Positions 1-64,000 of a stretch of DNA of 64,000 nucleotides are shown here, piece by piece. The notes below the pieces were generated by a model, which worked only from the letters and a program-made list of their open reading frames with translations, did no database searches and had not been told where the DNA came from. Numbering within the stretch: position 1 is the first letter of the stretch; every line of letters starts with the position of its first letter. The DNA is from Candidatus Saccharimonadota bacterium (GTDB lineage Bacteria > Patescibacteriota > Saccharimonadia > Saccharimonadales > 2-12-FULL-41-12): assembly GCA_022842995.1 (NCBI GenBank), contig JALHOM010000003.1:12659-76658 (forward strand). Reading direction: 5' to 3'. The position numbers and the translations under genes were made by a program.

Positions 1-116
1 AGTTGAGGCACCCACACATTCTCGTAACCATTATTCTGAAGGTGCGCCTTCAGCCAGCCAAACCAATTAAGCTCCGGCGAGGCCTTCGTTCCATGTAAAA
101 TCAAAGCATTTTTCAT
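1..116 (-). CDS. alpha/beta serine hydrolase (YdeN/RBBP9-like), first 38 codons only; continues past window edge
   Basis: Own translation of the minus strand from ATG at 116: MKNALILHGTKASPELNWFGWLKAHLQNNGYENVWVPQL. This is the typical N-terminus of the Ser_hydrolase family. Too short to appear in the ORF track. Confidence 0.55.
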   Translation of the reverse strand, partial: MKNALILHGTKASPELNWFGWLKAHLQNNGYENVWVPQ

Positions 117-122
117 AATTCT

Positions 123-345
123 AAACCCATACGGCAACAGGGTTTTGTACGTGAGTACAGTTTGGATTTTTCGCCGAGCATCGCAAATGAGCCGTACCGA
201 GAGTACGGTGAATGCGAAGCAAAAGTACTATACAATATCCTCCCAAACCCAAGGGTTTTGTATATGAGTGTAGTTTGGATATAAATTTGAGCAACGCAAA
301 CGAGTCGTACAAATAGGTACGATGAGTGCGTAGCGGAAAATTTAG
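123..345. repeat. two tandem ~113-nt repeat units, each with a stem-loop
   Basis: agggttttgta occurs at 139 and 252. Hairpin CCGTAC-cgaga-GTACGG (192-208) corresponds to TCGTAC-aaatag-GTACGA (305-322), a compensatory change that keeps the stem. Confidence 0.6.
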
Positions 346-372
346 ATTCAAAATACGCCATATACATAAGCC

Positions 373-1383
373 CTACTTAAATTGCCGTAAAAATTCCAGT
401 TTACCCGAGTTAAAATGCCGTATATCCTCTATCGAATTCCGCATCATAACCATCCGCTCCACCCCAAAACCCCAAGCAAATCCGGTATACACATTCGGAT
501 CAATCCCGGCCATCTTAAGAACATTCGGGTTTATCATGCCGCACCCAACCAGCTCGAGCCATCGTTGTTCCTCTGAATCATCTCTGCGCAAAATCTCCGG
601 TCGCTCAACCGCCATCTCAAAGCTCGGTTCGGTAAACGGGAAGTAAAATGGCTGTAACTTGACCTGCAAATCTTCGGCGAAATACTCCTTGATATACGTC
701 TTCAGAGTGGCAACAAGCATGCCAGCATGAACCCCCTTACTAACGTAAAGCCCCTCTACCTGATGGAAAGTATGTTCATGGGTAGCGTCCAGATCTTCGT
801 TACGGAAAACACGGCCGGGCACCACAAAAGCGATCGGCTGTCCTTCGTCGAGCAAATGCTTATTCTGGCTCAAGATTCGGTTTTGCATGGTACTGGTATG
901 AGCTGGAGCGACCAGGCCTTCTTCGGTCATGAAGGTGTCGTAATCGTCTCGCGCCGGGTGGCCTTCTGGAAAGTTGAGGACCTCAAACATATTGTAGTCA
1001 TTGTCAATTTGGCGAGATTCCAAAACGTAGAAGCCCATCCGGGCAAAAATATCGATAATTCGGTCAATTTCTGCCGTCAGTGGATGAATCGAACCCTCTA
1101 GCGACGTCGTGACCTGAGGCCGACTAGCATAAGACGTATTAACGTCCCACGGCGCCGTGACATCAATAGGCGGACGATTATCTTCTTGTTTCTCTTCGCC
1201 AAGCAATGACTCTAGCTCTTGCCGAAAATCGTTCATCGCCTTGCCGAAAGCTGCTTTTTTATCGGCCGGCATGAGCTTAATCTCTTCAAAGAGACTCTTC
1301 AGCTCAACGCTCTTCATAACCGAACGATCGCCTTCGCTGGCACGCCCGCGAAGCTCGTTCATGACATTCTCGTACTGGTGCAT
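373..1383 (-). CDS. pheS: phenylalanine--tRNA ligase alpha subunit
   Basis: 336-aa ORF with class II aaRS motifs (FRNEDLDATHEHTFHQVEGL, GFAWGFGVERMVM) and PheS-type length and architecture. Confidence 0.93.
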   Translation of the reverse strand: MHQYENVMNELRGRASEGDRSVMKSVELKSLFEEIKLMPADKKAAFGKAMNDFRQELESLLGEEKQEDNRPPIDVTAPWDVNTSYASRPQVTTSLEGSIHPLTAEIDRIIDIFARMGFYVLESRQIDNDYNMFEVLNFPEGHPARDDYDTFMTEEGLVAPAHTSTMQNRILSQNKHLLDEGQPIAFVVPGRVFRNEDLDATHEHTFHQVEGLYVSKGVHAGMLVATLKTYIKEYFAEDLQVKLQPFYFPFTEPSFEMAVERPEILRRDDSEEQRWLELVGCGMINPNVLKMAGIDPNVYTGFAWGFGVERMVMMRNSIEDIRHFNSGKLEFLRQFK

Positions 1384-1432
1384 CTTACTGCCATTGTACC
1401 AGAGGTCACCACGTAAATGGTATAGTTTATTG

Positions 1433-2182
1433 ATCTTATGTACAAGGACTGTCCTTGTACATAAGATTGTTTATAAGATTTATTTTATTAGCTATCCGCA
1501 GGCAGTCCTTTTAAATCGCTCCTAATACGTAAATAACCGCTATGAAATTCCTCTATTTCTCTCGGACTATCAAAGGATCCTTTCCACCATTCAGGTTCCA
1601 GCCAATCAGATTTTTCTTTGCCGACATAATTTCGATAACTTGAATAGGGATAGTTCTTAAATCCTTCTTTACTATCTGCTCCATTTAGATGGATATACCT
1701 AACGATATGCCACCAGTAAGAATCATCTTCAATACATGAGCCTTTATATCTACCCTGGAACAATACCCCACTTCGTTTGTATTTTTTATTGAAATATACA
1801 CTATATCCTGTAGCTACTGACCGCATAAGCCCTGATATTCCTCGATCTGAATATTGATATAAGAGCAGGTGGAAATGATTTGGCATTAAACAATACGCCC
1901 TCAGTTCAACCTGCTCATAAAAATTCTGCCGCCTATAGGTATACCGCTCGGCACACGAGAATAAGCTACTGTCTACTTTTTCAATCTTTTCCGGGGACAT
2001 AAGTGCGTATTTGAGTAAATTTAGAAATACAGAATAGTCTTGATCGTCCTCAAAAATAATTCTTTTATCGACTCCACGATTGTACACATGCCACATCTGA
2101 TCTGGCGCAAATTGTTTTAGAGAATTCCTGCTAGGCATATCATTACCATACTGTACAAGGACTGTCCTTGTACAGTATGGTA
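1433..2182 (-). mobile_element. IS200/IS605-type or REP/RAYT-type unit: Y1 transposase gene flanked by two hairpins with the same core
   Basis: Perfect palindromes at 1433-1467 (35 nt) and 2144-2182 (39 nt) share the core tgtacaaggac-t-gtccttgtaca and bracket ORF 1488-2138. Confidence 0.7.
1488..2138 (-). CDS. HUH/Y1 transposase, IS200-like / REP-associated tyrosine transposase (RAYT)-like
   Basis: 216-aa ORF with HUH motif (CLMPNHFHLLL) and a downstream YIHLN tyrosine region. Size is typical of the Y1_Tnp family. Confidence 0.8.
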   Translation of the reverse strand: MPSRNSLKQFAPDQMWHVYNRGVDKRIIFEDDQDYSVFLNLLKYALMSPEKIEKVDSSLFSCAERYTYRRQNFYEQVELRAYCLMPNHFHLLLYQYSDRGISGLMRSVATGYSVYFNKKYKRSGVLFQGRYKGSCIEDDSYWWHIVRYIHLNGADSKEGFKNYPYSSYRNYVGKEKSDWLEPEWWKGSFDSPREIEEFHSGYLRIRSDLKGLPADS

Positions 2183-2192
2183 GAGTTAAGAT

Positions 2193-2690
2193 ATGCCTAA
2201 CTTCAGTTTTGATATAGTTTCTGACTACGATAAAGCCGAGATGAACAATGTCGTCGAACAGAGCAAGAAAGAAATTTCTTCTCGCTACGATTTCAAGGGT
2301 ACTTCTGCCGAGCTCGATTGGCTAAATAGTGACAAGACCGGTCTAAAAATTATCGGCGATAGCGACTATCAAATCGACGCCATCCTTGATATTATTCGCA
2401 AAAAACTAGCGACACGCGGTTTGAGTCAAAAAGTCCTGGACCTAACCAAAGAACCGACCATCACCAACCTTAAGACCACCAAAGAAGTTACTTTCAAAAA
2501 AGGGATATCTTCAGAAAACGCCAAAAAAGTCACCGCACTCATCCGCGACACCTACCCTAAAGTTAAACCCCAGATTCAAGGCGAAGAAATCCGCGTTACC
2601 TCAGCCAAAAAAGACGAACTACAAGCCGTCATGACGCTCCTACGCGAAGCCAACTTTGACTTCCCGCTCGACTTCACTAACTTCCGCTAA
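2193..2690 (+). CDS. yajQ: YajQ-family nucleotide-binding protein (UPF0234)
   Basis: 165-aa ORF, MPNFSFDIVSDYDKAEMNNVVEQSKKEISSRYDFKG..., full-length YajQ pattern. Confidence 0.88.
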   Translation: MPNFSFDIVSDYDKAEMNNVVEQSKKEISSRYDFKGTSAELDWLNSDKTGLKIIGDSDYQIDAILDIIRKKLATRGLSQKVLDLTKEPTITNLKTTKEVTFKKGISSENAKKVTALIRDTYPKVKPQIQGEEIRVTSAKKDELQAVMTLLREANFDFPLDFTNFR

Positions 2691-3414
2691 TTTTTTACCG
2701 AGTGGCTTGCCTCTTCAGAGCTCGGCACGCTTTACCGCCGAGTACTCGCTTACGAATCACCCCAACCGATGTAGCCCTACCGCACCCGAAAGCCATTCAA
2801 AGCATTGCTGTATTGATACAGTCCGATCTGATTGAAACAAAGTAACACCGTGTTCGTTGCGTAAGTCATTACTGATCGCGCTGCCAAATAATTCTTGGAA
2901 CGAATCTACTGGAGCAATCTGCATAATTTCAGAATATGGACACGGGCCTCTAAACCACCCCGTCGCCGATACAGCAACCTGACAGGCAAGCCTGCCATAT
3001 ACCCAATCTTCTTGTCTACGGTAGGACATTTCTCGACGGATCCCAAACCTTGCAACCGAGCTCAAGCCAAACTGATCAACCTCCTCCCTAGAAACGACTG
3101 CGTCTTACCCACAACCATCGCCAGCTATATCGTAAATTTCAAGTATTCAGTCGGGGCTAGAGACTACTGCCCGCCCTCAAAGACTTTACGCGCAGCACGA
3201 TTGTGCGGATCAAAAAATCTAACCTCCATCGGGTTATAACAGTAGAGATTCTCAAAACCAGCAAGTTAATTGCATGCTCTTACAGACCCAGGAAAATCAC
3301 GAAGAATCAATAATAAGCCCATCTACATCAAAATATGCCGGTGCAAAGGTTATAAAAATCAGCAAACAGCAATAGCTCTCACGCATGTTTACTCAAGATG
3401 AAGCATTCACATGT

Positions 3415-4035
3415 TTACGACAGTCGAACCGAGTCATTATTCACCGAGCAAGATTCGGCCACCTCATGCGCCCGCGCGAGAATAGCCCGGACTGCCAAAA
3501 ACCATGGCTCCTCTGGCGTAAACCCGGGCTTAATCGGTGCTTTGTATCGTTCTCTGTGGGCTAATAAACGGCAACTGTCCGGACCATCATTCGGTAATCG
3601 AATCATCGACACAACTTCATCTTCGTAGAGGGAAAACGGTTCATGAAGGCTAATTGCTATCTCTTCCTGAAAAGGAGTCAAGGGATCTTTTTCTTTGCTG
3701 TAACGATAATAATTCACCACAAAACTAGGTCTAAAAAGAAGATAGCCGGCACCTAGCTGTCTGCAGCCAGCGCGAGAAAGACTAACTCTTCCAATGTCAA
3801 CAAATGACCGTAGTGACTTTGGGAAATATTCAAACTCCGATTCTTCACTTAGAGGAACCCTGAAACCAACTTGAGGAAAATCTTTCCAGCCAAATGAATT
3901 CCCGTCGCTGAAAGGATCGTAGCCCATGCCCTCTAACCAAGGGAGCGACTCAGTCTTAAGATAATCGGACCCCGAATACTTACCCGGATTTCTGTATTTT
4001 GCCATAGGATAAACTCTGTCTTTCAGGTCGCTCAT
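3415..4035 (-). CDS. hypothetical protein (206 aa), no recognised domain
   Basis: Long ORF. Possible sigma70-like promoter on the minus strand just upstream (TTGACT-17-ATAAAT within 4040-4075). Confidence 0.5.
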   Translation of the reverse strand: MSDLKDRVYPMAKYRNPGKYSGSDYLKTESLPWLEGMGYDPFSDGNSFGWKDFPQVGFRVPLSEESEFEYFPKSLRSFVDIGRVSLSRAGCRQLGAGYLLFRPSFVVNYYRYSKEKDPLTPFQEEIAISLHEPFSLYEDEVVSMIRLPNDGPDSCRLLAHRERYKAPIKPGFTPEEPWFLAVRAILARAHEVAESCSVNNDSVRLS

Positions 4036-4132
4036 ATATACTATTTATATATATTTACAGCAAATAGTCAATGCAGGCAAGCAACGTCTTGTCGCATCAC
4101 TGTTTTAATTTCGGGCTGGTGCCGAGAGCAAT

Positions 4133-4417
4133 TTAGCGAGCCGTAGAGCCTTTTTCGATCGTATCCCGGAAGCTGTCTATTACCGGGCCAAGGAGCGGAA
4201 TTTGGTCAAACAAGCCCAAGAACCAGATGAAAATACCTAAAACAAACGTCGCGCCAATCACACCACCGATGGCAAAAAACATTCCCCTAACAAAATTTTC
4301 GGCATAGAGTCGCCGGCGACTGATATAATCATCGGCAAACAATATCTCGAGCGCCTTGGCGACGTCGGCACGGTTTTTACGAATAACGGCCGGATCTTTT
4401 TCTTTCTTTTTTCCCAT
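4133..4417 (-). CDS. small membrane protein (95 aa from internal Met)
   Basis: The ORF track gives 4133-4540, but that start overlaps rmuC. MGKKKEKDP... at 4417 starts 16 nt after the rmuC stop. One clear TM segment (FFAIGGVIGATFVLGIFIWFLGLF). Confidence 0.6.
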   Translation of the reverse strand: MGKKKEKDPAVIRKNRADVAKALEILFADDYISRRRLYAENFVRGMFFAIGGVIGATFVLGIFIWFLGLFDQIPLLGPVIDSFRDTIEKGSTAR

Positions 4418-4433
4418 ACCGCTTATTCTAACA

Positions 4434-5510
4434 CTAATTATCGCTTTGTGGCTTATCCAGGACCAACGGTTCAATACTCGGCGCAATATCGGCAATTTTA
4501 ACCACATCTTTGTCAATCTTCTTAAGTTCCTTGTGAGCATTATTATAATGATTAACGGTTGTACCTAAGCTACCGCCAAGTTTTTGCATAAATTCTTCAT
4601 ACGCCGCCAGGTGCCGACCCAGCTGGCCAACACGCAGCTGAATATCCTTAGCTTGTTCTTCGATCTGCAGACTGCGGAGCCCTTGCATCACCGTCTGTAA
4701 ATAGGCCATAAAACTGGTCGGGCTTACAATGATCACCTTCTTGTCCCGGAAGGCATATTCCAGCAGATCCCGCGCATTGGTATTGGTCTCGCCAACCTTG
4801 TTGATCAGTAAATCATAATATATTGCCTCACTCGGGATAAACATAAAAGCGAAGTCCATGGTGTTTTCGCTTGGCCGAATATATTTGGACGTTTCGTCGA
4901 TGCGTTTTTTGAGATCATTTTTGAAATTTTTGATGAGCACTTCTTTTTTATCTTTGTCTTTTTCTTCAATGAGGCGGTTGTAATTCTCGAGACTAAACTT
5001 ACTGTCGATGGGCAGAACCTTACCTTTGTCTAAAAATATAACCGCGTCAACAATCTCGCCGTTTTTGAACTTATACTGCATCGAAATTCGTTCTGGAGGG
5101 AAGATATTTTCCAGCACAGTCTGGAGATAATACTCGCCAATTCCACCACGTTGCTTGGGGTTCTGGAGGGCATTTTGTAGCATTTTAAGCTCGTCGGCCA
5201 CATTAACCACGCGCTTGTTGGTCTCGTCTAATTTGGTTAAGCGCTCGGTAACATCGGTGACTAACTTGGTGGATTCTTTAAACTGATGCATCAGGCTACG
5301 CTGCATCTGTTCGTTATTGCGATCGAGTCGATCATTTATCTGGGTCCCTAGGCTGTCTTTGAGCTTGGTGATGCTATCTGAAAGCGCGTTGATATCCTGC
5401 TTGATGAGAAGCGAAGAATTATCGCCCTCGGGAGCTTTTTTAACAGACCGGATAAACAGATACACTAAAGCAATATTTAAAACACCCAAAACGACTAACG
5501 CTATTTCCAT
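4434..5510 (-). CDS. rmuC: DNA recombination protein RmuC
   Basis: 358 aa with an N-terminal TM, a coiled-coil and an RmuC nuclease-like C-terminus (FAFMFIPSEAIYYDLL, VIIVSPTSFMAYLQTV). Confidence 0.85.
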   Translation of the reverse strand: MEIALVVLGVLNIALVYLFIRSVKKAPEGDNSSLLIKQDINALSDSITKLKDSLGTQINDRLDRNNEQMQRSLMHQFKESTKLVTDVTERLTKLDETNKRVVNVADELKMLQNALQNPKQRGGIGEYYLQTVLENIFPPERISMQYKFKNGEIVDAVIFLDKGKVLPIDSKFSLENYNRLIEEKDKDKKEVLIKNFKNDLKKRIDETSKYIRPSENTMDFAFMFIPSEAIYYDLLINKVGETNTNARDLLEYAFRDKKVIIVSPTSFMAYLQTVMQGLRSLQIEEQAKDIQLRVGQLGRHLAAYEEFMQKLGGSLGTTVNHYNNAHKELKKIDKDVVKIADIAPSIEPLVLDKPQSDN

Positions 5511-5548
5511 AAGAGGTATTATACGCTACTGGCTACACGGGGATGACG

Positions 5549-6448
5549 TTAATCGGCGTGGTCTTCTTCTTTGGCATGATCATCGGCAGCATGAGAGTCA
5601 GCATCATCGTGAGGCTTGCCCGGTTCGTCTTTGTGCTGGACCTGTGAAGTTTCAGTGGCGTGATCATCGTGACCGTGGTCGATATAACGGTGCGCCAGGC
5701 TAATAGACAACCCCACCACCAAAACACCCACCAGCAGCATAATTGGCTGAACATCAAACAACTTCTTCCGGTTGGCCTGCTTGTGGATAGTCGGAATAAT
5801 GTCACTCATGGCGATGTACAGCAAGAATCCAGCACTAACTCCCAGCAAAATTTCAATCGGAAAGTTCTCTGACGAGCCAACCAAATAAGTCAATACTGCA
5901 GCAGCGGTTGTCGCCAGCGAGCTCATGATATTCACGAGCAGTATCTTCTTGCGTTTCATGCCACGTTCCAAAAGCAAACCGAAGTCGCCAATTTCCTGAG
6001 GAATCTCATGAGCAGCAACAGCCAGTGTGGTAATAATTCCGGTCGGGATTGATATCAAAAAGGCAGCGGCAATCGCTACACCGTCTAGGGCATTATGTAT
6101 CGTATCTCCAGTGATAATCAGACTGGACGACACTTTATTGTGGGCCTCATCTTCTTCGTGGTGGTGATGAAACCAGTGCAGAAATCTTTCGGCCAAAAAG
6201 AAGCCGAGAATCCCGAATAATACACCGTAGAGGACGTTATCGATACTGCCCTCATGAGCCCCTTCTTTGATAAGGTCCAAAAAGACAGTCGCCAGCAAGC
6301 CACCGGCCGCAAACGGCGTAACGTAGCGCACAAGCTTCTTCCCATGCTGCTTACTGCCCAATAGTAAAACACCACCGATGAGCGAAATAAGCCCACCAAT
6401 AATCGAAAATATCAAAATGTAAAGTAGTAAATCCATGAACATTACCAT
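5549..6448 (-). CDS. ZIP-family divalent metal (zinc) transporter with His-rich loop and tail
   Basis: Polytopic ORF with HEIPQEIGDFGLL (ZIP signature), HWFHHHHEEDEAH loop and His/Asp-rich C-terminus. Confidence 0.85.
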   Translation of the reverse strand: MVMFMDLLLYILIFSIIGGLISLIGGVLLLGSKQHGKKLVRYVTPFAAGGLLATVFLDLIKEGAHEGSIDNVLYGVLFGILGFFLAERFLHWFHHHHEEDEAHNKVSSSLIITGDTIHNALDGVAIAAAFLISIPTGIITTLAVAAHEIPQEIGDFGLLLERGMKRKKILLVNIMSSLATTAAAVLTYLVGSSENFPIEILLGVSAGFLLYIAMSDIIPTIHKQANRKKLFDVQPIMLLVGVLVVGLSISLAHRYIDHGHDDHATETSQVQHKDEPGKPHDDADSHAADDHAKEEDHAD

Positions 6449-6505
6449 ACGATGGGCGATACTTTATTGCAACATTATCGCAATTTTAATATAATAATCG
6501 CAGTT

Positions 6506-6940
6506 ATGATTAATCTCGACGCCGTTTATTCAGCCAAGCTCAAAGAAGGGGGCCTCAGTAATACCATCCCTCGGCGGACAGTCTTCACTCTCCTCCGTGG
6601 CGCCGACCACAAACCACTCACCATGAATGAGCTCATACGTCTCGCATCTTCAGACTGTGACCGCGCCAGCGTCTATCGAGCAGTCGAGGCACTAGAAAAG
6701 GCCGGCATAATCCATAAGGTACACTACGGCTGGAAATACAGGCTAGAACTCAGCGAAGATTTTCATGGCCACCATCATCATATTGCCTGCAGTAATTGTG
6801 CCAAAATTGTAGCCATTGAAAGCTCAAGCTTGCTAGAAAACGCCCTGCATGAACTCGCTGCAACAAAAGATTTTTCGTTAACAGAACATTCGGTCGAACT
6901 ACGCGGCCTTTGCGGCAATTGCCAAAGCAAAAACCCCTAG
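6506..6940 (+). CDS. Fur-family metalloregulator (Zur-like)
   Basis: Winged-helix N-terminus, HGHHHHIACSNC and CGNC metal-site motifs. Start moved to MINLDAVY (6506) because the track start at 6452 abuts the divergent ZIP gene. Confidence 0.8.
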   Translation: MINLDAVYSAKLKEGGLSNTIPRRTVFTLLRGADHKPLTMNELIRLASSDCDRASVYRAVEALEKAGIIHKVHYGWKYRLELSEDFHGHHHHIACSNCAKIVAIESSSLLENALHELAATKDFSLTEHSVELRGLCGNCQSKNP

Positions 6941-7064
6941 AAAAACATGGAACCCCGGTGATACCGAGGTTCTTGGGAAGCCTCACACTTCCACATGCAT
7001 AATACTGCTGGTTGCTAGCTACGGTCTGTGATAAATCTCACACCCCATGTGCCATTTAAAAGTT

Positions 7065-8894
7065 TTACTTCTGTCGTTTGCGTTTGTTGGGGTCGAGTTC
7101 GCGTTTGCGAAGTCGCAAGTTCGCAGGCGTCACTTCGAGCAGTTCATCGTTTTCGATGAAATCAAGACACTGCTCCAAGCTCAAAATCGTTGGCGGTGTC
7201 AATTGCACCACTCCGTCAGAAGAAGTACTGCGCATATTAGTTAGTTGCTTTGCCTTGCAGACGTTGATCTCCATGTCTTCCTGACGTGTATTTAGGCCAA
7301 TAATCTGACCAGCATACACCTTTTCACCCGGACCAATAAACGTTGTTCCGCGTGCTTCGGCATTTTGCAATGAGTATGGTGTTGTTGTGCCATTTTCGAA
7401 GGCGATTAATACGCCGTTTCTAAGCTGCTGCAACGACTGACCCAGTGGTTGATAGCCAATCATCAAGCTGTGCATGATGATCGTACCCTTGGTGTTCGTC
7501 AGTAAAATTCCTTTTGCTCCAAGCAGTGCCCGGGTTGGCAATTCATAAATAAGCTTGGTTACGCCTTTTGGTGAAGCAAACTGTTCTTTGAGCACCGCTC
7601 GCCGCGAGCCCATTTCCATCTGCGCCGCACCGACATGCTCGGCCGGCACTTCCACGATCAACTCTTCGATCGGCTCTTCTATAACGCCACCGTTATCACG
7701 TGTCACCACTTGAGGGCGACCAACCTCAAATTCATAGCCTTCTCGGCGCATAGTTTCGATCAAAACGCTCAGGTGAAGCTCACCTCTACCCGATACCAAG
7801 AAGCCGATTCCCTCTTCTTCGACACGCAGACCAACGTTAACCTCTAACTCTTTGTCGAGCCGTTCTTTGATTTGGCGAGAGGTGGTAAATTCACCTTCCT
7901 GGCCTTTCATTGGGCTGGTATTTGGCCCAAGGTAAATCTTGAGCGTTGGCGCTTCTACTTCCATAACTGGCAAAGCTTCGGGATTTTCAGCGTCGGCAAT
8001 TGTTTCGCCAATCTGGGCGTCAGCAACGCCGGTCAACTGAACAATATCTCCAGCCACACCTTCAGCGACTTCAAACTTAGAAACTCCGTGGCTCATATAC
8101 ACCTGATCGACTTTTGCTTTAACTGTTTCGCCCGATTTTTGACACAGCGCAACGCTCATCCCAGCTTTTACGCGGCCCCTCGTTATCCGACCAATTGCGT
8201 ACTTTCCTTTGTAACTATCCCACGAAAGAGCAGTTACCAACATTTGAAATGGTTTATCTTGCTCTACCTGAGGCGCTGGAACATGTTCGATAATTGCTGC
8301 AAAAACCGGCTCTAAGTCAGCGCCTGCTACAGGGTCTGAAGGAATATCGTTCCACGCTTTACCCTCACGTCCAATCGCATAGTACACAGGGTAGTGAAGC
8401 TGGTCTTCGTGAACCGCCAGTTCCAAGAACAGATCTGCTAGTTCGTCTTCGACTTCTTTGATTCTGGACCCCGGCTTATCGATCTTGTTAATGATAACGA
8501 TTGGCGTCAGTTCTGCGGCCAAGGCTTTTCCAAGAACGAATTTTGTTTGTGGCATTGGGCCTTCTTGGGCGTCAACAATCAGCAAACAACCATCTGCCAT
8601 GTTAAGCGTTCGCTCAACCTCACCCGAAAAATCCGCGTGACCAGGCGTGTCGATGATATTGATACGGTATTCGCCGTGCTGCACCGCAGTAACCTTGGCA
8701 GTGATAGTAATGCCGCGTTCTTTTTCCTGGTCACCACTATCCATGATGAGGTCTTGGGCCATCTCGGCCTGGTTGTCGCGAAACGTCTGACTTTGCTTCA
8801 GCAGACCATCAACCAGCGTTGTTTTGCCATGGTCAACGTGAGCGATAACAGCGATATTACGAATTTTTGACGGATCTTGAACCGAATTTTGCAC
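7065..8894 (-). CDS. typA: translational GTPase TypA/BipA
   Basis: 609 aa, AHVDHGKTTL, DTPGHADF and NKIDK G-motifs; full-length BipA architecture. Confidence 0.95.
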   Translation of the reverse strand: MQNSVQDPSKIRNIAVIAHVDHGKTTLVDGLLKQSQTFRDNQAEMAQDLIMDSGDQEKERGITITAKVTAVQHGEYRINIIDTPGHADFSGEVERTLNMADGCLLIVDAQEGPMPQTKFVLGKALAAELTPIVIINKIDKPGSRIKEVEDELADLFLELAVHEDQLHYPVYYAIGREGKAWNDIPSDPVAGADLEPVFAAIIEHVPAPQVEQDKPFQMLVTALSWDSYKGKYAIGRITRGRVKAGMSVALCQKSGETVKAKVDQVYMSHGVSKFEVAEGVAGDIVQLTGVADAQIGETIADAENPEALPVMEVEAPTLKIYLGPNTSPMKGQEGEFTTSRQIKERLDKELEVNVGLRVEEEGIGFLVSGRGELHLSVLIETMRREGYEFEVGRPQVVTRDNGGVIEEPIEELIVEVPAEHVGAAQMEMGSRRAVLKEQFASPKGVTKLIYELPTRALLGAKGILLTNTKGTIIMHSLMIGYQPLGQSLQQLRNGVLIAFENGTTTPYSLQNAEARGTTFIGPGEKVYAGQIIGLNTRQEDMEINVCKAKQLTNMRSTSSDGVVQLTPPTILSLEQCLDFIENDELLEVTPANLRLRKRELDPNKRKRQK

Positions 8895-9003
8895 AATAAA
8901 TTACAACTTTCTGAATAAAATAAACATTAACTTTTGCAAATATTTAATTTTATTGTACTAAATACAACCCTGTTTATCAACTTTAGAATCAGCTCGGCGT
9001 CGA

Positions 9004-9702
9004 TTATGCCGCGAATAATAGATCGTCAGCTTTTTCAGGCAATTCGAGGGCCCGACCATAGCGCATATACAACTTCAATGGATCATCGTATTGAAAATCC
9101 AGTGCATCTCTTTCGCTTTGCCCATTATCGACGAAATAATTAACCGCCATAGACGTACCGAGTAAACCTGTCAAACTGGCCGGGATGATTATTCCTGGCT
9201 CAAGCCCTCTTAAGCGGTAAGCTACTACACCAGCCGCAACTGCTCCAATGACAGGGATTGCAGCCCGACCAACTTCTTTGAGTTTTTCGTTCGAAGTTCG
9301 ATCATGCCACTGTCTTATATGTTTGAGCTCGTGTGCTCCGCGCATAATAAGACTCTGCGATCCCACGGCAAAATGAGAGTAACCAGCTAAATTTAAATAT
9401 ATGCGGTTTTTACGTGGCGAAACGCTTGCTAGCTCAAGCCTTCCACCGGCAGTGGTCTGAGCTTCATCGTTATAGAGCATAAAATGTGGCATTGGCGCAT
9501 CTGGCCCCATCACGCAACGGACCAAGCCGCGCAATTGTAAGTGGCGTGCATCAGGGGCATCATTATTTGAAAGCCAATCTTTATGCACCCAGACTCTCGG
9601 CAGGTCTGATGGCTTATTTCGGGATCCTATATACTCCTGCGCTTCTAAATCAAGTGGTAAAAGATCGTAATTTTTTTGTATTTTATTTTTTATTTTAATC
9701 AC
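9004..9702 (-). CDS. putative membrane-associated zinc metalloprotease (HExxH)
   Basis: 232 aa with GAHELKH (HExxH) and two hydrophobic segments C-terminal to it. Family not identified. Confidence 0.45.
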   Translation of the reverse strand: MIKIKNKIQKNYDLLPLDLEAQEYIGSRNKPSDLPRVWVHKDWLSNNDAPDARHLQLRGLVRCVMGPDAPMPHFMLYNDEAQTTAGGRLELASVSPRKNRIYLNLAGYSHFAVGSQSLIMRGAHELKHIRQWHDRTSNEKLKEVGRAAIPVIGAVAAGVVAYRLRGLEPGIIIPASLTGLLGTSMAVNYFVDNGQSERDALDFQYDDPLKLYMRYGRALELPEKADDLLFAA

Positions 9703-9748
9703 AATAACATAGATATTACTATATTATTGTTAAAATGTCAATATTTAG

Positions 9749-10675
9749 TTATAGCCAGCGTCTTTTTTTGAAGTAGATTATAAATCCGCTGGTGCTCACG
9801 ACAATCATCAGCACTATGACCCAAAAAGCTTGCTCGCTCTCGGCGAACGGCAATGCCATATTCATACCCCACAGTCCACCAAATATCATCGGCACGCTCA
9901 AAAAAATACCAATCGAGGTCAGGCGTCGGAATGTTTTGTTAAGATTGTTTGTAGCAATCGTGTCATAGGCCTGTCGAATATTCACCAGTGTACGCAAGCG
10001 AGATTTTGTCAGCTCGATTAACTCTGTCGTACCAAGGGTAAGATCTTCCATAAGATCTTGATCATCTTCGTACAACTTCATATAGCGGCCGGTCCGCAGA
10101 CTCGACAATACAGCGGCCTGTGGTTGCAGGGCAGTCAAGAACTCATTGAGGTCTTCCTCGAGCTCGATAAAACTCACAAACTCCAAGTTTGAAATTTCGC
10201 TTTGCCGCAGTTTGCCCCGAATTTGCAATATTCTTTTACTTTCGATAATCATTTGCTTGCGGAAAGACCTATTAACCTGCTCAAGAATCCGCAAGAAAGT
10301 CTTGGTCTTTTGAGTTGTTAGAATCTCGATTTTACCCGTCAAAATCTGGTCTAGCACGGCGTCGGCTTTACGCATAACCGTAATAATATTGTCTTTTGTA
10401 TAGATCACTAAAAGAGGCTCAGTGGCAATATCTTTACCAGCAGGATGACAGTAACGAGTAAAGACGTAAGTGTCCTTATCACTCATCTCGGCACGTGGCG
10501 CTTCGTAAATATCGATCGCGTCGCTCAAAAGATCTCGGTCTAAGTCAAAACTCTTCGCCAGATCGTCGAGCTCATCTTGAGACGGCTGCACAACATGGAT
10601 CCAACTCCCCACTTTGGGTTTGTCGGATTTTGTAAGCAAACGCGAACGAGCCGTACTGTGGTAGTAGGTAATCAT
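9749..10675 (-). CDS. corA: CorA-family magnesium/cobalt transporter
   Basis: 308 aa with two C-terminal TM helices and the GMNM signature (GGLWGMNMALPF). Confidence 0.9.
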   Translation of the reverse strand: MITYYHSTARSRLLTKSDKPKVGSWIHVVQPSQDELDDLAKSFDLDRDLLSDAIDIYEAPRAEMSDKDTYVFTRYCHPAGKDIATEPLLVIYTKDNIITVMRKADAVLDQILTGKIEILTTQKTKTFLRILEQVNRSFRKQMIIESKRILQIRGKLRQSEISNLEFVSFIELEEDLNEFLTALQPQAAVLSSLRTGRYMKLYEDDQDLMEDLTLGTTELIELTKSRLRTLVNIRQAYDTIATNNLNKTFRRLTSIGIFLSVPMIFGGLWGMNMALPFAESEQAFWVIVLMIVVSTSGFIIYFKKRRWL

Positions 10676-10708
10676 AACCTACAGTCTACCCTAATCAAGA
10701 CGCTTATC

Positions 10709-11362
10709 CTAACCTAAAATGCTGACCGATTTGGCGATCACTAGCGCCAGTGTAAATACCGAAATTAAGGCCTGTGACGACATCAGTAGTTTAGCGCTTC
10801 TGGTGAGCGGCTTGGTGTCAGCAGGGGCAAAATTAATTGCGTTAGTGATCGATAAATAGAGGTAATCGACAAACTCTGGCCGCCAGTCGGGATACTCTTT
10901 TTTCATATCTTGTTGAGTAAACTGGAAATCTTTTTCTTGGTCGGACCATCGTCGCCTTGTGAGCCCAGGACTGTCGATCTCCCAATACCAGAGCGCAAAA
11001 ACGATAATATTGGTCACAAAAATGGCGAGAGCCGAGGCGAGTAACTGTAAACCACTCAGCAAAGAGCTACCCGTTATTAATGAATGAAGAACGATAACAA
11101 GCGAGCTTAGGTTAGCTGCCGACAGCAATATCAATAACGCAATAGCCGCCACACGGTGCAAACCGCGATCATGAAACGACCTCAGCCTCAAGCTTAGACT
11201 GACGACACTGATCATCGCCACTTCGGCCAGCAAAATAAACAATTGAACCTGCGTAAAACCGTGATTAACCTGAAATTCAATAAACTGGAGGGCGATAGCA
11301 AAGACAAGAGCGATCTCTGCTTGGATTATTTCTCTTGTTGCTATACGCTGCACTTTTCCCAC
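10709..11362 (-). CDS. polytopic membrane protein (DUF1345-like)
   Basis: 217 aa, 4-5 TM segments. The family assignment is from memory of its general pattern only. Confidence 0.4.
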   Translation of the reverse strand: MGKVQRIATREIIQAEIALVFAIALQFIEFQVNHGFTQVQLFILLAEVAMISVVSLSLRLRSFHDRGLHRVAAIALLILLSAANLSSLVIVLHSLITGSSLLSGLQLLASALAIFVTNIIVFALWYWEIDSPGLTRRRWSDQEKDFQFTQQDMKKEYPDWRPEFVDYLYLSITNAINFAPADTKPLTRSAKLLMSSQALISVFTLALVIAKSVSILG

Positions 11363-11381
11363 CCTCTCAATCTTCCCCGAG

Positions 11382-11783
11382 CTACTTCGGCTCGAGACGT
11401 TCTCTTAACCGAAGAGCCGTCTGTTCGCGTTCTTCATTACTTGGACGCATAAGTTCTGCCTTGGTTGATATATCACCAATATCATCAAGTGGCAAAACGT
11501 GAACATGGGCATGAGCCACCTCAAAACCTTCTACTTTCAGGCCGACTCGCTGGGGCGAGAAAGTATCATCAAGTGCCTGGGAAATCTTTTTTACGACCGC
11601 CATTACCGCCGAATAATCGGGCTCCTCGATCTGGTAAAAATACTCGTAATGACGCTTGGGGATAACCAGGGTGTGACCCTCCCGTATTGCCTCTATATTC
11701 AAAAAAGCCAGCACCTGGTCATCTTCATAAACCTTAACGGACGGGACGATGCCAGCGACAATTTTGCAGAATATACAATCCAT
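11382..11783 (-). CDS. HIT-family nucleotide hydrolase/transferase
   Basis: 133 aa, CIFCKI N-terminus and histidine triad HAHVHVLP. Confidence 0.9.
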   Translation of the reverse strand: MDCIFCKIVAGIVPSVKVYEDDQVLAFLNIEAIREGHTLVIPKRHYEYFYQIEEPDYSAVMAVVKKISQALDDTFSPQRVGLKVEGFEVAHAHVHVLPLDDIGDISTKAELMRPSNEEREQTALRLRERLEPK

Positions 11784-11801
11784 AATTAGTTATATAGTAC
11801 C

Positions 11802-12725
11802 CTATTCGTCATTAGCATTTATAAAAACATAGGCCAGACGACGCCTGAGCTGCAAAGCCTGGACGCGGCGCACCCGTTTACGCACAAACCGCCACATCGG
11901 AAACGATGCCTTAAATGCCGCTACGCCAAGTAGCGCGCCGACAATCTCGTCAAAGACGTAGTGCTCGGCAAAATACACTGTACCAAAGTAGATGGAAGCC
12001 GGATATATCAGCGTAAAATAACGCCATTTTCCTTTAAATAATTGGAATATAAACAAGCAAACAAGCGTTGCATAAGCGGCGTGCAAAGATGGTACAGCCG
12101 CCACTGCGTTAGGCGATATCTGATTATACATGCTTGGGAAATCTTGGACTCCTAGAGCGAACCAGACATCTGAAGAAATACGGCGAACCGGTTCAATAAG
12201 GCCCATATCACTGGACATCCACGGTGGCGCAGCCGGGAAAGCCAAAAAAGTCAGAAATCCAGCAAAAGACATGGCCACAAATGTCATCACGTAGCGCCAG
12301 TAATGCTGTTCCCTGATCTTCCAGATTACGATAGCCAGCACGATCACGATAACGTAGTGCATCATATACATCAGATACATAAGAAAGTCGTACCACTGCA
12401 CTTGCCCATTCCATAAATACTTCTGTAGCTCTAACGTCGGCAAAACCCCGGCGAACATCAGTCTATCGACAGCCGGCATAAACATGTAGTTAACGTTGTT
12501 ATTGAGGTAATCGGCAAAACCCCTAAAGAGGTCGTAAACTGCCATCAAAGCAATGAAAGGCACGAGACGTTTCGTTAATTCCCAAGCCTGACCAAAAACC
12601 ATGCCGATAAAAACAGCTAATATCAAAAGCTTGTCCGGAGTCGGAAAACTCGGAGACTTGGCATATATATAAACCCACCCAAAAGCCCCTAAAAAACCAA
12701 AAATTGGCAAAACACGTCTAACCAT
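11802..12725 (-). CDS. PAP2-superfamily membrane phosphatase/phosphotransferase-like protein
   Basis: 307 aa, polytopic, PSLHAAYA motif region typical of PAP2_3-type proteins. Confidence 0.55.
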   Translation of the reverse strand: MVRRVLPIFGFLGAFGWVYIYAKSPSFPTPDKLLILAVFIGMVFGQAWELTKRLVPFIALMAVYDLFRGFADYLNNNVNYMFMPAVDRLMFAGVLPTLELQKYLWNGQVQWYDFLMYLMYMMHYVIVIVLAIVIWKIREQHYWRYVMTFVAMSFAGFLTFLAFPAAPPWMSSDMGLIEPVRRISSDVWFALGVQDFPSMYNQISPNAVAAVPSLHAAYATLVCLFIFQLFKGKWRYFTLIYPASIYFGTVYFAEHYVFDEIVGALLGVAAFKASFPMWRFVRKRVRRVQALQLRRRLAYVFINANDE

Positions 12726-12746
12726 CAGATAAAAGCCAGTATACCA

Positions 12747-12977
12747 CTATCGCGCTAGCGGTTTGGTGAGTTCTTGGCTCGAACGTTGTATTTCTTTGAA
12801 TTTCACTGAGTCTTCGATTGGCTTATTACTTACAGCAATATCTTCTGCCAGCTCGTCCATGTTTTCATAACTATGCTTGAGGTTATTGAGCTGAGGCATG
12901 ACGGTAGAATCCAGCACATAAACTGGAGTATACGCCACACCGCCAATAAAAATAGTCGCCACAAGAATTTTTATCAC
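12747..12977 (-). CDS. small N-terminally anchored hypothetical protein (76 aa)
   Basis: ORF with an N-terminal TM (ILVATIFIGGVAYTPVYVL), co-directional with and close to the PAP2 gene. Confidence 0.4.
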   Translation of the reverse strand: MIKILVATIFIGGVAYTPVYVLDSTVMPQLNNLKHSYENMDELAEDIAVSNKPIEDSVKFKEIQRSSQELTKPLAR

Positions 12978-13091
12978 TTGGCAATGATAATACCAGATAT
13001 CTAACGAAATAAAAATTGCTTACGCCTGACAATAACTTATTTATGTTTTGTGATATATTGTTTTGTCTGATTTATGTGATATAGTAGTGCA

Positions 13092-13592
13092 ATGATTTCT
13101 CGTGGCAAATGTAGAAAGGCTATTGCCCCTATGGCTTTAGTATTAGGTGGGTCATTGCTGTTTACAGGCAGTGGTAAAACACCGGACGGCCCAGTTCGCT
13201 CTCCTGAAAATATGTCCATAACGGTCGCATCACCTGCCGAGGTATACCTCGTCAGCGCTCCACCTCACACAGTTATGCCATCATTGCCAGACCTTTTCGA
13301 CCAACAATCAGCTCGCTTGCGATGCTTCATATTATCTGGCTCAAAGCTAACACTCCAGTCGACAGGTGTCGAATACACACCAAAACCGCTATCCGGTTTG
13401 GAACCTTATGAATTCTACCTTAGAGAATGCCCCAGTGGCTCGACCGTCGATATTCCAGATACTAGCCTTGACGTACTAGGAATACCATCATTCACCAGAG
13501 ACCTCCATGTTCGAAGGTTCGCCATTACAGTCCAAGGATCCCTCGAGCGAAAACCATTCAAACCCCGAATACCCTTTGGCATCATCTCATAA
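13092..13592 (+). CDS. hypothetical secreted/anchored protein (166 aa)
   Basis: ORF with a hydrophobic N-terminus (AIAPMALVLGGSLLF). No recognised domain. Confidence 0.4.
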   Translation: MISRGKCRKAIAPMALVLGGSLLFTGSGKTPDGPVRSPENMSITVASPAEVYLVSAPPHTVMPSLPDLFDQQSARLRCFILSGSKLTLQSTGVEYTPKPLSGLEPYEFYLRECPSGSTVDIPDTSLDVLGIPSFTRDLHVRRFAITVQGSLERKPFKPRIPFGIIS

Positions 13593-13696
13593 ATTTACTA
13601 TACTAAAGCATCGGCTAAATCCGGAATGTGCGATTTAAAATCCTCAGGTCAAAGATTCAAGATTGGACACTTTTACGGTATAATTACGTTTATTAA

Positions 13697-13870
13697 TGGG
13701 GATTGGCCAAGTGGTAAGGCACATGGTTTTGGTCCTGGCATTCGGGTGAGAACCTCCAGTGGAGGTTTGCAAGGCCGGAAACTGATTTTAAGCTATGCTT
13801 AAAGTAAGTTGAGGCGGGGCCGAGACTCGGCTGAAGCCCGCTTCACCGAGATCGTGGCGAAGAATCAGTA
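13697..13870 (+). ncRNA. tRNA-Gln(UUG)-like 5' portion (acceptor 5' strand, D arm, anticodon arm, variable loop) fused to a ~120-nt structured extension; not a canonical tRNA
   Basis: TGGGGATTGGCCAAGTGGTAAGGCACATGGTTTTGGTCCTGGCATTCGGG is followed by hairpin AACCTCC-agt-GGAGGTT (13751-13767) and further stems. It lacks the T arm and the acceptor 3' strand. TATAAT at 13679-13684 lies 12 nt upstream. The 3' end is uncertain. Confidence 0.5.
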
Positions 13871-13920
13871 AATCAAGATTCGAACCCCCTGCACTTTTAC
13901 GTTATAATTACGATCATTAA

Positions 13921-14055
13921 TGGGGATTGGCCAAGTGGTAAGGCACATGGTTTTGGTCCATGCATTCGGGGTGAAGATTACCTGTGGTAATCTGCAAGGG
14001 AGTCAACTCTTGCAAACTGGTTTTGCAAAGATGTTGCGACGGGGTTGCCGAAGGT
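13921..14055 (+). ncRNA. second tRNA-Gln(UUG)-like 5' portion fused to a homologous but diverged structured extension
   Basis: The first 39 nt are identical to the 13697 copy (46 of the first 49; differences only at 40, 42 and 43). The anticodon stem is intact (CATGG/CCATG). Then hairpin AGATTACC-tgt-GGTAATCT (13975-13993) sits between the same flanks (GGGTGA ... TGCAAGG) as copy 1. TATAAT at 13903-13908. The 3' end is uncertain. Confidence 0.5.
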
Positions 14056-14080
14056 GACTCGAATCCCAAAATTAACATTT

Positions 14081-14194
14081 CATTTTATAACTCTTGGCTC
14101 ATCAGTGGGATGTGGCCAAGTGGTAAGGCACCAGGTTTTGGTCCTGGCATTCGGGGGTTCGAATCCCTCCATCCCAGCCAAGAGTTATAAAATG
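14081..14194. repeat. perfect 19-bp inverted repeat bracketing the intact tRNA-Gln
   Basis: cattttataactcttggct (14081-14099) is the exact reverse complement of agccaagagttataaaatg (14176-14194). The right arm includes the tRNA 3'-terminal AGCCA. Confidence 0.9.
14106..14180 (+). tRNA. tRNA-Gln (anticodon UUG), CCA encoded
   Basis: Manual cloverleaf: TGGGATG/CATCCCA acceptor, GCCAAGTGGTAAGGC D arm, CCAGG-TTTTGGT-CCTGG anticodon arm, CATTC variable loop, GGGGG-TTCGAAT-CCCTC T arm, then GCCA. Close to E. coli tRNA-Gln. Confidence 0.95.
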
Positions 14195-14213
14195 AATCCC
14201 TCATCCCCAGCCA
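14194..14213 (+). other. orphan tRNA-Gln 3' fragment (part of T loop, T-stem 3' strand, acceptor 3' strand, GCCA)
   Basis: gaatccctcATCCCCAgcca compared with the tRNA 3' end gaatccctcCATCCCAgcca. Its acceptor strand ATCCCCA complements TGGGGAT of the two upstream 5' portions, not the intact gene. Confidence 0.75.
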
Positions 14214-14263
14214 AATGCGAGAGTTAATAATCATATCCGACCAACTAAGAAAATCTCAGTACT

Positions 14264-14692
14264 ATGTCACGAAAATTAGATGCTAAAATCCGAGATTGGT
14301 TACCCCATATCTTTATTTGCTACTTTGAATATGAAAGTTTAAACACTCTAGAAATAGTCAAACACACTGGCGGCGTCCTACGAATCCTTGGTGATGCGCA
14401 AACCCAAATTAATGAAATCAACGATGTACTTAATCACTTAGAAGAAAATAATCTATTGAAGTCATCGAGCACAGAAAGAGCGCATTACTTTGGGATAGAC
14501 CTCGAATCGGTAACCTATAAGGTGCTACCAGACTTCATAAAACTCGCCGACGACGTCAGAAATGCCCCACAATCATCTAAAGATGACATCGTTGTAAACT
14601 ATACCGAAAATAACGTGACCTACAATTTTAATATAACGTTTGCAATTGAGAAATTAGCTGAGATTAAGGCAGGATTATTTAATTTTTTGTAG
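14264..14692 (+). CDS. hypothetical protein (142 aa)
   Basis: ORF followed by a clean terminator. No recognised domain. Confidence 0.5.
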   Translation: MSRKLDAKIRDWLPHIFICYFEYESLNTLEIVKHTGGVLRILGDAQTQINEINDVLNHLEENNLLKSSSTERAHYFGIDLESVTYKVLPDFIKLADDVRNAPQSSKDDIVVNYTENNVTYNFNITFAIEKLAEIKAGLFNFL

Positions 14693-14733
14693 CGTCAGAC
14701 CTTCAACACCAGCCACGAGATTTCCAATAGAAA

Positions 14734-14764
14734 AAGACCGTATTGCTATGAAACGGTCTTTTTC
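14734..14764 (+). terminator. rho-independent terminator (A-run/T-run flanked, potentially bidirectional)
   Basis: AAGACCGT-attgctatgaa-ACGGTCTT followed by TTTC; preceded by AAAAA. Confidence 0.7.
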
Positions 14765-14865
14765 TTACGTGAATGCTCGCTAAAAAAATTGTTGGCTCGA
14801 AACTACTAGGTATTTCCAGATCAAGCAAAGTAGACAGATACCCGCATACTGAACTGACCCTAGTC

Positions 14866-15108
14866 TTACAAACCTAATCTGCTAGTTATATCTTCGACTG
14901 CAGTTTGGCCTTGTTCAGTTAAAGAAGTTGCGATCTCGGCTACTCCATCATTAGCAGAAGTAAGTGCTTCAGTTGCGCCGCCTGCAACATCCTGTAATTC
15001 TTGCACTCCAGAGGCTTCACCTAGACCACCGGCAATGTCTCCGATTGATCCCTGTGCTGCATCTGAAGCTCCACTAATTAGGTTTTGTATCGCATCAAAT
15101 AATCCCAT
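14866..15108 (-). CDS. small acidic Ala/Gly-rich protein (80 aa)
   Basis: The ORF sits immediately downstream of the regulator gene (10-nt gap). Low-complexity helical repeats (GASDAAQGSIGDIAGGLGEASG...). Confidence 0.45.
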   Translation of the reverse strand: MGLFDAIQNLISGASDAAQGSIGDIAGGLGEASGVQELQDVAGGATEALTSANDGVAEIATSLTEQGQTAVEDITSRLGL

Positions 15109-15118
15109 ACTATTCTCC

Positions 15119-15424
15119 TTACTTATTAATTACTAAACGCTCAATATTCCTTATTAGGGGCCTGAAATCCTCTGACCTATCGGTAACAAAATAGCGATTC
15201 TCGATACCGCACTCACGGCAGTCTACTAATCCCTCCATTTTAAGAAGCGTTAATTTTTTTGATAGGGTTACAGCATTAATGTCCGTCATCCTTTTAAGCT
15301 CATTGAACGATTTTTCGCCAAAGGTCATCAGTTCGTAAAGAATTAGCACATTACTAGAATCTCCAATGATCTTGGCGATACTTTTAGTTTTAGCAATCTG
15401 TTCTTGACTGTAGATTTTACGCAC
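15119..15424 (-). CDS. winged-helix transcriptional regulator (ArsR/HxlR-like), GTG start
   Basis: 101 aa. ILYELMTFGEKSFNELKRMTDINAVTLSKKLTLLKMEGLV is a helix-turn-helix plus wing pattern. Confidence 0.7.
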   Translation of the reverse strand: MRKIYSQEQIAKTKSIAKIIGDSSNVLILYELMTFGEKSFNELKRMTDINAVTLSKKLTLLKMEGLVDCRECGIENRYFVTDRSEDFRPLIRNIERLVINK

Positions 15425-15462
15425 TAGTTTACTTTGTTTACTAGTTAATAATACTTACTAGT
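15423..15462. promoter_or_regulatory. three palindromic ACTAGT hexamers at exact 17-nt spacing; candidate operator of the adjacent regulator
   Basis: ACTAGT at 15423, 15440 and 15457. The first overlaps the GTG start codon. Confidence 0.4.
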
Positions 15463-15859
15463 ATAGCAACCAAGTGTCGTCTTGCAAAGAACGAACAAGG
15501 GAGGCGCCGATATAATTAACAAAAACAGGTCATGGAAGATACGCGATACCTACAAAATTGATTTCAAGGAAAAGTGCGTATACGAATATTAAGCTAGCGT
15601 ACGAGCGAGTTCTGAAACACAAGAACCGGGGTTACCTGTCTTCATTTTACGCATTAAAAGGTAATTAAACTCATGGCGCTCATTAAACAGTCCTAAGCTA
15701 AAAAGCTCGAGCCAAAAATAAGGCGATAGGATAACCCGGTTCAAATCCCTCTCCGCTAACTAGCGGACCCAGCCGCCACTCTAAACCCTTCCAAACGTTA
15801 GCTACGAGCGGATTTTTGCTACTTATAAAGTTCGAACGTCAGATAAGATTTCAATAACC

Positions 15860-16810
15860 CTACATCGTAACGATCACATTCCCTACCTTCTTGCCGGTGT
15901 CGACTCTTGAGTGGGCTTTTGATATATCATTAATGGTATAAATACTGTCAACAACCGTAATCAGCTTGCCCTGCTCCATGAGCGAGAGGAGTAGTTTGAT
16001 ATCTTCCGACTTTTCGGTTGCTGGACCAGCAAAAATCTTGCCACGAGCACGTATTGTATCGACAAGATTTGCAACAACCAAGCCAGCTCTGCCATTCACC
16101 CCTACCAGACTTTTGGCACCGGCTATTGAAATATTGCCGACAGCATCTAACACGACGTCAAATTTTTTGCCGAGCTTCAGAATATCTTGTTGTTTGTAGT
16201 CAATTACTTCCTGGGCGCCGATCTTTTTTACTAATTGTCGATTAGCGCCACTTGTAACAGCCGTGACGTGAGCACCGAAATATCGCGCTAGTTGAACGGC
16301 ATTTGTACCAACAGCTCCAGAAGCCCCGTTTACCAGCACGTTGTCACCCTTTTTTACGGCCAGTTTGTCCCTGACATAAGACAATGCTGTCGTACCGCCA
16401 AACAACATTCCGGCTGCGTCCTCATGGCTGACTGAATTAGGCTTATGGGCAATACTTTTTATCGGCCTCGTTTTCAAATATTCAGCATGGGAACCCATTT
16501 TGATTCCAGTCATACCGCAGACTTCGTCGCCGACATTAAAGTTCGCGACATTATCGCCAACTTCTTCCACTACTCCAGAGTAAGTGCCGCCGAGTATCTT
16601 TAACCTCGGCTTTGTGATGCCAAATATTAGCCTCGCCGGAAGACCGAAGCCGGCCGGAAATCTCGCGGCGCGAATTCGTGAATCCGCAGCAGTTACCGAT
16701 GTAGCGACAACACGAATTAAAATCTCGTCGTCGTTAATTTTTGGCTTGACCACCTCTTGGATCTGCAAGACTTTGGGGTCGCCATATTTCGTTACCACAG
16801 CTGCCTTCAT
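15860..16810 (-). CDS. NAD(P)H-dependent quinone oxidoreductase / zinc-type alcohol dehydrogenase superfamily (MDR)
   Basis: 316 aa, GroES-like N-terminus and Rossmann GASGAVGTNAVQLA. Confidence 0.85.
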   Translation of the reverse strand: MKAAVVTKYGDPKVLQIQEVVKPKINDDEILIRVVATSVTAADSRIRAARFPAGFGLPARLIFGITKPRLKILGGTYSGVVEEVGDNVANFNVGDEVCGMTGIKMGSHAEYLKTRPIKSIAHKPNSVSHEDAAGMLFGGTTALSYVRDKLAVKKGDNVLVNGASGAVGTNAVQLARYFGAHVTAVTSGANRQLVKKIGAQEVIDYKQQDILKLGKKFDVVLDAVGNISIAGAKSLVGVNGRAGLVVANLVDTIRARGKIFAGPATEKSEDIKLLLSLMEQGKLITVVDSIYTINDISKAHSRVDTGKKVGNVIVTM

Positions 16811-16856
16811 GGCTTGAGTATAACAAACCTTTCTTACTAATCCCCACTCGTTATCA

Positions 16857-17095
16857 GGAATTGGAAATTGGGAATTAGGAATTAGCAGACATGAGTTATG
16901 AGATATGAGTTAAGAGACAAGAGTAGCTCCTAGCTACTAGATGCTAGCGGCTAGCTACAAACTCCTACTCCTTTCGCCGCAGGCGAATCTTAACTCATGA
17001 CTCTTAACTCATGACTCTTTTTAGTCTTTAGTCTTTAAGCTTTAAGCTTTAAGCTTTCAGCTTTTTTCTAATTCCTAATTCCCAATTTCCAAATA
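16857..17095. repeat. ~240-bp composite palindromic element built from short tandem-repeat modules
   Basis: Perfect 25-nt terminal inverted repeats ttggaaattgggaattaggaattag (16861-16885) / ctaattcctaattcccaatttccaa (17068-17092). Inner modules are (atgagtta)n, (tagctac)n and (ttaagct)n, with complementary modules on the other arm. Confidence 0.85.
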
Positions 17096-18574
17096 TCATA
17101 TTCGCCTATGCCACCGAATAATCACATCCTCGACCTCAGGTCTGATGGCTTCGACGAAACCAACTTTTACAATGTCGCCCACGTGTAAATGAAAGTCACT
17201 GTTTAGTTCTGCTGGTTTGCCGTCTTTTGTAACCGAAATTATACGTACCCCTTTCGGCAAACCGAGCTCGTTCAGCCGAGACCCTACAACCGCGTGTCCG
17301 TCTTGAACAGTAAATTGGATACTTGCTCTCTTTCGCGGGTCTACCGATCGAGCGGCCGCAATCGCAATCTGGTCGAGCAAACCGAGGCGCGTAGCAATTT
17401 TTTCTAGGACTGCGCCCTGAAACAGTGCCGAAACCAATACAACGAAAAAGACGATATTAAAGATCTTATTGGCATCATCCACGCCCGACGACAGCACAAA
17501 AGTCCCTAACACGATCGGCACCGCCCCTCGTAGCCCAGCAATACCGAGAAAGAATTGCTCCTTCCGCCCATACTCAGAGAACAATAACGACACATATACA
17601 GCCACCGGCCGTACGACAACCGCCAGAAGAACCGCGAGCACTACTCCACCTATAGCAATTACGGGGAGTTGCGCTGGGTTAACAAACAGCCCCAATGCAA
17701 CGAACATCACTACTTGAGCCAAAAAAGCAACGCCTTCATGGAACTGGGTCAAGTGACTTCGGTACCTTGAAGGCGTACTACCAATAAATAACCCCACAAG
17801 GTAGACGGCCAAAAATCCACTTCCATCGATCACTTGAGTTAGCCCAAAGGTTATCGCACAAATTCCCAGAGACACGACCGGCGCGAACGACCCAATAGTT
17901 TTTGGTAAATGCGCCAAGATTCTTACCGCAATATAGCCGAATACCAGACCGGCAACCAAGCCGATACCGAGCTGCTTGGCAAGTAATTCCAGCATCTGCA
18001 CCATTCCGTAATCGGACAAGGTCAACCAAGATAGTAACCCAATAGTCAGGGCGATCGCCATGGGGTCATTGATGCCAGATTCGGCCTCTAAAGTTCGAGC
18101 CAGTTTTCGCTTGATTTTAGAAGACCTAAGACTCGCAAACACCGCCGCTGCATCTGTCGAAGACACAACCGCGCCCAGTAAAAGCGCATAGATAACCGGT
18201 AAATCAAAGAGGAAGTACGCGGCAGCACCCACCAAAGCAGCAGTAATCAAAACCCCCAGTGTACTTAACGCAACGGCCGGCAAAGCAACCCCTCTCAGAC
18301 GGCGCCAAGACGTCGAAAGCCCGCCTTCAAACAAAATCAAGACCAAGCCAGCTGTCCCAATAATCTGCGCTACACTGGCGTCGCTAAACTCAATCCCTCC
18401 CGGGCCGTCACTGCCAAGTAGCATGCCAAAGATGAGGAAAGCCACGAGTGACGGTATGCCGATTCGAGAAGCCCCAAAAGCAATCAACAGACTCAGGACT
18501 AACAGACCTCCGGCGGCCAAAAACAACATATCAATTTCCGCCGATGCCCCAAACCGAGTAAAAATCAAATCCAC
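17096..18574 (-). CDS. monovalent cation(K+/Na+)/H+ antiporter (CPA1, NhaP2-like) with C-terminal TrkA-C/RCK_C domain
   Basis: 492 aa, ~11 TM segments plus a soluble C-terminal domain (VGSRLNELGLPKGVRIISVTKDGK...GDIVKV). Confidence 0.85.
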   Translation of the reverse strand: MDLIFTRFGASAEIDMLFLAAGGLLVLSLLIAFGASRIGIPSLVAFLIFGMLLGSDGPGGIEFSDASVAQIIGTAGLVLILFEGGLSTSWRRLRGVALPAVALSTLGVLITAALVGAAAYFLFDLPVIYALLLGAVVSSTDAAAVFASLRSSKIKRKLARTLEAESGINDPMAIALTIGLLSWLTLSDYGMVQMLELLAKQLGIGLVAGLVFGYIAVRILAHLPKTIGSFAPVVSLGICAITFGLTQVIDGSGFLAVYLVGLFIGSTPSRYRSHLTQFHEGVAFLAQVVMFVALGLFVNPAQLPVIAIGGVVLAVLLAVVVRPVAVYVSLLFSEYGRKEQFFLGIAGLRGAVPIVLGTFVLSSGVDDANKIFNIVFFVVLVSALFQGAVLEKIATRLGLLDQIAIAAARSVDPRKRASIQFTVQDGHAVVGSRLNELGLPKGVRIISVTKDGKPAELNSDFHLHVGDIVKVGFVEAIRPEVEDVIIRWHRRI

Positions 18575-18657
18575 TTGCCCCTAGTATACCCCGAACAAAC
18601 AAGCATTAGGTATTTACCAAGAGGAGTATACTAGTAGATATAAAGGGAGGTGCAGTT

Positions 18658-18849
18658 ATGGCAAAAGACGTAAAAATCATCAAAAAAGGAACTGCCCCGG
18701 GCGGTTTTTATTTGTTAACCTACGTCGGTGCTCTCGTCTACTTCCTCAACAAAGCCGAAGGCGCCGGCGAGTTCTTGCTATCGTTCTTGCAAGCCGCCGT
18801 CTGGCCGGCGTTGCTTATTTACCGCGTTTTTCAAACGCTCGCCATCTAA
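18658..18849 (+). CDS. small membrane protein (63 aa)
   Basis: Strong RBS AGGGAGGTG 6 nt upstream; two hydrophobic helices. Confidence 0.55.
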   Translation: MAKDVKIIKKGTAPGGFYLLTYVGALVYFLNKAEGAGEFLLSFLQAAVWPALLIYRVFQTLAI

Positions 18850-18923
18850 ACTGTTAAGACTACTGGGCTCCGGTCGTCAAATAAAGACTCCAGTGTTATG
18901 CTATAAACATAATCGGATAAAAA

Positions 18924-19706
18924 ATGATCTCACACAATTCTTCCAGCAACATAGACTCTCATCGTAAACGACACATCACGCTATGGGTTGTGGTTTCTCT
19001 TATCTTAACTGTACTCATGTTGCCTATTCTCGTTCTTGGCTGGCTCGGCTTCGTACCAGGGTTGTCTAAACTAATGGGCGCCAGCGATCCACGCGATCTC
19101 GGTGTTTCATACTCTCAAGTTGATTTAGACAGCTACAAGCAAAAAACGGCCGTTCGCTTTGTTGACAGCTCCCAGGCACCAAAGATTTCAGCCAACAGCG
19201 GAGAATCAACAACCTTTGCAGACGTCAAAACCGTCAATAACCTAGAGTTGACCGACAAAGAATTAACGGCAGCCATCAATAACATGGAATGGACTTGGTT
19301 GCCAATTAGCAACGTCCAGACTCGCTTTAGCGCAGGATCTCTAGAGTTATCGGGTAAATTTGATTCCGCCAAACTCGACAACCTCCGGAACTACTTATCC
19401 GAACAAGGTGGCCTCAACCCCGATACCAACAACGCCATCTCTTGGGCCGAAAGATTATCAAATGACGCTCCGTTTTACGCCAAAGCCAACGCCGTAATTG
19501 CCAATAATACCCTTTCATTCAAGCTGGTCGAGGCCGAGATCGGACGCCTGGACATACCGCTCGGCAAAATGGGCAAAGACATCCAAAATGGCACAACGGT
19601 CGGCAACATCAACAGCCAGTATCTAAACGTCGATTCCGCCCAGCTAGCGAGCGGCAAATTAATATTTAGCGGTAGCTACCCATCAACGATTTATATCGAG
19701 CAATAA
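18924..19706 (+). CDS. N-terminally anchored hypothetical protein (260 aa)
   Basis: ORF with one TM (ITLWVVVSLILTVLMLPILVLGWLGF). No recognised domain. Confidence 0.5.
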   Translation: MISHNSSSNIDSHRKRHITLWVVVSLILTVLMLPILVLGWLGFVPGLSKLMGASDPRDLGVSYSQVDLDSYKQKTAVRFVDSSQAPKISANSGESTTFADVKTVNNLELTDKELTAAINNMEWTWLPISNVQTRFSAGSLELSGKFDSAKLDNLRNYLSEQGGLNPDTNNAISWAERLSNDAPFYAKANAVIANNTLSFKLVEAEIGRLDIPLGKMGKDIQNGTTVGNINSQYLNVDSAQLASGKLIFSGSYPSTIYIEQ

Positions 19707-19729
19707 CACGTTAATCGCCAATCGGTCAA

Positions 19730-19758
19730 TTGATGATCAGGCTAGTTTGTTTTATAAT
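19730..19758 (+). promoter_or_regulatory. sigma70-like promoter giving a near-leaderless transcript
   Basis: TTGATG (19730) - 17 nt - TATAAT (19753); the ATG lies 7 nt after the -10. Confidence 0.5.
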
Positions 19759-19764
19759 TAGCCC

Positions 19765-20925
19765 ATGAGACAGTCGCATAGTCGACCAGAAACCGTGACC
19801 ATAGACCCAACGCCTGAAGAACTTTCATTATTCGTTCACCCAGATGCTGGACTATTCGTTCCGGCTGGTATGGTAACGAGTTTTGATACGGCAAACAGAG
19901 CTTGTAGTCCCCTAAAGTTAGAGACTTTCGAAAGAATGCTTGGCTCTAGCGCGGTTCTGGAATCCGGCCTGCCGATTGCCTTAACCGATCCAGATTCAGC
20001 GCCTAACGCCCGTCAGCTGGTTATTCACACCTCTCCTCTTGATAGATGCCTCCCTACATCAGACGCACCGACCATCTATCGTTTTTGTTCTCAGACCACC
20101 GAAGTAAATCTAAAAGAAGCTGGACCACACAGCCACCGCGGACTCGCCAATTTCGACACCATAGATCAGGTTAGCCGAGCAGAAGGACTTGGGGAAATCG
20201 CCCACCTTCAATTATTCACCCCGGAATGGAAGGCCATGAGCTTCCTCCAGCGCATGCGGGTTGCCCGTGGCGACGCACACCCATATGGTGAACTCGCCCT
20301 CCAGGCACTCGAATTCGCCGAACAACGCTATGGCAGATCATTTGATTCAGTCCACTTTTTTGGCGCTGGCTTAGGCCTCAAAGCGCTTGGTGCAGCAGAT
20401 TATTTTACAAGCCACAATATTCGCGAAGTCAGATCCGTTACCTTAATGAATTTTGCAGTCGATCCTAACCCACTTCGCGCACTATACAACTATATGGCAA
20501 AAAGCACTTCTGGCTCCCCGAGTGAACAACAACTCCCGAGCGATCACGTTCGTATCAACGAATTCTCGATCGCACTGGTGCTCGACAAAGCAGGCGCAGA
20601 AACGGCCATGCGCACACGTAATATACAGGCTTTGCGCCATATATTGATGCTGTCCTCATTGATCTCAGCCCGCAGAGCGCCGGAATACATCTCCAACCTA
20701 CTGGACGCCGGAGCTAGCATGACGGTAGCTAACGCAATCAATGAAAGCCTCGTTCAGCGTTCTCTAAATCGAATCGGACCAGCCACCGAACACCCGAGGT
20801 TTCACACGATCGATATTGCAGGCGTTAAAGAAACTAAAACAGGAATGCAAACAAACGAATTCTTTGCGCTCACTGCGCTCCTTGTCCATCTTGGTCTCAA
20901 AAACCACCGTCAAGACCTACATTAA
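19765..20925 (+). CDS. hypothetical protein (386 aa)
   Basis: Long ORF. The HFFGAGLG segment resembles an alpha/beta-hydrolase nucleophile elbow but lacks Ser. Confidence 0.5.
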   Translation: MRQSHSRPETVTIDPTPEELSLFVHPDAGLFVPAGMVTSFDTANRACSPLKLETFERMLGSSAVLESGLPIALTDPDSAPNARQLVIHTSPLDRCLPTSDAPTIYRFCSQTTEVNLKEAGPHSHRGLANFDTIDQVSRAEGLGEIAHLQLFTPEWKAMSFLQRMRVARGDAHPYGELALQALEFAEQRYGRSFDSVHFFGAGLGLKALGAADYFTSHNIREVRSVTLMNFAVDPNPLRALYNYMAKSTSGSPSEQQLPSDHVRINEFSIALVLDKAGAETAMRTRNIQALRHILMLSSLISARRAPEYISNLLDAGASMTVANAINESLVQRSLNRIGPATEHPRFHTIDIAGVKETKTGMQTNEFFALTALLVHLGLKNHRQDLH

Positions 20926-20982
20926 CCCACCGATGCGGCGAGCCGATCGTCGAGTCATATCATGATAAAATAACTAAAGTTT

Positions 20983-21690
20983 GTGAAGCAGTTGTTAAGA
21001 AATTATTCCAATAAAACTTTAGCCTATTCAGTAACTCTCTTGATTCTTGGGGTCGGATTACTAGTCATATTCAATATTAATAATGATCAAAATTCCTCGA
21101 TACCTACCGACGATTCGCCTTCCCTTAACACTACGGCACTAAACCCAGAGGTATTAATTATCGGCGACCCCAAAGCCAAGGTAACAATTGTTGAATATGC
21201 CGACTTCAAATGCCCGCAATGTGCCGAGTTTTACAATAGTGCGGGTCACGAAATTCGCAAAAACTACATCGAGCCGGGCCTCGCAAAAATCGAATTCAGG
21301 CCATTCCCTGTCTTTGCGGAAGACGGGGCCAAGGCGCTTTTGGGTGGGTATTGCGCCCAGGAACAAGCTAAATTCACGAATTATCACGACGCTATCTTTA
21401 GCTACATGTGGACCAATCACTTTAAGCAAAAAGATTACCAAAAAGCGATCGATATCGTATTGACCGACCCCGTTATGGACCAAATTATGCGACAAGTTGG
21501 CATCGATATTCCGGCATTTCGAACCTGTTTGGATTCAAAAAAATACGAAACAGCCTATTTCCGCACCATAGACCAAGGCTCGCCGGACGGCATACAGGGT
21601 ACGCCAAGCTTTATCATCAATGGTCAAAAAATTGTCGGCAACCAACCCTACAACGTCTATAAAACTCTAATCGATCTAGCGGCACGATGA
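20983..21690 (+). CDS. DsbA-family thiol:disulfide oxidoreductase (thioredoxin fold)
   Basis: N-terminal anchor; CPQC active site within VTIVEYADFKCPQCAEF; GTPSFIING cis-Pro loop region. Confidence 0.85.
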   Translation: MKQLLRNYSNKTLAYSVTLLILGVGLLVIFNINNDQNSSIPTDDSPSLNTTALNPEVLIIGDPKAKVTIVEYADFKCPQCAEFYNSAGHEIRKNYIEPGLAKIEFRPFPVFAEDGAKALLGGYCAQEQAKFTNYHDAIFSYMWTNHFKQKDYQKAIDIVLTDPVMDQIMRQVGIDIPAFRTCLDSKKYETAYFRTIDQGSPDGIQGTPSFIINGQKIVGNQPYNVYKTLIDLAAR

Positions 21691-22235
21691 AAATACCACT
21701 TAAATTACAACTCCAGATTACACTAAACGCCACCATACAGGTCCTAAAAAGTCCCTGGTATTTACTGATAAGTATTTTTGCCTGTCTGGCGATCATCGCG
21801 GTCATGCTATGGTCACTGAACCTAAACTTATTAGGATATATCTTGTTTGAAGCTAACCTTCCTCTCGGTGAAAAGATTAGCTTCTTCACCTACGCCTATC
21901 AATCACTATTTACCAACATTAACGATATTTTTTCGGCTTCAATAGTTGTTTTTGCTCTCCTCTTCGGCACAAACACTGCCCTCCTAACGAAAGCTATACG
22001 CCAAAATGGCCTCCGCTCTGCACCAAAAAAAGGAGGCCTCGGCGCAACAGGGGCAGCCATTCTCAGTGGAGGATGCGTAGCTTGCGGAACATCAATAGTA
22101 GCACCAATTATCAGTAGCCTGGGCGCATCTTCGTCGGCTCTACTGTTACGGGATCTTGGTACCATAATTACCATTTTAGGAATCGTATTTCTGCTATATT
22201 CTATCTATAAACTAGCGGTTATAATTCCTCGATAG
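21687..22235 (+). CDS. polytopic membrane protein with CxxC (GGCVACGTS), translationally coupled to dsbA-like gene
   Basis: ATGA start/stop overlap at 21687-21690. Four to five TM segments. Family not recognised. Confidence 0.55.
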   Translation: MKIPLKLQLQITLNATIQVLKSPWYLLISIFACLAIIAVMLWSLNLNLLGYILFEANLPLGEKISFFTYAYQSLFTNINDIFSASIVVFALLFGTNTALLTKAIRQNGLRSAPKKGGLGATGAAILSGGCVACGTSIVAPIISSLGASSSALLLRDLGTIITILGIVFLLYSIYKLAVIIPR

Positions 22236-22335
22236 AAACGTTATCCTAATACTCCGATACGAACCGACAGAACTAATCTGTTGATTTAATAACGATATTG
22301 CTTTTTTAGCTGTTTTGTGCTATAGTTAATAGATA

Positions 22336-23718
22336 ATGACTATCAGTAAAGAACAGTTCGTGGAAGCCGAAAACAGACTGGCCCTAGAGAACATTCCACC
22401 AGAAGTCGAGCTTACGTGTTTAATTACTAACTCTCTTCACCTCACGCAGCAAATAGCTAAATCTAGATCAGACTCACTGAAATCGGCCATAACAGAACAA
22501 CGTGATATTATTGACGCCGACATAGATGCATGGGCAGCGAGTAGACCTGATCTTTTTAATAGTCTCTATTTCAAGCTTCGTGAACAACAAGGAGCATTTA
22601 ATGATTTTAAAACTGATTGCCCTAACTTAGTTTTTCCAAAAGAAGTATTCAAACAAAGACTACTCAATCAAGGAATCAATATCGAAGAAGCCTACCCTCA
22701 TCTATTCCTGCTCGGCAATGAGACCTCAGTTTTGGGCTACCTATCAAAGGCCATAAACAAACAAGTGGATGCCAAACACACCGCCAGAAACAGAGAAATT
22801 GAACTCAAGAGACCAAAGGCTGTCGTTCACTATACTGAAATGGACGGTACTGCCACCCTCTACGTAAACAGTACGCCCTTATTCCTGACTAATGATCAAC
22901 TTAACGTTTTAAAAGTTATCCTGGGCTCTCCAGATCCAGTCAAAATTTCTACAATAGCGCAAGCCATAAAGACGCAACCAGCAGAACAATCAGCAATCGA
23001 GGAAACAATCGCCAGCATTCAAGTAGCCTTTTCCCGATCAGCGGTTGAATTTACCGACCTAATTGATGCGGGCTTGGCCAGTGGGGCTGGTACCAGCGCT
23101 CACTATAGACGCCGCGAAAATATTATTGTTCTTGAGGCCCATACATTCAAGAAAATTGCTGAACTTTTACTTGACACGCTCACTTCACCATCAATCGCAC
23201 AACATGATCTGTGTGCAGATTTGCAAAATCAATTACATAGTGGTGTACCACATGACGTTCTACGCTCTATAGGAGAAAGGGTCGTAAAATCTGCAGCAGC
23301 TAGCCTTAAGAAAATCCAACCAACCGCCGAAATTGTCGGGAAACTCACTGAATTACATATCTTGGAAGCTCCTGCAGAAGAAAGCACTATACTTCCTGAA
23401 GGCGAACCACTTAAAGTCGACAATGACGGAATTGCATACGCTAACATAACGGTTCCATTTAATCGTGAGGACAGCTTTTTTTATGGCTTATTTAATCAAC
23501 AGCCTCGAAAACAGCACAACAAGGGTATAAGGCCGTCCGATATAAAAAACAAATTTAAAGCTATTTTTGGGACTGAGGCTGACTTTGACGAAAGCTTTGG
23601 TAGCTTTTTGGCAAAGATGGGACCAATGGTTCAGCGTACAGAAAGAAGGATGGGAAAAGCACATAAAACATCTAACCTTTTATATGTTTATTTCCCGATC
23701 AAGAAAAATCGCAAGTAG
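22336..23718 (+). CDS. hypothetical protein (460 aa)
   Basis: Long ORF, 5 nt upstream of the next gene. No recognised domain. Confidence 0.5.
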   Translation: MTISKEQFVEAENRLALENIPPEVELTCLITNSLHLTQQIAKSRSDSLKSAITEQRDIIDADIDAWAASRPDLFNSLYFKLREQQGAFNDFKTDCPNLVFPKEVFKQRLLNQGINIEEAYPHLFLLGNETSVLGYLSKAINKQVDAKHTARNREIELKRPKAVVHYTEMDGTATLYVNSTPLFLTNDQLNVLKVILGSPDPVKISTIAQAIKTQPAEQSAIEETIASIQVAFSRSAVEFTDLIDAGLASGAGTSAHYRRRENIIVLEAHTFKKIAELLLDTLTSPSIAQHDLCADLQNQLHSGVPHDVLRSIGERVVKSAAASLKKIQPTAEIVGKLTELHILEAPAEESTILPEGEPLKVDNDGIAYANITVPFNREDSFFYGLFNQQPRKQHNKGIRPSDIKNKFKAIFGTEADFDESFGSFLAKMGPMVQRTERRMGKAHKTSNLLYVYFPIKKNRK

Positions 23719-23723
23719 TTACC

Positions 23724-24896
23724 ATGCAAGGACCAGAATTACTCGATAGACTACACCCCCGAGGCACTAGAATTACCTACGGGTCTCACGAAATGCACGG
23801 CTTCGAACCAATGGCAACTCGTGCCATAATTAACCTCCTCGATCCTCAAAGATCGGCGAATGTAATCCGAGCTTGGCCCACCGATTCAGAAATCGCAAAT
23901 CAACTTATAAATCAATTCACGAGGACCGACGAACAGCTCGTAGTCTACTTTGAAGGTCATTATCATGCCGCACACAAAGGTGGTATCGGCAACCCAACGG
24001 CATTTTTTTTATATAGCGCATTTACTGCAGCCTGGCTCGAAACATTCAATCAACTACGAGGATCTAAAGACGTCGACAAACCACTCCCAGATTATGCCTA
24101 CCAAAATACGCAAGACATTTTATTCGGCCAAGCCATAGCTTTCGATTCCGTCCGGGAAGAATTGATCGATGAAAAATATAACGGAAACCGGGGGGCATAT
24201 CTTAAAGATTCCGACTCAACAGAACGAGCACATTTTGAAGGACTAATGACGGAATATGAAGCGGCTTATATGCTCGCCGAGATTGCACTTAGGCAAGAAG
24301 TCATCGTACTGCCAGCGCCAGGTTTCCTCGAGAGAAGACAAGCCCGGAATGGACATTGGAATACAAACATTGATTTCATCCTATTCGACCCTAAATCCAA
24401 GGAATCTGTCGGTATCCAGGTAAAATCTCGAGTAGATGACGGAAATATTGACGCAATAAATGGCCGGCAAGGTTTGGTGTATCTGTTCAACGGGAGAGAG
24501 CATTTAGATAATTCCGCTAAAGCTACTAATCAGGATGACCCAAGATCACCCGAAGTCACAGGAACATACGGCGGAGCAATTATAAAAAATCGAATTCAAT
24601 ACTTCGCAAATACACGCGGCCGGGACGATACAGTAAGGGTGCTTGCCTCCGTCGATTATGAAATTCTGCGAAAATACAATGAAGCGAGACAGCAAAAAGG
24701 CCGTAGACATACACCGAAATCTAGCCCTCTCGAAGTAGCATATGTGGCTAGAGTGGATCATCTATGGAAGAAAATCAGAGGGTATATCGGACGCAGTGAT
24801 GACCTAGGCGCTGCTCCTGTATATTTAAATGAAATCGCACGACAACGACCCCATCTTATCGGTTATTCCTCTCGAAAGCGATTATTTGAACAGTAA
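23724..24896 (+). CDS. hypothetical protein with PD-(D/E)xK / Mrr-like nuclease core motif
   Basis: TEYEAAYMLAEIAL ... VIVLPAP ... NIDFILFD-x10-GIQVKSR fits the E...D...(E/Q)xK restriction-endonuclease-like fold pattern. Confidence 0.5.
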   Translation: MQGPELLDRLHPRGTRITYGSHEMHGFEPMATRAIINLLDPQRSANVIRAWPTDSEIANQLINQFTRTDEQLVVYFEGHYHAAHKGGIGNPTAFFLYSAFTAAWLETFNQLRGSKDVDKPLPDYAYQNTQDILFGQAIAFDSVREELIDEKYNGNRGAYLKDSDSTERAHFEGLMTEYEAAYMLAEIALRQEVIVLPAPGFLERRQARNGHWNTNIDFILFDPKSKESVGIQVKSRVDDGNIDAINGRQGLVYLFNGREHLDNSAKATNQDDPRSPEVTGTYGGAIIKNRIQYFANTRGRDDTVRVLASVDYEILRKYNEARQQKGRRHTPKSSPLEVAYVARVDHLWKKIRGYIGRSDDLGAAPVYLNEIARQRPHLIGYSSRKRLFEQ

Positions 24897-24942
24897 GTCG
24901 ACTTGCAGAAAAGTAGATCGGCTTCAGCAATATAGTCTTGAG

Positions 24943-25335
24943 CTATAAAGCGGCGCCGAGGACGTTTTTTACGATATCGTCGATTTGGTCGTTTTGTAGA
25001 TTTGCCTTGACCGAATAGCCAACAATACCGTTATCTCGAATACCAGCAGGAGCGTCGGCTTCGTTGAGGTTGGAGATGATATGTACCTTTATATCTCTAC
25101 CCCAGTCGTTGGCGCGCATGGTGGCCAGCACTTGGTCACCAGATATTTTGGGGATCATAATGTCGAGCAACACCAGATTGGGCCGTTCTTTTTGTATGAT
25201 CTGCAAAGCCTGCTCTCCATCGTATGCAGAGAAAATTTTGTAGCCGAGAATCTCTAATCGTACCTTATAAATTTCAGCCAATGCTTCGTTGTCCTCGACA
25301 ATAACAACCTTCGGCCCTGATCCAAATAATCCCAT
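24943..25335 (-). CDS. single-domain response regulator (CheY-like receiver)
   Basis: 130 aa, VVIVEDNE..., phospho-acceptor context LVLLDIMIPKISG, conserved Lys region. Confidence 0.88.
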   Translation of the reverse strand: MGLFGSGPKVVIVEDNEALAEIYKVRLEILGYKIFSAYDGEQALQIIQKERPNLVLLDIMIPKISGDQVLATMRANDWGRDIKVHIISNLNEADAPAGIRDNGIVGYSVKANLQNDQIDDIVKNVLGAAL

Positions 25336-25370
25336 AATGCTTTATATTTTATATCTCACCCTTACTTAGT

Positions 25371-25414
25371 ACAAATAAAACGTCCGCACCGAGGCAAAAA
25401 AGTCGGTGCGGACG
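25371..25414 (-). terminator. rho-independent terminator for the 25492-26526 gene
   Basis: 12-bp stem CGTCCGCACCGA/TCGGTGCGGACG (25381-25414), followed on the minus strand by TTTTATTTGT. Confidence 0.75.
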
Positions 25415-25491
25415 ATTTTCAATTCTTGTTTTCTATTTACGAATACCCTTGTCCAACACCTCCCGATAAAGAGAGGTCTTGCTGAGGAGGT

Positions 25492-26526
25492 CTAATTCGC
25501 AATATCTACTTTGACGCTAGTATTAGAATCATTTGTAGCGTTGCCGGTTACAGCACTTCCAGCATTGGTATTGTAAGCAACAGTGGCGTTACCGCTTGAG
25601 GCATTTTGGCTAACGCTGTTATTAACAGATACGTTATTGCTTACTTTGCTGGAGTAAGTATAGCCACCGTGCCCATGCCCACTGCCTATGTAATTGGATG
25701 AGTGAGGACCGGTGTTATGAATACTTGACGAGCCGCCGTGATAGACTGGCGCCTTGGGAGTGTTGCTACTTGAAGGGTTATGGACAGCTACTTCAATGTC
25801 AACTTCTGAGTTGTTTTCAGCGTCACCAGTGGTGGCATGTCCGCCATGAGTATTTCCCTTCACTGTCGCGTTGCCTGTCTTGGCCTTCTGATCAACGCTA
25901 TTATCAACCACCACTGTATTCTTTACTTTATTCTCTACCTGAGTAGATGCTCCACCGGGGCCCTGGGAATAGTGTGGCTTGTTGTCTTTTTTATCTTTTC
26001 CGTACTTATTGTCGTTGCTATCTTTTTTGTCATCATACTTTTCATGCTTATCTTTATCGTAAGACTCATGTGATGGCTTATCGTATTTTTTGTCATGACC
26101 GTTGTAGTCTTTGTCGTGTGACGACTTCCAGTTTTTCTTGTCAGAATAATCGTACTTGTAGTCATCGTTCAACCAGTTGCCTTTATTGTCCTGGTACCAT
26201 CCGTTCCACTTCATTGGATACATCTGATGCGGCTTTTTGTTCCAGGCAACTTTCTTCGTCAAACCACAGTGCCCAGAAGAGTAAGTCGGCTTCCAACCAT
26301 TGTGACTATTCCAGTTATTGCCGTAACTTCCACTACCAATTTTGTTACTAGACCATGGGCCAGTATTATGGATCGAGCCACCATTCCAAGATGCATTAAT
26401 CGAGTTCTTCGAACCCGGCCCAGTATTGGATATACTGCTTGCCGAAGCCACTGAAGCGCCGGCTGCAAAGACCAGCACCATGCTGCTCAAGGCCACTGCC
26501 GAGCTTTTAATTAGGTATTTTATCAT
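25492..26526 (-). CDS. secreted repeat protein (Asn/Ser/Gly modules flanking a Lys/Asp/His/Tyr-rich core)
   Basis: Signal peptide; repeated I(S/H)NTGP.S.N.I and N.V.V.NSV.Q.A.(T/S)GNATV modules; central KYDKPSHESYDKDKHEKYDDKKD low-complexity core. Confidence 0.65.
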   Translation of the reverse strand: MIKYLIKSSAVALSSMVLVFAAGASVASASSISNTGPGSKNSINASWNGGSIHNTGPWSSNKIGSGSYGNNWNSHNGWKPTYSSGHCGLTKKVAWNKKPHQMYPMKWNGWYQDNKGNWLNDDYKYDYSDKKNWKSSHDKDYNGHDKKYDKPSHESYDKDKHEKYDDKKDSNDNKYGKDKKDNKPHYSQGPGGASTQVENKVKNTVVVDNSVDQKAKTGNATVKGNTHGGHATTGDAENNSEVDIEVAVHNPSSSNTPKAPVYHGGSSSIHNTGPHSSNYIGSGHGHGGYTYSSKVSNNVSVNNSVSQNASSGNATVAYNTNAGSAVTGNATNDSNTSVKVDIAN

Positions 26527-26849
26527 TCTCTACCCTCCTTAATTACTTGCATTACAGTACCTGGCAATGCCCTGCCTAACTACGAGATACCTAGCACCCC
26601 TATTTCAGTAGCAAAACCATAACCGATACTGTATCACAAGTCTGCATAAGCATGATGTAGTATTTTTTATACCCAAAAAACACCGCTATACGGCAAATCA
26701 AGATAACCATTCCATGAATGATGCGACTAGTATGGAGCGAGCATTAAAAGACTACGCGCTCACTTCTACCAAAAATCGTTTTCAAAATAGCGAATTACTC
26801 TGTTCGGTATTTGCCTCTGGTATTTTATGGGTATACTTTAGTATTAGAT

Positions 26850-27773
26850 ATGCTTAAGCTCATTGCCGTTTGCCTGATGCTCCTCTCTTTCGTTTGGGGG
26901 TTCAATATTCAAAGTGCCCACGCCGATAGCTACGACGTTTCTGCCAGCGTACCGTTCCCCGCGCCAACTGCGGCCGCGGTTATCGACCCCAGCTTTGCCG
27001 GATCCACCCAAACAGCGGAAGTCGTAGAGCTATTTGGCACCTGCCAAAGTGTATATCCATCCTCAATAGTATCAATTTGGCGAGACGGACAGTTATTGGG
27101 CTCTACGAACTGCCAAGCCAACAATACCTTTCGTCTCAATATTACCTTAGCCCTGGGCGGCAACTCGCTGATTGCTCGAACGAGTAGCATCTCCTTGATC
27201 TATGGACCCGACAGCCAGCCGGTTAATGTAACTTATACACCATCAACAGTGCCAACAATCGCCTCACCTGGCCCTACTCCTGCGACAAACAACCCCTCCG
27301 ACCTAAGAATCACGAGCAATCAACCAGTAGCCGTCATGAGCGAATCCAACACCGTAACGATAGAAATAAAAGTCGATGGCGGCACAAGTCCCTACACCAT
27401 CACTATCAACTGGGGTGATGGCTCAACCGAAACGCAAACGGTTGCTGGACCGGGCCTGTATCGCTTTACACATACCTATGCCTCGCCGAATATCTTCCGC
27501 GTACTGGCTAGCGTGACCGATGTTCTGGGTGCCACAAAAGTTTTTCAATTTATCGTTACATCAACCTCTCCGCAAGCAGCTACCGCCCAAAAGCCTACGG
27601 CCGAAACGACCCCTCAATCCGCAGACAGTAAAGGTCGCAATTACTTCTTGTTGCTCGGCACATTTATCGGCTTATTTGTTTTGTTAATTATCTTTTTGAC
27701 TAGTTTCTGGCTCGGCAGACGTTACGAGCACAAACATGCGGTCGTCGCCAAAAAAAGGACGAATAAACGATGA
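26850..27773 (+). CDS. secreted PKD-domain protein with C-terminal TM anchor
   Basis: ATG at 26850 gives MLKLIAVCLMLLSF (signal peptide); the track start at 26811 is TTG. ITINWGDGSTE...HTYASPNIFRVLASVTDVLGAT is a PKD signature. C-terminal TM plus basic tail. Confidence 0.75.
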   Translation: MLKLIAVCLMLLSFVWGFNIQSAHADSYDVSASVPFPAPTAAAVIDPSFAGSTQTAEVVELFGTCQSVYPSSIVSIWRDGQLLGSTNCQANNTFRLNITLALGGNSLIARTSSISLIYGPDSQPVNVTYTPSTVPTIASPGPTPATNNPSDLRITSNQPVAVMSESNTVTIEIKVDGGTSPYTITINWGDGSTETQTVAGPGLYRFTHTYASPNIFRVLASVTDVLGATKVFQFIVTSTSPQAATAQKPTAETTPQSADSKGRNYFLLLGTFIGLFVLLIIFLTSFWLGRRYEHKHAVVAKKRTNKR

Positions 27774-28363
27774 ACATCCTAAAGCGTTTCAAAAAAATTT
27801 ACATCCTGCCGCTTGCCCTCTTGATTCTGTTTAGCGGCGGCTTCTTGATGCTCAAGAACTGGGCAGTGTCCCCAGCAACAGGAACCCTACCCGAGAAGCA
27901 AAATCCCACTTCGTCGGTCCAAGGTAGTACCCTTACCCTCCGAGATTTCTCTACAAGCGAATTCTCGACTAAAGTTAACGCCGAACTGATCGACAAGACA
28001 AAAAACACCGCCAAGCAAGGCTCTATCACGGGGCAGTTTCTGCTTTCAAATAAATCCATAGAGGTCAATGACCAGCTCGCCGTAACAATTGGTCTCGCCG
28101 ATTCAAATGATATTTCAGAATTATCGGCAGTTAAATTTCGTTTATCCCAGCCAGAAACGTACAAAACAGAGCCAGCTCCAGCAGGCTATCCGATCAATTC
28201 TGTTGTCTTTATTTCTACAAATGACGGTTTTGAAAAAGGTGTTTTCTGGATAGAGAACAACCGTTTTGCCCAGGTAGTCGGCACTGGACGCCTAAACACA
28301 CGAGCAAAAATCATTACTTCTACGGATACAGCCGTATTAAATTGGCAATGGAGCGAGCAATAA
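27770..28363 (+). CDS. N-terminally anchored hypothetical protein (197 aa)
   Basis: ATGA overlap with the upstream gene; TM LPLALLILFSGGFLML. Confidence 0.55.
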   Translation: MNILKRFKKIYILPLALLILFSGGFLMLKNWAVSPATGTLPEKQNPTSSVQGSTLTLRDFSTSEFSTKVNAELIDKTKNTAKQGSITGQFLLSNKSIEVNDQLAVTIGLADSNDISELSAVKFRLSQPETYKTEPAPAGYPINSVVFISTNDGFEKGVFWIENNRFAQVVGTGRLNTRAKIITSTDTAVLNWQWSEQ

Positions 28364-28388
28364 TCAACGTTTTGCTATAATTAAGCTT

Positions 28389-29444
28389 ATGCTTAATGGA
28401 GTTGTATCGGTGTTTACAGCTGGACTACTGTTATTTGCTACTTCGCCGAGTAGCACTAATTATGTATTGCCGTCCTATGACATCGGCTCCGGAGGAACAG
28501 ACAATAGCAGTAGCAGCAACTTTCGACTTAACGCCACAAGCGGGACCCAAAACACTTCTCAGCAAAGTTCGACGAACTTTCGCATCAATTCTGGTGAAAA
28601 CCCCACCCAAAACGCCAATGTAGTTTCGGCGCCCACCCTTACCAACCCCGAAAATTATTATGATCGCCTGCGTTTAGTCATAAACACATCGGGCAATCCC
28701 AGCGACACGCGTTACCTCATTGCTATCAGCTCAGATGGCTTCGCCACGTCCCGCTACGTCCAAACCGACAACTCAATTGGTACATCCACAGCCCTCACCA
28801 ACTATCGTACGTACGCCGCCTATGGCAGTGGCAGTGGCTTTTTAATACTAGGACTATCCCCCTCTACGACGTATCAGGCCCGGATCAAGGCAATAAGAGG
28901 CAACTTCACTGAAAATAATTTTGGACCGGCATCTACTTCTGCTGCAACGGTATCGCAAAACCTATCATTCGGAATCACCACGACATTAAGTGGGTCACCG
29001 CCGTTCTCGGCAAGTTTTTCGAGCTTAAATCCAGGCTCTGTCTCTTCGGCAAACGCTGATATCAATCTAGCCCTCTCTACCAATGCAATGAGCGGCGGCA
29101 GTATCTATTTGAAAGGAGTTAATTCGGGTCTACTAAGCCCATCGCAATCGTTCACCATCTCATCGGCAACGGCTGATTTGGGCAGCGCATCAAGTGGATA
29201 CGGTGCTCGAATACAGTCATCGTCTCAGGTTAGTGGCGGACCGCTAACCTCACTAGCCCCCTATAACGGCGCGGGCGATAATGTTGGCGCAATACCGGCC
29301 TCGTTTCAACCGCTCCTCAGCACAAGCGGGCCAATCACTACCGGCACTTCTGTTATCCGTTTACTTGCCAAAGTTACCGGCGATACACCCGGAGCAACAG
29401 ACTATAGCGACAGCTTGACGATCGTTGCCGCCATGGATTACTAG
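28389..29444 (+). CDS. secreted Ser/Thr-rich surface subunit A (351 aa), WxL-like/pilin-like (tentative)
   Basis: Signal peptide; repeated S.NY/NF..N..G modules; C-terminal strand TPGATDYSDSLTIVAAMDY shared with the next gene. Confidence 0.6.
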   Translation: MLNGVVSVFTAGLLLFATSPSSTNYVLPSYDIGSGGTDNSSSSNFRLNATSGTQNTSQQSSTNFRINSGENPTQNANVVSAPTLTNPENYYDRLRLVINTSGNPSDTRYLIAISSDGFATSRYVQTDNSIGTSTALTNYRTYAAYGSGSGFLILGLSPSTTYQARIKAIRGNFTENNFGPASTSAATVSQNLSFGITTTLSGSPPFSASFSSLNPGSVSSANADINLALSTNAMSGGSIYLKGVNSGLLSPSQSFTISSATADLGSASSGYGARIQSSSQVSGGPLTSLAPYNGAGDNVGAIPASFQPLLSTSGPITTGTSVIRLLAKVTGDTPGATDYSDSLTIVAAMDY

Positions 29445-29463
29445 CACTAAAATACTCTTTTTA

Positions 29464-29492
29464 TTGCTACAATGCGCACGTCTATGTATAAT
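29464..29492 (+). promoter_or_regulatory. strong sigma70-like promoter for subunit B
   Basis: TTGCTA (29464) - 17 nt - TATAAT (29487); GAGGAG RBS before the ATG at 29551. Confidence 0.65.
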
Positions 29493-29550
29493 TCAGATAT
29501 ATAAGCATAAGCAGTACGCGAGTACCGAAAGTAACTATGAGGAGTAGAAC

Positions 29551-30588
29551 ATGAGTTCATTAACGCAAACAAGGCGACTATCGTTAGTGGTTGCCTTTGG
29601 CCTAGTTTTGGCAGCCTGTATACCACTTTTAACGACACAGCTGGCGTCAGGCGCCACACTTACACGCACTCTTGTACGCTTTGATAGAATGCGGACTTCC
29701 ACGGCCACAACAGGAACTGTTTGTGCCAACCCTACTACAGTCGGCACCGAAGCCGATGTTCAAGTGACCTTCCCGACTGGCTACACCGTTAGTACCACTA
29801 CCGGCAACTGGACGGTTAACACCACTAACCTGGCATGGCCAGCAGGCGGAACAGCATGGCCAGGCATCGGCACGGCAACTGCTGCAGCCGGACAGACTGT
29901 CACCTTCCCAAGCACCGATCTCACCGTTGGAACACTTTATTGTTTTAACTGGACCAACACGGCAGCTCTCAGCATCAAAGCAGCCGCTACCAACTCTAAC
30001 TCAGGCACGGTAACATTACGCGCCAGTGGTCCAACCGTTATCGATAACGGTGATTTCTCCACTGCCAGCATTGCCGATGATCAAATTGTGGTTAGCGCTA
30101 CCGTAGCTCAGACATTCTCCTTTGCTTTATCGGCCAACACAGATGCTCTTGGTACTCTTAGCACCGGCTCAGTAACATCAAGTCCTACCCCTCGTACAGC
30201 GACGGTGAACACTAATGCCAAAAACGGTTGGCTGGTTTGGGCTCGTGATTCAAACACTGGGCTTAACTCGGCTTCAGCATCCTCAACAATCCCATCAACA
30301 ACTCCTGGCACCAACTCTACACTCACAGCCGGAACACCGGGCTACAATACCGGCGTAACATCCTCGCAAACCAGTGGCTCTGGAACGATTACCGTGGCGG
30401 TACCATTCGTCGGTGGAGCATCTCAGGGTGGTGGCTTAGACACATCACTAAGAACCATCGCCTCTAGTAACGGAACGGCAAATAATGCCGTACTCACTAT
30501 GACAAATAATGTCGCAATTAACGCAGTAACTCCTGCCGCGACCGATTACACAGATACAATTACAGTTGTCGGAGCAGGACTCTTCTAG
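29551..30588 (+). CDS. secreted Thr/Ala-rich surface subunit B (345 aa), paralog of subunit A; probable major subunit
   Basis: Signal peptide; C-terminus TPAATDYTDTITVVGAGLF; NGWLVWARDSN segment. Has its own consensus promoter, RBS and terminator. Confidence 0.65.
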   Translation: MSSLTQTRRLSLVVAFGLVLAACIPLLTTQLASGATLTRTLVRFDRMRTSTATTGTVCANPTTVGTEADVQVTFPTGYTVSTTTGNWTVNTTNLAWPAGGTAWPGIGTATAAAGQTVTFPSTDLTVGTLYCFNWTNTAALSIKAAATNSNSGTVTLRASGPTVIDNGDFSTASIADDQIVVSATVAQTFSFALSANTDALGTLSTGSVTSSPTPRTATVNTNAKNGWLVWARDSNTGLNSASASSTIPSTTPGTNSTLTAGTPGYNTGVTSSQTSGSGTITVAVPFVGGASQGGGLDTSLRTIASSNGTANNAVLTMTNNVAINAVTPAATDYTDTITVVGAGLF

Positions 30589-30610
30589 AGCAATCCAGTC
30601 ACAGAATCTA

Positions 30611-30651
30611 AACGCCGTAACGTGCAGTTGTCATTGTTACGGCGTTTTTTA
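30611..30651 (+). terminator. rho-independent terminator
   Basis: 11-bp stem AACGCCGTAAC/GTTACGGCGTT followed by TTTTTT. Confidence 0.85.
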
Positions 30652-30690
30652 TTACCCTTCAACTAGCGTAACCGTTATACTAGGTACAGA

Positions 30691-31764
30691 ATGAGGAAAG
30701 TTTACCTTGCTGCGTCATTTGCAGCTTGCATACTAGTGTTTACCGCAGTTACGGCTTCTGTTTTGAATGCACAAAACGATACCGCCAACGATGGCTTTTC
30801 TCTCCAAGTTACCCCTTCACCGATAATCTCGACTATTGAGCCCGGCAAAAAATCCGAGCTAGAATTCAAAGTCAAAAACGGTAGCTCCAAACCAGAGAAA
30901 CTTAAAGTCGAGCTCAAAAGCTTCGAAATTAATCCTCAAACCAACGATGTAAAAATTAAGGACGAAACACCAAGCGAAGTAGCCGACTTCGTTTCATTCA
31001 GTAACCCTTCCTTCACTGCAGAACCTGGTGAATGGTTTACACATAAGCTCATTGTTGATACACCACAAAATGCAGGGTTCACCTATAATTTTGTCGTTCT
31101 TATCAGTCGAGCATCCGCACCCGACAAAGTTGACGGCGGTAGTGCTCTAGAAGGTTCGGTTGCAATCTTCGCACTACTCTCTACCAATCGGCCTGACGCA
31201 GTAAAAAAACTTGAGATCGCAAGCTTTACATCCGCGAATAAGCTTTATGAATATGCACCAGCCAGCTTCGATCTTGTGGTCAAAAATAGCGGGAATACTT
31301 TCGTACAACCAGAGGGTAATATCTTTATCGGTCGATCTGCGGACGAAAAAAATCCAATCTCGGTTATTCAAATCAATCCCGGCAACGGCTACACCATCCC
31401 CGGAGCAAACCGTACATTAAAGGCCTCCTGGGAAGATGGTTTTCCTCGGCGAGACGAAAATGGCAAACTTATCTGGGACTGGTCTAAGTTATCACAGATC
31501 AGGCTGGGTAAATATACCGCCCAAGCAACACTCATCTACGACGATGGCCAGCGCGACAACGCCATAACGAGCACACTGACTTTCTGGGTAATTCCTTGGA
31601 AAATTCTCCTCGGGGTACTACTGTTTCTCATTATTTTACTGGTAGGAATTTACACTATTTTAAAGAAATCCTTCGGTGCTTTCAGCGCTAAACCCAAGAA
31701 AAAACTTGCACCAAAAGCTTCGGAATATACCTCTGACGATAAAACGTCCGACAGCGATGACTAA
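30691..31764 (+). CDS. signal-peptide protein with Ig-like ectodomain and C-terminal TM anchor (DUF916/DUF3324-like, tentative)
   Basis: FSLQVTPSPIISTIEPGKKSELEFKVKNGSSKPEKLKVELKSFEIN; C-terminal FWVIPWKILLGVLLFLIILLVGIYTILKK plus a charged tail. Confidence 0.6.
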   Translation: MRKVYLAASFAACILVFTAVTASVLNAQNDTANDGFSLQVTPSPIISTIEPGKKSELEFKVKNGSSKPEKLKVELKSFEINPQTNDVKIKDETPSEVADFVSFSNPSFTAEPGEWFTHKLIVDTPQNAGFTYNFVVLISRASAPDKVDGGSALEGSVAIFALLSTNRPDAVKKLEIASFTSANKLYEYAPASFDLVVKNSGNTFVQPEGNIFIGRSADEKNPISVIQINPGNGYTIPGANRTLKASWEDGFPRRDENGKLIWDWSKLSQIRLGKYTAQATLIYDDGQRDNAITSTLTFWVIPWKILLGVLLFLIILLVGIYTILKKSFGAFSAKPKKKLAPKASEYTSDDKTSDSDD

Positions 31765-32722
31765 ACTCCAACCAGCAATACTCAGATTTGTTGTTTGCCT
31801 TCTGCTAAGCGGGCTTCTTTTCAGCACTACGGCTTCTGCACAACTTAGCCAAAACCCCGTAAACACGATAACCGTCTCTCCGGCCACTGCCGAAGTTTTC
31901 GTGGCCGATGAAGACCCAGAAAAAGTCTTTATGATAACAGTACAAAACGGCTACCCTTCAACGGTTAATTTGGTTGCCGAGTTACGCGGAATAGATGATG
32001 TAAATGGCCGGATAATACCAACCGGCACCCCCTCGGCCGCGATATCCAAGCACCTCACTATCGACCAGCCTGAGTTTTCGGTGCCACCGAACGAAAAACG
32101 CTTTGTAAAAATTTTCGCAAAAAATTCCTCCAGTCTACCTGCGGGCGGTCACTATGGCAGCCTAGTTATTCGAAACATCGACAACAACAGCTCCACGTCA
32201 TCCCTGGATTCTCAGATCTCGGTCGGGGTCTTTCTTGTGAAAACTTCAGGGGTATCAAAGGAAATTCAGCTTGTTTCCAGCAAACTCATCAGCAATCGGC
32301 TTGGAGTACCCAAGGAAGTGCAACTGGAATTCTTCAATAACGGAAACATCCATCTCGTGCCTCGAGCATCGATTCAAGTTTTCGATGGCCAAACGTCGAT
32401 TTATCATGAGGTAATTAACCAACGCTCCAAACAAATATTGCCAGGAAAACGATACGGCGAAACAGTCCAGATACAACCAATAACAAGTTCGTTCTGGCCA
32501 CAAAAACTAACCGTAACAACCGAGTATCGTGCCGACGGAATCGATACTTCTAAATCCTGGCAAGTTTCTACATGGACATTTCCACCTCTGTTTATTATCA
32601 TGCTCATCGCCACAATCTCATGCTTCCTAGTTGCGGCTTTCTTCGCCCATAAAAATCGACATCGGCTCCGTGCAAGCTTACGAAAAACAGTGGCAAAAAT
32701 TGTACAATTCAAAAATTCTTAA
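31757..32722 (+). CDS. paralog of the 30691 gene (signal peptide, Ig-like ectodomain, C-terminal TM anchor)
   Basis: Start moved to MTKLQPAILRFVVCLLL (ATG 31757, overlapping the upstream stop as ATGACTAA). ITVSPATAEVFVADEDPEKVFMITVQNGYPSTVNLVAELRG; C-terminal TM FIIMLIATISCFLVAAFF. Confidence 0.6.
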   Translation: MTKLQPAILRFVVCLLLSGLLFSTTASAQLSQNPVNTITVSPATAEVFVADEDPEKVFMITVQNGYPSTVNLVAELRGIDDVNGRIIPTGTPSAAISKHLTIDQPEFSVPPNEKRFVKIFAKNSSSLPAGGHYGSLVIRNIDNNSSTSSLDSQISVGVFLVKTSGVSKEIQLVSSKLISNRLGVPKEVQLEFFNNGNIHLVPRASIQVFDGQTSIYHEVINQRSKQILPGKRYGETVQIQPITSSFWPQKLTVTTEYRADGIDTSKSWQVSTWTFPPLFIIMLIATISCFLVAAFFAHKNRHRLRASLRKTVAKIVQFKNS

Positions 32723-32762
32723 TTTTTTCAGATTTAATAGCAAATTTTCTCTGTTATTCCGC

Positions 32763-32791
32763 TTGAGCTTGGTAAGCAAAAGCGTTATAAT
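32763..32791 (+). promoter_or_regulatory. sigma70-like promoter for the giant gene
   Basis: TTGAGC (32763) - 17 nt - TATAAT (32786); the ATG is at 32800. Confidence 0.55.
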
Positions 32792-32799
32792 TTTTAGCA

Positions 32800-35700
32800 A
32801 TGAAGTCTTTTGGGTTAAGCGCTTGGGTGGGCGCCGCTTTAGTGGCATTATTATTGGTAGCTTTTCACGTACCGTTTTCACCCACGGCTTCTGCAGATAT
32901 TAATCCGCAAATAAACTTCCAGGGTAAGCTTACTAACCCCGACGGCACTAACGTCACAAACGGGACGTATTCGATTGTATTTAGTATTTATACTGTTTCG
33001 AGTGGCGGGTCTTCTGTCTGGACCGAAACCCAAAGCTCTGTCTCTGTTACCGATGGGATTTTCCGGGTTTCTTTGGGGAGCATAACACCACTGCCTGGCA
33101 GTGTTGATTTTAACAGCAACTCACTTCACCTCGGAATCCAGGTCGGTGCCGATGCCGAAATGACACCTCGAGTTCAGTTTACGGCTGCGCCATATGCCTT
33201 TAATTCCCAGCGACTCGGTGGTCTGACTGCCGACGGGTTCATAAGGCTCGGTAACGCTACCGCGCAGGCTGACGCCACAACGAACAACAGTATTTTTCTT
33301 AACAAAACCGCAGCTGGCAATATCGTCCTCCTACAATCCTCTGGAACCGATGTTTTCAGCGTAACTGGGGCCGGCAACATCCTCCTCGGTCAAAATGCCG
33401 ACAAAACCATCAGCGTTGCACAGACTGCCTCAAACGCTGGCGGTCAAGACTTAACGTTAATCGCCGGGCAAGGTGGCGCTGGGGCTGGCGCAAATGCCGG
33501 TGGCGCTACGACCATCCAAGGTGGTCAGGGTGGCGGCACTAACGGCGACGGTGGATCAGTTATTTTAGCTGGTGGCGCTGCTAGCGGTTCCGGATTAGCC
33601 GGCAACGTAACAGTCCGGAACGCCGCAAACTCAACCACTGCCTTCCAGGTCCAAAACGCAGCCGGGACAACAACGGTCCTGGCAGTCGATACCGTTGGGG
33701 GTAATGTTAATGTAAATGGCGGGGTTAATGTCAATACTGTCGACAGTTCAATCGTTAAAACCTCGTCTGCTGATTTCGCCCTTGGTACCGTGGGCGCATC
33801 CATCCTGAACGCCAATGGGCAATTAGAACTTAATGACGGGACTATCCCGAACGCTGGTCGTGGCACTATCACGACCGCTGGCCAGCCAGCCACTTCTGGC
33901 GCAATCGCTGCCGGGGCTTTAGCTATCTCTCGACCAGACGGACGCTACCTTGTACTGCGCGGTGGTGGTACTGGCATGGATATCTATGACTCGATCACCG
34001 GCACCTTCACCAACTCTGCCCAGGTTCTGAACGGGGTAGCCGGCGCTGGATCACTGGCATTTCCACGACCAACTGGTCAATACCGCATCATTCACGGCGG
34101 CGGCCTCACAACCACATCACTCGTTGACCCACAGGGCAATATCGCCGTCGGCGGCAGCGTAGCCGTTACTGCATCAAACGCCGGTACAATTGCCCACAAA
34201 CGCCCCGATGGCCGATATATATTTACCAACGGTGGCGCCGCATCAACACAGGTCTATAACCCTATAGCCGACAACTTTGCCGCCGGGCCGGCGCTGGCAA
34301 CCGGTACTTCTGGAGCTGGTTCATTATTCCTCCCCAGGAATGACGGCAGCGGCTTACTGATAAATGGCGGCGTAACCAGCACGACAAATGTCTACAACCC
34401 AACAACGGGCGCAGGCGACATTGGCGCCTTCACTGCCGGACCTTCCCTGGACGGCAACCAAGCAGCGGGCACCTGCGGTATCAACGGTGCCGGCTCAGTA
34501 GCCTTACGCAAAGCGGACGGCAAATACCTAATACTCTCGAGGGTCAATGTCTCGGCCACCTACGACCCAGTGGCCAATACGATCACATGTTCAACCACCG
34601 GGCCCGCCACTGCTCTTGGCGACGGTGCCCACGCCATTCCTTATCATGACGGTAAATTCTTAATCATTGTCGGCGGTAACTCCACTCTTTCTTACGTTTA
34701 TGACCAAAATGCCGGCACCTTCACCGTTCACAACACCGCCCTTACAGCAGTGACAACGGGCGCATTTTCGCTTATGCGACAAAACGGCACCTGGCAGATA
34801 ATTACCGGCACCGACACCTGCACCACCGGCTGCAGTAACAACCTCGACCTCGGTATGCCAATGAACGGCGCCACTGCTCGCTACACCACCGAAGATATCT
34901 CCACTACTTCATTAAACGAAGCAACAACGCTTAAATGGACAGCCCAGCTTGAAGCAATCTACGCTGCTGCATCTAACGGCACAACTAACTCAGCTTTCTC
35001 GGCCATGCAATTTTTTGTCCGAACTGCTACCAACTCAAGCGGCTGCACCACACCACTCAACAGTGCCATAGACAAAGAGATCACCGTTAACGGCGACTTT
35101 ATCCGTCCCTCCCCAACCGATAACTGCGTACGTATCAGCGTACAAATGAATCGACCCCTGCCAAAAAGAATCATCGACGAACGAGGTACTTGGACTGGCA
35201 ACAGCTCAACAATTTCACGGCTTGATTTCGTAACGCCAACCCTGTTCGACCTCGCCTTAGACAACTCGACTGTATTGCACCGCGATAGTTTCAATTTCAA
35301 TGCGCCCGGCTCACAAGAAAACAGCAACGGCACTATTCCAACCGCCATCACTTCAAATGCTCCGACCGCTGGTGGCGCTTGTACAGCTGGTAACCACTTC
35401 TGGTTCGTCACTTATGTCACTAACGGCGTCGAGTCACGTCTGAGCCCTACTTCTGCCGTCCAAAACTGTACCGGACCAAATGGTACCGTGTCTCTAACGA
35501 CTATTCCAACCGGACCCAGTGGCACGACTGCTCGCAAAATATATAGAACCAAGGCCGCCGCCCTCGCTACCGACACACCATATCTTTTAACAACTATCAA
35601 CGATAACGTCACCACCATCTTCAGCGACACCCTCGCCGACACCTCACTTGGTGCAGCCTACACGTACATCGAAAACTCAGGGCCTATTGGCACCAGGGTT

Positions 35701-38613
35701 GAAGCAGCCGCTAATCTCGGTGGGTCGCTCACCCTCCCTACCGGCCGCGTTCCAGGACCAACAGCCACCGGTACCACCGGATTTTATGCAGGCGTTATTT
35801 CAGGCGCCCACCCTAACCTCAACCAAGCGCAAACCAACCAAAGTACCATTGTAATAGCCCGACCTAATCGAACTTTCGTGGTCATTGCCAGCCTGACTGC
35901 TCCCGCAGCCAATGCTTCTATTTACGACCCTGCAACCCAAATCTTTACCGCCCAGGCAGGTACGAGCATCCCAACGGCAGCGAACGGCACGGGCGGTTTT
36001 GCACTCAAGCGACCAGATGGAAAATACTTTGTCGTTCTGGGCAACAATACAGCCACAACAAATATTTATGACCCCGTCACGAATACCTTTTCGCTTGGAC
36101 CAGCAATGACAGCCGCTATTGCTGGTGTCGGCGCAAGCGCTATCCTTAACTCTGACGGTACATATACTATCGTTCACGGTAACGCGCTCACCAGCACGAC
36201 GCTCTACGACCCTATTCGCAATACCACATCAGCCGGGCCAGTCACTACAACGGCCGTTAACTGTGGTTTTTGGGCTATTCCACTTAAAAATGGTCAATAT
36301 AAAGTATTCCCTGGTGTCGCCGACGGTATAGCCGGAGTCACAACATCAATGAACTACGACCCACGCACGAAATCATTTACTGCCGGAATAGCGCTTGCTA
36401 GTGCCCATGGCTGTGGATCATTTACCTTCCAAAGACAGGATGGTTTTTGGTTAACAGTCTCAGGAGGTGCCGGTGTAGCAGGCGCCGACGTCTTAACAAC
36501 CAACCTCATAAACCCGGACAACGGAACCGCAATCGCCGGACCTGCGCTATCTGGTGTCGCCGGTACGTCTGGGCCACGAAGAGGCGCTCATGTTATTCCA
36601 CGAGCTGACGGCACTTTCTTGATCATCCACGGTCGCCAAGTCACCAATACCACCATCTACTTCCCGTGGGGTGGAACATTCGGTGTTGGCGCCGGCATCG
36701 GTACGGCTGCTGCCGGTCCCGCCCTAACAGCGGCGGCCGATTCAGGCGCGTTATCATTCCAAAGACCAGATGGTAAATGGGTCATCATTAACGGCAATGC
36801 TACGCAAACAACCATGCTCTATGATGCCGGTTGGTACGGAGATGGCCAATATTTATCAGAACAAATGCAAGTCCCGGCCATGCCTGCCAACTCCACGCTC
36901 AACTGGAAACAAACCAACGACAACTTCGTACGTTTTGAAGTCCGCTACGCGAGCTCGCAAGCAGCCTTGGCAACAGCACCGTATTATTCGATTGCCAGAC
37001 CAGGTCAAAGTATCGCCAACCCCGGCGGTGAAACATGGGCTCAGATCGAGATCAACCTACGCCGCGACTTCCCAACCTTCCCCGGCACCCTGGACGGGGT
37101 TTACGTTAGTGGTGGCGGCTTGGTCTTCGGCAACCGCGCCATATCACAACCAACCGTTATGTCTTATAGCATTAACAACGGCAGAGACTTACTGACCTTA
37201 CAAAACAACGGCCTCGACGTCTTCCGCGTCACCAGCGACGGCAGCGTTTATTCGTCAAGTCGCGGCGGCTTTTACTCTGGTGGTGCCGACTTAGCAGAAA
37301 ACTATAGTTCAACCGAAAACTTATCTCCCGGTGAAGTCGTAATCATGGACTCTGTCGATAATAAATCGGTCAAGCGATCGACCAACCAATATCAAGAATC
37401 AATCTTGGGCGTTGTATCGACCGAGCCTGGCTTTGTGGCTGGCGCTTTCACCGAAAACTCACACCCCATCGCCCTCGTCGGGCGTGTCCCCGTAAAAATA
37501 AGTACCGAAAACGGCGACGTTAAACAAGGCGACTTCTTAACCTCAGCCTCCATACCCGGCTACGCTATGAAGGCAACTGTCTCTGGCCGTGTACTTGGTA
37601 CCGCTCTAGAAGGATTTGACAGTAGCAAAGCAACACCGTGCCCTCAAACTGGGTTAGGCAGCCAGTCAGAAACACTATGTGGCCAAGTGATGATGTTCGT
37701 TAACCTCACTAACTACCAAGGCGCCAGTGTTGACGCCCTGATGGATCAAGCGCCGAGCGGCTCATTTGTCGGTGAAGCAATTTTGCCAGGCTTTGACTAC
37801 CACTCCATCAACGGCCTTTCCAGCGATAATTCTCGCCAAGAAAATATCTTAGGCTACCTCAAATCACTCCGCGACAAGCAAGCCTCCGGCCAATCTCCAG
37901 AAGGTGGCGAAATCCTCACCAACCGATTAAGCGCGGTCAACGAAGTCATTAGCCCTGTTATCGTCACTGACCTACTACGGGCCAATAAAATCCAGGCCAA
38001 TTCTATCGAAGGCCTCGAGATTTACACCGACAAAATTGCCGCCCTCGAAGATTCACAAAAAGGACTTGTAACCACCGCGTCGGCTACATCCAACAGTACC
38101 GCCATCAACCAACTCGAGAGAATCCAAGCCAAAAACGGCTACTTTACTATCGGATTAGTGTCTCTCGGCCAAATAGAGGCCAGAGGCGGGCTGGTAGTCG
38201 ACGGAGCCTCGCAGTTCAATGGCCGTACCACCTTTGCCGCCATGGTTCAGTTCATGGGCAACGTCGAATTTACCAACGATATCTTGGCCAAAGGCCGTGT
38301 AACGTTCAACAAAGACAGTGGCGGTAGCGTAGCCATCAAGAAAACAGAAAGGCGCATCTCGGTTGTTTTCGATAAACCTTATCAAGAAAAACCGATCATC
38401 ACTGCTTCAGTTACGATAGATAGGCCAAAGGATCAACTCACCCCTCAGGAAGAAGCCGAAGCTGCATTAAGGGAACAAACACTATTCGACGCCGGCTATA
38501 GCTATCTCGTTTCTGACGTTAGCACCAAAGGCTTTACAATAGTCCTAAACAAACCAGCAGCCGAAGACATAACTTTCAGTTGGAACGCCATCTCGGTCCA
38601 ATCCGACAACTAA
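32800..38613 (+). CDS. giant secreted surface protein (1937 aa): tail-fibre-like N-domain, Gly-rich segment, two Kelch-like beta-propeller repeat blocks, C-terminal H-type-lectin-like domain
   Basis: Signal peptide. INPQINFQGKLTNPDGTNVTNGTYSIVFSIY...VWTE N-domain. About 13 repeats of (R/K)PDG.Y.(V/I)..GG...T..(Y)DP...TF..GP (nt ~33900-34860 and ~35850-36840). ADLAENY...PGEVV module. C-terminus GFTIVLNKPAAEDITFSWNAI. Confidence 0.85.
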   Translation: MKSFGLSAWVGAALVALLLVAFHVPFSPTASADINPQINFQGKLTNPDGTNVTNGTYSIVFSIYTVSSGGSSVWTETQSSVSVTDGIFRVSLGSITPLPGSVDFNSNSLHLGIQVGADAEMTPRVQFTAAPYAFNSQRLGGLTADGFIRLGNATAQADATTNNSIFLNKTAAGNIVLLQSSGTDVFSVTGAGNILLGQNADKTISVAQTASNAGGQDLTLIAGQGGAGAGANAGGATTIQGGQGGGTNGDGGSVILAGGAASGSGLAGNVTVRNAANSTTAFQVQNAAGTTTVLAVDTVGGNVNVNGGVNVNTVDSSIVKTSSADFALGTVGASILNANGQLELNDGTIPNAGRGTITTAGQPATSGAIAAGALAISRPDGRYLVLRGGGTGMDIYDSITGTFTNSAQVLNGVAGAGSLAFPRPTGQYRIIHGGGLTTTSLVDPQGNIAVGGSVAVTASNAGTIAHKRPDGRYIFTNGGAASTQVYNPIADNFAAGPALATGTSGAGSLFLPRNDGSGLLINGGVTSTTNVYNPTTGAGDIGAFTAGPSLDGNQAAGTCGINGAGSVALRKADGKYLILSRVNVSATYDPVANTITCSTTGPATALGDGAHAIPYHDGKFLIIVGGNSTLSYVYDQNAGTFTVHNTALTAVTTGAFSLMRQNGTWQIITGTDTCTTGCSNNLDLGMPMNGATARYTTEDISTTSLNEATTLKWTAQLEAIYAAASNGTTNSAFSAMQFFVRTATNSSGCTTPLNSAIDKEITVNGDFIRPSPTDNCVRISVQMNRPLPKRIIDERGTWTGNSSTISRLDFVTPTLFDLALDNSTVLHRDSFNFNAPGSQENSNGTIPTAITSNAPTAGGACTAGNHFWFVTYVTNGVESRLSPTSAVQNCTGPNGTVSLTTIPTGPSGTTARKIYRTKAAALATDTPYLLTTINDNVTTIFSDTLADTSLGAAYTYIENSGPIGTRVEAAANLGGSLTLPTGRVPGPTATGTTGFYAGVISGAHPNLNQAQTNQSTIVIARPNRTFVVIASLTAPAANASIYDPATQIFTAQAGTSIPTAANGTGGFALKRPDGKYFVVLGNNTATTNIYDPVTNTFSLGPAMTAAIAGVGASAILNSDGTYTIVHGNALTSTTLYDPIRNTTSAGPVTTTAVNCGFWAIPLKNGQYKVFPGVADGIAGVTTSMNYDPRTKSFTAGIALASAHGCGSFTFQRQDGFWLTVSGGAGVAGADVLTTNLINPDNGTAIAGPALSGVAGTSGPRRGAHVIPRADGTFLIIHGRQVTNTTIYFPWGGTFGVGAGIGTAAAGPALTAAADSGALSFQRPDGKWVIINGNATQTTMLYDAGWYGDGQYLSEQMQVPAMPANSTLNWKQTNDNFVRFEVRYASSQAALATAPYYSIARPGQSIANPGGETWAQIEINLRRDFPTFPGTLDGVYVSGGGLVFGNRAISQPTVMSYSINNGRDLLTLQNNGLDVFRVTSDGSVYSSSRGGFYSGGADLAENYSSTENLSPGEVVIMDSVDNKSVKRSTNQYQESILGVVSTEPGFVAGAFTENSHPIALVGRVPVKISTENGDVKQGDFLTSASIPGYAMKATVSGRVLGTALEGFDSSKATPCPQTGLGSQSETLCGQVMMFVNLTNYQGASVDALMDQAPSGSFVGEAILPGFDYHSINGLSSDNSRQENILGYLKSLRDKQASGQSPEGGEILTNRLSAVNEVISPVIVTDLLRANKIQANSIEGLEIYTDKIAALEDSQKGLVTTASATSNSTAINQLERIQAKNGYFTIGLVSLGQIEARGGLVVDGASQFNGRTTFAAMVQFMGNVEFTNDILAKGRVTFNKDSGGSVAIKKTERRISVVFDKPYQEKPIITASVTIDRPKDQLTPQEEAEAALREQTLFDAGYSYLVSDVSTKGFTIVLNKPAAEDITFSWNAISVQSDN

Positions 38614-38625
38614 AACGGAGCTACC

Positions 38626-39120
38626 ATGCAGCAAGACATCTCACCACCCAAACAACCACAACAGCACCAGAAATCACCTAATCGCAAATCATCAAGATCA
38701 CTAATTTTTACAAATGCTAGCGGTAATGTTAAAAAAACAATATTCGGCCTCATCATCCTTACCCTTATAATCGCACCATCCGCCTACTTCTATAAAAAGA
38801 GTCAAGACGCCGAAAAAAAACTATCGAATACCACCGAAGTTAACCAAAAAGTCGTCGATGATGTCGTCTCTAAAGTTAATCAGCACTACCTCCTACCAAC
38901 AGACGAAAAACCGACTCTCGTCACCGTCACCGATGTCAGCAAAGTAAAAGAGCAACCCTTCTTTGCTCGAGCCGAAAACGGCGATAAAGCGCTCGTCTAT
39001 ACTCAATCACGAAAAGCCATCCTCTATCGACCAAGTAAAGATGTTGTCGTCGAAGTAGCACCCCTGAACGTCGACTCCTTACCCTCCGACCAACAGGGCA
39101 CAACTTCCGAACAGAATTAA
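38626..39120 (+). CDS. N-terminally anchored hypothetical protein (164 aa)
   Basis: Starts 12 nt after the giant gene; TM IFGLIILTLIIAPSAYFY. Confidence 0.55.
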   Translation: MQQDISPPKQPQQHQKSPNRKSSRSLIFTNASGNVKKTIFGLIILTLIIAPSAYFYKKSQDAEKKLSNTTEVNQKVVDDVVSKVNQHYLLPTDEKPTLVTVTDVSKVKEQPFFARAENGDKALVYTQSRKAILYRPSKDVVVEVAPLNVDSLPSDQQGTTSEQN

Positions 39121-39142
39121 AGAACATTTTTTATCAATGTTT

Positions 39143-39171
39143 TTGCATTAACGTATTTTTTGTGTTATAGT
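39143..39171 (+). promoter_or_regulatory. sigma70-like promoter with extended -10, heading the orphan array
   Basis: TTGCAT (39143) - 17 nt - TGtTATAGT (39163-39171). It overlaps the track start of ORF 39170, which argues for the ATG at 39197. Confidence 0.55.
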
Positions 39172-39196
39172 GTTATTACGTAATCAAAAAATACAC

Positions 39197-39805
39197 ATGA
39201 TAACAAAACTACACGAAGTCGACCCTTCGACTATATCTTCATCTAGCGATCTTTTGCCCCATCTGGTAGGCGTCGCTTCATATGTTGGTCAGAGAATCTC
39301 TGATTTAGAAGCTGTCGGCAGAACAATCGACACAGAAACATCGGGTAGTTATAGGCCCGAGAGAATTTCTAGCCGTAGAGTTTCCTTCCCTCAAGCCAGC
39401 CCATTTGATGGAACACCAATTTCTCGTCTTGTGGCCCGAGTTGATAATCAAGGAAACGCCATGCTCGCAAGTGCTCCGCCTTGGGACGAAACCTATGGCA
39501 CGGTATTTTACACGGAAGTTTATATTCCCGGAGACGAGCTAATCCGGCAACTTGCCAGGACGGAACCATGCCTCTGGGACGTACAAGATGCAGCATCGGC
39601 CTTTATTGACGGTAAAATTGTATATCCTTTCTGCTCATACTTATACCGGCAACATAACCCCACAAGGTATGCATCGGCCCTGCAACGCCTAACCGCCGAA
39701 CTCGACGAATTAGCGCCCTGCAAGGATATCGAATTAGGGATTCATGGATGTGATCCAGACCCACCTTCGCGTCTACATACATTTCGCCATGACCAAAAAA
39801 CATGA
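39197..39805 (+). CDS. orphan array member 1 (202 aa from ATG 39197)
   Basis: ORF track 39170-39805, trimmed to the first ATG downstream of the promoter. Shares the array architecture (helix LLPHLVGVASYVGQRI, PPWDETY, C-terminal helix). Confidence 0.55.
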   Translation: MITKLHEVDPSTISSSSDLLPHLVGVASYVGQRISDLEAVGRTIDTETSGSYRPERISSRRVSFPQASPFDGTPISRLVARVDNQGNAMLASAPPWDETYGTVFYTEVYIPGDELIRQLARTEPCLWDVQDAASAFIDGKIVYPFCSYLYRQHNPTRYASALQRLTAELDELAPCKDIELGIHGCDPDPPSRLHTFRHDQKT

Positions 39806-40361
39806 CATAACTCCTGTACATACCGAATCCACGAATCATCTATGGCCGAACCGTGGGAATCTATTGGTTTTTCCTTCTTACCTCACCAACACGCAATCAA
39901 ATATCCCATCAATCATCAGATTAGATCAAATGACACAAGCCTGGGAAGGCATACCTACAAAATGTATTGCAATAACAGATGATCGGCTTGCAGAAAAAAG
40001 CCATCGACCAGACCCCAGCGTAGAGCTTGCAAGTTTCGTATACGATCACCTTGCGCTTCAAGGCGACATCAAGCAGATTAACGGCGTTCATCGAATCCCC
40101 GCATGTAATCCTGTCATTACCCATCATACTCTTGCAACAATAGCGCGGAGTTCTCGGTCAGAACATGGTCTAGGCAATCGGCATCGTTTACTTATTTTTA
40201 TAGGCGGCAGAGCTCTCGAGGGCGTATCCGAAGAACAAATGCGTTTACGGCCAGTGTACTTTAGCCTAGATGAAATAAGTGAAACTGGGAAAGAACTCGC
40301 CTTTAAACCTCATTACCCTGTTGCCACCCGAAGACGATCCATCGCAAGAACGAAACTTTAA
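39789..40361 (+). CDS. orphan array member 2 (190 aa from ATG 39789)
   Basis: ORF track 39744-40361. ATG 39789 overlaps the end of member 1 by 17 nt across an A6 run. Contains QAWEGIP. Confidence 0.45.
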   Translation: MTKKHDITPVHTESTNHLWPNRGNLLVFPSYLTNTQSNIPSIIRLDQMTQAWEGIPTKCIAITDDRLAEKSHRPDPSVELASFVYDHLALQGDIKQINGVHRIPACNPVITHHTLATIARSSRSEHGLGNRHRLLIFIGGRALEGVSEEQMRLRPVYFSLDEISETGKELAFKPHYPVATRRRSIARTKL

Positions 40362-40546
40362 ATTTCCTGCTCTTAAATGTAGTATCCAGCCAATGTATTG
40401 CTAAAAACTAAAAAAACCAGAGTCCAAAATGTCGTAGTGTATGCGTTAAATCTACGAATTTTAGACCCTGGTTATTGCCATCCAACCCTTAAAATAATCG
40501 GACTGGATGGCAAGATTAACGTAACTTTTAGTTGCGCACGAGCTGA

Positions 40547-41164
40547 CTAGCGTCGTCCGCGGTTACTGCGGTCATCGTCGTCACCGTCGTCATCTTTGTC
40601 GTCTGAACTGTCGTTTTCACGAGAGCTTTCAATTTCAGTCCGCATCACCGTACCGTCTTTAGTGCTCACGTCTACTCGACTTCCATCAGCAAAACGGACG
40701 CTAATTACTTTTACGCCATGCTCGATCTCTACTTCGGTCTTTCTGATAGTCGATCCACTGTGCTGGCGTAGTGCGATTTCTTTAGCCTGCTGGACGGTTA
40801 TCTCGCCGGTCGAAGTACTGTTAGAAGAATTACTTGAAGAGTTTGAGCTAGAACTAGGAGTTCCCGTGGTAGCACTTCCTTCAGCAATGTCGCTGGCACT
40901 TGGGTTATCATCTACTTTCGGCAATGTTTGCGGGCCGCTCGCTACCGTATTTGCCCTATCGCTACGGCTATCTACTCCCTGTTGAGAGCTGTTATTTCGG
41001 TCATTTCGGCGATCTTCACGCCTGTCTTCACGACGATCTTCGCGTCGAACATCGTTTGCCTTATTGACATCATCAGCACCCTGACGTGCCATAGCCACAC
41101 TTGGCACCAAAACCAGTCCAGCAACCGCCGGGATAAGTAGTAATTTCTTGCTAACTAATTTCAT
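40547..41164 (-). CDS. secreted PepSY-domain protein with basic/acidic low-complexity regions
   Basis: Signal peptide; REDRREDRREDRRNDR repeat; C-terminal PepSY-like ITVQQAKEIALRQHSGSTIRKTEVEIEHGVKVISVRFADGSRVDV. Confidence 0.7.
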   Translation of the reverse strand: MKLVSKKLLLIPAVAGLVLVPSVAMARQGADDVNKANDVRREDRREDRREDRRNDRNNSSQQGVDSRSDRANTVASGPQTLPKVDDNPSASDIAEGSATTGTPSSSSNSSSNSSNSTSTGEITVQQAKEIALRQHSGSTIRKTEVEIEHGVKVISVRFADGSRVDVSTKDGTVMRTEIESSRENDSSDDKDDDGDDDDRSNRGRR

Positions 41165-41289
41165 TTGATTTTTCCCTCCTAAAATATACGGGATTAATTG
41201 CTATTACCTGACATATAACGCAGGTACCACCCAAAACGTTACAAAAATCTCCCCAATGGCAAATCAAAAACCCCTTAACTACCACAACC

Positions 41290-41334
41290 ATTTTGCAAGG
41301 ATAAACCCTGCAACAGGGTTTATCCTTGCAAAAT
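41290..41334. repeat. perfect 21-bp-stem palindrome
   Basis: attttgcaaggataaaccctg-caa-cagggtttatccttgcaaaat. Confidence 0.9.
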
Positions 41335-41431
41335 GACGCCTTAAAAACATGTAAATAAATTACGCGATCGTGGATTTTATTTACATAGAGGTCGCACCTC
41401 TGTAGTTGGGCGGACAAACAGAGGTTACCGC

Positions 41432-41479
41432 CATGTAAATGTTGTACGCGATCGCGTACAACATTTACATGTTTTTTTT
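41432..41479 (+). terminator. perfect 40-nt palindrome followed by T8 (terminator-like, no annotated upstream + gene)
   Basis: catgtaaatgttgtacgcga|tcgcgtacaacatttacatg, then tttttttt (41472-41479). Confidence 0.6.
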
Positions 41480-41808
41480 GGCGGTTAATTGACGAGGGTA
41501 ATCGGGTACTATAAGGCGACCTAACAGGGGTGCAGCAAGAAAATCGGGGTATTTTGTATTGGAATCTGGGGATTATTTGTAACAATTTGTTATGTATCTC
41601 GTTATATATAAAGTAAGCCCTGTTCTCGATTCTCGGTAATCGAACTTCATCACCGAAATAGAACTATCGGATTTGATAGACTAGAGTTATGAGTTATGGC
41701 GTGCCAGCAATCGGCCAAATGCCGAACTATCGTCAAGCCGGGAGCACCTCAACAGCACGTAAGGGAGCATGGGTTATAAGAAAAAGACCCAAAAAACACA
41801 ACTAAGAT

Positions 41809-42291
41809 ATGCTACGTAAACGGAGATTTTCACAGATGTACAATACGTACGCAGACGACATTTATCGTTATCTGTTTTCATATGTCCACAATTCCGCTTT
41901 AGCAGAGGATTTGACCGCCGAGACGTTTACCAAAGCATGGGCCAATATCGATAACTTTGACTTCAAACAACCCCGGCCGTGGCTTTATAAAATCGCCAAA
42001 AACACCCTGACAGACTATTTCCGGAAGAAACAGCCTCTCCCCCTCGACGAAGATATCGAGATTATCGACAATAAACAGTCCGTCGAAGATTATGTCGACA
42101 ACCAACTCTCCCAAAAACGTATTGCCACTGCCATGACCAAATTGCCCGATGACATGAAGTCGGTAGTATCTATGCGCTTTCTGCTTGGCTACTCTGTCAA
42201 AAAAACCGCCTCCTCCCTAGAACTTACCGAAGCGAATGTTCGCGTCTTGCAATACCGTGCACTCAAAAAACTCCGAGGTTACCTATCATGA
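41809..42291 (+). CDS. ECF-type RNA polymerase sigma-70 family factor
   Basis: 160 aa. Region 2 (DIYRYLFSYVHNSALAEDLTAETFTKAW) and region 4 HTH (SVVSMRFLLGYSVKKTASSLELTEANVRVLQYRALKKLR). Confidence 0.88.
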   Translation: MLRKRRFSQMYNTYADDIYRYLFSYVHNSALAEDLTAETFTKAWANIDNFDFKQPRPWLYKIAKNTLTDYFRKKQPLPLDEDIEIIDNKQSVEDYVDNQLSQKRIATAMTKLPDDMKSVVSMRFLLGYSVKKTASSLELTEANVRVLQYRALKKLRGYLS

Positions 42292-43049
42292 AACAGAATA
42301 AATTAGCCAACGAGCTTCGAGACGTCGGTGCTTCAGACAACGAAATTACCGAACTAGAGAAACTCGCTCACGCACTAGGAAATTCTCCTCAAAGCCGATT
42401 ATCTAAAAGCTCAAAAAACGCCATTGCCCATCAAATAGGCTTTAAAAACGCCTTTGTATTCAGACGACCAGCACTCAGTGGCGCCATGGCCTTTGTGTTG
42501 CTCCTTTTGTCACTAACAGTCTTTGCCCAAACCGCCCAGCCTGGCCATCCGCTCCACGCGCTGAAAAGAGGCAGCGAAGAAATTCGCAAAGTAGTGCAAC
42601 CCGGCTTCGACGATGACGATATCCAAAAAATCCGTGACGACGAAGTCAAAAAGAGCAATTCCTCAGACGATTCAGATGATGATAGCCATAACTCAAGCTC
42701 AGACGATAAAGGCCGAAACCGCGGCTCCGGCGATACAGAAAAATCAAAAGATGACCACCGCGAAAGCGACTCAGAAGACTCATCAGGTTCCCGCGATCGG
42801 ACGCGCACCGAAGAAGACGACAACGACAGCAATTCAGGATCGTCAGGCTCTGGAAGCTCTGGCGGTTCGGGGAGTAATTCCGGCTCAGGTAGCTCAGGAT
42901 CAGGCTCTAGTAACGACGATGATAAGAAGGATGATAATAAAGACGTCCTCGGCACAAACTCCGGTTCCGGGAGCAATAAATCAGGCAGTAACTCTGGCTC
43001 CGGCTCTAACAATTCTGGCAGCAACCGAGACAAACCAGAAGACGACTGA
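42288..43049 (+). CDS. putative anti-sigma factor (single TM, Ser/Asp/Gly-rich low-complexity ectodomain)
   Basis: ATGA overlap with the sigma gene; TM ALSGAMAFVLLLLSLTVFA; C-terminal SGSGSSGGSGSNSGSGSS tracts. Confidence 0.6.
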   Translation: MKQNKLANELRDVGASDNEITELEKLAHALGNSPQSRLSKSSKNAIAHQIGFKNAFVFRRPALSGAMAFVLLLLSLTVFAQTAQPGHPLHALKRGSEEIRKVVQPGFDDDDIQKIRDDEVKKSNSSDDSDDDSHNSSSDDKGRNRGSGDTEKSKDDHRESDSEDSSGSRDRTRTEEDDNDSNSGSSGSGSSGGSGSNSGSGSSGSGSSNDDDKKDDNKDVLGTNSGSGSNKSGSNSGSGSNNSGSNRDKPEDD

Positions 43050-43125
43050 AATCTTATTCAACAACCGAGATATTTGAATTCATCAGATTGACATAAATAC
43101 TAATGTAGTTTATTGTCCAGTTATT

Positions 43126-43809
43126 ATGAGCCTCTCGAAAAAGCCTTCAGATTTACATAGAGAATCCCAAAAAATCATAAAGTTAACCGATCGACTTTGG
43201 AGTACGATGGAAATCCCCAGGTCCAGGCCACCGCAACAAGCACTTAGAATCTCTAGAGCCTTGGGTGTAGCATGTATTCTCACTATAGCCCTCCTGCAAG
43301 AGCACGACTTATTAATACCAGAACGGCATTGGCGCACGACTAACACCTTTGGAAATATTCATGAGCTGCGTTCAACCCTGCCAGTTCCACAATTGATCAG
43401 CTTCACCGGAAAATCACGCATGTTCTTAAGCGAAGCCGAGGAAGAACAAAACAGAGTGATAGCACTTGAGCTAGAGCACACTGAAAATCCCGATAGCAAG
43501 CCCGTGACACTAACCACGATTTTACCTCGTCCAATTTATGCAGATGAGCTTCTCAAGATTCCCGCACCTTCAAAATGGGAAGAAGGGTTACTTAGAACAG
43601 TTGCGTCTAACCTTGATCGGCCTCCGACAAACCCGGATGGATGGCCAAATGATCCTGATTATTCAGACCAAATCCAAATCGTCGCACCTTTTACGCAGGC
43701 CTCTCTTGACGATCCGACCCAAATCATCGACTACCTCAGAATTAGCGCCCGCCTAACTCACACTTTCGCGCAGTCGGCATTTGCCAATCTTCCCAACTCA
43801 ACAGCCTAA
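43126..43809 (+). CDS. orphan array member 3 (227 aa)
   Basis: ORF. Promoter TTGACA (43088) - 17 nt - TATTGT (43111). Architecture motifs SQKIIKLTDRL, ALRISRALGVACILTIALL, ERHWRTT. Confidence 0.6.
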   Translation: MSLSKKPSDLHRESQKIIKLTDRLWSTMEIPRSRPPQQALRISRALGVACILTIALLQEHDLLIPERHWRTTNTFGNIHELRSTLPVPQLISFTGKSRMFLSEAEEEQNRVIALELEHTENPDSKPVTLTTILPRPIYADELLKIPAPSKWEEGLLRTVASNLDRPPTNPDGWPNDPDYSDQIQIVAPFTQASLDDPTQIIDYLRISARLTHTFAQSAFANLPNSTA

Positions 43810-43934
43810 ACTCTCCTGTATATTAACCACAAAAACTCTTTTTAATACCATTCGATATACAATAAGACTTTCGTGCTATTATTGCATATAGATTGTTCTG
43901 TAATTTTTTGAGACAACTCACAAAGGCTTTACGT

Positions 43935-44639
43935 ATGAACAGTAAGAGAACTTTACCCAGAGGCTTCCTCTACAAAGGCCGTAAGGCTAGTCCTGAAAAG
44001 CTGACTCAATGTATCAGCCAACTACAAGAATGCCCAACTCCAAGGCTAAAATACTCTGCACCCACATTCAGCGCCCTGACAACACTTGGCGAAGTTTTTT
44101 ATCTAGCAACAAGCATAATTGGTTATAGATATATAGACGACATTGCGCCAAACTGGCAATATGACCAGCGTCGCACCCAGCTTGCTTACATACCCCCAAC
44201 ATGCGACTCTACAGAAGAGCATGCGTTTTCGAAAACCGCTATTCTACCGGCTACTCACGGCCCGAGCGGAGTACTTTCGCTTTTAGTCGACGCCCCTGAC
44301 TACTCTAACGCAAACAGAACAGTCACCACGGTGTATGGCGTTGCCATCCCTTCAGTTGTCAAATCTATCAAATCACCTTTTCAACTAAGCAAAATAAACG
44401 CAATCGGACTTATGACAACATCTTCAACAAAAATTCCGACATCGACAACAGAAGAGCCCGATTCAAACCAAGCTTTCCACATCGAATCACATATTAAACC
44501 TTACGGCCGCAGCCTTCTTTTACCAAATGGCAGTCTCGGGGACACCGGCTTCGCTTCGCTCATGGCGACCTACTTTACAGAGACAAGGACTGCGGTACTG
44601 TCACTGGCTCATTTAGCACTCAAAACACAAGAAATATAG
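43935..44639 (+). CDS. orphan array member 4 (234 aa from ATG; the track start 43893 is TTG)
   Basis: ORF. FSALTTLGEVFYLATSIIG, APNWQYD, and C-terminal helix GFASLMATYFTETRTAVLSLAHLAL. Confidence 0.55.
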   Translation: MNSKRTLPRGFLYKGRKASPEKLTQCISQLQECPTPRLKYSAPTFSALTTLGEVFYLATSIIGYRYIDDIAPNWQYDQRRTQLAYIPPTCDSTEEHAFSKTAILPATHGPSGVLSLLVDAPDYSNANRTVTTVYGVAIPSVVKSIKSPFQLSKINAIGLMTTSSTKIPTSTTEEPDSNQAFHIESHIKPYGRSLLLPNGSLGDTGFASLMATYFTETRTAVLSLAHLALKTQEI

Positions 44640-44698
44640 TCAAAAATATAAGTTCATCAATTAATGACTGAAACAGCGGAATCAACCGGCGCAGAACC

Positions 44699-44938
44699 TT
44701 GGTTTCGGCTTGGCTAAAAACTATCAACGAGGCAAGGCATCTTCTGCCTGAACCTATCACAGAAAAACCTATATGGATACAATCCGCGTGCAATAACCGG
44801 AATTATACCTACGTCAAAGACCTTCGGGCTCGGTATGATTTATATACTAGATTGTTTGGCATCTATGACGTCCTCGCATTGGAACAAGGCGCAAAACTAG
44901 ACAAGACTTCGGGGAACTACTTTATACCAAGAAATTAG
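44699..44938 (+). CDS. short array ORF (79 aa, TTG start) - possibly truncated or frameshifted member
   Basis: No ATG in frame. An ATG at 44664 opens an 18-codon ORF in another frame that ends inside this one. Confidence 0.3.
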   Translation: MVSAWLKTINEARHLLPEPITEKPIWIQSACNNRNYTYVKDLRARYDLYTRLFGIYDVLALEQGAKLDKTSGNYFIPRN

Positions 44939-45017
44939 CCATCCTTGGTAAAAATAAATATACAGCTCGGTAATACTGCTTTTGTTTAAGCCTTACCCGG
45001 CATTATATATTTGAATT

Positions 45018-45668
45018 ATGACAATGACTCCTTCCGGAAAGCATGACCGTGGCAACGGCTTATCAGATCCACACATCATACTTAAGCAAACAAGAGAAAT
45101 AATTCAGATATCACCAAGCGATGATCCTTTAGAGATCCTCGGTCTCGCAACTGAGCTCGGAAGATTAACCACTCTAACGCTTAAAAATACCTTTGTACAA
45201 ATTAAAAAAATAGGTCTACCTCCGGATTGGGAACCTTATTGCATGGCCGGTGTACAAGGTTTCAGCTTTTCGCGCACTCCTGAGAATGATTTAAATCCAT
45301 TAATTGAAGGCAGGTGTGCTCTTGGCATAAACACGCTTGAGCATTTACCGACATTGGTCGAACCGGGAAATCATATTGACTTTGCCCGCCCCAGGCAACA
45401 AATTATTTTTCCAAGCCGTAAAACCCAATTAGCTCTAGCCGGTATGGATCCCAAGGACTGGCTTGATTCAAAAATCAAAACTCAAATGCTTGCAGGCGAA
45501 GAAATAACTGGCGAGATAACGCCCTTCGTACTGCCAACTTTTAAAGGGGTGCACTCAGTCGATAGTCGTCGTTTCGCCGAACTGCACGCCTATCTCACAA
45601 CTGCTCGACGTATTGCAGATCAAGTTTTAGTTTCGGCTTTACAACAATTAATTTCACGCGAGGAATAG
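45018..45668 (+). CDS. orphan array member 6 (216 aa)
   Basis: ORF. KQTREIIQI, LEILGLATELGRLTTLTL, PPDWEPY, and C-terminal helix RRFAELHAYLTTARRIADQVLVSALQQL. Confidence 0.6.
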   Translation: MTMTPSGKHDRGNGLSDPHIILKQTREIIQISPSDDPLEILGLATELGRLTTLTLKNTFVQIKKIGLPPDWEPYCMAGVQGFSFSRTPENDLNPLIEGRCALGINTLEHLPTLVEPGNHIDFARPRQQIIFPSRKTQLALAGMDPKDWLDSKIKTQMLAGEEITGEITPFVLPTFKGVHSVDSRRFAELHAYLTTARRIADQVLVSALQQLISREE

Positions 45669-45673
45669 ATTTC

Positions 45674-46420
45674 ATGACACAGCAATCACCAGAGAAGACC
45701 ATAGCCCAATCTCGAAAAGAGATCCTTGAGCACCTCAAGGTTTTGCGTGGGCAAAAAGTTGCCGAAGATATCCACTCCGACCAAGCTAGAGTAAATCTCC
45801 AAACGCTGGGGCAAGTAGCCAATGGGAGCCTGGTTTTGCTCGCAACGGCACACGCCTCCGGACAAGCCAAACACTGGTCTTTTGACGCTCCTAACGGTTA
45901 TTTCATCTATGAAAGACCTGGCGCCGTCCAGAGGAGGGGCGGAGTTACTCACTATCACCAAATGATGGTCAACAGAACATCTACAAGAGCCGTTGGTTAC
46001 ATAAAGATACTGCGAGCTGAAGTTCATGCTGGGCTTCATACACCTACTTATTTACGCTCTACTGGGGTTCCTGACCCTTCATCGCCAGCAAGTCCAGATG
46101 TAGTGCTATATAGAAGTGCTCGGCACGACTTATATTACGACTCAGACAAAATTGCAGATTCCCTATTACCTCACTTAAGAACCGAGGAAGAAATATATGC
46201 AGCCGAAGCAGAAACGGCTACTGCCATGCCATTTTACACTGCTCAAGAACACTCGCGCAGATTACCTGAATTCCCCGACAGACCCGACGTCCCACGCACC
46301 CCATTTGGCTTATACTACGCCGGAGCATCTCTACTGGTAGCAAATTTCGCGCAACTCGTCCTTGATACGACACCTAATCCCAGCCTGCCTCCACATTCCC
46401 ACATTAAAACAATCATCTGA
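45674..46420 (+). CDS. orphan array member 7 (248 aa)
   Basis: Starts 5 nt after member 6. SRKEILEHLKVL, LQTLGQVANGSLVLLATA, AKHWSFD. Confidence 0.6.
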   Translation: MTQQSPEKTIAQSRKEILEHLKVLRGQKVAEDIHSDQARVNLQTLGQVANGSLVLLATAHASGQAKHWSFDAPNGYFIYERPGAVQRRGGVTHYHQMMVNRTSTRAVGYIKILRAEVHAGLHTPTYLRSTGVPDPSSPASPDVVLYRSARHDLYYDSDKIADSLLPHLRTEEEIYAAEAETATAMPFYTAQEHSRRLPEFPDRPDVPRTPFGLYYAGASLLVANFAQLVLDTTPNPSLPPHSHIKTII

Positions 46421-46464
46421 CTAATTTTCTGTACTAACCAGTAATACACCGAGGTGAAGTTCAC

Positions 46465-47184
46465 ATGCTAGACGGACTACAAGGCATAGATCCAGATTCG
46501 TACCCAAACTCGCATAGAGCACTCAAAGCGACAGTCCTAGAAGAAGTCGAATCGATTATAGATCTCCTTGGGCGTTCCCCAAACCCAGCCTTTACACTAG
46601 AAGTTGCATCGGTCCTTGGAGGATTTGCTTTTAGCGCAGCAACCATGGCCCGCCGCCACGTCAGAGACATTGACGGCTCCGATCCAGAGTGGCACACCGT
46701 CGAAAGCTATTCTGACCCGGACGAGCCATTTACTCTATCGAACGAAGCTACGTTTATTTCTGTGATTTACAACCCTGTGCCTTCAGAATCACCAGACAAC
46801 GAACCTAACCGATATCGTCATTTCATTCGGATTCCAAAAGATTATGGAGTTGTCACGCTGTACGCATCGGACTACGACCCCCGCCTAGGGCTAATGTCGC
46901 TCAGCGCGTCCATTCCGTGCATCGAACCGCACACAGATCTAAATCGAGCCTTAATTCAGTACACTATGGATGGTAAGATAAGAGCCGCATCTACCGACGA
47001 GCCAGAATTACCGCAAATAGATTTGCCCATCCCTACTTCCTGGACCCAATTAGACCAGAATCCTAACAGCGACGAACTTGCCGAGCACAACCGGTACAGA
47101 GATAAACTTATTGTGCTCACAAAAAAAGTAGTTCTATACACCTTCGAATTCTTGGACGAGAAGTATTTCGTTTTAGATGCTTGA
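46465..47184 (+). CDS. orphan array member 8 (239 aa)
   Basis: GAGGTGA RBS. KATVLEEVESIIDLL, FTLEVASVLGGFAFSAATMA, DPEWHTV. Confidence 0.6.
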   Translation: MLDGLQGIDPDSYPNSHRALKATVLEEVESIIDLLGRSPNPAFTLEVASVLGGFAFSAATMARRHVRDIDGSDPEWHTVESYSDPDEPFTLSNEATFISVIYNPVPSESPDNEPNRYRHFIRIPKDYGVVTLYASDYDPRLGLMSLSASIPCIEPHTDLNRALIQYTMDGKIRAASTDEPELPQIDLPIPTSWTQLDQNPNSDELAEHNRYRDKLIVLTKKVVLYTFEFLDEKYFVLDA

Positions 47185-47303
47185 AAATCGACTACACTCA
47201 GCAAAATTAAAGTAATAACTTTTTAAAAGGCCATCTCGGTTTTGTTTAGTCTGTCTGGAGTTGCTATAACAGTAGTTAAGGAGCACCTAACAGCCGAACT
47301 AAT

Positions 47304-47981
47304 ATGACCAAAACAACAGAGCAGAAACGAATTGCAAGAGAAACAATAGGGCAACATCTCGACCGCGTCCATATACTTACTGAGAATGGCGGTTTCGAGG
47401 CTTCAACTACTTTAGGAAAAGATACTTTAGAGCGACTCAAACTAGCTAGTAAGGCCATCGCTACGCTTCTTAGAGCTCCTCAACTTCCTTCAGAAAGAGT
47501 TTTAATTTCACCTGATCAAATTACACACTTTGGACAGGATTCCCTACGCCTATTCTATCTTTCTCAATCAGGATTGCATTTGGGAAAAAGCAGTGGCCCA
47601 CAGTTTAGTCTCTGCCCATCTGGAGCAATACGATTTCGGTCAGTCGAGCATGCGCTTTCACCACCATTAAATGGCACTTTGCCGCCACAGAGCGCAGTCA
47701 TCCCTCCGGCTAAAATATTGCAGCAATGTATCGACGGCGAGAACATTTACCTAGGAACCCACGCAGTCTATTATTATATGCCCCGCCAAGGACACCCGAG
47801 AGCCACACTAGAAGCTCGACCCTCTCTGAGAACCGAATCAGAAAGAAACTTAAGATACCTATCCGCCGCATCTGTCACCGCCCAAACCTTCCATGAAGTA
47901 TATACTCGCCTGCTTGAACACCCCGATTTCCCTTACGATACGTTCGTTGACCTCACCCCTCCCAAACCCATAAAAGAATAA
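47304..47981 (+). CDS. orphan array member 9 (225 aa)
   Basis: ORF. RIARETIGQHL, TLERLKLASKAIATLL, and C-terminal helix LRYLSAASVTAQTFHEVYTRLLEH. Lacks the Trp. Confidence 0.55.
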   Translation: MTKTTEQKRIARETIGQHLDRVHILTENGGFEASTTLGKDTLERLKLASKAIATLLRAPQLPSERVLISPDQITHFGQDSLRLFYLSQSGLHLGKSSGPQFSLCPSGAIRFRSVEHALSPPLNGTLPPQSAVIPPAKILQQCIDGENIYLGTHAVYYYMPRQGHPRATLEARPSLRTESERNLRYLSAASVTAQTFHEVYTRLLEHPDFPYDTFVDLTPPKPIKE

Positions 47982-47989
47982 AGATTAAA

Positions 47990-48098
47990 GAGAGCTACGA
48001 GTCTTAAGCTATGAGCTTTGAGTCATAAGCTATGAGTTATTGTAAAAGGGCTATGAGTCGTAAGATATGAGTTATGAGTTAAGAACTTTGAGAATCTA
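47990..48098. repeat. short-tandem-repeat block of the (a)tgag(t/c)(t/c)a(t/a) type
   Basis: aagctatgagctttgagtcataagctatgagttat...ctatgagtcgtaagatatgagttatgagttaagaac. Same word family as 16890-16915, 41684-41698, 51153-51186 and 52150-52180. Confidence 0.8.
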
Positions 48099-48108
48099 GT
48101 CAGCTGGG

Positions 48109-48148
48109 GCCGGCTTTCGCTGGCCAGCGAAGGATAACTGATGAAAAA
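48109..48148. repeat. 40-nt direct repeat copy 1 (contains palindrome TTCGCTGG/CCAGCGAA)
   Basis: gccggctttcgctggccagcgaaggataactgatgaaaaa, identical to 48898-48937. Confidence 0.95.
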
Positions 48149-48239
48149 CCAAATATATTAGAATACACTTGACATTTCTTGTCAAGACATGCTACTATTG
48201 CTATATCACCATGACGGGCTACCCTAAAGTGAACGTGCT

Positions 48240-48809
48240 TTAGGTTATGCCCGTCTCTTTTTGTCTCTTGTCTTTTTCCAATTTCTTTTTATTAACGGAT
48301 ACATAATCCATATAATCAACAAATTTTGACAATAAATTAGAGTAACGATGCTTGTTCGGAACAACTAGTGCTCCTAGTTTTTGAACACCTTCAAGATGTT
48401 CACATAAACTCAAAAAATCACCATCGCCAGATACAATAACTGCTTTATCGTAATTCTCAATTTCTTTAGCTGAAGCGTATAAAACCAAGTCAGTGTCTAC
48501 ATTGCCTTTGACGCGTATCCTTCCATCTGTATCTTTGAAGGATGTTGTGGGTTTTAGTACAACTATATAGCCTATTCGTTGAAGATAGGCGTACAAGCTT
48601 TCCCTTCCTGGCATATTACCTATAAATAAGAAGGCGGTTTCTACTTTGTGCTTATCTTTTAAGTACTGCCTGAATTTTTTAAAATCAAGTTCCCAGCCAG
48701 AATAAATTTTCTTACCTTTATGAATTACGTCATTGCTCACACCCAGATTCAGATTCTGACTGTCAATAAAAGCATATACAACTGGCCGTTTTTTATCTTT
48801 CACCATCAA
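48240..48809 (-). CDS. NYN-domain (LabA/DUF88-like, PIN-fold) putative ribonuclease
   Basis: 189 aa. VYAFIDSQNL...AFLFIG...NVDTDLVLYA...AVIVSGDGDF matches the NYN acidic-residue pattern. Confidence 0.8.
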   Translation of the reverse strand: MMVKDKKRPVVYAFIDSQNLNLGVSNDVIHKGKKIYSGWELDFKKFRQYLKDKHKVETAFLFIGNMPGRESLYAYLQRIGYIVVLKPTTSFKDTDGRIRVKGNVDTDLVLYASAKEIENYDKAVIVSGDGDFLSLCEHLEGVQKLGALVVPNKHRYSNLLSKFVDYMDYVSVNKKKLEKDKRQKETGIT

Positions 48810-48897
48810 ATAAATTATACCATATTTTGTTTGCGTTAATGGTTAATTTATTGGCCAATACGTTTTAGCCCAAATAAGATCCTCCGCTCCCGCGCGA

Positions 48898-48937
48898 GCC
48901 GGCTTTCGCTGGCCAGCGAAGGATAACTGATGAAAAA
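48898..48937. repeat. 40-nt direct repeat copy 2
   Basis: Identical to 48109-48148; the two copies bracket the NYN gene. Confidence 0.95.
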
Positions 48938-49235
48938 TAGGTAGGTATGCAATATAATTTTCGAGGACTGTTCGAATCCGCCGTGCAAGGCGGATAGTCC
49001 CGGCTTCATGAAAACTGATTAAAAATATAAGACCAGGCTAGTCTATGTTCGGCTCGAACTGTCTGAAACCCCAAACGGTGAGTTTTCGAGACGACTGATT
49101 AGTTTGGTCTTATATTTTTAGTAACGTTTTTATGATTGCCGGTCATTTTTTTGGGCTACCTTTTTGCTGATGCAAAAAAGGTAGTAATTTGGTTCTTTAA
49201 AAAGAACATTCTTAAAAAATTTCTAATTTTTCTTT

Positions 49236-49266
49236 CCAAAAGAAAAACCCCAGTTTCCTGGGGTCT
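49236..49266 (-). terminator. rho-independent terminator for the 49299-49772 gene
   Basis: On the minus strand, ACCCCAG-gaaa-CTGGGGT is followed by TTTTTCTTTT. Confidence 0.7.
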
Positions 49267-49298
49267 CTAATTCCTTCCGCTGGCTAGCGGATCACAAA

Positions 49299-49772
49299 TT
49301 ACAAGTCTTCGTCTTGTCCGTTACGATTAGCGTCATCGTCGTTAATGTTGGTCTGGAACTGATTTCCACCATAACCACCACCTGGGTATAATTTAAGATA
49401 TCTTCGGCAATCACTCGTGTTCCTAAATCCAAGACTTCGTGCTTCACGTCGACACTGTTCCCGAGATGTTGGCTTCGGTGTGGATGTGTAGTTGATGCAC
49501 TGCTGGTAACTTCTAAATCCGAGCATATCGTAGTTAGGGATCCATTTTGTAATCCGCTTGATTCCATGTCGCCATGACCATTCGCGAACTACCACCCATT
49601 CACCGCCTTCACACTGCTGTGAGGAACTGGGCTTTTCTACCTGAAAATAACTCCTAGACGAGCCCATAGCTGAAGCAGATGTAGCAAAGATACTGAACGC
49701 CAGCACCATGACAAAAGCAAAGACTAGCTTGTTTCGTCCTAGTGCCCGTGTTAGATTACTTAGTTTGCTCAT
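49299..49772 (-). CDS. small secreted Cys-containing protein (157 aa)
   Basis: Signal peptide LVFAFVMVLAFSIFATSASA; 5 Cys; Trp/Arg-rich. Confidence 0.55.
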   Translation of the reverse strand: MSKLSNLTRALGRNKLVFAFVMVLAFSIFATSASAMGSSRSYFQVEKPSSSQQCEGGEWVVVREWSWRHGIKRITKWIPNYDMLGFRSYQQCINYTSTPKPTSREQCRREARSLGFRNTSDCRRYLKLYPGGGYGGNQFQTNINDDDANRNGQDEDL

Positions 49773-49850
49773 TTATCCCTCATTTCAAAACTATTGCGAG
49801 CGCATACCCTAATACATTACACGTCGGCTTGTGCTTTTGTAAATAACTTT

Positions 49851-50624
49851 TCACAGTTGTATTAATTTTGGTCTTGACTTGGTATTTTTTACAGAGGTGG
49901 CACCAGAACGAGCTTGTGGATAAACGTGGTCATTTTTAATCGATGTTTTTGCGTCGGCTCGTTTAGTTGGCGCTATATGTTGCGTAGCGGTCTTGGATTG
50001 TCGCGCTAGACCGTGTGGCTTCGGTCCAAGTTGCGGGTGACGTGGTATGGTCGGGCCCATCATTTCTTCGGCAGTACGACGCCTTTGCGTATGAGCGTGC
50101 CGTTCAACCAACGGGCTTCGACCAAGGGCCATTAACGCCATGAGCTTAACGGGTCGTACTTGATCACGCCGTAAACCGCGTCTCACGAACTGCGCTCCGG
50201 CCTTGACTGACTCTACTGCCTCGTGACCATGATTCCTACCGTCTCGAATACTCTCGACGATTGCTGTTACTACACCTACAACCAATAGCAAATACGTATA
50301 GACGGCCAGGGTGTCAGTCATCTCGTTTTCGGGGTCAACGGCCGACAAGCCCGCTACAGCGAGCAACGTTATCAGGGCTAGCTTAAAAGTCGTTCGACTA
50401 TCTATCTTGAAAATAAGCGCCAGCACAAAGTACACGCCTATAGCGATCTCCCCTACCTGCTGGACCTGCAACAAGCTACTGACCGAGCTCAAGACCGCGA
50501 TCATCAGTACAAAAAATGCCAGACTGATGTAACCCGGTAAATTCCGGAAATACCAAACTAAGCCAATGCTCTCCAAACGAGATTGCTTATTTGATTTTAC
50601 TCTTTTGCTTTTCTTGAATGCCAT
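49851..50624 (-). CDS. membrane protein with basic C-terminal tail (257 aa)
   Basis: ORF with 4 TM segments followed by an Arg/His/Pro-rich tail. Confidence 0.5.
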   Translation of the reverse strand: MAFKKSKRVKSNKQSRLESIGLVWYFRNLPGYISLAFFVLMIAVLSSVSSLLQVQQVGEIAIGVYFVLALIFKIDSRTTFKLALITLLAVAGLSAVDPENEMTDTLAVYTYLLLVVGVVTAIVESIRDGRNHGHEAVESVKAGAQFVRRGLRRDQVRPVKLMALMALGRSPLVERHAHTQRRRTAEEMMGPTIPRHPQLGPKPHGLARQSKTATQHIAPTKRADAKTSIKNDHVYPQARSGATSVKNTKSRPKLIQL

Positions 50625-50655
50625 TTATAAAATACTCGTTAACGCCTTGCTAGAA

Positions 50656-52629
50656 TTATTGGATTTTATAGAGTGCTATGGAATCGTCTTGATAGCTCTC
50701 ACTAAAGCTCGGTCGGCCGTCAAAGACGTCGTATTTCTGCCAATCGAACTCTTTGACCACTACTACGTATTCTATGCTATCTTCTTTCAGGACGTCCGCC
50801 AAGTTTTGCCGGAAAGCAAGATCGGGCAATACATCCTTCTCAAAGCGCATTACCGCCGAATCTTGAACGGACTCATTGAGCGCGCCCAGCTCGGGATTAC
50901 TACTCATCACCGCCGGATATCCCATAAACCTTGGCGCAGGATTCGCCACGACACCACCCGTAAACTCCATTGGCATATACAAATGCCAGGGCAAATACAA
51001 AACCTTGCCACCACGATATTCACGGTCCAATACCGACTCTACCTGATACCACCCTCTCGGGTAATCGCCAGTTTTTGGCCAGGCGGTTGGGTCGAGGAAG
51101 ATGCCCGGTACCAAAAATATTGGGACAAGTAAAAATACTGCCCAATATTTTTGTGAGTCATGAGTCATGAGCCATGAGTCATGAGTTTTTTGTTTTCCGT
51201 AATCTGTTTTCCGTAATCTTGTATTACTGCCCACCGATATCTTTTTGCTGCTACTTAATTTTCTACTGACTACGGATAACTGATGACTGATAACTGACTT
51301 ATTGCTTTGAGCAAATGCAAGCAAGCCGCAGCCCGCGAAGTAGACGTACGCCAATGCAATAAGTCCGGCGAATTTCTGAGGTTCACGGTAGCCACTAAAC
51401 AGCGGGATATGGTCGACCAAAAACTGGTTTAGTAGGCCGACTATTGGAGCCTTTGTACCTGCCGCGAGAACGAGTCCAGCCGCCAACAAACTAGCGAAGA
51501 TTTTGAAGTAAAATCGCATGTGTTTATAGGACCAAAATGCCCCCTTAATAACCAAGTAAAGCAGCACCGCAAGTGGGAGCCACCACCACCAATGCGTATC
51601 TTGAGGCAAGAGGTACAAATTGCCGTTGTCCGCCCAAAAACCCTGCAATCGTAATAGGTTGCCGAATATTCCTATCCCGTCGCCAGTTGTTGCGTAAGCG
51701 GTTAGATCATCGACGCCAAATGAGCTGATCGTGTCCGCTGTTTGCCCTTTGCCGAGGATGAGGGGCAGGAGCCAATAGGAAGATAGCAGGAGCCATGAGA
51801 TTTGAGTCATGAGATAAGATTTAGCTGCGCGCTTGACAGTATCTTTATTAGCACGCTCGTCAATAGCCCACCACATAAAGACTATGAACGTCATGATGAC
51901 GGAGATGCCGAGGAAGTGAATGGACAATACGCCGGTTAAGGCCAGCAGTCCGCCGAGCGTTAGCCATTGTTTTCTGGTGGGGTTTTTGAGCAGTTTTAGG
52001 GTAGCTAGGAGGATGAATGGGAGGAGGGCGTAGCCCATTAAAACGGCCCATTGACCTGTCATGAAGCGAGTATAGACGAAATTATTTAGCAGATATAAGG
52101 CTCCAGCAAATATCGGGACTATCGCAATGGGCCGTGTAGCTTCATTTGAGACATGAGTCATGAGATATGAGTCATGAGCTTTTTGCTGCTTATCTTTTAT
52201 CTTTAATCTTTTATCTTTTATCTCGAGTCTTTCTTCTTTTGTCTTTCCTCTTTGAACTTTTGCATGCACTCTTTCATCTGCGGTCTTTGTTTTTTTCTGC
52301 TTGTCCTCCGGAGCCTTGGCGAAGGAGGATGAACCGTTAACTGTATACTCGATCATTTTTTTGGCACCAATAAAAATGGTCGCTAGTATTGCTAAGAGCA
52401 AAAGCCTCTGCACCACCCAGGCCGGCATAATCTTGGACAAAAGATACAGTAAATACTCGAACCAAAAAATAGACGTAACCGCCGTCGGTGCCGGCATATC
52501 CGGGACAAAAACCATATCCGGCACAAAGATATACCCCGGAACAAAAGATAACTGCATCACTAAAAACACCAGAGATATCAAAGCAACTTTTGCCCATCGT
52601 GATTGCAGGAAGTTACTTCGTTTTAGCAT
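50656..52629 (-). CDS. polytopic membrane protein (657 aa), likely envelope-glycan assembly; carries in-frame tandem-repeat insertions
   Basis: About 12 TM segments plus a C-terminal soluble domain. Hydrophilic loops are encoded by repeat DNA at 51150-51305, 51790-51830 and 52148-52300. Confidence 0.65.
   Translation of the reverse strand: MLKRSNFLQSRWAKVALISLVFLVMQLSFVPGYIFVPDMVFVPDMPAPTAVTSIFWFEYLLYLLSKIMPAWVVQRLLLLAILATIFIGAKKMIEYTVNGSSSFAKAPEDKQKKTKTADERVHAKVQRGKTKEERLEIKDKRLKIKDKQQKAHDSYLMTHVSNEATRPIAIVPIFAGALYLLNNFVYTRFMTGQWAVLMGYALLPFILLATLKLLKNPTRKQWLTLGGLLALTGVLSIHFLGISVIMTFIVFMWWAIDERANKDTVKRAAKSYLMTQISWLLLSSYWLLPLILGKGQTADTISSFGVDDLTAYATTGDGIGIFGNLLRLQGFWADNGNLYLLPQDTHWWWWLPLAVLLYLVIKGAFWSYKHMRFYFKIFASLLAAGLVLAAGTKAPIVGLLNQFLVDHIPLFSGYREPQKFAGLIALAYVYFAGCGLLAFAQSNKSVISHQLSVVSRKLSSSKKISVGSNTRLRKTDYGKQKTHDSWLMTHDSQKYWAVFLLVPIFLVPGIFLDPTAWPKTGDYPRGWYQVESVLDREYRGGKVLYLPWHLYMPMEFTGGVVANPAPRFMGYPAVMSSNPELGALNESVQDSAVMRFEKDVLPDLAFRQNLADVLKEDSIEYVVVVKEFDWQKYDVFDGRPSFSESYQDDSIALYKIQ
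51150..51305. repeat. in-frame modular short-tandem-repeat block inside CDS
   Basis: (gtcatga)n at 51153-51186, (ttttccgtaatctg)x2 at 51192-51219, (ctga[tc]aa/ctgac)n at 51263-51301. Translated as ...SHQLSVVSRKLSS...RLRKTDYGKQKTHDSWLMTHDSQ. Confidence 0.85.
52148..52300. repeat. second in-frame modular short-tandem-repeat block inside CDS
   Basis: gagacatgagtcatgagatatgagtcatgagc, then (cttttatct)n, then (tctttc)n. Translated as KTKEERLEIKDKRLKIKDKQQKAHDSYLMTHVS. Confidence 0.85.
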
Positions 52630-55600
52630 GGATACGATAAATCCTTCGAGAGTGGTGATAGATTAGATAAACTACTACGCCCGCAAGCGTAACTCCACTG
52701 ACCACTTTGCCATAGCCAAACCACTTCTGCGGCACATAGACTATAGTCATCTCGAAATCATAACTGCCGTCATTATTTTTCGAACAATCAGAAGCTGAAT
52801 TCTTGCAGTGTTCTATCGGGTCAACATACCAAGCATTCATAAAATTATTGAGCCTGTAATGGTCATCTAGATTGACTGCAACTCGCTGATTCGTAGACAT
52901 CAATCGCCACCGAACATCGTACCTCTCTGCAAATTCCAGTACAAACGGGTCTATGCCGCCACTTATTTTCACATTCTTTTTAACTGTGCTGACATTTTGG
53001 AAATCGGTTGATTTTGGCACTTTCATCTGTCTGCCGGGCGACTGCAAGACGGCGTATTTTGTATTTATATCCGGTATTTCCCCAAAGAAAAAATTATCAT
53101 ATCGGTTAACGTAATTAATTGTAGCCCGTCTCTCATCCGAATAGGAATACATGACTAAATCAATATTATCCGCCCCGAAAGGTATACGAATATATCGTTT
53201 GTAACGATCCCAAACTTGACCAGTGTCAATTTGCTCAGTAATTCTGCTACCAGCTTTGTCATTAAACCCTATGTAGTAACCTGCGGTTCTCGCATTTTGA
53301 CTCTGATGATCAAATGCAAAATAATATAAACCACCCTCTTTAACTTTGATATTATTAACACCTGTGCAGGCAATATGCCGCTTAGCACTTAACTCGAGTG
53401 AGTACTTTCCGTCACTCGCAATATTTTGCCGACGATCCATATTTATTATCGGATCGTCATCATAGGCATTGCAGTCACTGACTTTCTCTTGCCACAACCG
53501 ATTTTCAAATGAGGGATCTGGGATCAGATTCGCTAGCTGTTCTCCTCCGCTATCAAATTGAAAGCTGCCGTTATTTGAATTGCCTTTCAGAGACATCTCT
53601 TTCAAATCATCTTTGAAAGATCTATTGACTTGCGTTTTCATTGGCTTTACAGAAACATTCCTTAGCTGTGTAATGCCAAGAATCGGCTGCCTAATATTTT
53701 TATAAAACCTAAATGTAACCTTTGCTGTATTTGCGTTTTTTGGGACAGGGACTCTTACCATTTCAGTTCGCCAGCCAGAACCACCAGTATTAAATATTTT
53801 TTCCGAACCGATTTTGTTTTCATCAAATTCTACTGTATAACCCAAAAATTTACCCGTGACAGAATTATGATCAAACTCAAATAATAAATTCTCCGCTCCA
53901 TTCAGTTTTATGTCACCAAAGTCTTGACAAGCTATGTGGTGATTAACGGAAACTTCTAAGTAATTACCTTCTCTCGAATTATTGGTCGTTTTTTTGTAAT
54001 CACCCTTATCAAAATAATCCGTGCAATCTCGGAGTGGAGGTAGAGATTCGTCTGGAAAATTACCATTCCTGAGGATACTTTGGCCGGCCGTAAAAACTGT
54101 ATAATAATCTCTTGCCACGCCCATAGACCTTAACTCCGTTGCGGCAGCAACTTTACTTATCTGATCGTCAATTTCAATATATGTGTCCGAGCCGCCAGTA
54201 TTAATTTCTGTAATTTTTTGCGACTCTTCAAGTATCGCCGATCTATCATATTCAAGGCTTCCAATAGGGTCTTCCGATACACTTAAAGAAGCGCCTGACT
54301 GTTTCAATTGGATACTTCTACTACCTGCAATGTATAATGTCTCGTCGGATTTTAGTTCCAGCTCGTCGGTAATTCTTCCTTCATTCGATATAAATTCGTC
54401 AGTATTTTCAAACAAATTTTTTATAAACGGAAGCTTATTATTATTTTCCTTACTTACAACGAAATTAAGCTCATTACGTCCAATCGTCTTCGAAATAAAG
54501 TCCATTTTTTGTCGTATATTTAGTTCTGAGTTAATTTGAACTACACTATCACTTGATCTGATATAAGGTTTTGGATTTTCGTTTTTATAAATATCATAAT
54601 TACGACCGTCGGCTTCTTTTTTCAGCCATGATATTTGATCCAAACTTCTTTCGTAGTAGCCTCGGTCATCTCCGTAAAATCTATAGAAATCCTCCCCAGC
54701 CTCGCTCAATCTTGGCGGGAGTATAACGTGCGAAATCGAGGACTCGGATAGCAATGACTCTGCGAAGCTAGACTGGAGCAATTCCACAATATCACTCTCG
54801 ATCGGCTGTTCTGTAGTACTATACTCATCCTTACTATACAAAAGCCACTCGTTATCAAGTAAATTGACAGCGTTCGCTTTTGGCTTTCCGATAGAGGATT
54901 CTGCCCAGCGACCAGGAGAGGGGACCCACAGTGCCCTCCCCGGCGACTCGGGCGAACCCACCGTTTCATTAATTGCTTTATACTCCGGAGGTACTGGACT
55001 GCTTACCGTAAGCCCCCCTAACCTTCCGCTCACGACCGGGAAAGCGTTTACAGCAGATGACAGGACAACTAATGATGAGGCGACAAATATAATTTTATTC
55101 CGATGTTTATTTTTAAGTTTGAACAAGCCATAAATGCTAAGACCTATCAGACCCATATACCCAAGTGCAGTTAGTGTATAAAATTTAGATGATTCACGAA
55201 ATAAATTAAATCCAGGGATATTAGAATAGGACCAAAAATACAAATTAGAGAAAGGCTCGCCGGATTGCTTAGCATACAGGATCCCTGCGGCGGCAATTAT
55301 CACAAAAAAGAGCGTAATGCGACGACGAGCAACCGAAGGGCTAAATACGACAGCCATGGCAATTATTGGGGCGACCCAAAGGTGAGGCAATATAGTCTGC
55401 ATTATGAATTCATCATTCGGTAAACCACCCGTCCAATACCAAGGGCTGAGCGCTAGGGAGTGGGCGATATCGGCCAGCTCATCACCAAATAAACCTCTAT
55501 TCGCAATAGCACCGATATCTTGACTTGCTCCTCCTAGAACTGTAGGCAATATCCAAAAAGCATTCAAAAGCAAAATCAATAATACGGATAACAATCCATA

Positions 55601-56236
55601 AACATACAACAATCTGTCCTTAAATTTAAAATGCAGTAACAAGTAAACTAGCAAGACCAACGTTACAAGAAACATTATCCGTACTTCATAAATCAAACCG
55701 ACGTTATAGCATAATACGAAGTAAACCCAACTACTTAGCCTTCTGTTCTGCATCGCTTTCATAAATAAGAGAATGATCAAAGGGGCCAAGGCGTATACGA
55801 CATGGATGGGCGGCTGATTAGTTATCCCGTAGGGTGTGGTGGCATAAAAAATCGCTGCGATAAACGCAGCAAATTTATTCTCGATAACGTTCTTCATTAA
55901 AAAGTACGGCGACAGAAAAGTAAGCAAAGCTATTGGTATAAAGAAAGTAATCTTAGTAACCGCATCATAGCCTAGCCCAAGCAATGCTAGAGCATCCCAA
56001 ATATTCATAAATATCGCGAATGGAAGTTGAATATTCGTTTGACCAAAATTATCCGTAGATATCCATGTTTGCCATACGTTTCCTATTTCTTGCACCTGCT
56101 GAGGTGACAGATAACCCCAATCGCCAGATGTCAGTGCAGTTGTCGGATTAAACCAGGCATTGTGAACTAAAATAGACAGCAACACCAGTGCGAATACATA
56201 GATCTTATTTGAATGCTTATGAAAAAGCTCTATCAT
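52613..56236 (-). CDS. large polytopic membrane protein (1207 aa), GT-C-like N-terminal half with carbohydrate-binding-like C-terminal repeats
   Basis: About 14 TM segments in the first ~430 aa. The C-terminal half has two similar modules (NGNFPDESL...HHIACQDFG; DPSFENRLW...RHIACTGVN). C-terminal TM. Confidence 0.6.
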   Translation of the reverse strand: MIELFHKHSNKIYVFALVLLSILVHNAWFNPTTALTSGDWGYLSPQQVQEIGNVWQTWISTDNFGQTNIQLPFAIFMNIWDALALLGLGYDAVTKITFFIPIALLTFLSPYFLMKNVIENKFAAFIAAIFYATTPYGITNQPPIHVVYALAPLIILLFMKAMQNRRLSSWVYFVLCYNVGLIYEVRIMFLVTLVLLVYLLLHFKFKDRLLYVYGLLSVLLILLLNAFWILPTVLGGASQDIGAIANRGLFGDELADIAHSLALSPWYWTGGLPNDEFIMQTILPHLWVAPIIAMAVVFSPSVARRRITLFFVIIAAAGILYAKQSGEPFSNLYFWSYSNIPGFNLFRESSKFYTLTALGYMGLIGLSIYGLFKLKNKHRNKIIFVASSLVVLSSAVNAFPVVSGRLGGLTVSSPVPPEYKAINETVGSPESPGRALWVPSPGRWAESSIGKPKANAVNLLDNEWLLYSKDEYSTTEQPIESDIVELLQSSFAESLLSESSISHVILPPRLSEAGEDFYRFYGDDRGYYERSLDQISWLKKEADGRNYDIYKNENPKPYIRSSDSVVQINSELNIRQKMDFISKTIGRNELNFVVSKENNNKLPFIKNLFENTDEFISNEGRITDELELKSDETLYIAGSRSIQLKQSGASLSVSEDPIGSLEYDRSAILEESQKITEINTGGSDTYIEIDDQISKVAAATELRSMGVARDYYTVFTAGQSILRNGNFPDESLPPLRDCTDYFDKGDYKKTTNNSREGNYLEVSVNHHIACQDFGDIKLNGAENLLFEFDHNSVTGKFLGYTVEFDENKIGSEKIFNTGGSGWRTEMVRVPVPKNANTAKVTFRFYKNIRQPILGITQLRNVSVKPMKTQVNRSFKDDLKEMSLKGNSNNGSFQFDSGGEQLANLIPDPSFENRLWQEKVSDCNAYDDDPIINMDRRQNIASDGKYSLELSAKRHIACTGVNNIKVKEGGLYYFAFDHQSQNARTAGYYIGFNDKAGSRITEQIDTGQVWDRYKRYIRIPFGADNIDLVMYSYSDERRATINYVNRYDNFFFGEIPDINTKYAVLQSPGRQMKVPKSTDFQNVSTVKKNVKISGGIDPFVLEFAERYDVRWRLMSTNQRVAVNLDDHYRLNNFMNAWYVDPIEHCKNSASDCSKNNDGSYDFEMTIVYVPQKWFGYGKVVSGVTLAGVVVYLIYHHSRRIYRIHAKTK

Positions 56237-57183
56237 TTTTTAAATACGCCAGGTATCAACTGAAATATGAAGTAAAAAATTAAATTAGGCCTTGGATATT
56301 TAATTAGTAGATAAAACTTCTTCGGTAAATTCTCTAAGAGTGATATATCGAAATCTATTTGCTCTTGCCTGGCCTTCAATGCGCGCTTCTTTGCGTCAGT
56401 GCTACAATATTTGCCTGCAGCGTTTATCGCTACCTGCATGTTCCTTAAACTATTTAGATAATTACTGAGAGAATCTTTCCTAAATAATGACTTAGCGTAA
56501 TACCTAATACCTCGAATTTTCGCCCCCTGCATATTGCCTGGCCTTTGCCTATATTTCACTAGCGGGGTATCTATGTAGCCGATATCTCCGGAAGCTAATG
56601 CGACCAGTGCACACCAATGATCCTGATTAATACCTGTCGGAACCGGCAACAAACGCTCAACCAAACCCTTTCGAATAACTACCGACGGTGCAGTTACATA
56701 ATTTTCATTCAGCACAAAGCGAAATTTTTGATTTTCGTCATATTTTGACTTACTTTGAAGATCGAACTGATCAGACATTTTTTTCCCAGTAGAACTCAGA
56801 TCTTCATTAACGATTTCCAGATCATGAAAGACAAGGTAGATATCCTTATTCTTCTCTAAAAAAGCTAACTGTTTCTCTATCTTCTCGGGCTCCCAATAAT
56901 CATCAACATCACAGACCGCAACAAAGTCAGCGTCTGATATTTTTAATAATTCTTCAAAATTTTTTGCTAGTTTTAGGTTTGTTTTATTTTGCCGTACAAT
57001 TATTTTATTGGGGTATTTTTTTGCATAATTGCGTGCAATATCATAAGTAGCGTCAGTTGAGCAGTCGTCAGAAATAATCAATCTCCAATCGGAATAATTC
57101 TGACCTAAGATACTCTCAACCTGTTCTGATATATAAGCCTCTGCATTAAATGCAGTTAGTAATATATCAATCTTAGCCTTCAT
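56233..57183 (-). CDS. family 2 glycosyltransferase
   Basis: Start at MKAKIDILLTAFNAEAYI (ATG 57183); ISDDCSTD, CDVDDYWEP (DxD). Confidence 0.85.
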   Translation of the reverse strand: MKAKIDILLTAFNAEAYISEQVESILGQNYSDWRLIISDDCSTDATYDIARNYAKKYPNKIIVRQNKTNLKLAKNFEELLKISDADFVAVCDVDDYWEPEKIEKQLAFLEKNKDIYLVFHDLEIVNEDLSSTGKKMSDQFDLQSKSKYDENQKFRFVLNENYVTAPSVVIRKGLVERLLPVPTGINQDHWCALVALASGDIGYIDTPLVKYRQRPGNMQGAKIRGIRYYAKSLFRKDSLSNYLNSLRNMQVAINAAGKYCSTDAKKRALKARQEQIDFDISLLENLPKKFYLLIKYPRPNLIFYFIFQLIPGVFKK

Positions 57184-57862
57184 GATTTGGTCCTTTTTTG
57201 TTGACAACAATCACTAACCTATAAAAATTCTGGCCTTTTTTGTCCAATAAATTTATAAGCCAAAAAGGCAAAAGTGGGTCGATATACGACGTGCCTTTAG
57301 TTAACTGTTCAATTTTTTGAGTAATCCGGTGCATTTTGATAGATTCATGCCAGTAAAAATCGGTGGAACAATCGTCCGGTATAGCGCTCAATACGAGAGA
57401 TTCATCTGGGTAATCAAGTTCAACATGCTCGTTTAGCCAGCCCGGTACGGCTTTCTTTTGGCTGAGAAGTTTAGCTAATTGCTCCTCATCAGCCCTTCTT
57501 GCAGCATCTCCGCAAGGGAAAGCAATCACTAATTTATCGCCAGTTACCCTTATTAATTCCTTAACTGCCTTCTTCCGCAATTTTTCAGGTATATGTTCGA
57601 TCATATCCAACGAAAAAGTTATATCAAACTCATCATTTTCGAATGGTAAATCCAATGCACTTGCTTTAATTGCTCTCATATTTACATGAGTTTGCCTATT
57701 TGCACCGTAGTCACCAAAATCATTGTCCACTCCCGTAAACAGAGTATTCTTAAAATATTGCCCCAATCCCTGACTTCCGCAACCGACTTCAAGGATCGAA
57801 CTACTCTCGTTTTTCGCTAAATGAGAGCGTAAAATATTATATCTAATTTTATGATTAATCAC
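57173..57862 (-). CDS. class I SAM-dependent methyltransferase
   Basis: ILEVGCGSQGLG motif I; FDITFSLDMIEHI motif. Confidence 0.8.
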   Translation of the reverse strand: MINHKIRYNILRSHLAKNESSSILEVGCGSQGLGQYFKNTLFTGVDNDFGDYGANRQTHVNMRAIKASALDLPFENDEFDITFSLDMIEHIPEKLRKKAVKELIRVTGDKLVIAFPCGDAARRADEEQLAKLLSQKKAVPGWLNEHVELDYPDESLVLSAIPDDCSTDFYWHESIKMHRITQKIEQLTKGTSYIDPLLPFWLINLLDKKGQNFYRLVIVVNKKGPNHEG

Positions 57863-57863
57863 T

Positions 57864-58835
57864 TTAACCCCTAACCCTACTTACTAAATGATTCAGTTTC
57901 GCCGGCCACCAATACATCAACTTCATTATTTCCCGGTCTTTAGAAACTCTATTTTGCTGAACTAGTGAACGCTTTTTCAAGATTTTAGAAATATTTACAA
58001 TATTGAACCACCATCCCAAAACGTAGGTTGCCGATATCCCAGGTTTAATTGCAAAAAGAAAAGCAATTATTTCAGCTACATTAATTACAAAATAGACTGG
58101 CAAAACCCAAAGTAAGTTGTAGGCCGAGTAATTTTTAAGCAACATCTGTAACGTATTCTGATTCCGCCATAAAAAAACCTTCGAGTTAATTCCGCTATCC
58201 GAAGATCCAGTCCCATAATGATGTACGTAAACATTTGGGGCGTATGCAATTGTCTTCCCATATATATGCAGTCTCCAAAACCAGTCAACATCTTCGCAAT
58301 ACATAAAAAAATCATTATCCAATCCACCAGAAAATTCATATAAATCTTTCGAGAACAGTAACGAAACGCCACTTAGAAAGAAGGGTGGTTTATCAGAATT
58401 TTTTAGATTTATAGGGTGGCCAAATATATCAATCTTCCTCGAAAAATTACTAACCTGATCAACCTTTAACTCTGGACCCACCTCTGTTGGCGCAACAACA
58501 TCAAAGTTATTTTCCTGGTAAAAACCGACTAACTCTTCAATAAATTCTTTCTCAACCCAGGTATCATTGTTCAATAGCAGCAAGAGCTCACCCCTTGCCT
58601 CTGCAATCCCAGCGTTATTTCCGCTAGCAAAACCAAGATTTTTCCCCGTCTCAACAATTCGAACTTTAGGGTAGTTTTTAATTACATATTTCACACTATC
58701 ATCAGTAGAGCCGTTGTCGACTAGTACGATCTCGAAGTCTTTGTAGGTTTGACCATTAAGACTGCCTAGACATTCTTTAAGCCACTTTTTTCCATTCCAA
58801 TTAACGATAATAGCCGAGACAAGAGGCTGCTTCAT
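57864..58835 (-). CDS. family 2 glycosyltransferase (rhamnosyltransferase-like)
   Basis: Start trimmed to MKQPLVSAIIVNWNG (58835), 8 nt after the upstream stop; VDNGSTDDS, LLNNDT; C-terminal TM segments. Confidence 0.85.
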   Translation of the reverse strand: MKQPLVSAIIVNWNGKKWLKECLGSLNGQTYKDFEIVLVDNGSTDDSVKYVIKNYPKVRIVETGKNLGFASGNNAGIAEARGELLLLLNNDTWVEKEFIEELVGFYQENNFDVVAPTEVGPELKVDQVSNFSRKIDIFGHPINLKNSDKPPFFLSGVSLLFSKDLYEFSGGLDNDFFMYCEDVDWFWRLHIYGKTIAYAPNVYVHHYGTGSSDSGINSKVFLWRNQNTLQMLLKNYSAYNLLWVLPVYFVINVAEIIAFLFAIKPGISATYVLGWWFNIVNISKILKKRSLVQQNRVSKDREIMKLMYWWPAKLNHLVSRVRG

Positions 58836-58843
58836 GACGACCT

Positions 58844-59674
58844 TTAACCCTTCACCTTCTTGAGGCTTTTCGGTGGCCCTGCAATCATTCCCATAAATCC
58901 AGCGACATATTTTACGAACATATAGAACCAAAAGACGATAAAAAGATGGGGGCGTTTAAGTAGTTCCTTCTGGACTTTCTTGAAACTAGGTCGGAAAAAT
59001 GCAAGTTGCTTTGTAGAAATTTGAGTGTTTTTCTGATGATATCTCCTGATTGTTCTGCCATAGTAAAAAAACTTACGCCAGACCTCTAAAATGCTTTTTG
59101 GCTCACCGATGTGGTTTTCGACTGCGTCTACATGTGCCCATTTATATCCCGCTTCAACTATCCGGTTATGAAGGTCGAAATCCTCGCCAGCAACCATCGA
59201 CTCGTCAAACATCCCGACAGCCTTGAAAACTTTTCGCTTCATAAAGCGTACTGCAACTATACTGTCGTCGTTACGATAACTCTCTCGCTCATAGTACCTA
59301 ACTTTTGCCCAAACACTGTCCCCAACACTGCGGTTATGTAGCGCCAGAGCATCGTAGCCTTCATTCATTTTTGCGACACAAGTTTTTATAACGTCTTTAT
59401 CCAAGACGTAGTCTGGTCCAATCCTGTATATATAATCTCCCTTGGACTTCATGTATCCGTAATTAAATTGTGTACTACGCTCTGGGCCTTTCTGATAGAT
59501 TTGGTCGGCGTACTTTTTGCCGATTTCATACGTACCATCTTTACTGAAGTTATCTACAACGATAATCTCAATATTTTTATATGACTGAGACCGGACACTC
59601 TTCAGGCACTTCTCAAAATGTGCTGCCGTATTTTTACAGGCGATAATAATGGATACTCTAGGATTTTTCTTCAT
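58844..59674 (-). CDS. family 2 glycosyltransferase
   Basis: VSIIIACKNTAAHFEKCL, VVDNFSKDGT, GEDFDL. Confidence 0.85.
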   Translation of the reverse strand: MKKNPRVSIIIACKNTAAHFEKCLKSVRSQSYKNIEIIVVDNFSKDGTYEIGKKYADQIYQKGPERSTQFNYGYMKSKGDYIYRIGPDYVLDKDVIKTCVAKMNEGYDALALHNRSVGDSVWAKVRYYERESYRNDDSIVAVRFMKRKVFKAVGMFDESMVAGEDFDLHNRIVEAGYKWAHVDAVENHIGEPKSILEVWRKFFYYGRTIRRYHQKNTQISTKQLAFFRPSFKKVQKELLKRPHLFIVFWFYMFVKYVAGFMGMIAGPPKSLKKVKG

Positions 59675-60540
59675 ACATTACCTCCTCTTGGCGGAACTGA
59701 ATTCGATTTGCCCCTTATTGCGCCCTTAAGGTACCCTGCTGCGCCCGCAAGATACTCTAAGGATTTCATTACCAGCATGCCTAACGATTCTAGTGGGTTC
59801 GCGAGAAGCTTGTTGGGGTTCCGAAAAAATAATCTAAATCGAGCCACAGGCCCCGCATCGTCCATCAGCTTCGAAGTTGTGTTAGAGGCAGACAAGTACT
59901 GCTGGGCATGCTGGGCGTAGTAATACTTTTTCTTGAGGGTTTTATATAAATTAATTTTGCCTTCATTGTGATAAATCAAATCATCAATGCGCACGATCTT
60001 GCCGATTTCTCTTACTCTCCGGCTCAAGTCCCAGTCTTCCCCACTTACTAAGTCCGTATTAAATCCACCAAGTTTTTGATAAGTTGCTTTTTTAAAAAAG
60101 CGAGCTGCTTCTATAGCGTCGTTTCCGATATAATATGACCTCTCCAGCTTTTTGCACTGCGCCCAAAAGCCTATTCCAAATGACTCCTCAGGGATAATAA
60201 CTCCTTCGTTTTTGGCACTTTTTGCCATAGCACTTACGCAAGACTCAACCACGCCATCGCTAAGCTTCATGTCTGAGTCTATAATCGCCACGTATTCGCC
60301 AGATGCTTTATCTACCCCAAGGTTTCTTTGGGCGGAGCGTTCGGGGCCATGGTTGAAGACTTTTTTGGTAAACTTACGAGCGATCTTTTTGGTGTCGTCG
60401 GTTGAGTCACGATCTACGATCATTAATTCAATTTTTTTATACGTCTGGTCGGCTATGGACTGCAGACAATCTTCTAGAGTTCCCGCGCTATTCCGCGTCG
60501 GGACAATCACTGAAACCAGAGGGTCTTTGGTCCTGCTCAC
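59671..60540 (-). CDS. family 2 glycosyltransferase
   Basis: VSVIVPTRNSAGTL, VDRDSTDDT, IDSDM, GEDWDL. Start set to the GTG at 60540, which forms a GTGA overlap with the upstream stop (the track ATG at 60606 would overlap by 70 nt). Confidence 0.8.
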   Translation of the reverse strand: MSRTKDPLVSVIVPTRNSAGTLEDCLQSIADQTYKKIELMIVDRDSTDDTKKIARKFTKKVFNHGPERSAQRNLGVDKASGEYVAIIDSDMKLSDGVVESCVSAMAKSAKNEGVIIPEESFGIGFWAQCKKLERSYYIGNDAIEAARFFKKATYQKLGGFNTDLVSGEDWDLSRRVREIGKIVRIDDLIYHNEGKINLYKTLKKKYYYAQHAQQYLSASNTTSKLMDDAGPVARFRLFFRNPNKLLANPLESLGMLVMKSLEYLAGAAGYLKGAIRGKSNSVPPRGGNV

Positions 60541-61676
60541 GCGGTTTCCTTTAGTACGTTTTTGAAATCTTTGTAGCATTGTTCGAAGGTGATTTGCTTG
60601 CTCCATTGCCAGGCGTCTTGTTGCAGTCTTTTATATAACGAGTCGTCGGTCAGAATTGTTACAATATTTTTGGCTAAATCTTCCGGCGTCGACACGCTTA
60701 CCAACCCAGTTTTATAATGCCGCACGCTGTCACGCAGGCCATCGCTGTTATATACCACCGCTGGCGTGCCTTGGCTATTTGCCTCGGTCACCGTCAGTCC
60801 CCAGCCTTCTTTGACCGCTGTTTGTAACAATATGTGCGCTTTGCCCATAAGCTCGACTTTTTTGGCCTCACTCACCCGACCGAGATATTCTATGGCGTCT
60901 TTGTGTCGACTAGCTTCTACGTATGCGAGGACCTTTTTGCCGTACGCAGTATTGGCTCCACCGCCGGCAATCTTCATGCGTAGTTCTGGCATTTCGTCCC
61001 GCGCAATCTCAAAGGCTTTGACCTGCGCCAAAGTTTGCTTCATAGCCCGCAGAGCACCCAAACTCAAAACCGTCGACTGAGAATACTTCCCCCCCAATTT
61101 CAAATTTCTATTTTCTAATTTCTGAATTGGCTTAATGCCAATTCCCTCGGATATAATATGAATCTTGTTACCACGGAAGGTATAACGCATCAGATCTTTC
61201 TTGGTCGATTCACTGACTGTCAGTACCGTTGCCTTGGACCGAGACAGCAAAAACGTCGCAGCCGGCTCTAAAATTCCATAGCCAATAATCGCAAGCGGCA
61301 ACGGCGCTTCATAAAACCAGATCTGCCGTGCTAACTGGTGATAAAACAAGATTGAACGTGTCTTTTTGCCCTTAAAAAACGGCGTGAAGTACGGCGCAGT
61401 ATTGACCGCCTCTATCACTACGTCGTATTTGCCACGACAATGCTTTATGAAATATGGCGCAGTTTTAAAAGGCTGAATATACCGGTTACCCTTTAACCGA
61501 ACAACATTTGCTCCATCGAGCTCCAGCTCTTCATGTTTACCCGAAAATGAAGCAGTAAGGATATCCACTTCGTGGCCATCGGCAATCTGGCGCTTGATAA
61601 TCTCGTGCATCACCAACTCCGCCCCGCCACTCTGGGGGTGCTCCCAATCCTTCCAGGTAACCCACAGAACTCTCAC
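60537..61676 (-). CDS. family 4 (GT-B) glycosyltransferase
   Basis: 379 aa; N-terminal GGAE motif region; C-terminal EGWGLTVTEANSQGTPAV (E-x7-E type). Confidence 0.85.
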   Translation of the reverse strand: MRVLWVTWKDWEHPQSGGAELVMHEIIKRQIADGHEVDILTASFSGKHEELELDGANVVRLKGNRYIQPFKTAPYFIKHCRGKYDVVIEAVNTAPYFTPFFKGKKTRSILFYHQLARQIWFYEAPLPLAIIGYGILEPAATFLLSRSKATVLTVSESTKKDLMRYTFRGNKIHIISEGIGIKPIQKLENRNLKLGGKYSQSTVLSLGALRAMKQTLAQVKAFEIARDEMPELRMKIAGGGANTAYGKKVLAYVEASRHKDAIEYLGRVSEAKKVELMGKAHILLQTAVKEGWGLTVTEANSQGTPAVVYNSDGLRDSVRHYKTGLVSVSTPEDLAKNIVTILTDDSLYKRLQQDAWQWSKQITFEQCYKDFKNVLKETA

Positions 61677-62635
61677 ACCGTGGCCTCCTCTGGATTGTCT
61701 TCTTCTGGACGGAGAATATACAGCGGTCTATCTATCACCTCGGCATGAATGTGCGCAATATACAACGCCACCAGCCCAAGACTCGCCAGAACCATCCCAA
61801 CCAAAAACAAAAGCATAACGGCCAGCAAAGCCGTTCCAGAGGTACTGAGACCCAAAATGTCATCTAGCAAAAATCGGTTTACGCCCAAAACTACTCCCAT
61901 CGGCCCCGAAAAAGCCAAGATAAAGACCCCGATATACCCAGCAAGCCTCAGCGGGAACAAACTATACGACGTCAGGCTATTGAAAGCCAGGCCAACCAGT
62001 TTGCGGTAATTATACGAAGCCTTGCCACTATGCCGCTCTGCCGCCGTAAAGTAGATGTAATCCCTGTCGAAACCAAGCCAGTCTATGAGACCGCGGATCA
62101 TGCGATTCCTCTCGGTAAAACGGTTGAACTCGTCCAATACGACGCGGTCGATGAGCCGAAAGTCGGTAGCGTGCGGCGTGATATGAGTATGAGAAATAGA
62201 GCTCAATAATTTATAAAAAGCGCCCGAGCTTTTGCGCTTGAACCAACCAGCTTGCTTGGAATAATGCTTAACCCCCACTACCACTTCCTGGCCCTGCTCC
62301 CATTTATCCAAAAACTGCGGGATCAAATGCGGTGGGTGCTGAAGGTCAGCGTCCATAACAATTGCGGCGTTGCCTTTGGCTGCGTGAAGTCCGGCCGATG
62401 TTGCCGCCTCTTTACCAAAGTTGCGTGAAAACCGCAGTAAACGCACGCGCTTGTCCTTCTTTTGGAGCTTGCGAACCTGCGCCACGGAATTGTCGCGGCT
62501 GCCATCATCAACAAAAATAATTTCCAAACGATCGACAATTTTATCGACATGTTCAATAAGCGCATCATAGAGCGGCTTGATGTTGGTTGCCTCGTTATAA
62601 AACGGCACCACAATACTGATATATCGCTTCGCCAT
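61673..62635 (-). CDS. family 2 polyprenyl-phosphate glycosyltransferase (GtrB/ArnC/DPM1-like) with two C-terminal TM helices
   Basis: ISIVVPFYNEATNI, VDDGSRDNS, MDADLQHPP, C-terminal TM pair. Confidence 0.88.
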   Translation of the reverse strand: MAKRYISIVVPFYNEATNIKPLYDALIEHVDKIVDRLEIIFVDDGSRDNSVAQVRKLQKKDKRVRLLRFSRNFGKEAATSAGLHAAKGNAAIVMDADLQHPPHLIPQFLDKWEQGQEVVVGVKHYSKQAGWFKRKSSGAFYKLLSSISHTHITPHATDFRLIDRVVLDEFNRFTERNRMIRGLIDWLGFDRDYIYFTAAERHSGKASYNYRKLVGLAFNSLTSYSLFPLRLAGYIGVFILAFSGPMGVVLGVNRFLLDDILGLSTSGTALLAVMLLFLVGMVLASLGLVALYIAHIHAEVIDRPLYILRPEEDNPEEATV

Positions 62636-62982
62636 TTTTTCTACTCTACCTCCATGCTGGGATTCGCACTCTCCAAGTCAATACCTCCTTGGAAAAAAAT
62701 TTCATTAATCTTGCTTATCCCCACATTAAATCCGCATATACCGAGATAAATCCCGATAACGCATACTCTCAAATGCCAAACCCCAATAATTCATTAGATA
62801 AGGTCTATCAATTATTATAGCCGGTGTTACCGCTCACGACCAGCCCTCCAACAGATAAGCCACCCTAAATCCGTTACGTCTCCCCCTAGCACCCTCAACT
62901 CAACCAATCATCAACCAGTCATCCTGCCCCAACCCACCCAACTCTACTCTTCCACGAACCTCACCCCCCTTGCGCAAGCTTT

Positions 62983-63012
62983 TTGCGCAGGGTCTGACCC
63001 TGCGCACTCTGC
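62983..63012. repeat. 30-nt direct repeat copy 1 containing a 21-nt palindrome
   Basis: ttGCGCAGGGTCtGACCCTGCGCactctgc, identical to 63166-63195. Both copies are followed ~30 nt later by [tc]tagagcactca. Confidence 0.9.
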
Positions 63013-63165
63013 GCACTTCACCGCCAAGGCCGAAGTTATTAGAGCACTCAAAACAAAAGTACGGCAAGACAATAATAGCGCTTTCATGCGCACTTCTCTT
63101 GCCAGCGTGTAAGAGCAAACCCCTGATCGCTAATTTCGAATCACTAATTCACCCATCTCCTCTTG

Positions 63166-63195
63166 TTGCGCAGGGTCTGACCCTGCGCACTCTGC
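63166..63195. repeat. 30-nt direct repeat copy 2
   Basis: Identical to 62983-63012. Confidence 0.9.
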
Positions 63196-63298
63196 AATCG
63201 AGGGCCAACTCACTAGAGCACTCATTGGTGAGTACAACAAGTCAGCACCACTTTCCTCGCTCACTCCCTGCTAAAAAGTCGGGGCGGGTACCTTATTG

Positions 63299-64000
63299 TT
63301 ATTTCCTGACTGCTCTCCAGCCTGTCCACCCGAATAGACCAGCCATCATCACCCCGCTTCCAGCCGCTATACTCTGGACAACCTGAGCCGGTGTGTCGTT
63401 ATGCAGCACAATAGCCGCCGCACCCGCCAGCGCCCCAAGACCCACAAACCACATCACCCCGAAATGCCGAAGAGCAATATGATAACTAGCCAGCAGATTA
63501 GCGACCGACATCATGAAGATTGCAACACTTAGCAGCGGCAAAAGGTGTGCATAAGCATCGAACTTTGTCCCAAATAATACATGGACTACTTGGGTTGGAA
63601 ACGCCATAAAAATAATGGTTGCCGTACCGCCCAGCCCAACCGTAAGGCCCAGCGAACGCAGCAATAAACGACTGTTTTCCTTGGGCTTTTTATGAATAGC
63701 CACGGACGACAAAAGCACCACCGCGAACGACCCCGTCAAAAACAAAATTATCCTCGAGATAGTGGCAATACCGGCGTACTGCCCCGCGACCTCTGGCGTA
63801 AACAAGTACTTCACAACCAAAACGTCTGCAGTGAACTGCACTGTCGTTATGAGCGACACGAATAGTACAAGTCCTGCATATTTGGCCTGTGGCCGAAGCA
63901 CGCTCCAGTCAGGCTTAATCGCACCCTTAAACTTACTAAATCCAAGCTGCTTGGCTTTACGACTCGCATACAATAACGCAATGAATTGAGCTGCAAGTAT
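63299..64000 (-). CDS. MOP-superfamily flippase (Wzx/MurJ-like polysaccharide biosynthesis protein), C-terminal part; continues past window edge
   Basis: Six or more TM segments with the typical short basic loops. The frame stays open to position 64000, so the Met at 63973 is probably internal. Confidence 0.65.
   Translation of the reverse strand: MLAAQFIALLYASRKAKQLGFSKFKGAIKPDWSVLRPQAKYAGLVLFVSLITTVQFTADVLVVKYLFTPEVAGQYAGIATISRIILFLTGSFAVVLLSSVAIHKKPKENSRLLLRSLGLTVGLGGTATIIFMAFPTQVVHVLFGTKFDAYAHLLPLLSVAIFMMSVANLLASYHIALRHFGVMWFVGLGALAGAAAIVLHNDTPAQVVQSIAAGSGVMMAGLFGWTGWRAVRK

Follow-up and report, generated by a model that had tools for sequence, protein, structure and literature searches.

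Host Gene and Product

The window, by which is meant the whole 64-kb stretch of DNA that was analyzed, comes from a Saccharibacteria-like genome and contains a polysaccharide-synthesis cluster. Within this cluster lies an uninterrupted 657-aa open reading frame on the minus strand (50656..52629). Its product is a membrane glycosyltransferase-like protein of the GT-C fold (DUF6541, AftD-like), and the gene is intact. Pfam gave a match to DUF6541 with E = 9.7e-8, and 42 homologs were found, mostly of about 550 aa and from Saccharibacteria/Saccharimonadales. The AF2 model of the protein (pLDDT 86, pTM 0.86) was matched by Foldseek to AftD (6w98, E = 2e-8), AftA, STT3/PglB and ArnT. There are about ten hydrophobic segments and a 144-aa tail, and the features of a GT-C protein are all present: a multi-TM fold, a first extracytoplasmic loop with an acidic residue and, at the C-terminus, a soluble domain. 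The loop that follows TM1 contains D38, which shows little or no variation among homologs.

In the homolog alignment all the invariant residues of the family are kept, and the gene order around 50656..52629 agrees with that of homolog loci, including the locus of an ortholog, L001, which is described below. The possibility that the frame is a pseudogene, which had been named as a test in the first-pass annotation, was ruled against by these residues, the pTM of the model and the gene order shared with the ortholog. A scan of the whole window for Rfam families yielded tRNA only, and no promoter or terminator signals above chance were seen in the host gene or in the intergenic hairpin called locus A below. 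The exact protein is known from one record only and from no other contigs.

Heptamer Arrays and Inserts

In the window, local autocorrelation is strong for a single period between 4 and 15, namely 7, and 21 rows of period 7 were reported by TRF. The word GAGTCATGAG occurs eight times in the window compared to an expectation of 0.09; six of these copies are in the host gene and two in an intergenic hairpin (16994-17017). The heptamer arrays of the host gene consist of 3.3-4.9 units with 80-92% matches, and every repeat block is in frame, as the first-pass annotation had stated for this polytopic membrane-protein gene. Other nucleotide strings of the repeat locus are GATTACGGAAAACAGATTACGG and the TCAGTTA composite, and KIKDKQQKAHDSYLMTHVS and TDYGKQKTHDSWLMTHDSQK are peptide stretches of the encoded protein.

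Two of the repeat regions are insertions. Insert 1 (52147..52335, minus strand) encodes aa 99-161 (GSSSFAK...LMTHVS) and falls in the loop between TM2 and TM3, which contains 19 K+R; in the AF2 model it is helical with pLDDT 57-83. Insert 3 (51151..51306, minus strand) encodes aa 442-493 (SNKSVIS...THDSQ) in the loop preceding the last TM helix, with 11 K+R and pLDDT 45-64. Both loops are probably cytoplasmic. The inserts are missing from 38 of 39 homologs and are present only in one ortholog that is 57% identical (P0002). Judged from the alignment and the predicted topology, two of the checks proposed in the first-pass annotation, they are lineage-specific in-frame insertions in K/R-rich loops. 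Their total lengths are not multiples of 7, which counts against the origin favored at the end of this article.

Segment 2 (51793..51819, minus strand; aa 271-279, SYLMTQISW) is of another kind. It is a degenerate, length-neutral array of the CTCATGA type, only 67% like the reference copy, without an alignment gap relative to any homolog, and it lies inside a TM helix (262-282, pLDDT > 90). The ortholog has (TCATGGC)x4.7 at this site. All three segments had been described as hydrophilic loops between TM segments; inserts 1 and 3 do lie in loops, but segment 2 is neither an insertion nor a hydrophilic loop.

Insert 1 contains, in order of window coordinates, a 14-mer of the CTCATGA type, TGAGACATGAGTCA x2.3 (52147..52179, minus strand; TRF 52147-52178), which encodes AHDSYLMTHVS. 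It is followed by an array of the AAGATAA type, TTATCTT x4.9 (52189..52261, minus strand; TRF 52190-52223 with periods 7 and 21), which encodes EIKDKRLKIKDK and past 52223 fades to degenerate heptamers up to about 52261; the earlier description of this array as (cttttatct)n in 52148-52300 was mistaken. A small GC-rich hairpin, tcctcc..ggagga around ttcgccaagg (52304..52329, minus strand), is a local stem in the fold and encodes SSFAKAPE. The anchor ttcgccaag is common to the window and the ortholog, where L001 has ccttcttcgccaag in the same frame.

Insert 3 contains three arrays. TGAGTCA x4.7 (51154-51186, minus strand; TRF), which on the coding strand reads (CTCATGA)x4.7, encodes THDSWLMTHDS and is confined to the window lineage, being absent from L001. 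A 14-mer, (GATTACGGAAAACA)x2, was found by TRF at 51191-51219 (x2.1, 100% matches); the unit at 51190..51219 (minus strand) is the 3' arm of the insert-3 hairpin and encodes RLRKTDYGKQ, identically in L001. The 5' arm is an array of TCAGTTA, that is TAACTGA reversed (51262..51300, minus strand; TRF 51275-51297, GATAACT x3.3), which encodes KSVISHQLSVVS with the same irregular order of units as in L001. Within it, GACTACGGATAAC at 51268-51280 is a reverse-complement relative (11/13) of the duplicated 14-mer, in which a part of the neighboring TAACTGA-type array has been copied in inverted form and doubled. Inserts 1 and 3 have in common a 39-nt module at 90% identity, and one 12-mer exactly.

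Stop-Codon Repair

Stops were found in 10 of the 11 heptamer words tested on the listed strand and in 8 of the 11 on both strands. Perfect arrays would bring one or two in-frame stops each into the host gene, and the deviations from perfection sit on exactly those codons. At 52147..52179 the TGA of the perfect array is replaced by TAT. At 52189..52261 its in-frame TAA is TTA, and CTA at the same place in the ortholog. The two would-be TGA codons of segment 2 are TAT and TGG, and at 51154..51186 the sole deviation in 33 nt is an in-frame TGA changed to TGG. The stop-free unit TCATGGC also occupies units of the ortholog array that do not need it, which suggests homogenization within the array. 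As far as codon changes can tell, the stop repair shows that the repeats are translated.

Comparison With the Ortholog and Other Relatives

The ortholog L001 comes from an independent assembly (ERZ761595). It carries inserts at both of the positions seen in the window, and part of their DNA is identical. The two genes agree in insertion positions but differ in block content: insert 1 and the CTCATGA modules specific to the window are not conserved in the ortholog. In the insert-3 block 85 of 91 nt are identical (93%). Third-codon positions are identical at 24/27 in this block compared to 261/612 in the rest of the gene (Fisher p = 1.4e-6), synonymous sites between the two genes being saturated. 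In a neighboring gene, whose protein is 80% identical, third-codon positions match at 37%. Some further constraint, acting on the nucleotides, seems to apply to the insert-3 hairpin block. Between these two sequences the arms of the hairpin show three differences, which are roughly structure-neutral and not compensatory.

The block is the best-conserved DNA of the locus, and neutral, slippage-prone filler should not be; the observation speaks against the explanation preferred below.

No period-7 arrays were found in three syntenic loci (59 kb) of relatives that lack the inserts, and the arrays are restricted to the lineage that carries the inserts.

Junctions and Intergenic Relatives

At both ends of insert 3 there are inverted repeats that pair the insert with native coding DNA. 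At its end (51112..51153) the QKYW codons pair with native TM codons (PIFLV) in a 13/13 inverted repeat, and at its start (51296..51365) a 13/14 inverted repeat involves the native GLIAL codons. At the start junction the ortholog has a 23/23 inverted repeat (L001 1957-1979 with 2004-2026). Only 16 inverted repeats comparable to those at the insert-3 junctions occur in the 64 kb. These repeats pair an insert end with adjoining native DNA; terminal inverted repeats on the inserts themselves were not found, nor did a repeat search and inspection reveal a direct repeat at the insert borders that could be a target-site duplication. A hairpin at the insert-1 junction (52350-52382, 10/11) was dropped as evidence, both arms being native, A/T-rich codons.

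Insert 3 forms a hairpin, with an RNA fold z-score of -2.97, and of -8.84 in the ortholog; insert 1 (z = +0.46) has no significant global fold.

Two intergenic loci of the window are built of heptamer blocks. Locus A (16856..17092) is a long hairpin with blocks of AGGAATT, ATGAGTT, TAGCTCC, TTTAGTC and TTTAAGC, which nearly occupies the whole gap between two minus-strand genes; it folds with -107 kcal/mol (z = -11.8), and all its words have stops on both strands. Locus B (47973..48081) starts at the stop codon of the frame 47304..47981 and has blocks of AAAGAAT, AGCTATG and TATGAGT; it forms no hairpin (fold z = -1.07). A 26-nt string of insert 1 (52149-52174) is found again in locus A (16887-16912) with 24/26 identity, where none would be expected, so that the composite reported in the first-pass annotation as shared with an intergenic hairpin does exist. 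The match includes irregular units common to both, and copying between loci 35 kb apart is required to account for it, a further point against the explanation preferred below. The broader claim of a shared intergenic vocabulary was borne out for the CATGAG-type word, which is the only repeat word common to the gene and the intergenic elements of the window, but not for TTATCTT, the 14-mer or TAACTGA, which have no intergenic copy within the 64 kb.

Another gene that might have been colonized is a GT4 gene with a 33-nt array, which is doubtful: the array is length-neutral compared to MshA, and its TRF score is not above that of arrays of other periods.

Relation to Known Repeats

The first knowledge of heptanucleotide repeats dates from 1990, and several phyla have them in excess. 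Elhai et al. are said to have noted, in 2008, small dispersed repeats inside heptamer arrays.

The repeats of the host gene belong to the STRR/TAACTGA heptamer class, which comprises the STRR of heterocystous cyanobacteria and the TAACTGA direct repeats of Beggiatoaceae, Cyanobacteria and Bacteroidetes (MacGregor, 2015; PMC4679880). Over-representation of heptameric SSRs has also been reported (PMC4692102). As in that class, the units are of 7 nt in short tandem arrays, different words lie adjacent in blocks, most copies are intergenic, and the "forward" words have stops in each of the three frames. Read in reverse, a TAACTGA array gives LSVISYQ, and occasional copies within ORFs are on record (PMC4679880); insert 3 reads KSVISHQLSVVS. 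The patchy distribution across phyla, with no known mechanism, is common to both. The judgment that the vocabulary here is a different one was consequently only partly right, given this published class.

There are also differences. The host is Saccharibacteria-like (Patescibacteria), beyond the described range of Cyanobacteria, Bacteroidetes and Beggiatoaceae, which extends the range of the class and does not exclude membership. The arrays lie mid-sequence in a conserved polytopic enzyme rather than at protein ends or in small hypothetical ORFs, and the stop-bearing words CTCATGA and AAGATAA have been rendered translatable by point changes. Blocks combine to form hairpins and hold inverted copies of flanking coding DNA.

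In 120 loci drawn from several phyla, 432 period-7 arrays were counted compared to at most 109 for any other period, and arrays of the same words are present in Bacteroidota, Cyanobacteria and Patescibacteria. Arrays deep within long open frames made up 15 of 347 (4%) in these loci. A genome scan gave five Patescibacteria loci with such arrays, and a MurG-like gene of another Patescibacteria MAG has an in-frame palindromic heptamer insert. Full-length second copies of the inserts were not found in searches of protein representatives, viral contigs and metagenomes. The insert-3 peptide matched only its own protein in an exhaustive search of 1.84 billion representatives; the 22-nt core of insert 3 (the 14-mer repeat) had no match among viral contigs; a metagenome scan with a 21-nt composite gave one other locus only, an intergenic hairpin (L122); and the peptide of an idealized CTCATGA array had words in common with only 4 of 5.8 billion proteins, none of which scored.

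Identical words in phyla as distant as these hint at a sequence-specific process, and this too is a point against the preferred explanation.

In the accounts drawn on here, each Rickettsia palindromic element (RPE) is a discrete unit, about 100-150 bp long, that follows the consensus of its family and encodes a conserved peptide, and dozens of unrelated genes contain one (Ogata et al., 2000, as summarized in PMC10969869). The likeness, to which the first-pass annotation had pointed, lies in an intergenic-type repeat in frame at a tolerant site of a conserved gene, with the protein preserved, and in the palindromic nature of insert 3. As a mechanism or a family the analogy fails, there being no discrete element with a consensus, no terminal inverted repeats or target-site duplications and no fold in insert 1. 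Compared by description, the present repeats differ from RPEs in that only modules of 26-39 nt are common between loci, with no second full copy in the data searched, that one insert is not palindromic, and that the building blocks are tandem heptamers in another host phylum. Within the 64 kb only the host gene is colonized, apart from the doubtful GT4-gene array. MITEs differ in having terminal inverted repeats and target-site duplications. The window resembles REP/REPIN systems with their RAYTs in its hairpin-forming repeats and in a RAYT-like/Y1 transposase gene (1488..2138) flanked by two identical palindromes (GTACAAGGACTGTCCTTGTAC). A link between this gene and the arrays was rejected. 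Unlike REPs, the palindrome is not dispersed in the window but present only at the gene's own flanks, and it is unrelated to the heptamer words; no RAYT homolog was found beside the arrays in the 120 loci.

Quasipalindrome or fold-back template switching, in the model of Ripley, yields perfect inverted copies of adjacent sequence. The junction repeats (23/23, 13/13 and 13/14), like the inverted 14-mer, resemble the products of that process. Small mutations are its chief known outcome, and it is not known to build in-frame insertions of 150-190 nt or heptamer arrays.

Origin of the Inserts

On balance we think it somewhat probable that a working GT-C gene gained heptamer blocks in the common ancestor of two Saccharibacteria lineages, and that these blocks were of local origin and were then filtered. 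They would have been made and moved locally by errors of replication and repair, and not by transposition of a discrete element. Slipped-strand mispairing could have given the 7- and 14-nt tandem units, and template switching of the fold-back or quasipalindrome kind the inverted copies of neighboring DNA; now and then, ectopic copying could have carried sequence among arrays at separate loci. The inverted 14-mer, the junction inverted repeats and the 39-nt module common to inserts 1 and 3 argue for local copying. Survivors of the filter would be those that kept the frame, each in-frame stop being removed by a point change, and that lay at tolerant sites, namely two cytoplasmic loops and one TM stretch, the latter tolerated where the repeat happens to encode hydrophobic residues. 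The outcome would be K/R-rich cytoplasmic linkers, either flexible or helical, which lie opposite to the catalytic, extracytoplasmic face of the protein. The encoded peptide is presumably neutral, and slippage with template switching is a likely rather than an observed source of the blocks.

Transposition into genes and intergenic DNA of a hairpin mobile element resembling an RPE or MITE, perhaps by means of the HUH (Y1) RAYT-like transposase, has in its favor the hairpin of insert 3, the 26-nt composite that insert 1 shares with an intergenic hairpin, the transposase gene with its palindromes and the insert in the MurG-like gene. We consider it improbable. Neither insert has a full-length second copy in the peptide, viral-contig and metagenome searches, and composites without further copies argue against transposition; insert 1 has no fold, terminal inverted repeats and target duplications are absent, the palindrome beside the transposase gene is unlike the heptamer words, and the orthologs agree in insertion positions, not in block content. 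Less doubtful, though still unlikely, is that the DNA or mRNA of the blocks, chiefly the insert-3 hairpin, is kept for a role of its own, with the peptide as a by-product. It could be a binding site for a heptamer-binding protein, slow translation before the last TM helix or affect mRNA stability. The 93% identity, with third positions so well preserved against a saturated background, speaks for such a role; both orthologs keep the potential for a hairpin, the same words are common to several phyla, and heptamer repeats have been suggested to bind regulators (PMC4679880; bioRxiv 10.1101/2022.06.06.494920). Yet the differences in the hairpin arms of the two sequences compared are not compensatory, insert 1 and the window-specific CTCATGA modules are unconserved, the Rfam and promoter/terminator searches were negative, and recent exchange of blocks between lineages explains the identity equally well. 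Going further, a laterally spread, sequence-specific system, either an enzyme or a heptamer-binding protein, might write or maintain the heptamer words across three phyla, the in-gene hairpin being functional DNA or RNA. We regard this, too, as improbable. It would embrace the words ATGAGTY, AGGAATT and TAACTGA in coding and intergenic DNA of Patescibacteria, Bacteroidota and Cyanobacteria and, if true, the conservation across saturated divergence would be due to a DNA or RNA element and not to the peptide.

Phase variation mediated by repeats classically affects glycosyltransferase genes, and the 7-nt arrays could act as slippage switches of a surface-glycan gene, as in the contingency loci of Haemophilus, Neisseria and Campylobacter. 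Like those, they have a unit that is not a multiple of 3 and lie in a glycosyltransferase gene of a surface-polysaccharide cluster, and when one unit was added to or removed from any of five arrays in a simulation, a stop followed within 3-13 codons. This is nevertheless very doubtful, for unlike such loci the arrays are short, broken by the stop-repair changes, and old and stable between two diverged lineages instead of hypervariable, and there are several words, which also build purely intergenic hairpins. The least credible alternative is an artifact, either of MAG assembly or of a dead gene with a frame open by chance. The source is an uncultured genome, and repeat arrays are difficult to assemble (PMC4679880), but in the independent assembly the insert positions are the same and the DNA is in part identical, some 350 nt of stop-prone repeats are open and in frame with changes on the would-be stop codons, and the invariant residues and the confident structure model are those of an intact gene. 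This reading is already largely refuted.

The locus is a compact natural experiment, in which a repeat class can be observed under the strict filtering that an apparently essential reading frame imposes. For this class the phylum is new, as are stop-bearing words in the middle of a gene with their stops repaired, inverted copies of neighboring coding DNA at the junctions, which hint at how the repeats are made, and a block that is 93% identical despite saturated synonymous sites. The ortholog pair indicates that the DNA which evolves most slowly at a locus can be a repeat block. Such insertions may be a route by which membrane enzymes gain new cytoplasmic loops, and since the relatives that are free of arrays are also without inserts, a comparative search for the responsible factor is possible.

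The host gene and its inserts

The minus-strand ORF 50656..52629 is open through 657 codons and matches DUF6541 in Pfam, with a sub-threshold match to an MmpA-like family in NCBIfam. The homologs of its protein (n = 42), from Saccharibacteria/Saccharimonadales, are mostly 540–570 aa long. An AlphaFold2 model derived from 40 sequences has high confidence (pLDDT 86, pTM 0.86), and its structural matches are the GT-C glycosyltransferases AftD, AftA, STT3/PglB and ArnT. GT2, GT4 and methyltransferase genes form a polysaccharide cluster around the gene, and gene order at the locus is kept in three relatives and the closest ortholog. Given this order, the confident model and the family's invariant residues, which are unbroken in the alignments, the gene is not a pseudogene, an option that the first-pass annotation had left open. 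An upstream 1207-aa gene, also with a sub-threshold match to the MmpA-like family, overlaps its start by 17 nt (52613–52629), which suggests co-translation of the two in one operon. The C-terminus of the upstream gene is 37% identical to that of the ortholog, and the downstream 257-aa gene 80%.

Three in-frame repeat segments had been placed in loops of this membrane protein, and for two of them this held. Residues 99–161 (insert 1; 52147–52335) and 442–493 (insert 3; 51151–51306) have no counterpart in alignments with 38 homologs. Inserts at both positions were found only in P0002, the closest ortholog, a 57% identical protein on contig L001 of an independent assembly (ERZ761595), as expected of lineage-specific insertions. 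Hydropathy and charge place both in K/R-rich loops (19 and 11 K+R), and pLDDT is lower there (57–83 in insert 1, 45–64 in insert 3). Under the usual GT-C topology the loops would be cytoplasmic, judging by the C-terminal soluble domain and by a conserved Asp in the loop that follows TM1. The middle segment (aa 271–279; 51793–51819) is gap-free in the homolog alignment and lies within helix 262–282 of the model (pLDDT > 90); it is a length-neutral heptamer stretch within a TM helix rather than a loop. At this site the array of the ortholog is cleaner, (TCATGGC)x4.7.

Heptamer arrays in the window

In the studied gene, Tandem Repeats Finder detected TGAGTCA x4.7 (51154–51186), a perfect 14-mer x2.1 (51191–51219), GATAACT x3.3 (51275–51297), a 14-mer x2.3 (52147–52178) and TTATCTT x4.9 (52190–52223), with degenerate heptamers continuing to about 52261. 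The '(cttttatct)n' reported at first was a misread heptamer array. Among periods 4 to 15, strong local autocorrelation in the window occurs at period 7 only. The word GAGTCATGAG has eight copies in the window (0.09 expected), six in the studied gene and two in an intergenic element at 16856–17092, and the 26-nt string at 52149–52174 recurs with two mismatches at 16887–16912 (0 expected by chance). The arrays, the word counts and this string agree with the first-pass annotation as to where the repeats lie and that a word is shared with an intergenic element.

That element is one long heptamer-block hairpin that takes up nearly the whole gap separating a K+/H+ antiporter gene from a quinone-oxidoreductase-like gene; its computed fold is extreme (−107 kcal/mol, z = −11.8). 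Its words all have stop codons on both strands, so that all six reading frames are closed. Other intergenic heptamer blocks (47973–48135 region) start right where ORF 47304..47981 has its stop codon; a separate GC-rich hairpin follows (about 48103–48130), with an NYN-domain gene on the other side. An AATTTCT x4.6 array at 61096–61128, inside the GT4 glycosyltransferase ORF 60537..61676 (-), encodes QKLENRNLKL within the linker that joins the two Rossmann domains; it is length-neutral relative to MshA (3c4q), its potential in-frame TAG reads TTG, and it could be chance or another, minor case of this kind. At 41289–41480 an intergenic group of perfect palindromes (arms 22 and 23 nt) ends in one with T8 behind it that resembles a conventional bidirectional terminator, so that the genome uses ordinary terminators too.

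Repeat class and host range

Heptameric SSRs are over-represented, and the STRR class is present in Calothrix (PMC4692102). TAACTGA direct repeats are found in Beggiatoaceae, 15 Cyanobacteria and 5 Bacteroidetes; in forward orientation they shut all frames, in reverse they read LSVISYQ, most of the few copies inside ORFs are at protein ends, and the mechanism is not known (PMC4679880). Since block 51262–51300 is a reverse TAACTGA array, encoding KSVISHQLSVVS, and matches the published class, the inserts are members of a known heptamer-repeat class, in a phylum from which the class had no earlier description.

A genome scan with ATGAGTYATGAGNYATGAG gave at least 120 loci, on which the following counts rest. 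Those listed are mainly from Bacteroidota and Cyanobacteria, with five from Patescibacteria, some from Acidobacteriota and Ignavibacteria, and none from Proteobacteria or Firmicutes; ATGAGTY arrays also occur in a few other phyla. Period 7 accounts for 432 arrays vs. at most 109 for every other period. The window's words recur among these loci, examples being ACTCATG adjoining AATTAGG in a Rikenellaceae locus and an AGGAATT hairpin in a Prevotellaceae locus, and the same second word, AGGAATT, stands alongside ATGAGTY in unrelated phyla. Three syntenic loci from Saccharibacteria relatives without inserts (L123–L125, 59 kb) have no arrays of period 7, 14 or 21, whereas the window has 21 period-7 rows; heptamer arrays are therefore a genome trait specific to certain lineages of Saccharibacteria.

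Stop repair, junctions and origin

The main points of note are stop repair, inverted repeats at the junctions and anomalous nucleotide conservation. A heptamer array runs through three frames per 21 nt, and stop triplets are present in all three of the words CTCATGA, AAGATAA and AGTCAGT. When each array was rebuilt as a perfect repeat and compared with the real sequence, the perfect versions carried one or two in-frame stops each, and the real deviations fell on exactly those codons. At 51154–51186 the sole deviation in 33 nt is TGA to TGG; other would-be stops are changed from TGA to TAT, TAA to TTA and TAG to TTA. The TTA in the TCAGTTA array is common to window and ortholog, and in the AAGATAA array the ortholog has CTA at the window's TTA. 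That about 350 nt of stop-prone DNA is kept open by changes on stop codons is evidence of translation and shows that the intact product is under selection.

Part of the neighbouring TCAGTTA array has an inverted relative (11/13) in the 14-mer GATTACGGAAAACA x2, which forms the opposite arm of the insert-3 hairpin. At both borders of insert 3, native codons close by are repeated in inverted orientation: 51141–51153 with 51112–51124 (13/13) and 51296–51309 with 51352–51365 (13/14; 23/23 in the ortholog). Only 16 inverted repeats of comparable size and spacing exist in the whole window. In L001, a perfect 23-bp inverted repeat in coding DNA (1957–2026) has arms encoding conserved TM residues, GLIALSYC, and the insert start, AITQGNKS; with the adjacent repeat hairpin it folds at −64.8 kcal/mol (z = −8.84). 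Inserts 1 and 3 share a terminal 39-nt module (90% identity) and one exact 12-mer, and in the ortholog's middle segment a stop-free unit has spread into neighbouring units.

The in-frame, lineage-specific inserts and the word shared with an intergenic hairpin had suggested a likeness to Rickettsia palindromic elements (RPEs). RPEs are discrete, about 150 bp long, with conserved encoded peptides, and inserted in many genes (PMC10969869). In contrast, the insert-3 peptide matched only itself among 1.84 billion representatives. The 14-mer pair had no match in viral contigs, and a 21-nt composite recurred at a single further metagenome locus, which is an intergenic hairpin. Insert 3 folds (z = −2.97 in the window, −8.84 in the ortholog), whereas insert 1 does not (z = +0.46), and a repeat search found neither terminal inverted repeats nor target duplications at the inserts. 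An RPE or MITE identity was rejected on this copy, fold and border evidence; the RPE-like reading of the first-pass annotation has support in part. The inverted 14-mer, border repeats, 39-nt module, unit spread and array-free relatives point instead to local duplication and copying. In a lineage having the heptamer trait, the blocks would have arisen by tandem duplication through slippage, by inverted duplication through template switching (fold-back or quasipalindrome) and, from time to time, by copying from one array to another, the products then being filtered by selection on reading frame.

Elsewhere in the window, ORF 1488..2138 (-), in region 1433–2199, encodes a RAYT-like transposase of the Y1 (IS200-like) type (Pfam PF01797 above cut-off; NCBIfam 'REP-associated tyrosine transposase' below cut-off, E = 1.3e-10). 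It is flanked by two identical 21-nt palindromes, GTACAAGGACTGTCCTTGTAC (1440–1460 and 2153–2173), which have no third copy in the window and are not linked in sequence to the heptamer words.

Nucleotide conservation and other in-frame arrays

The window and ortholog genomes are saturated at synonymous sites, with third-position identity of 37% in a neighbouring gene (protein 80% identical) and 43% in the rest of the studied gene. In the insert-3 block, 85 of 91 nt are identical, as are 24 of 27 third positions (p = 1.4e-6), and of all 27-codon stretches in the gene the best conserved fall there. As judged from these two sequences, either the DNA or RNA of the block is constrained, or the block was recently exchanged.

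Among the cross-phylum loci, 15 of 347 arrays (4%) sit well within long open frames, in host genes that include GT2, GcpE, sigma-54 activator, CbiX-CbiC and AIR-synthase-like genes. Heptamer arrays in frame are thus an infrequent yet general side-effect of this repeat class. A further host, a MurG-like GT28 gene in another Patescibacteria MAG (JAQTSG010000013.1; L031, 6224–7432), has three in-frame heptamer arrays; its in-frame palindrome (CCCCTCT)n..(AGAGGGG)n at about 6345–6447 splits the N-terminal domain and encodes PPTPLPPLPNP...GEVRGEKGER.
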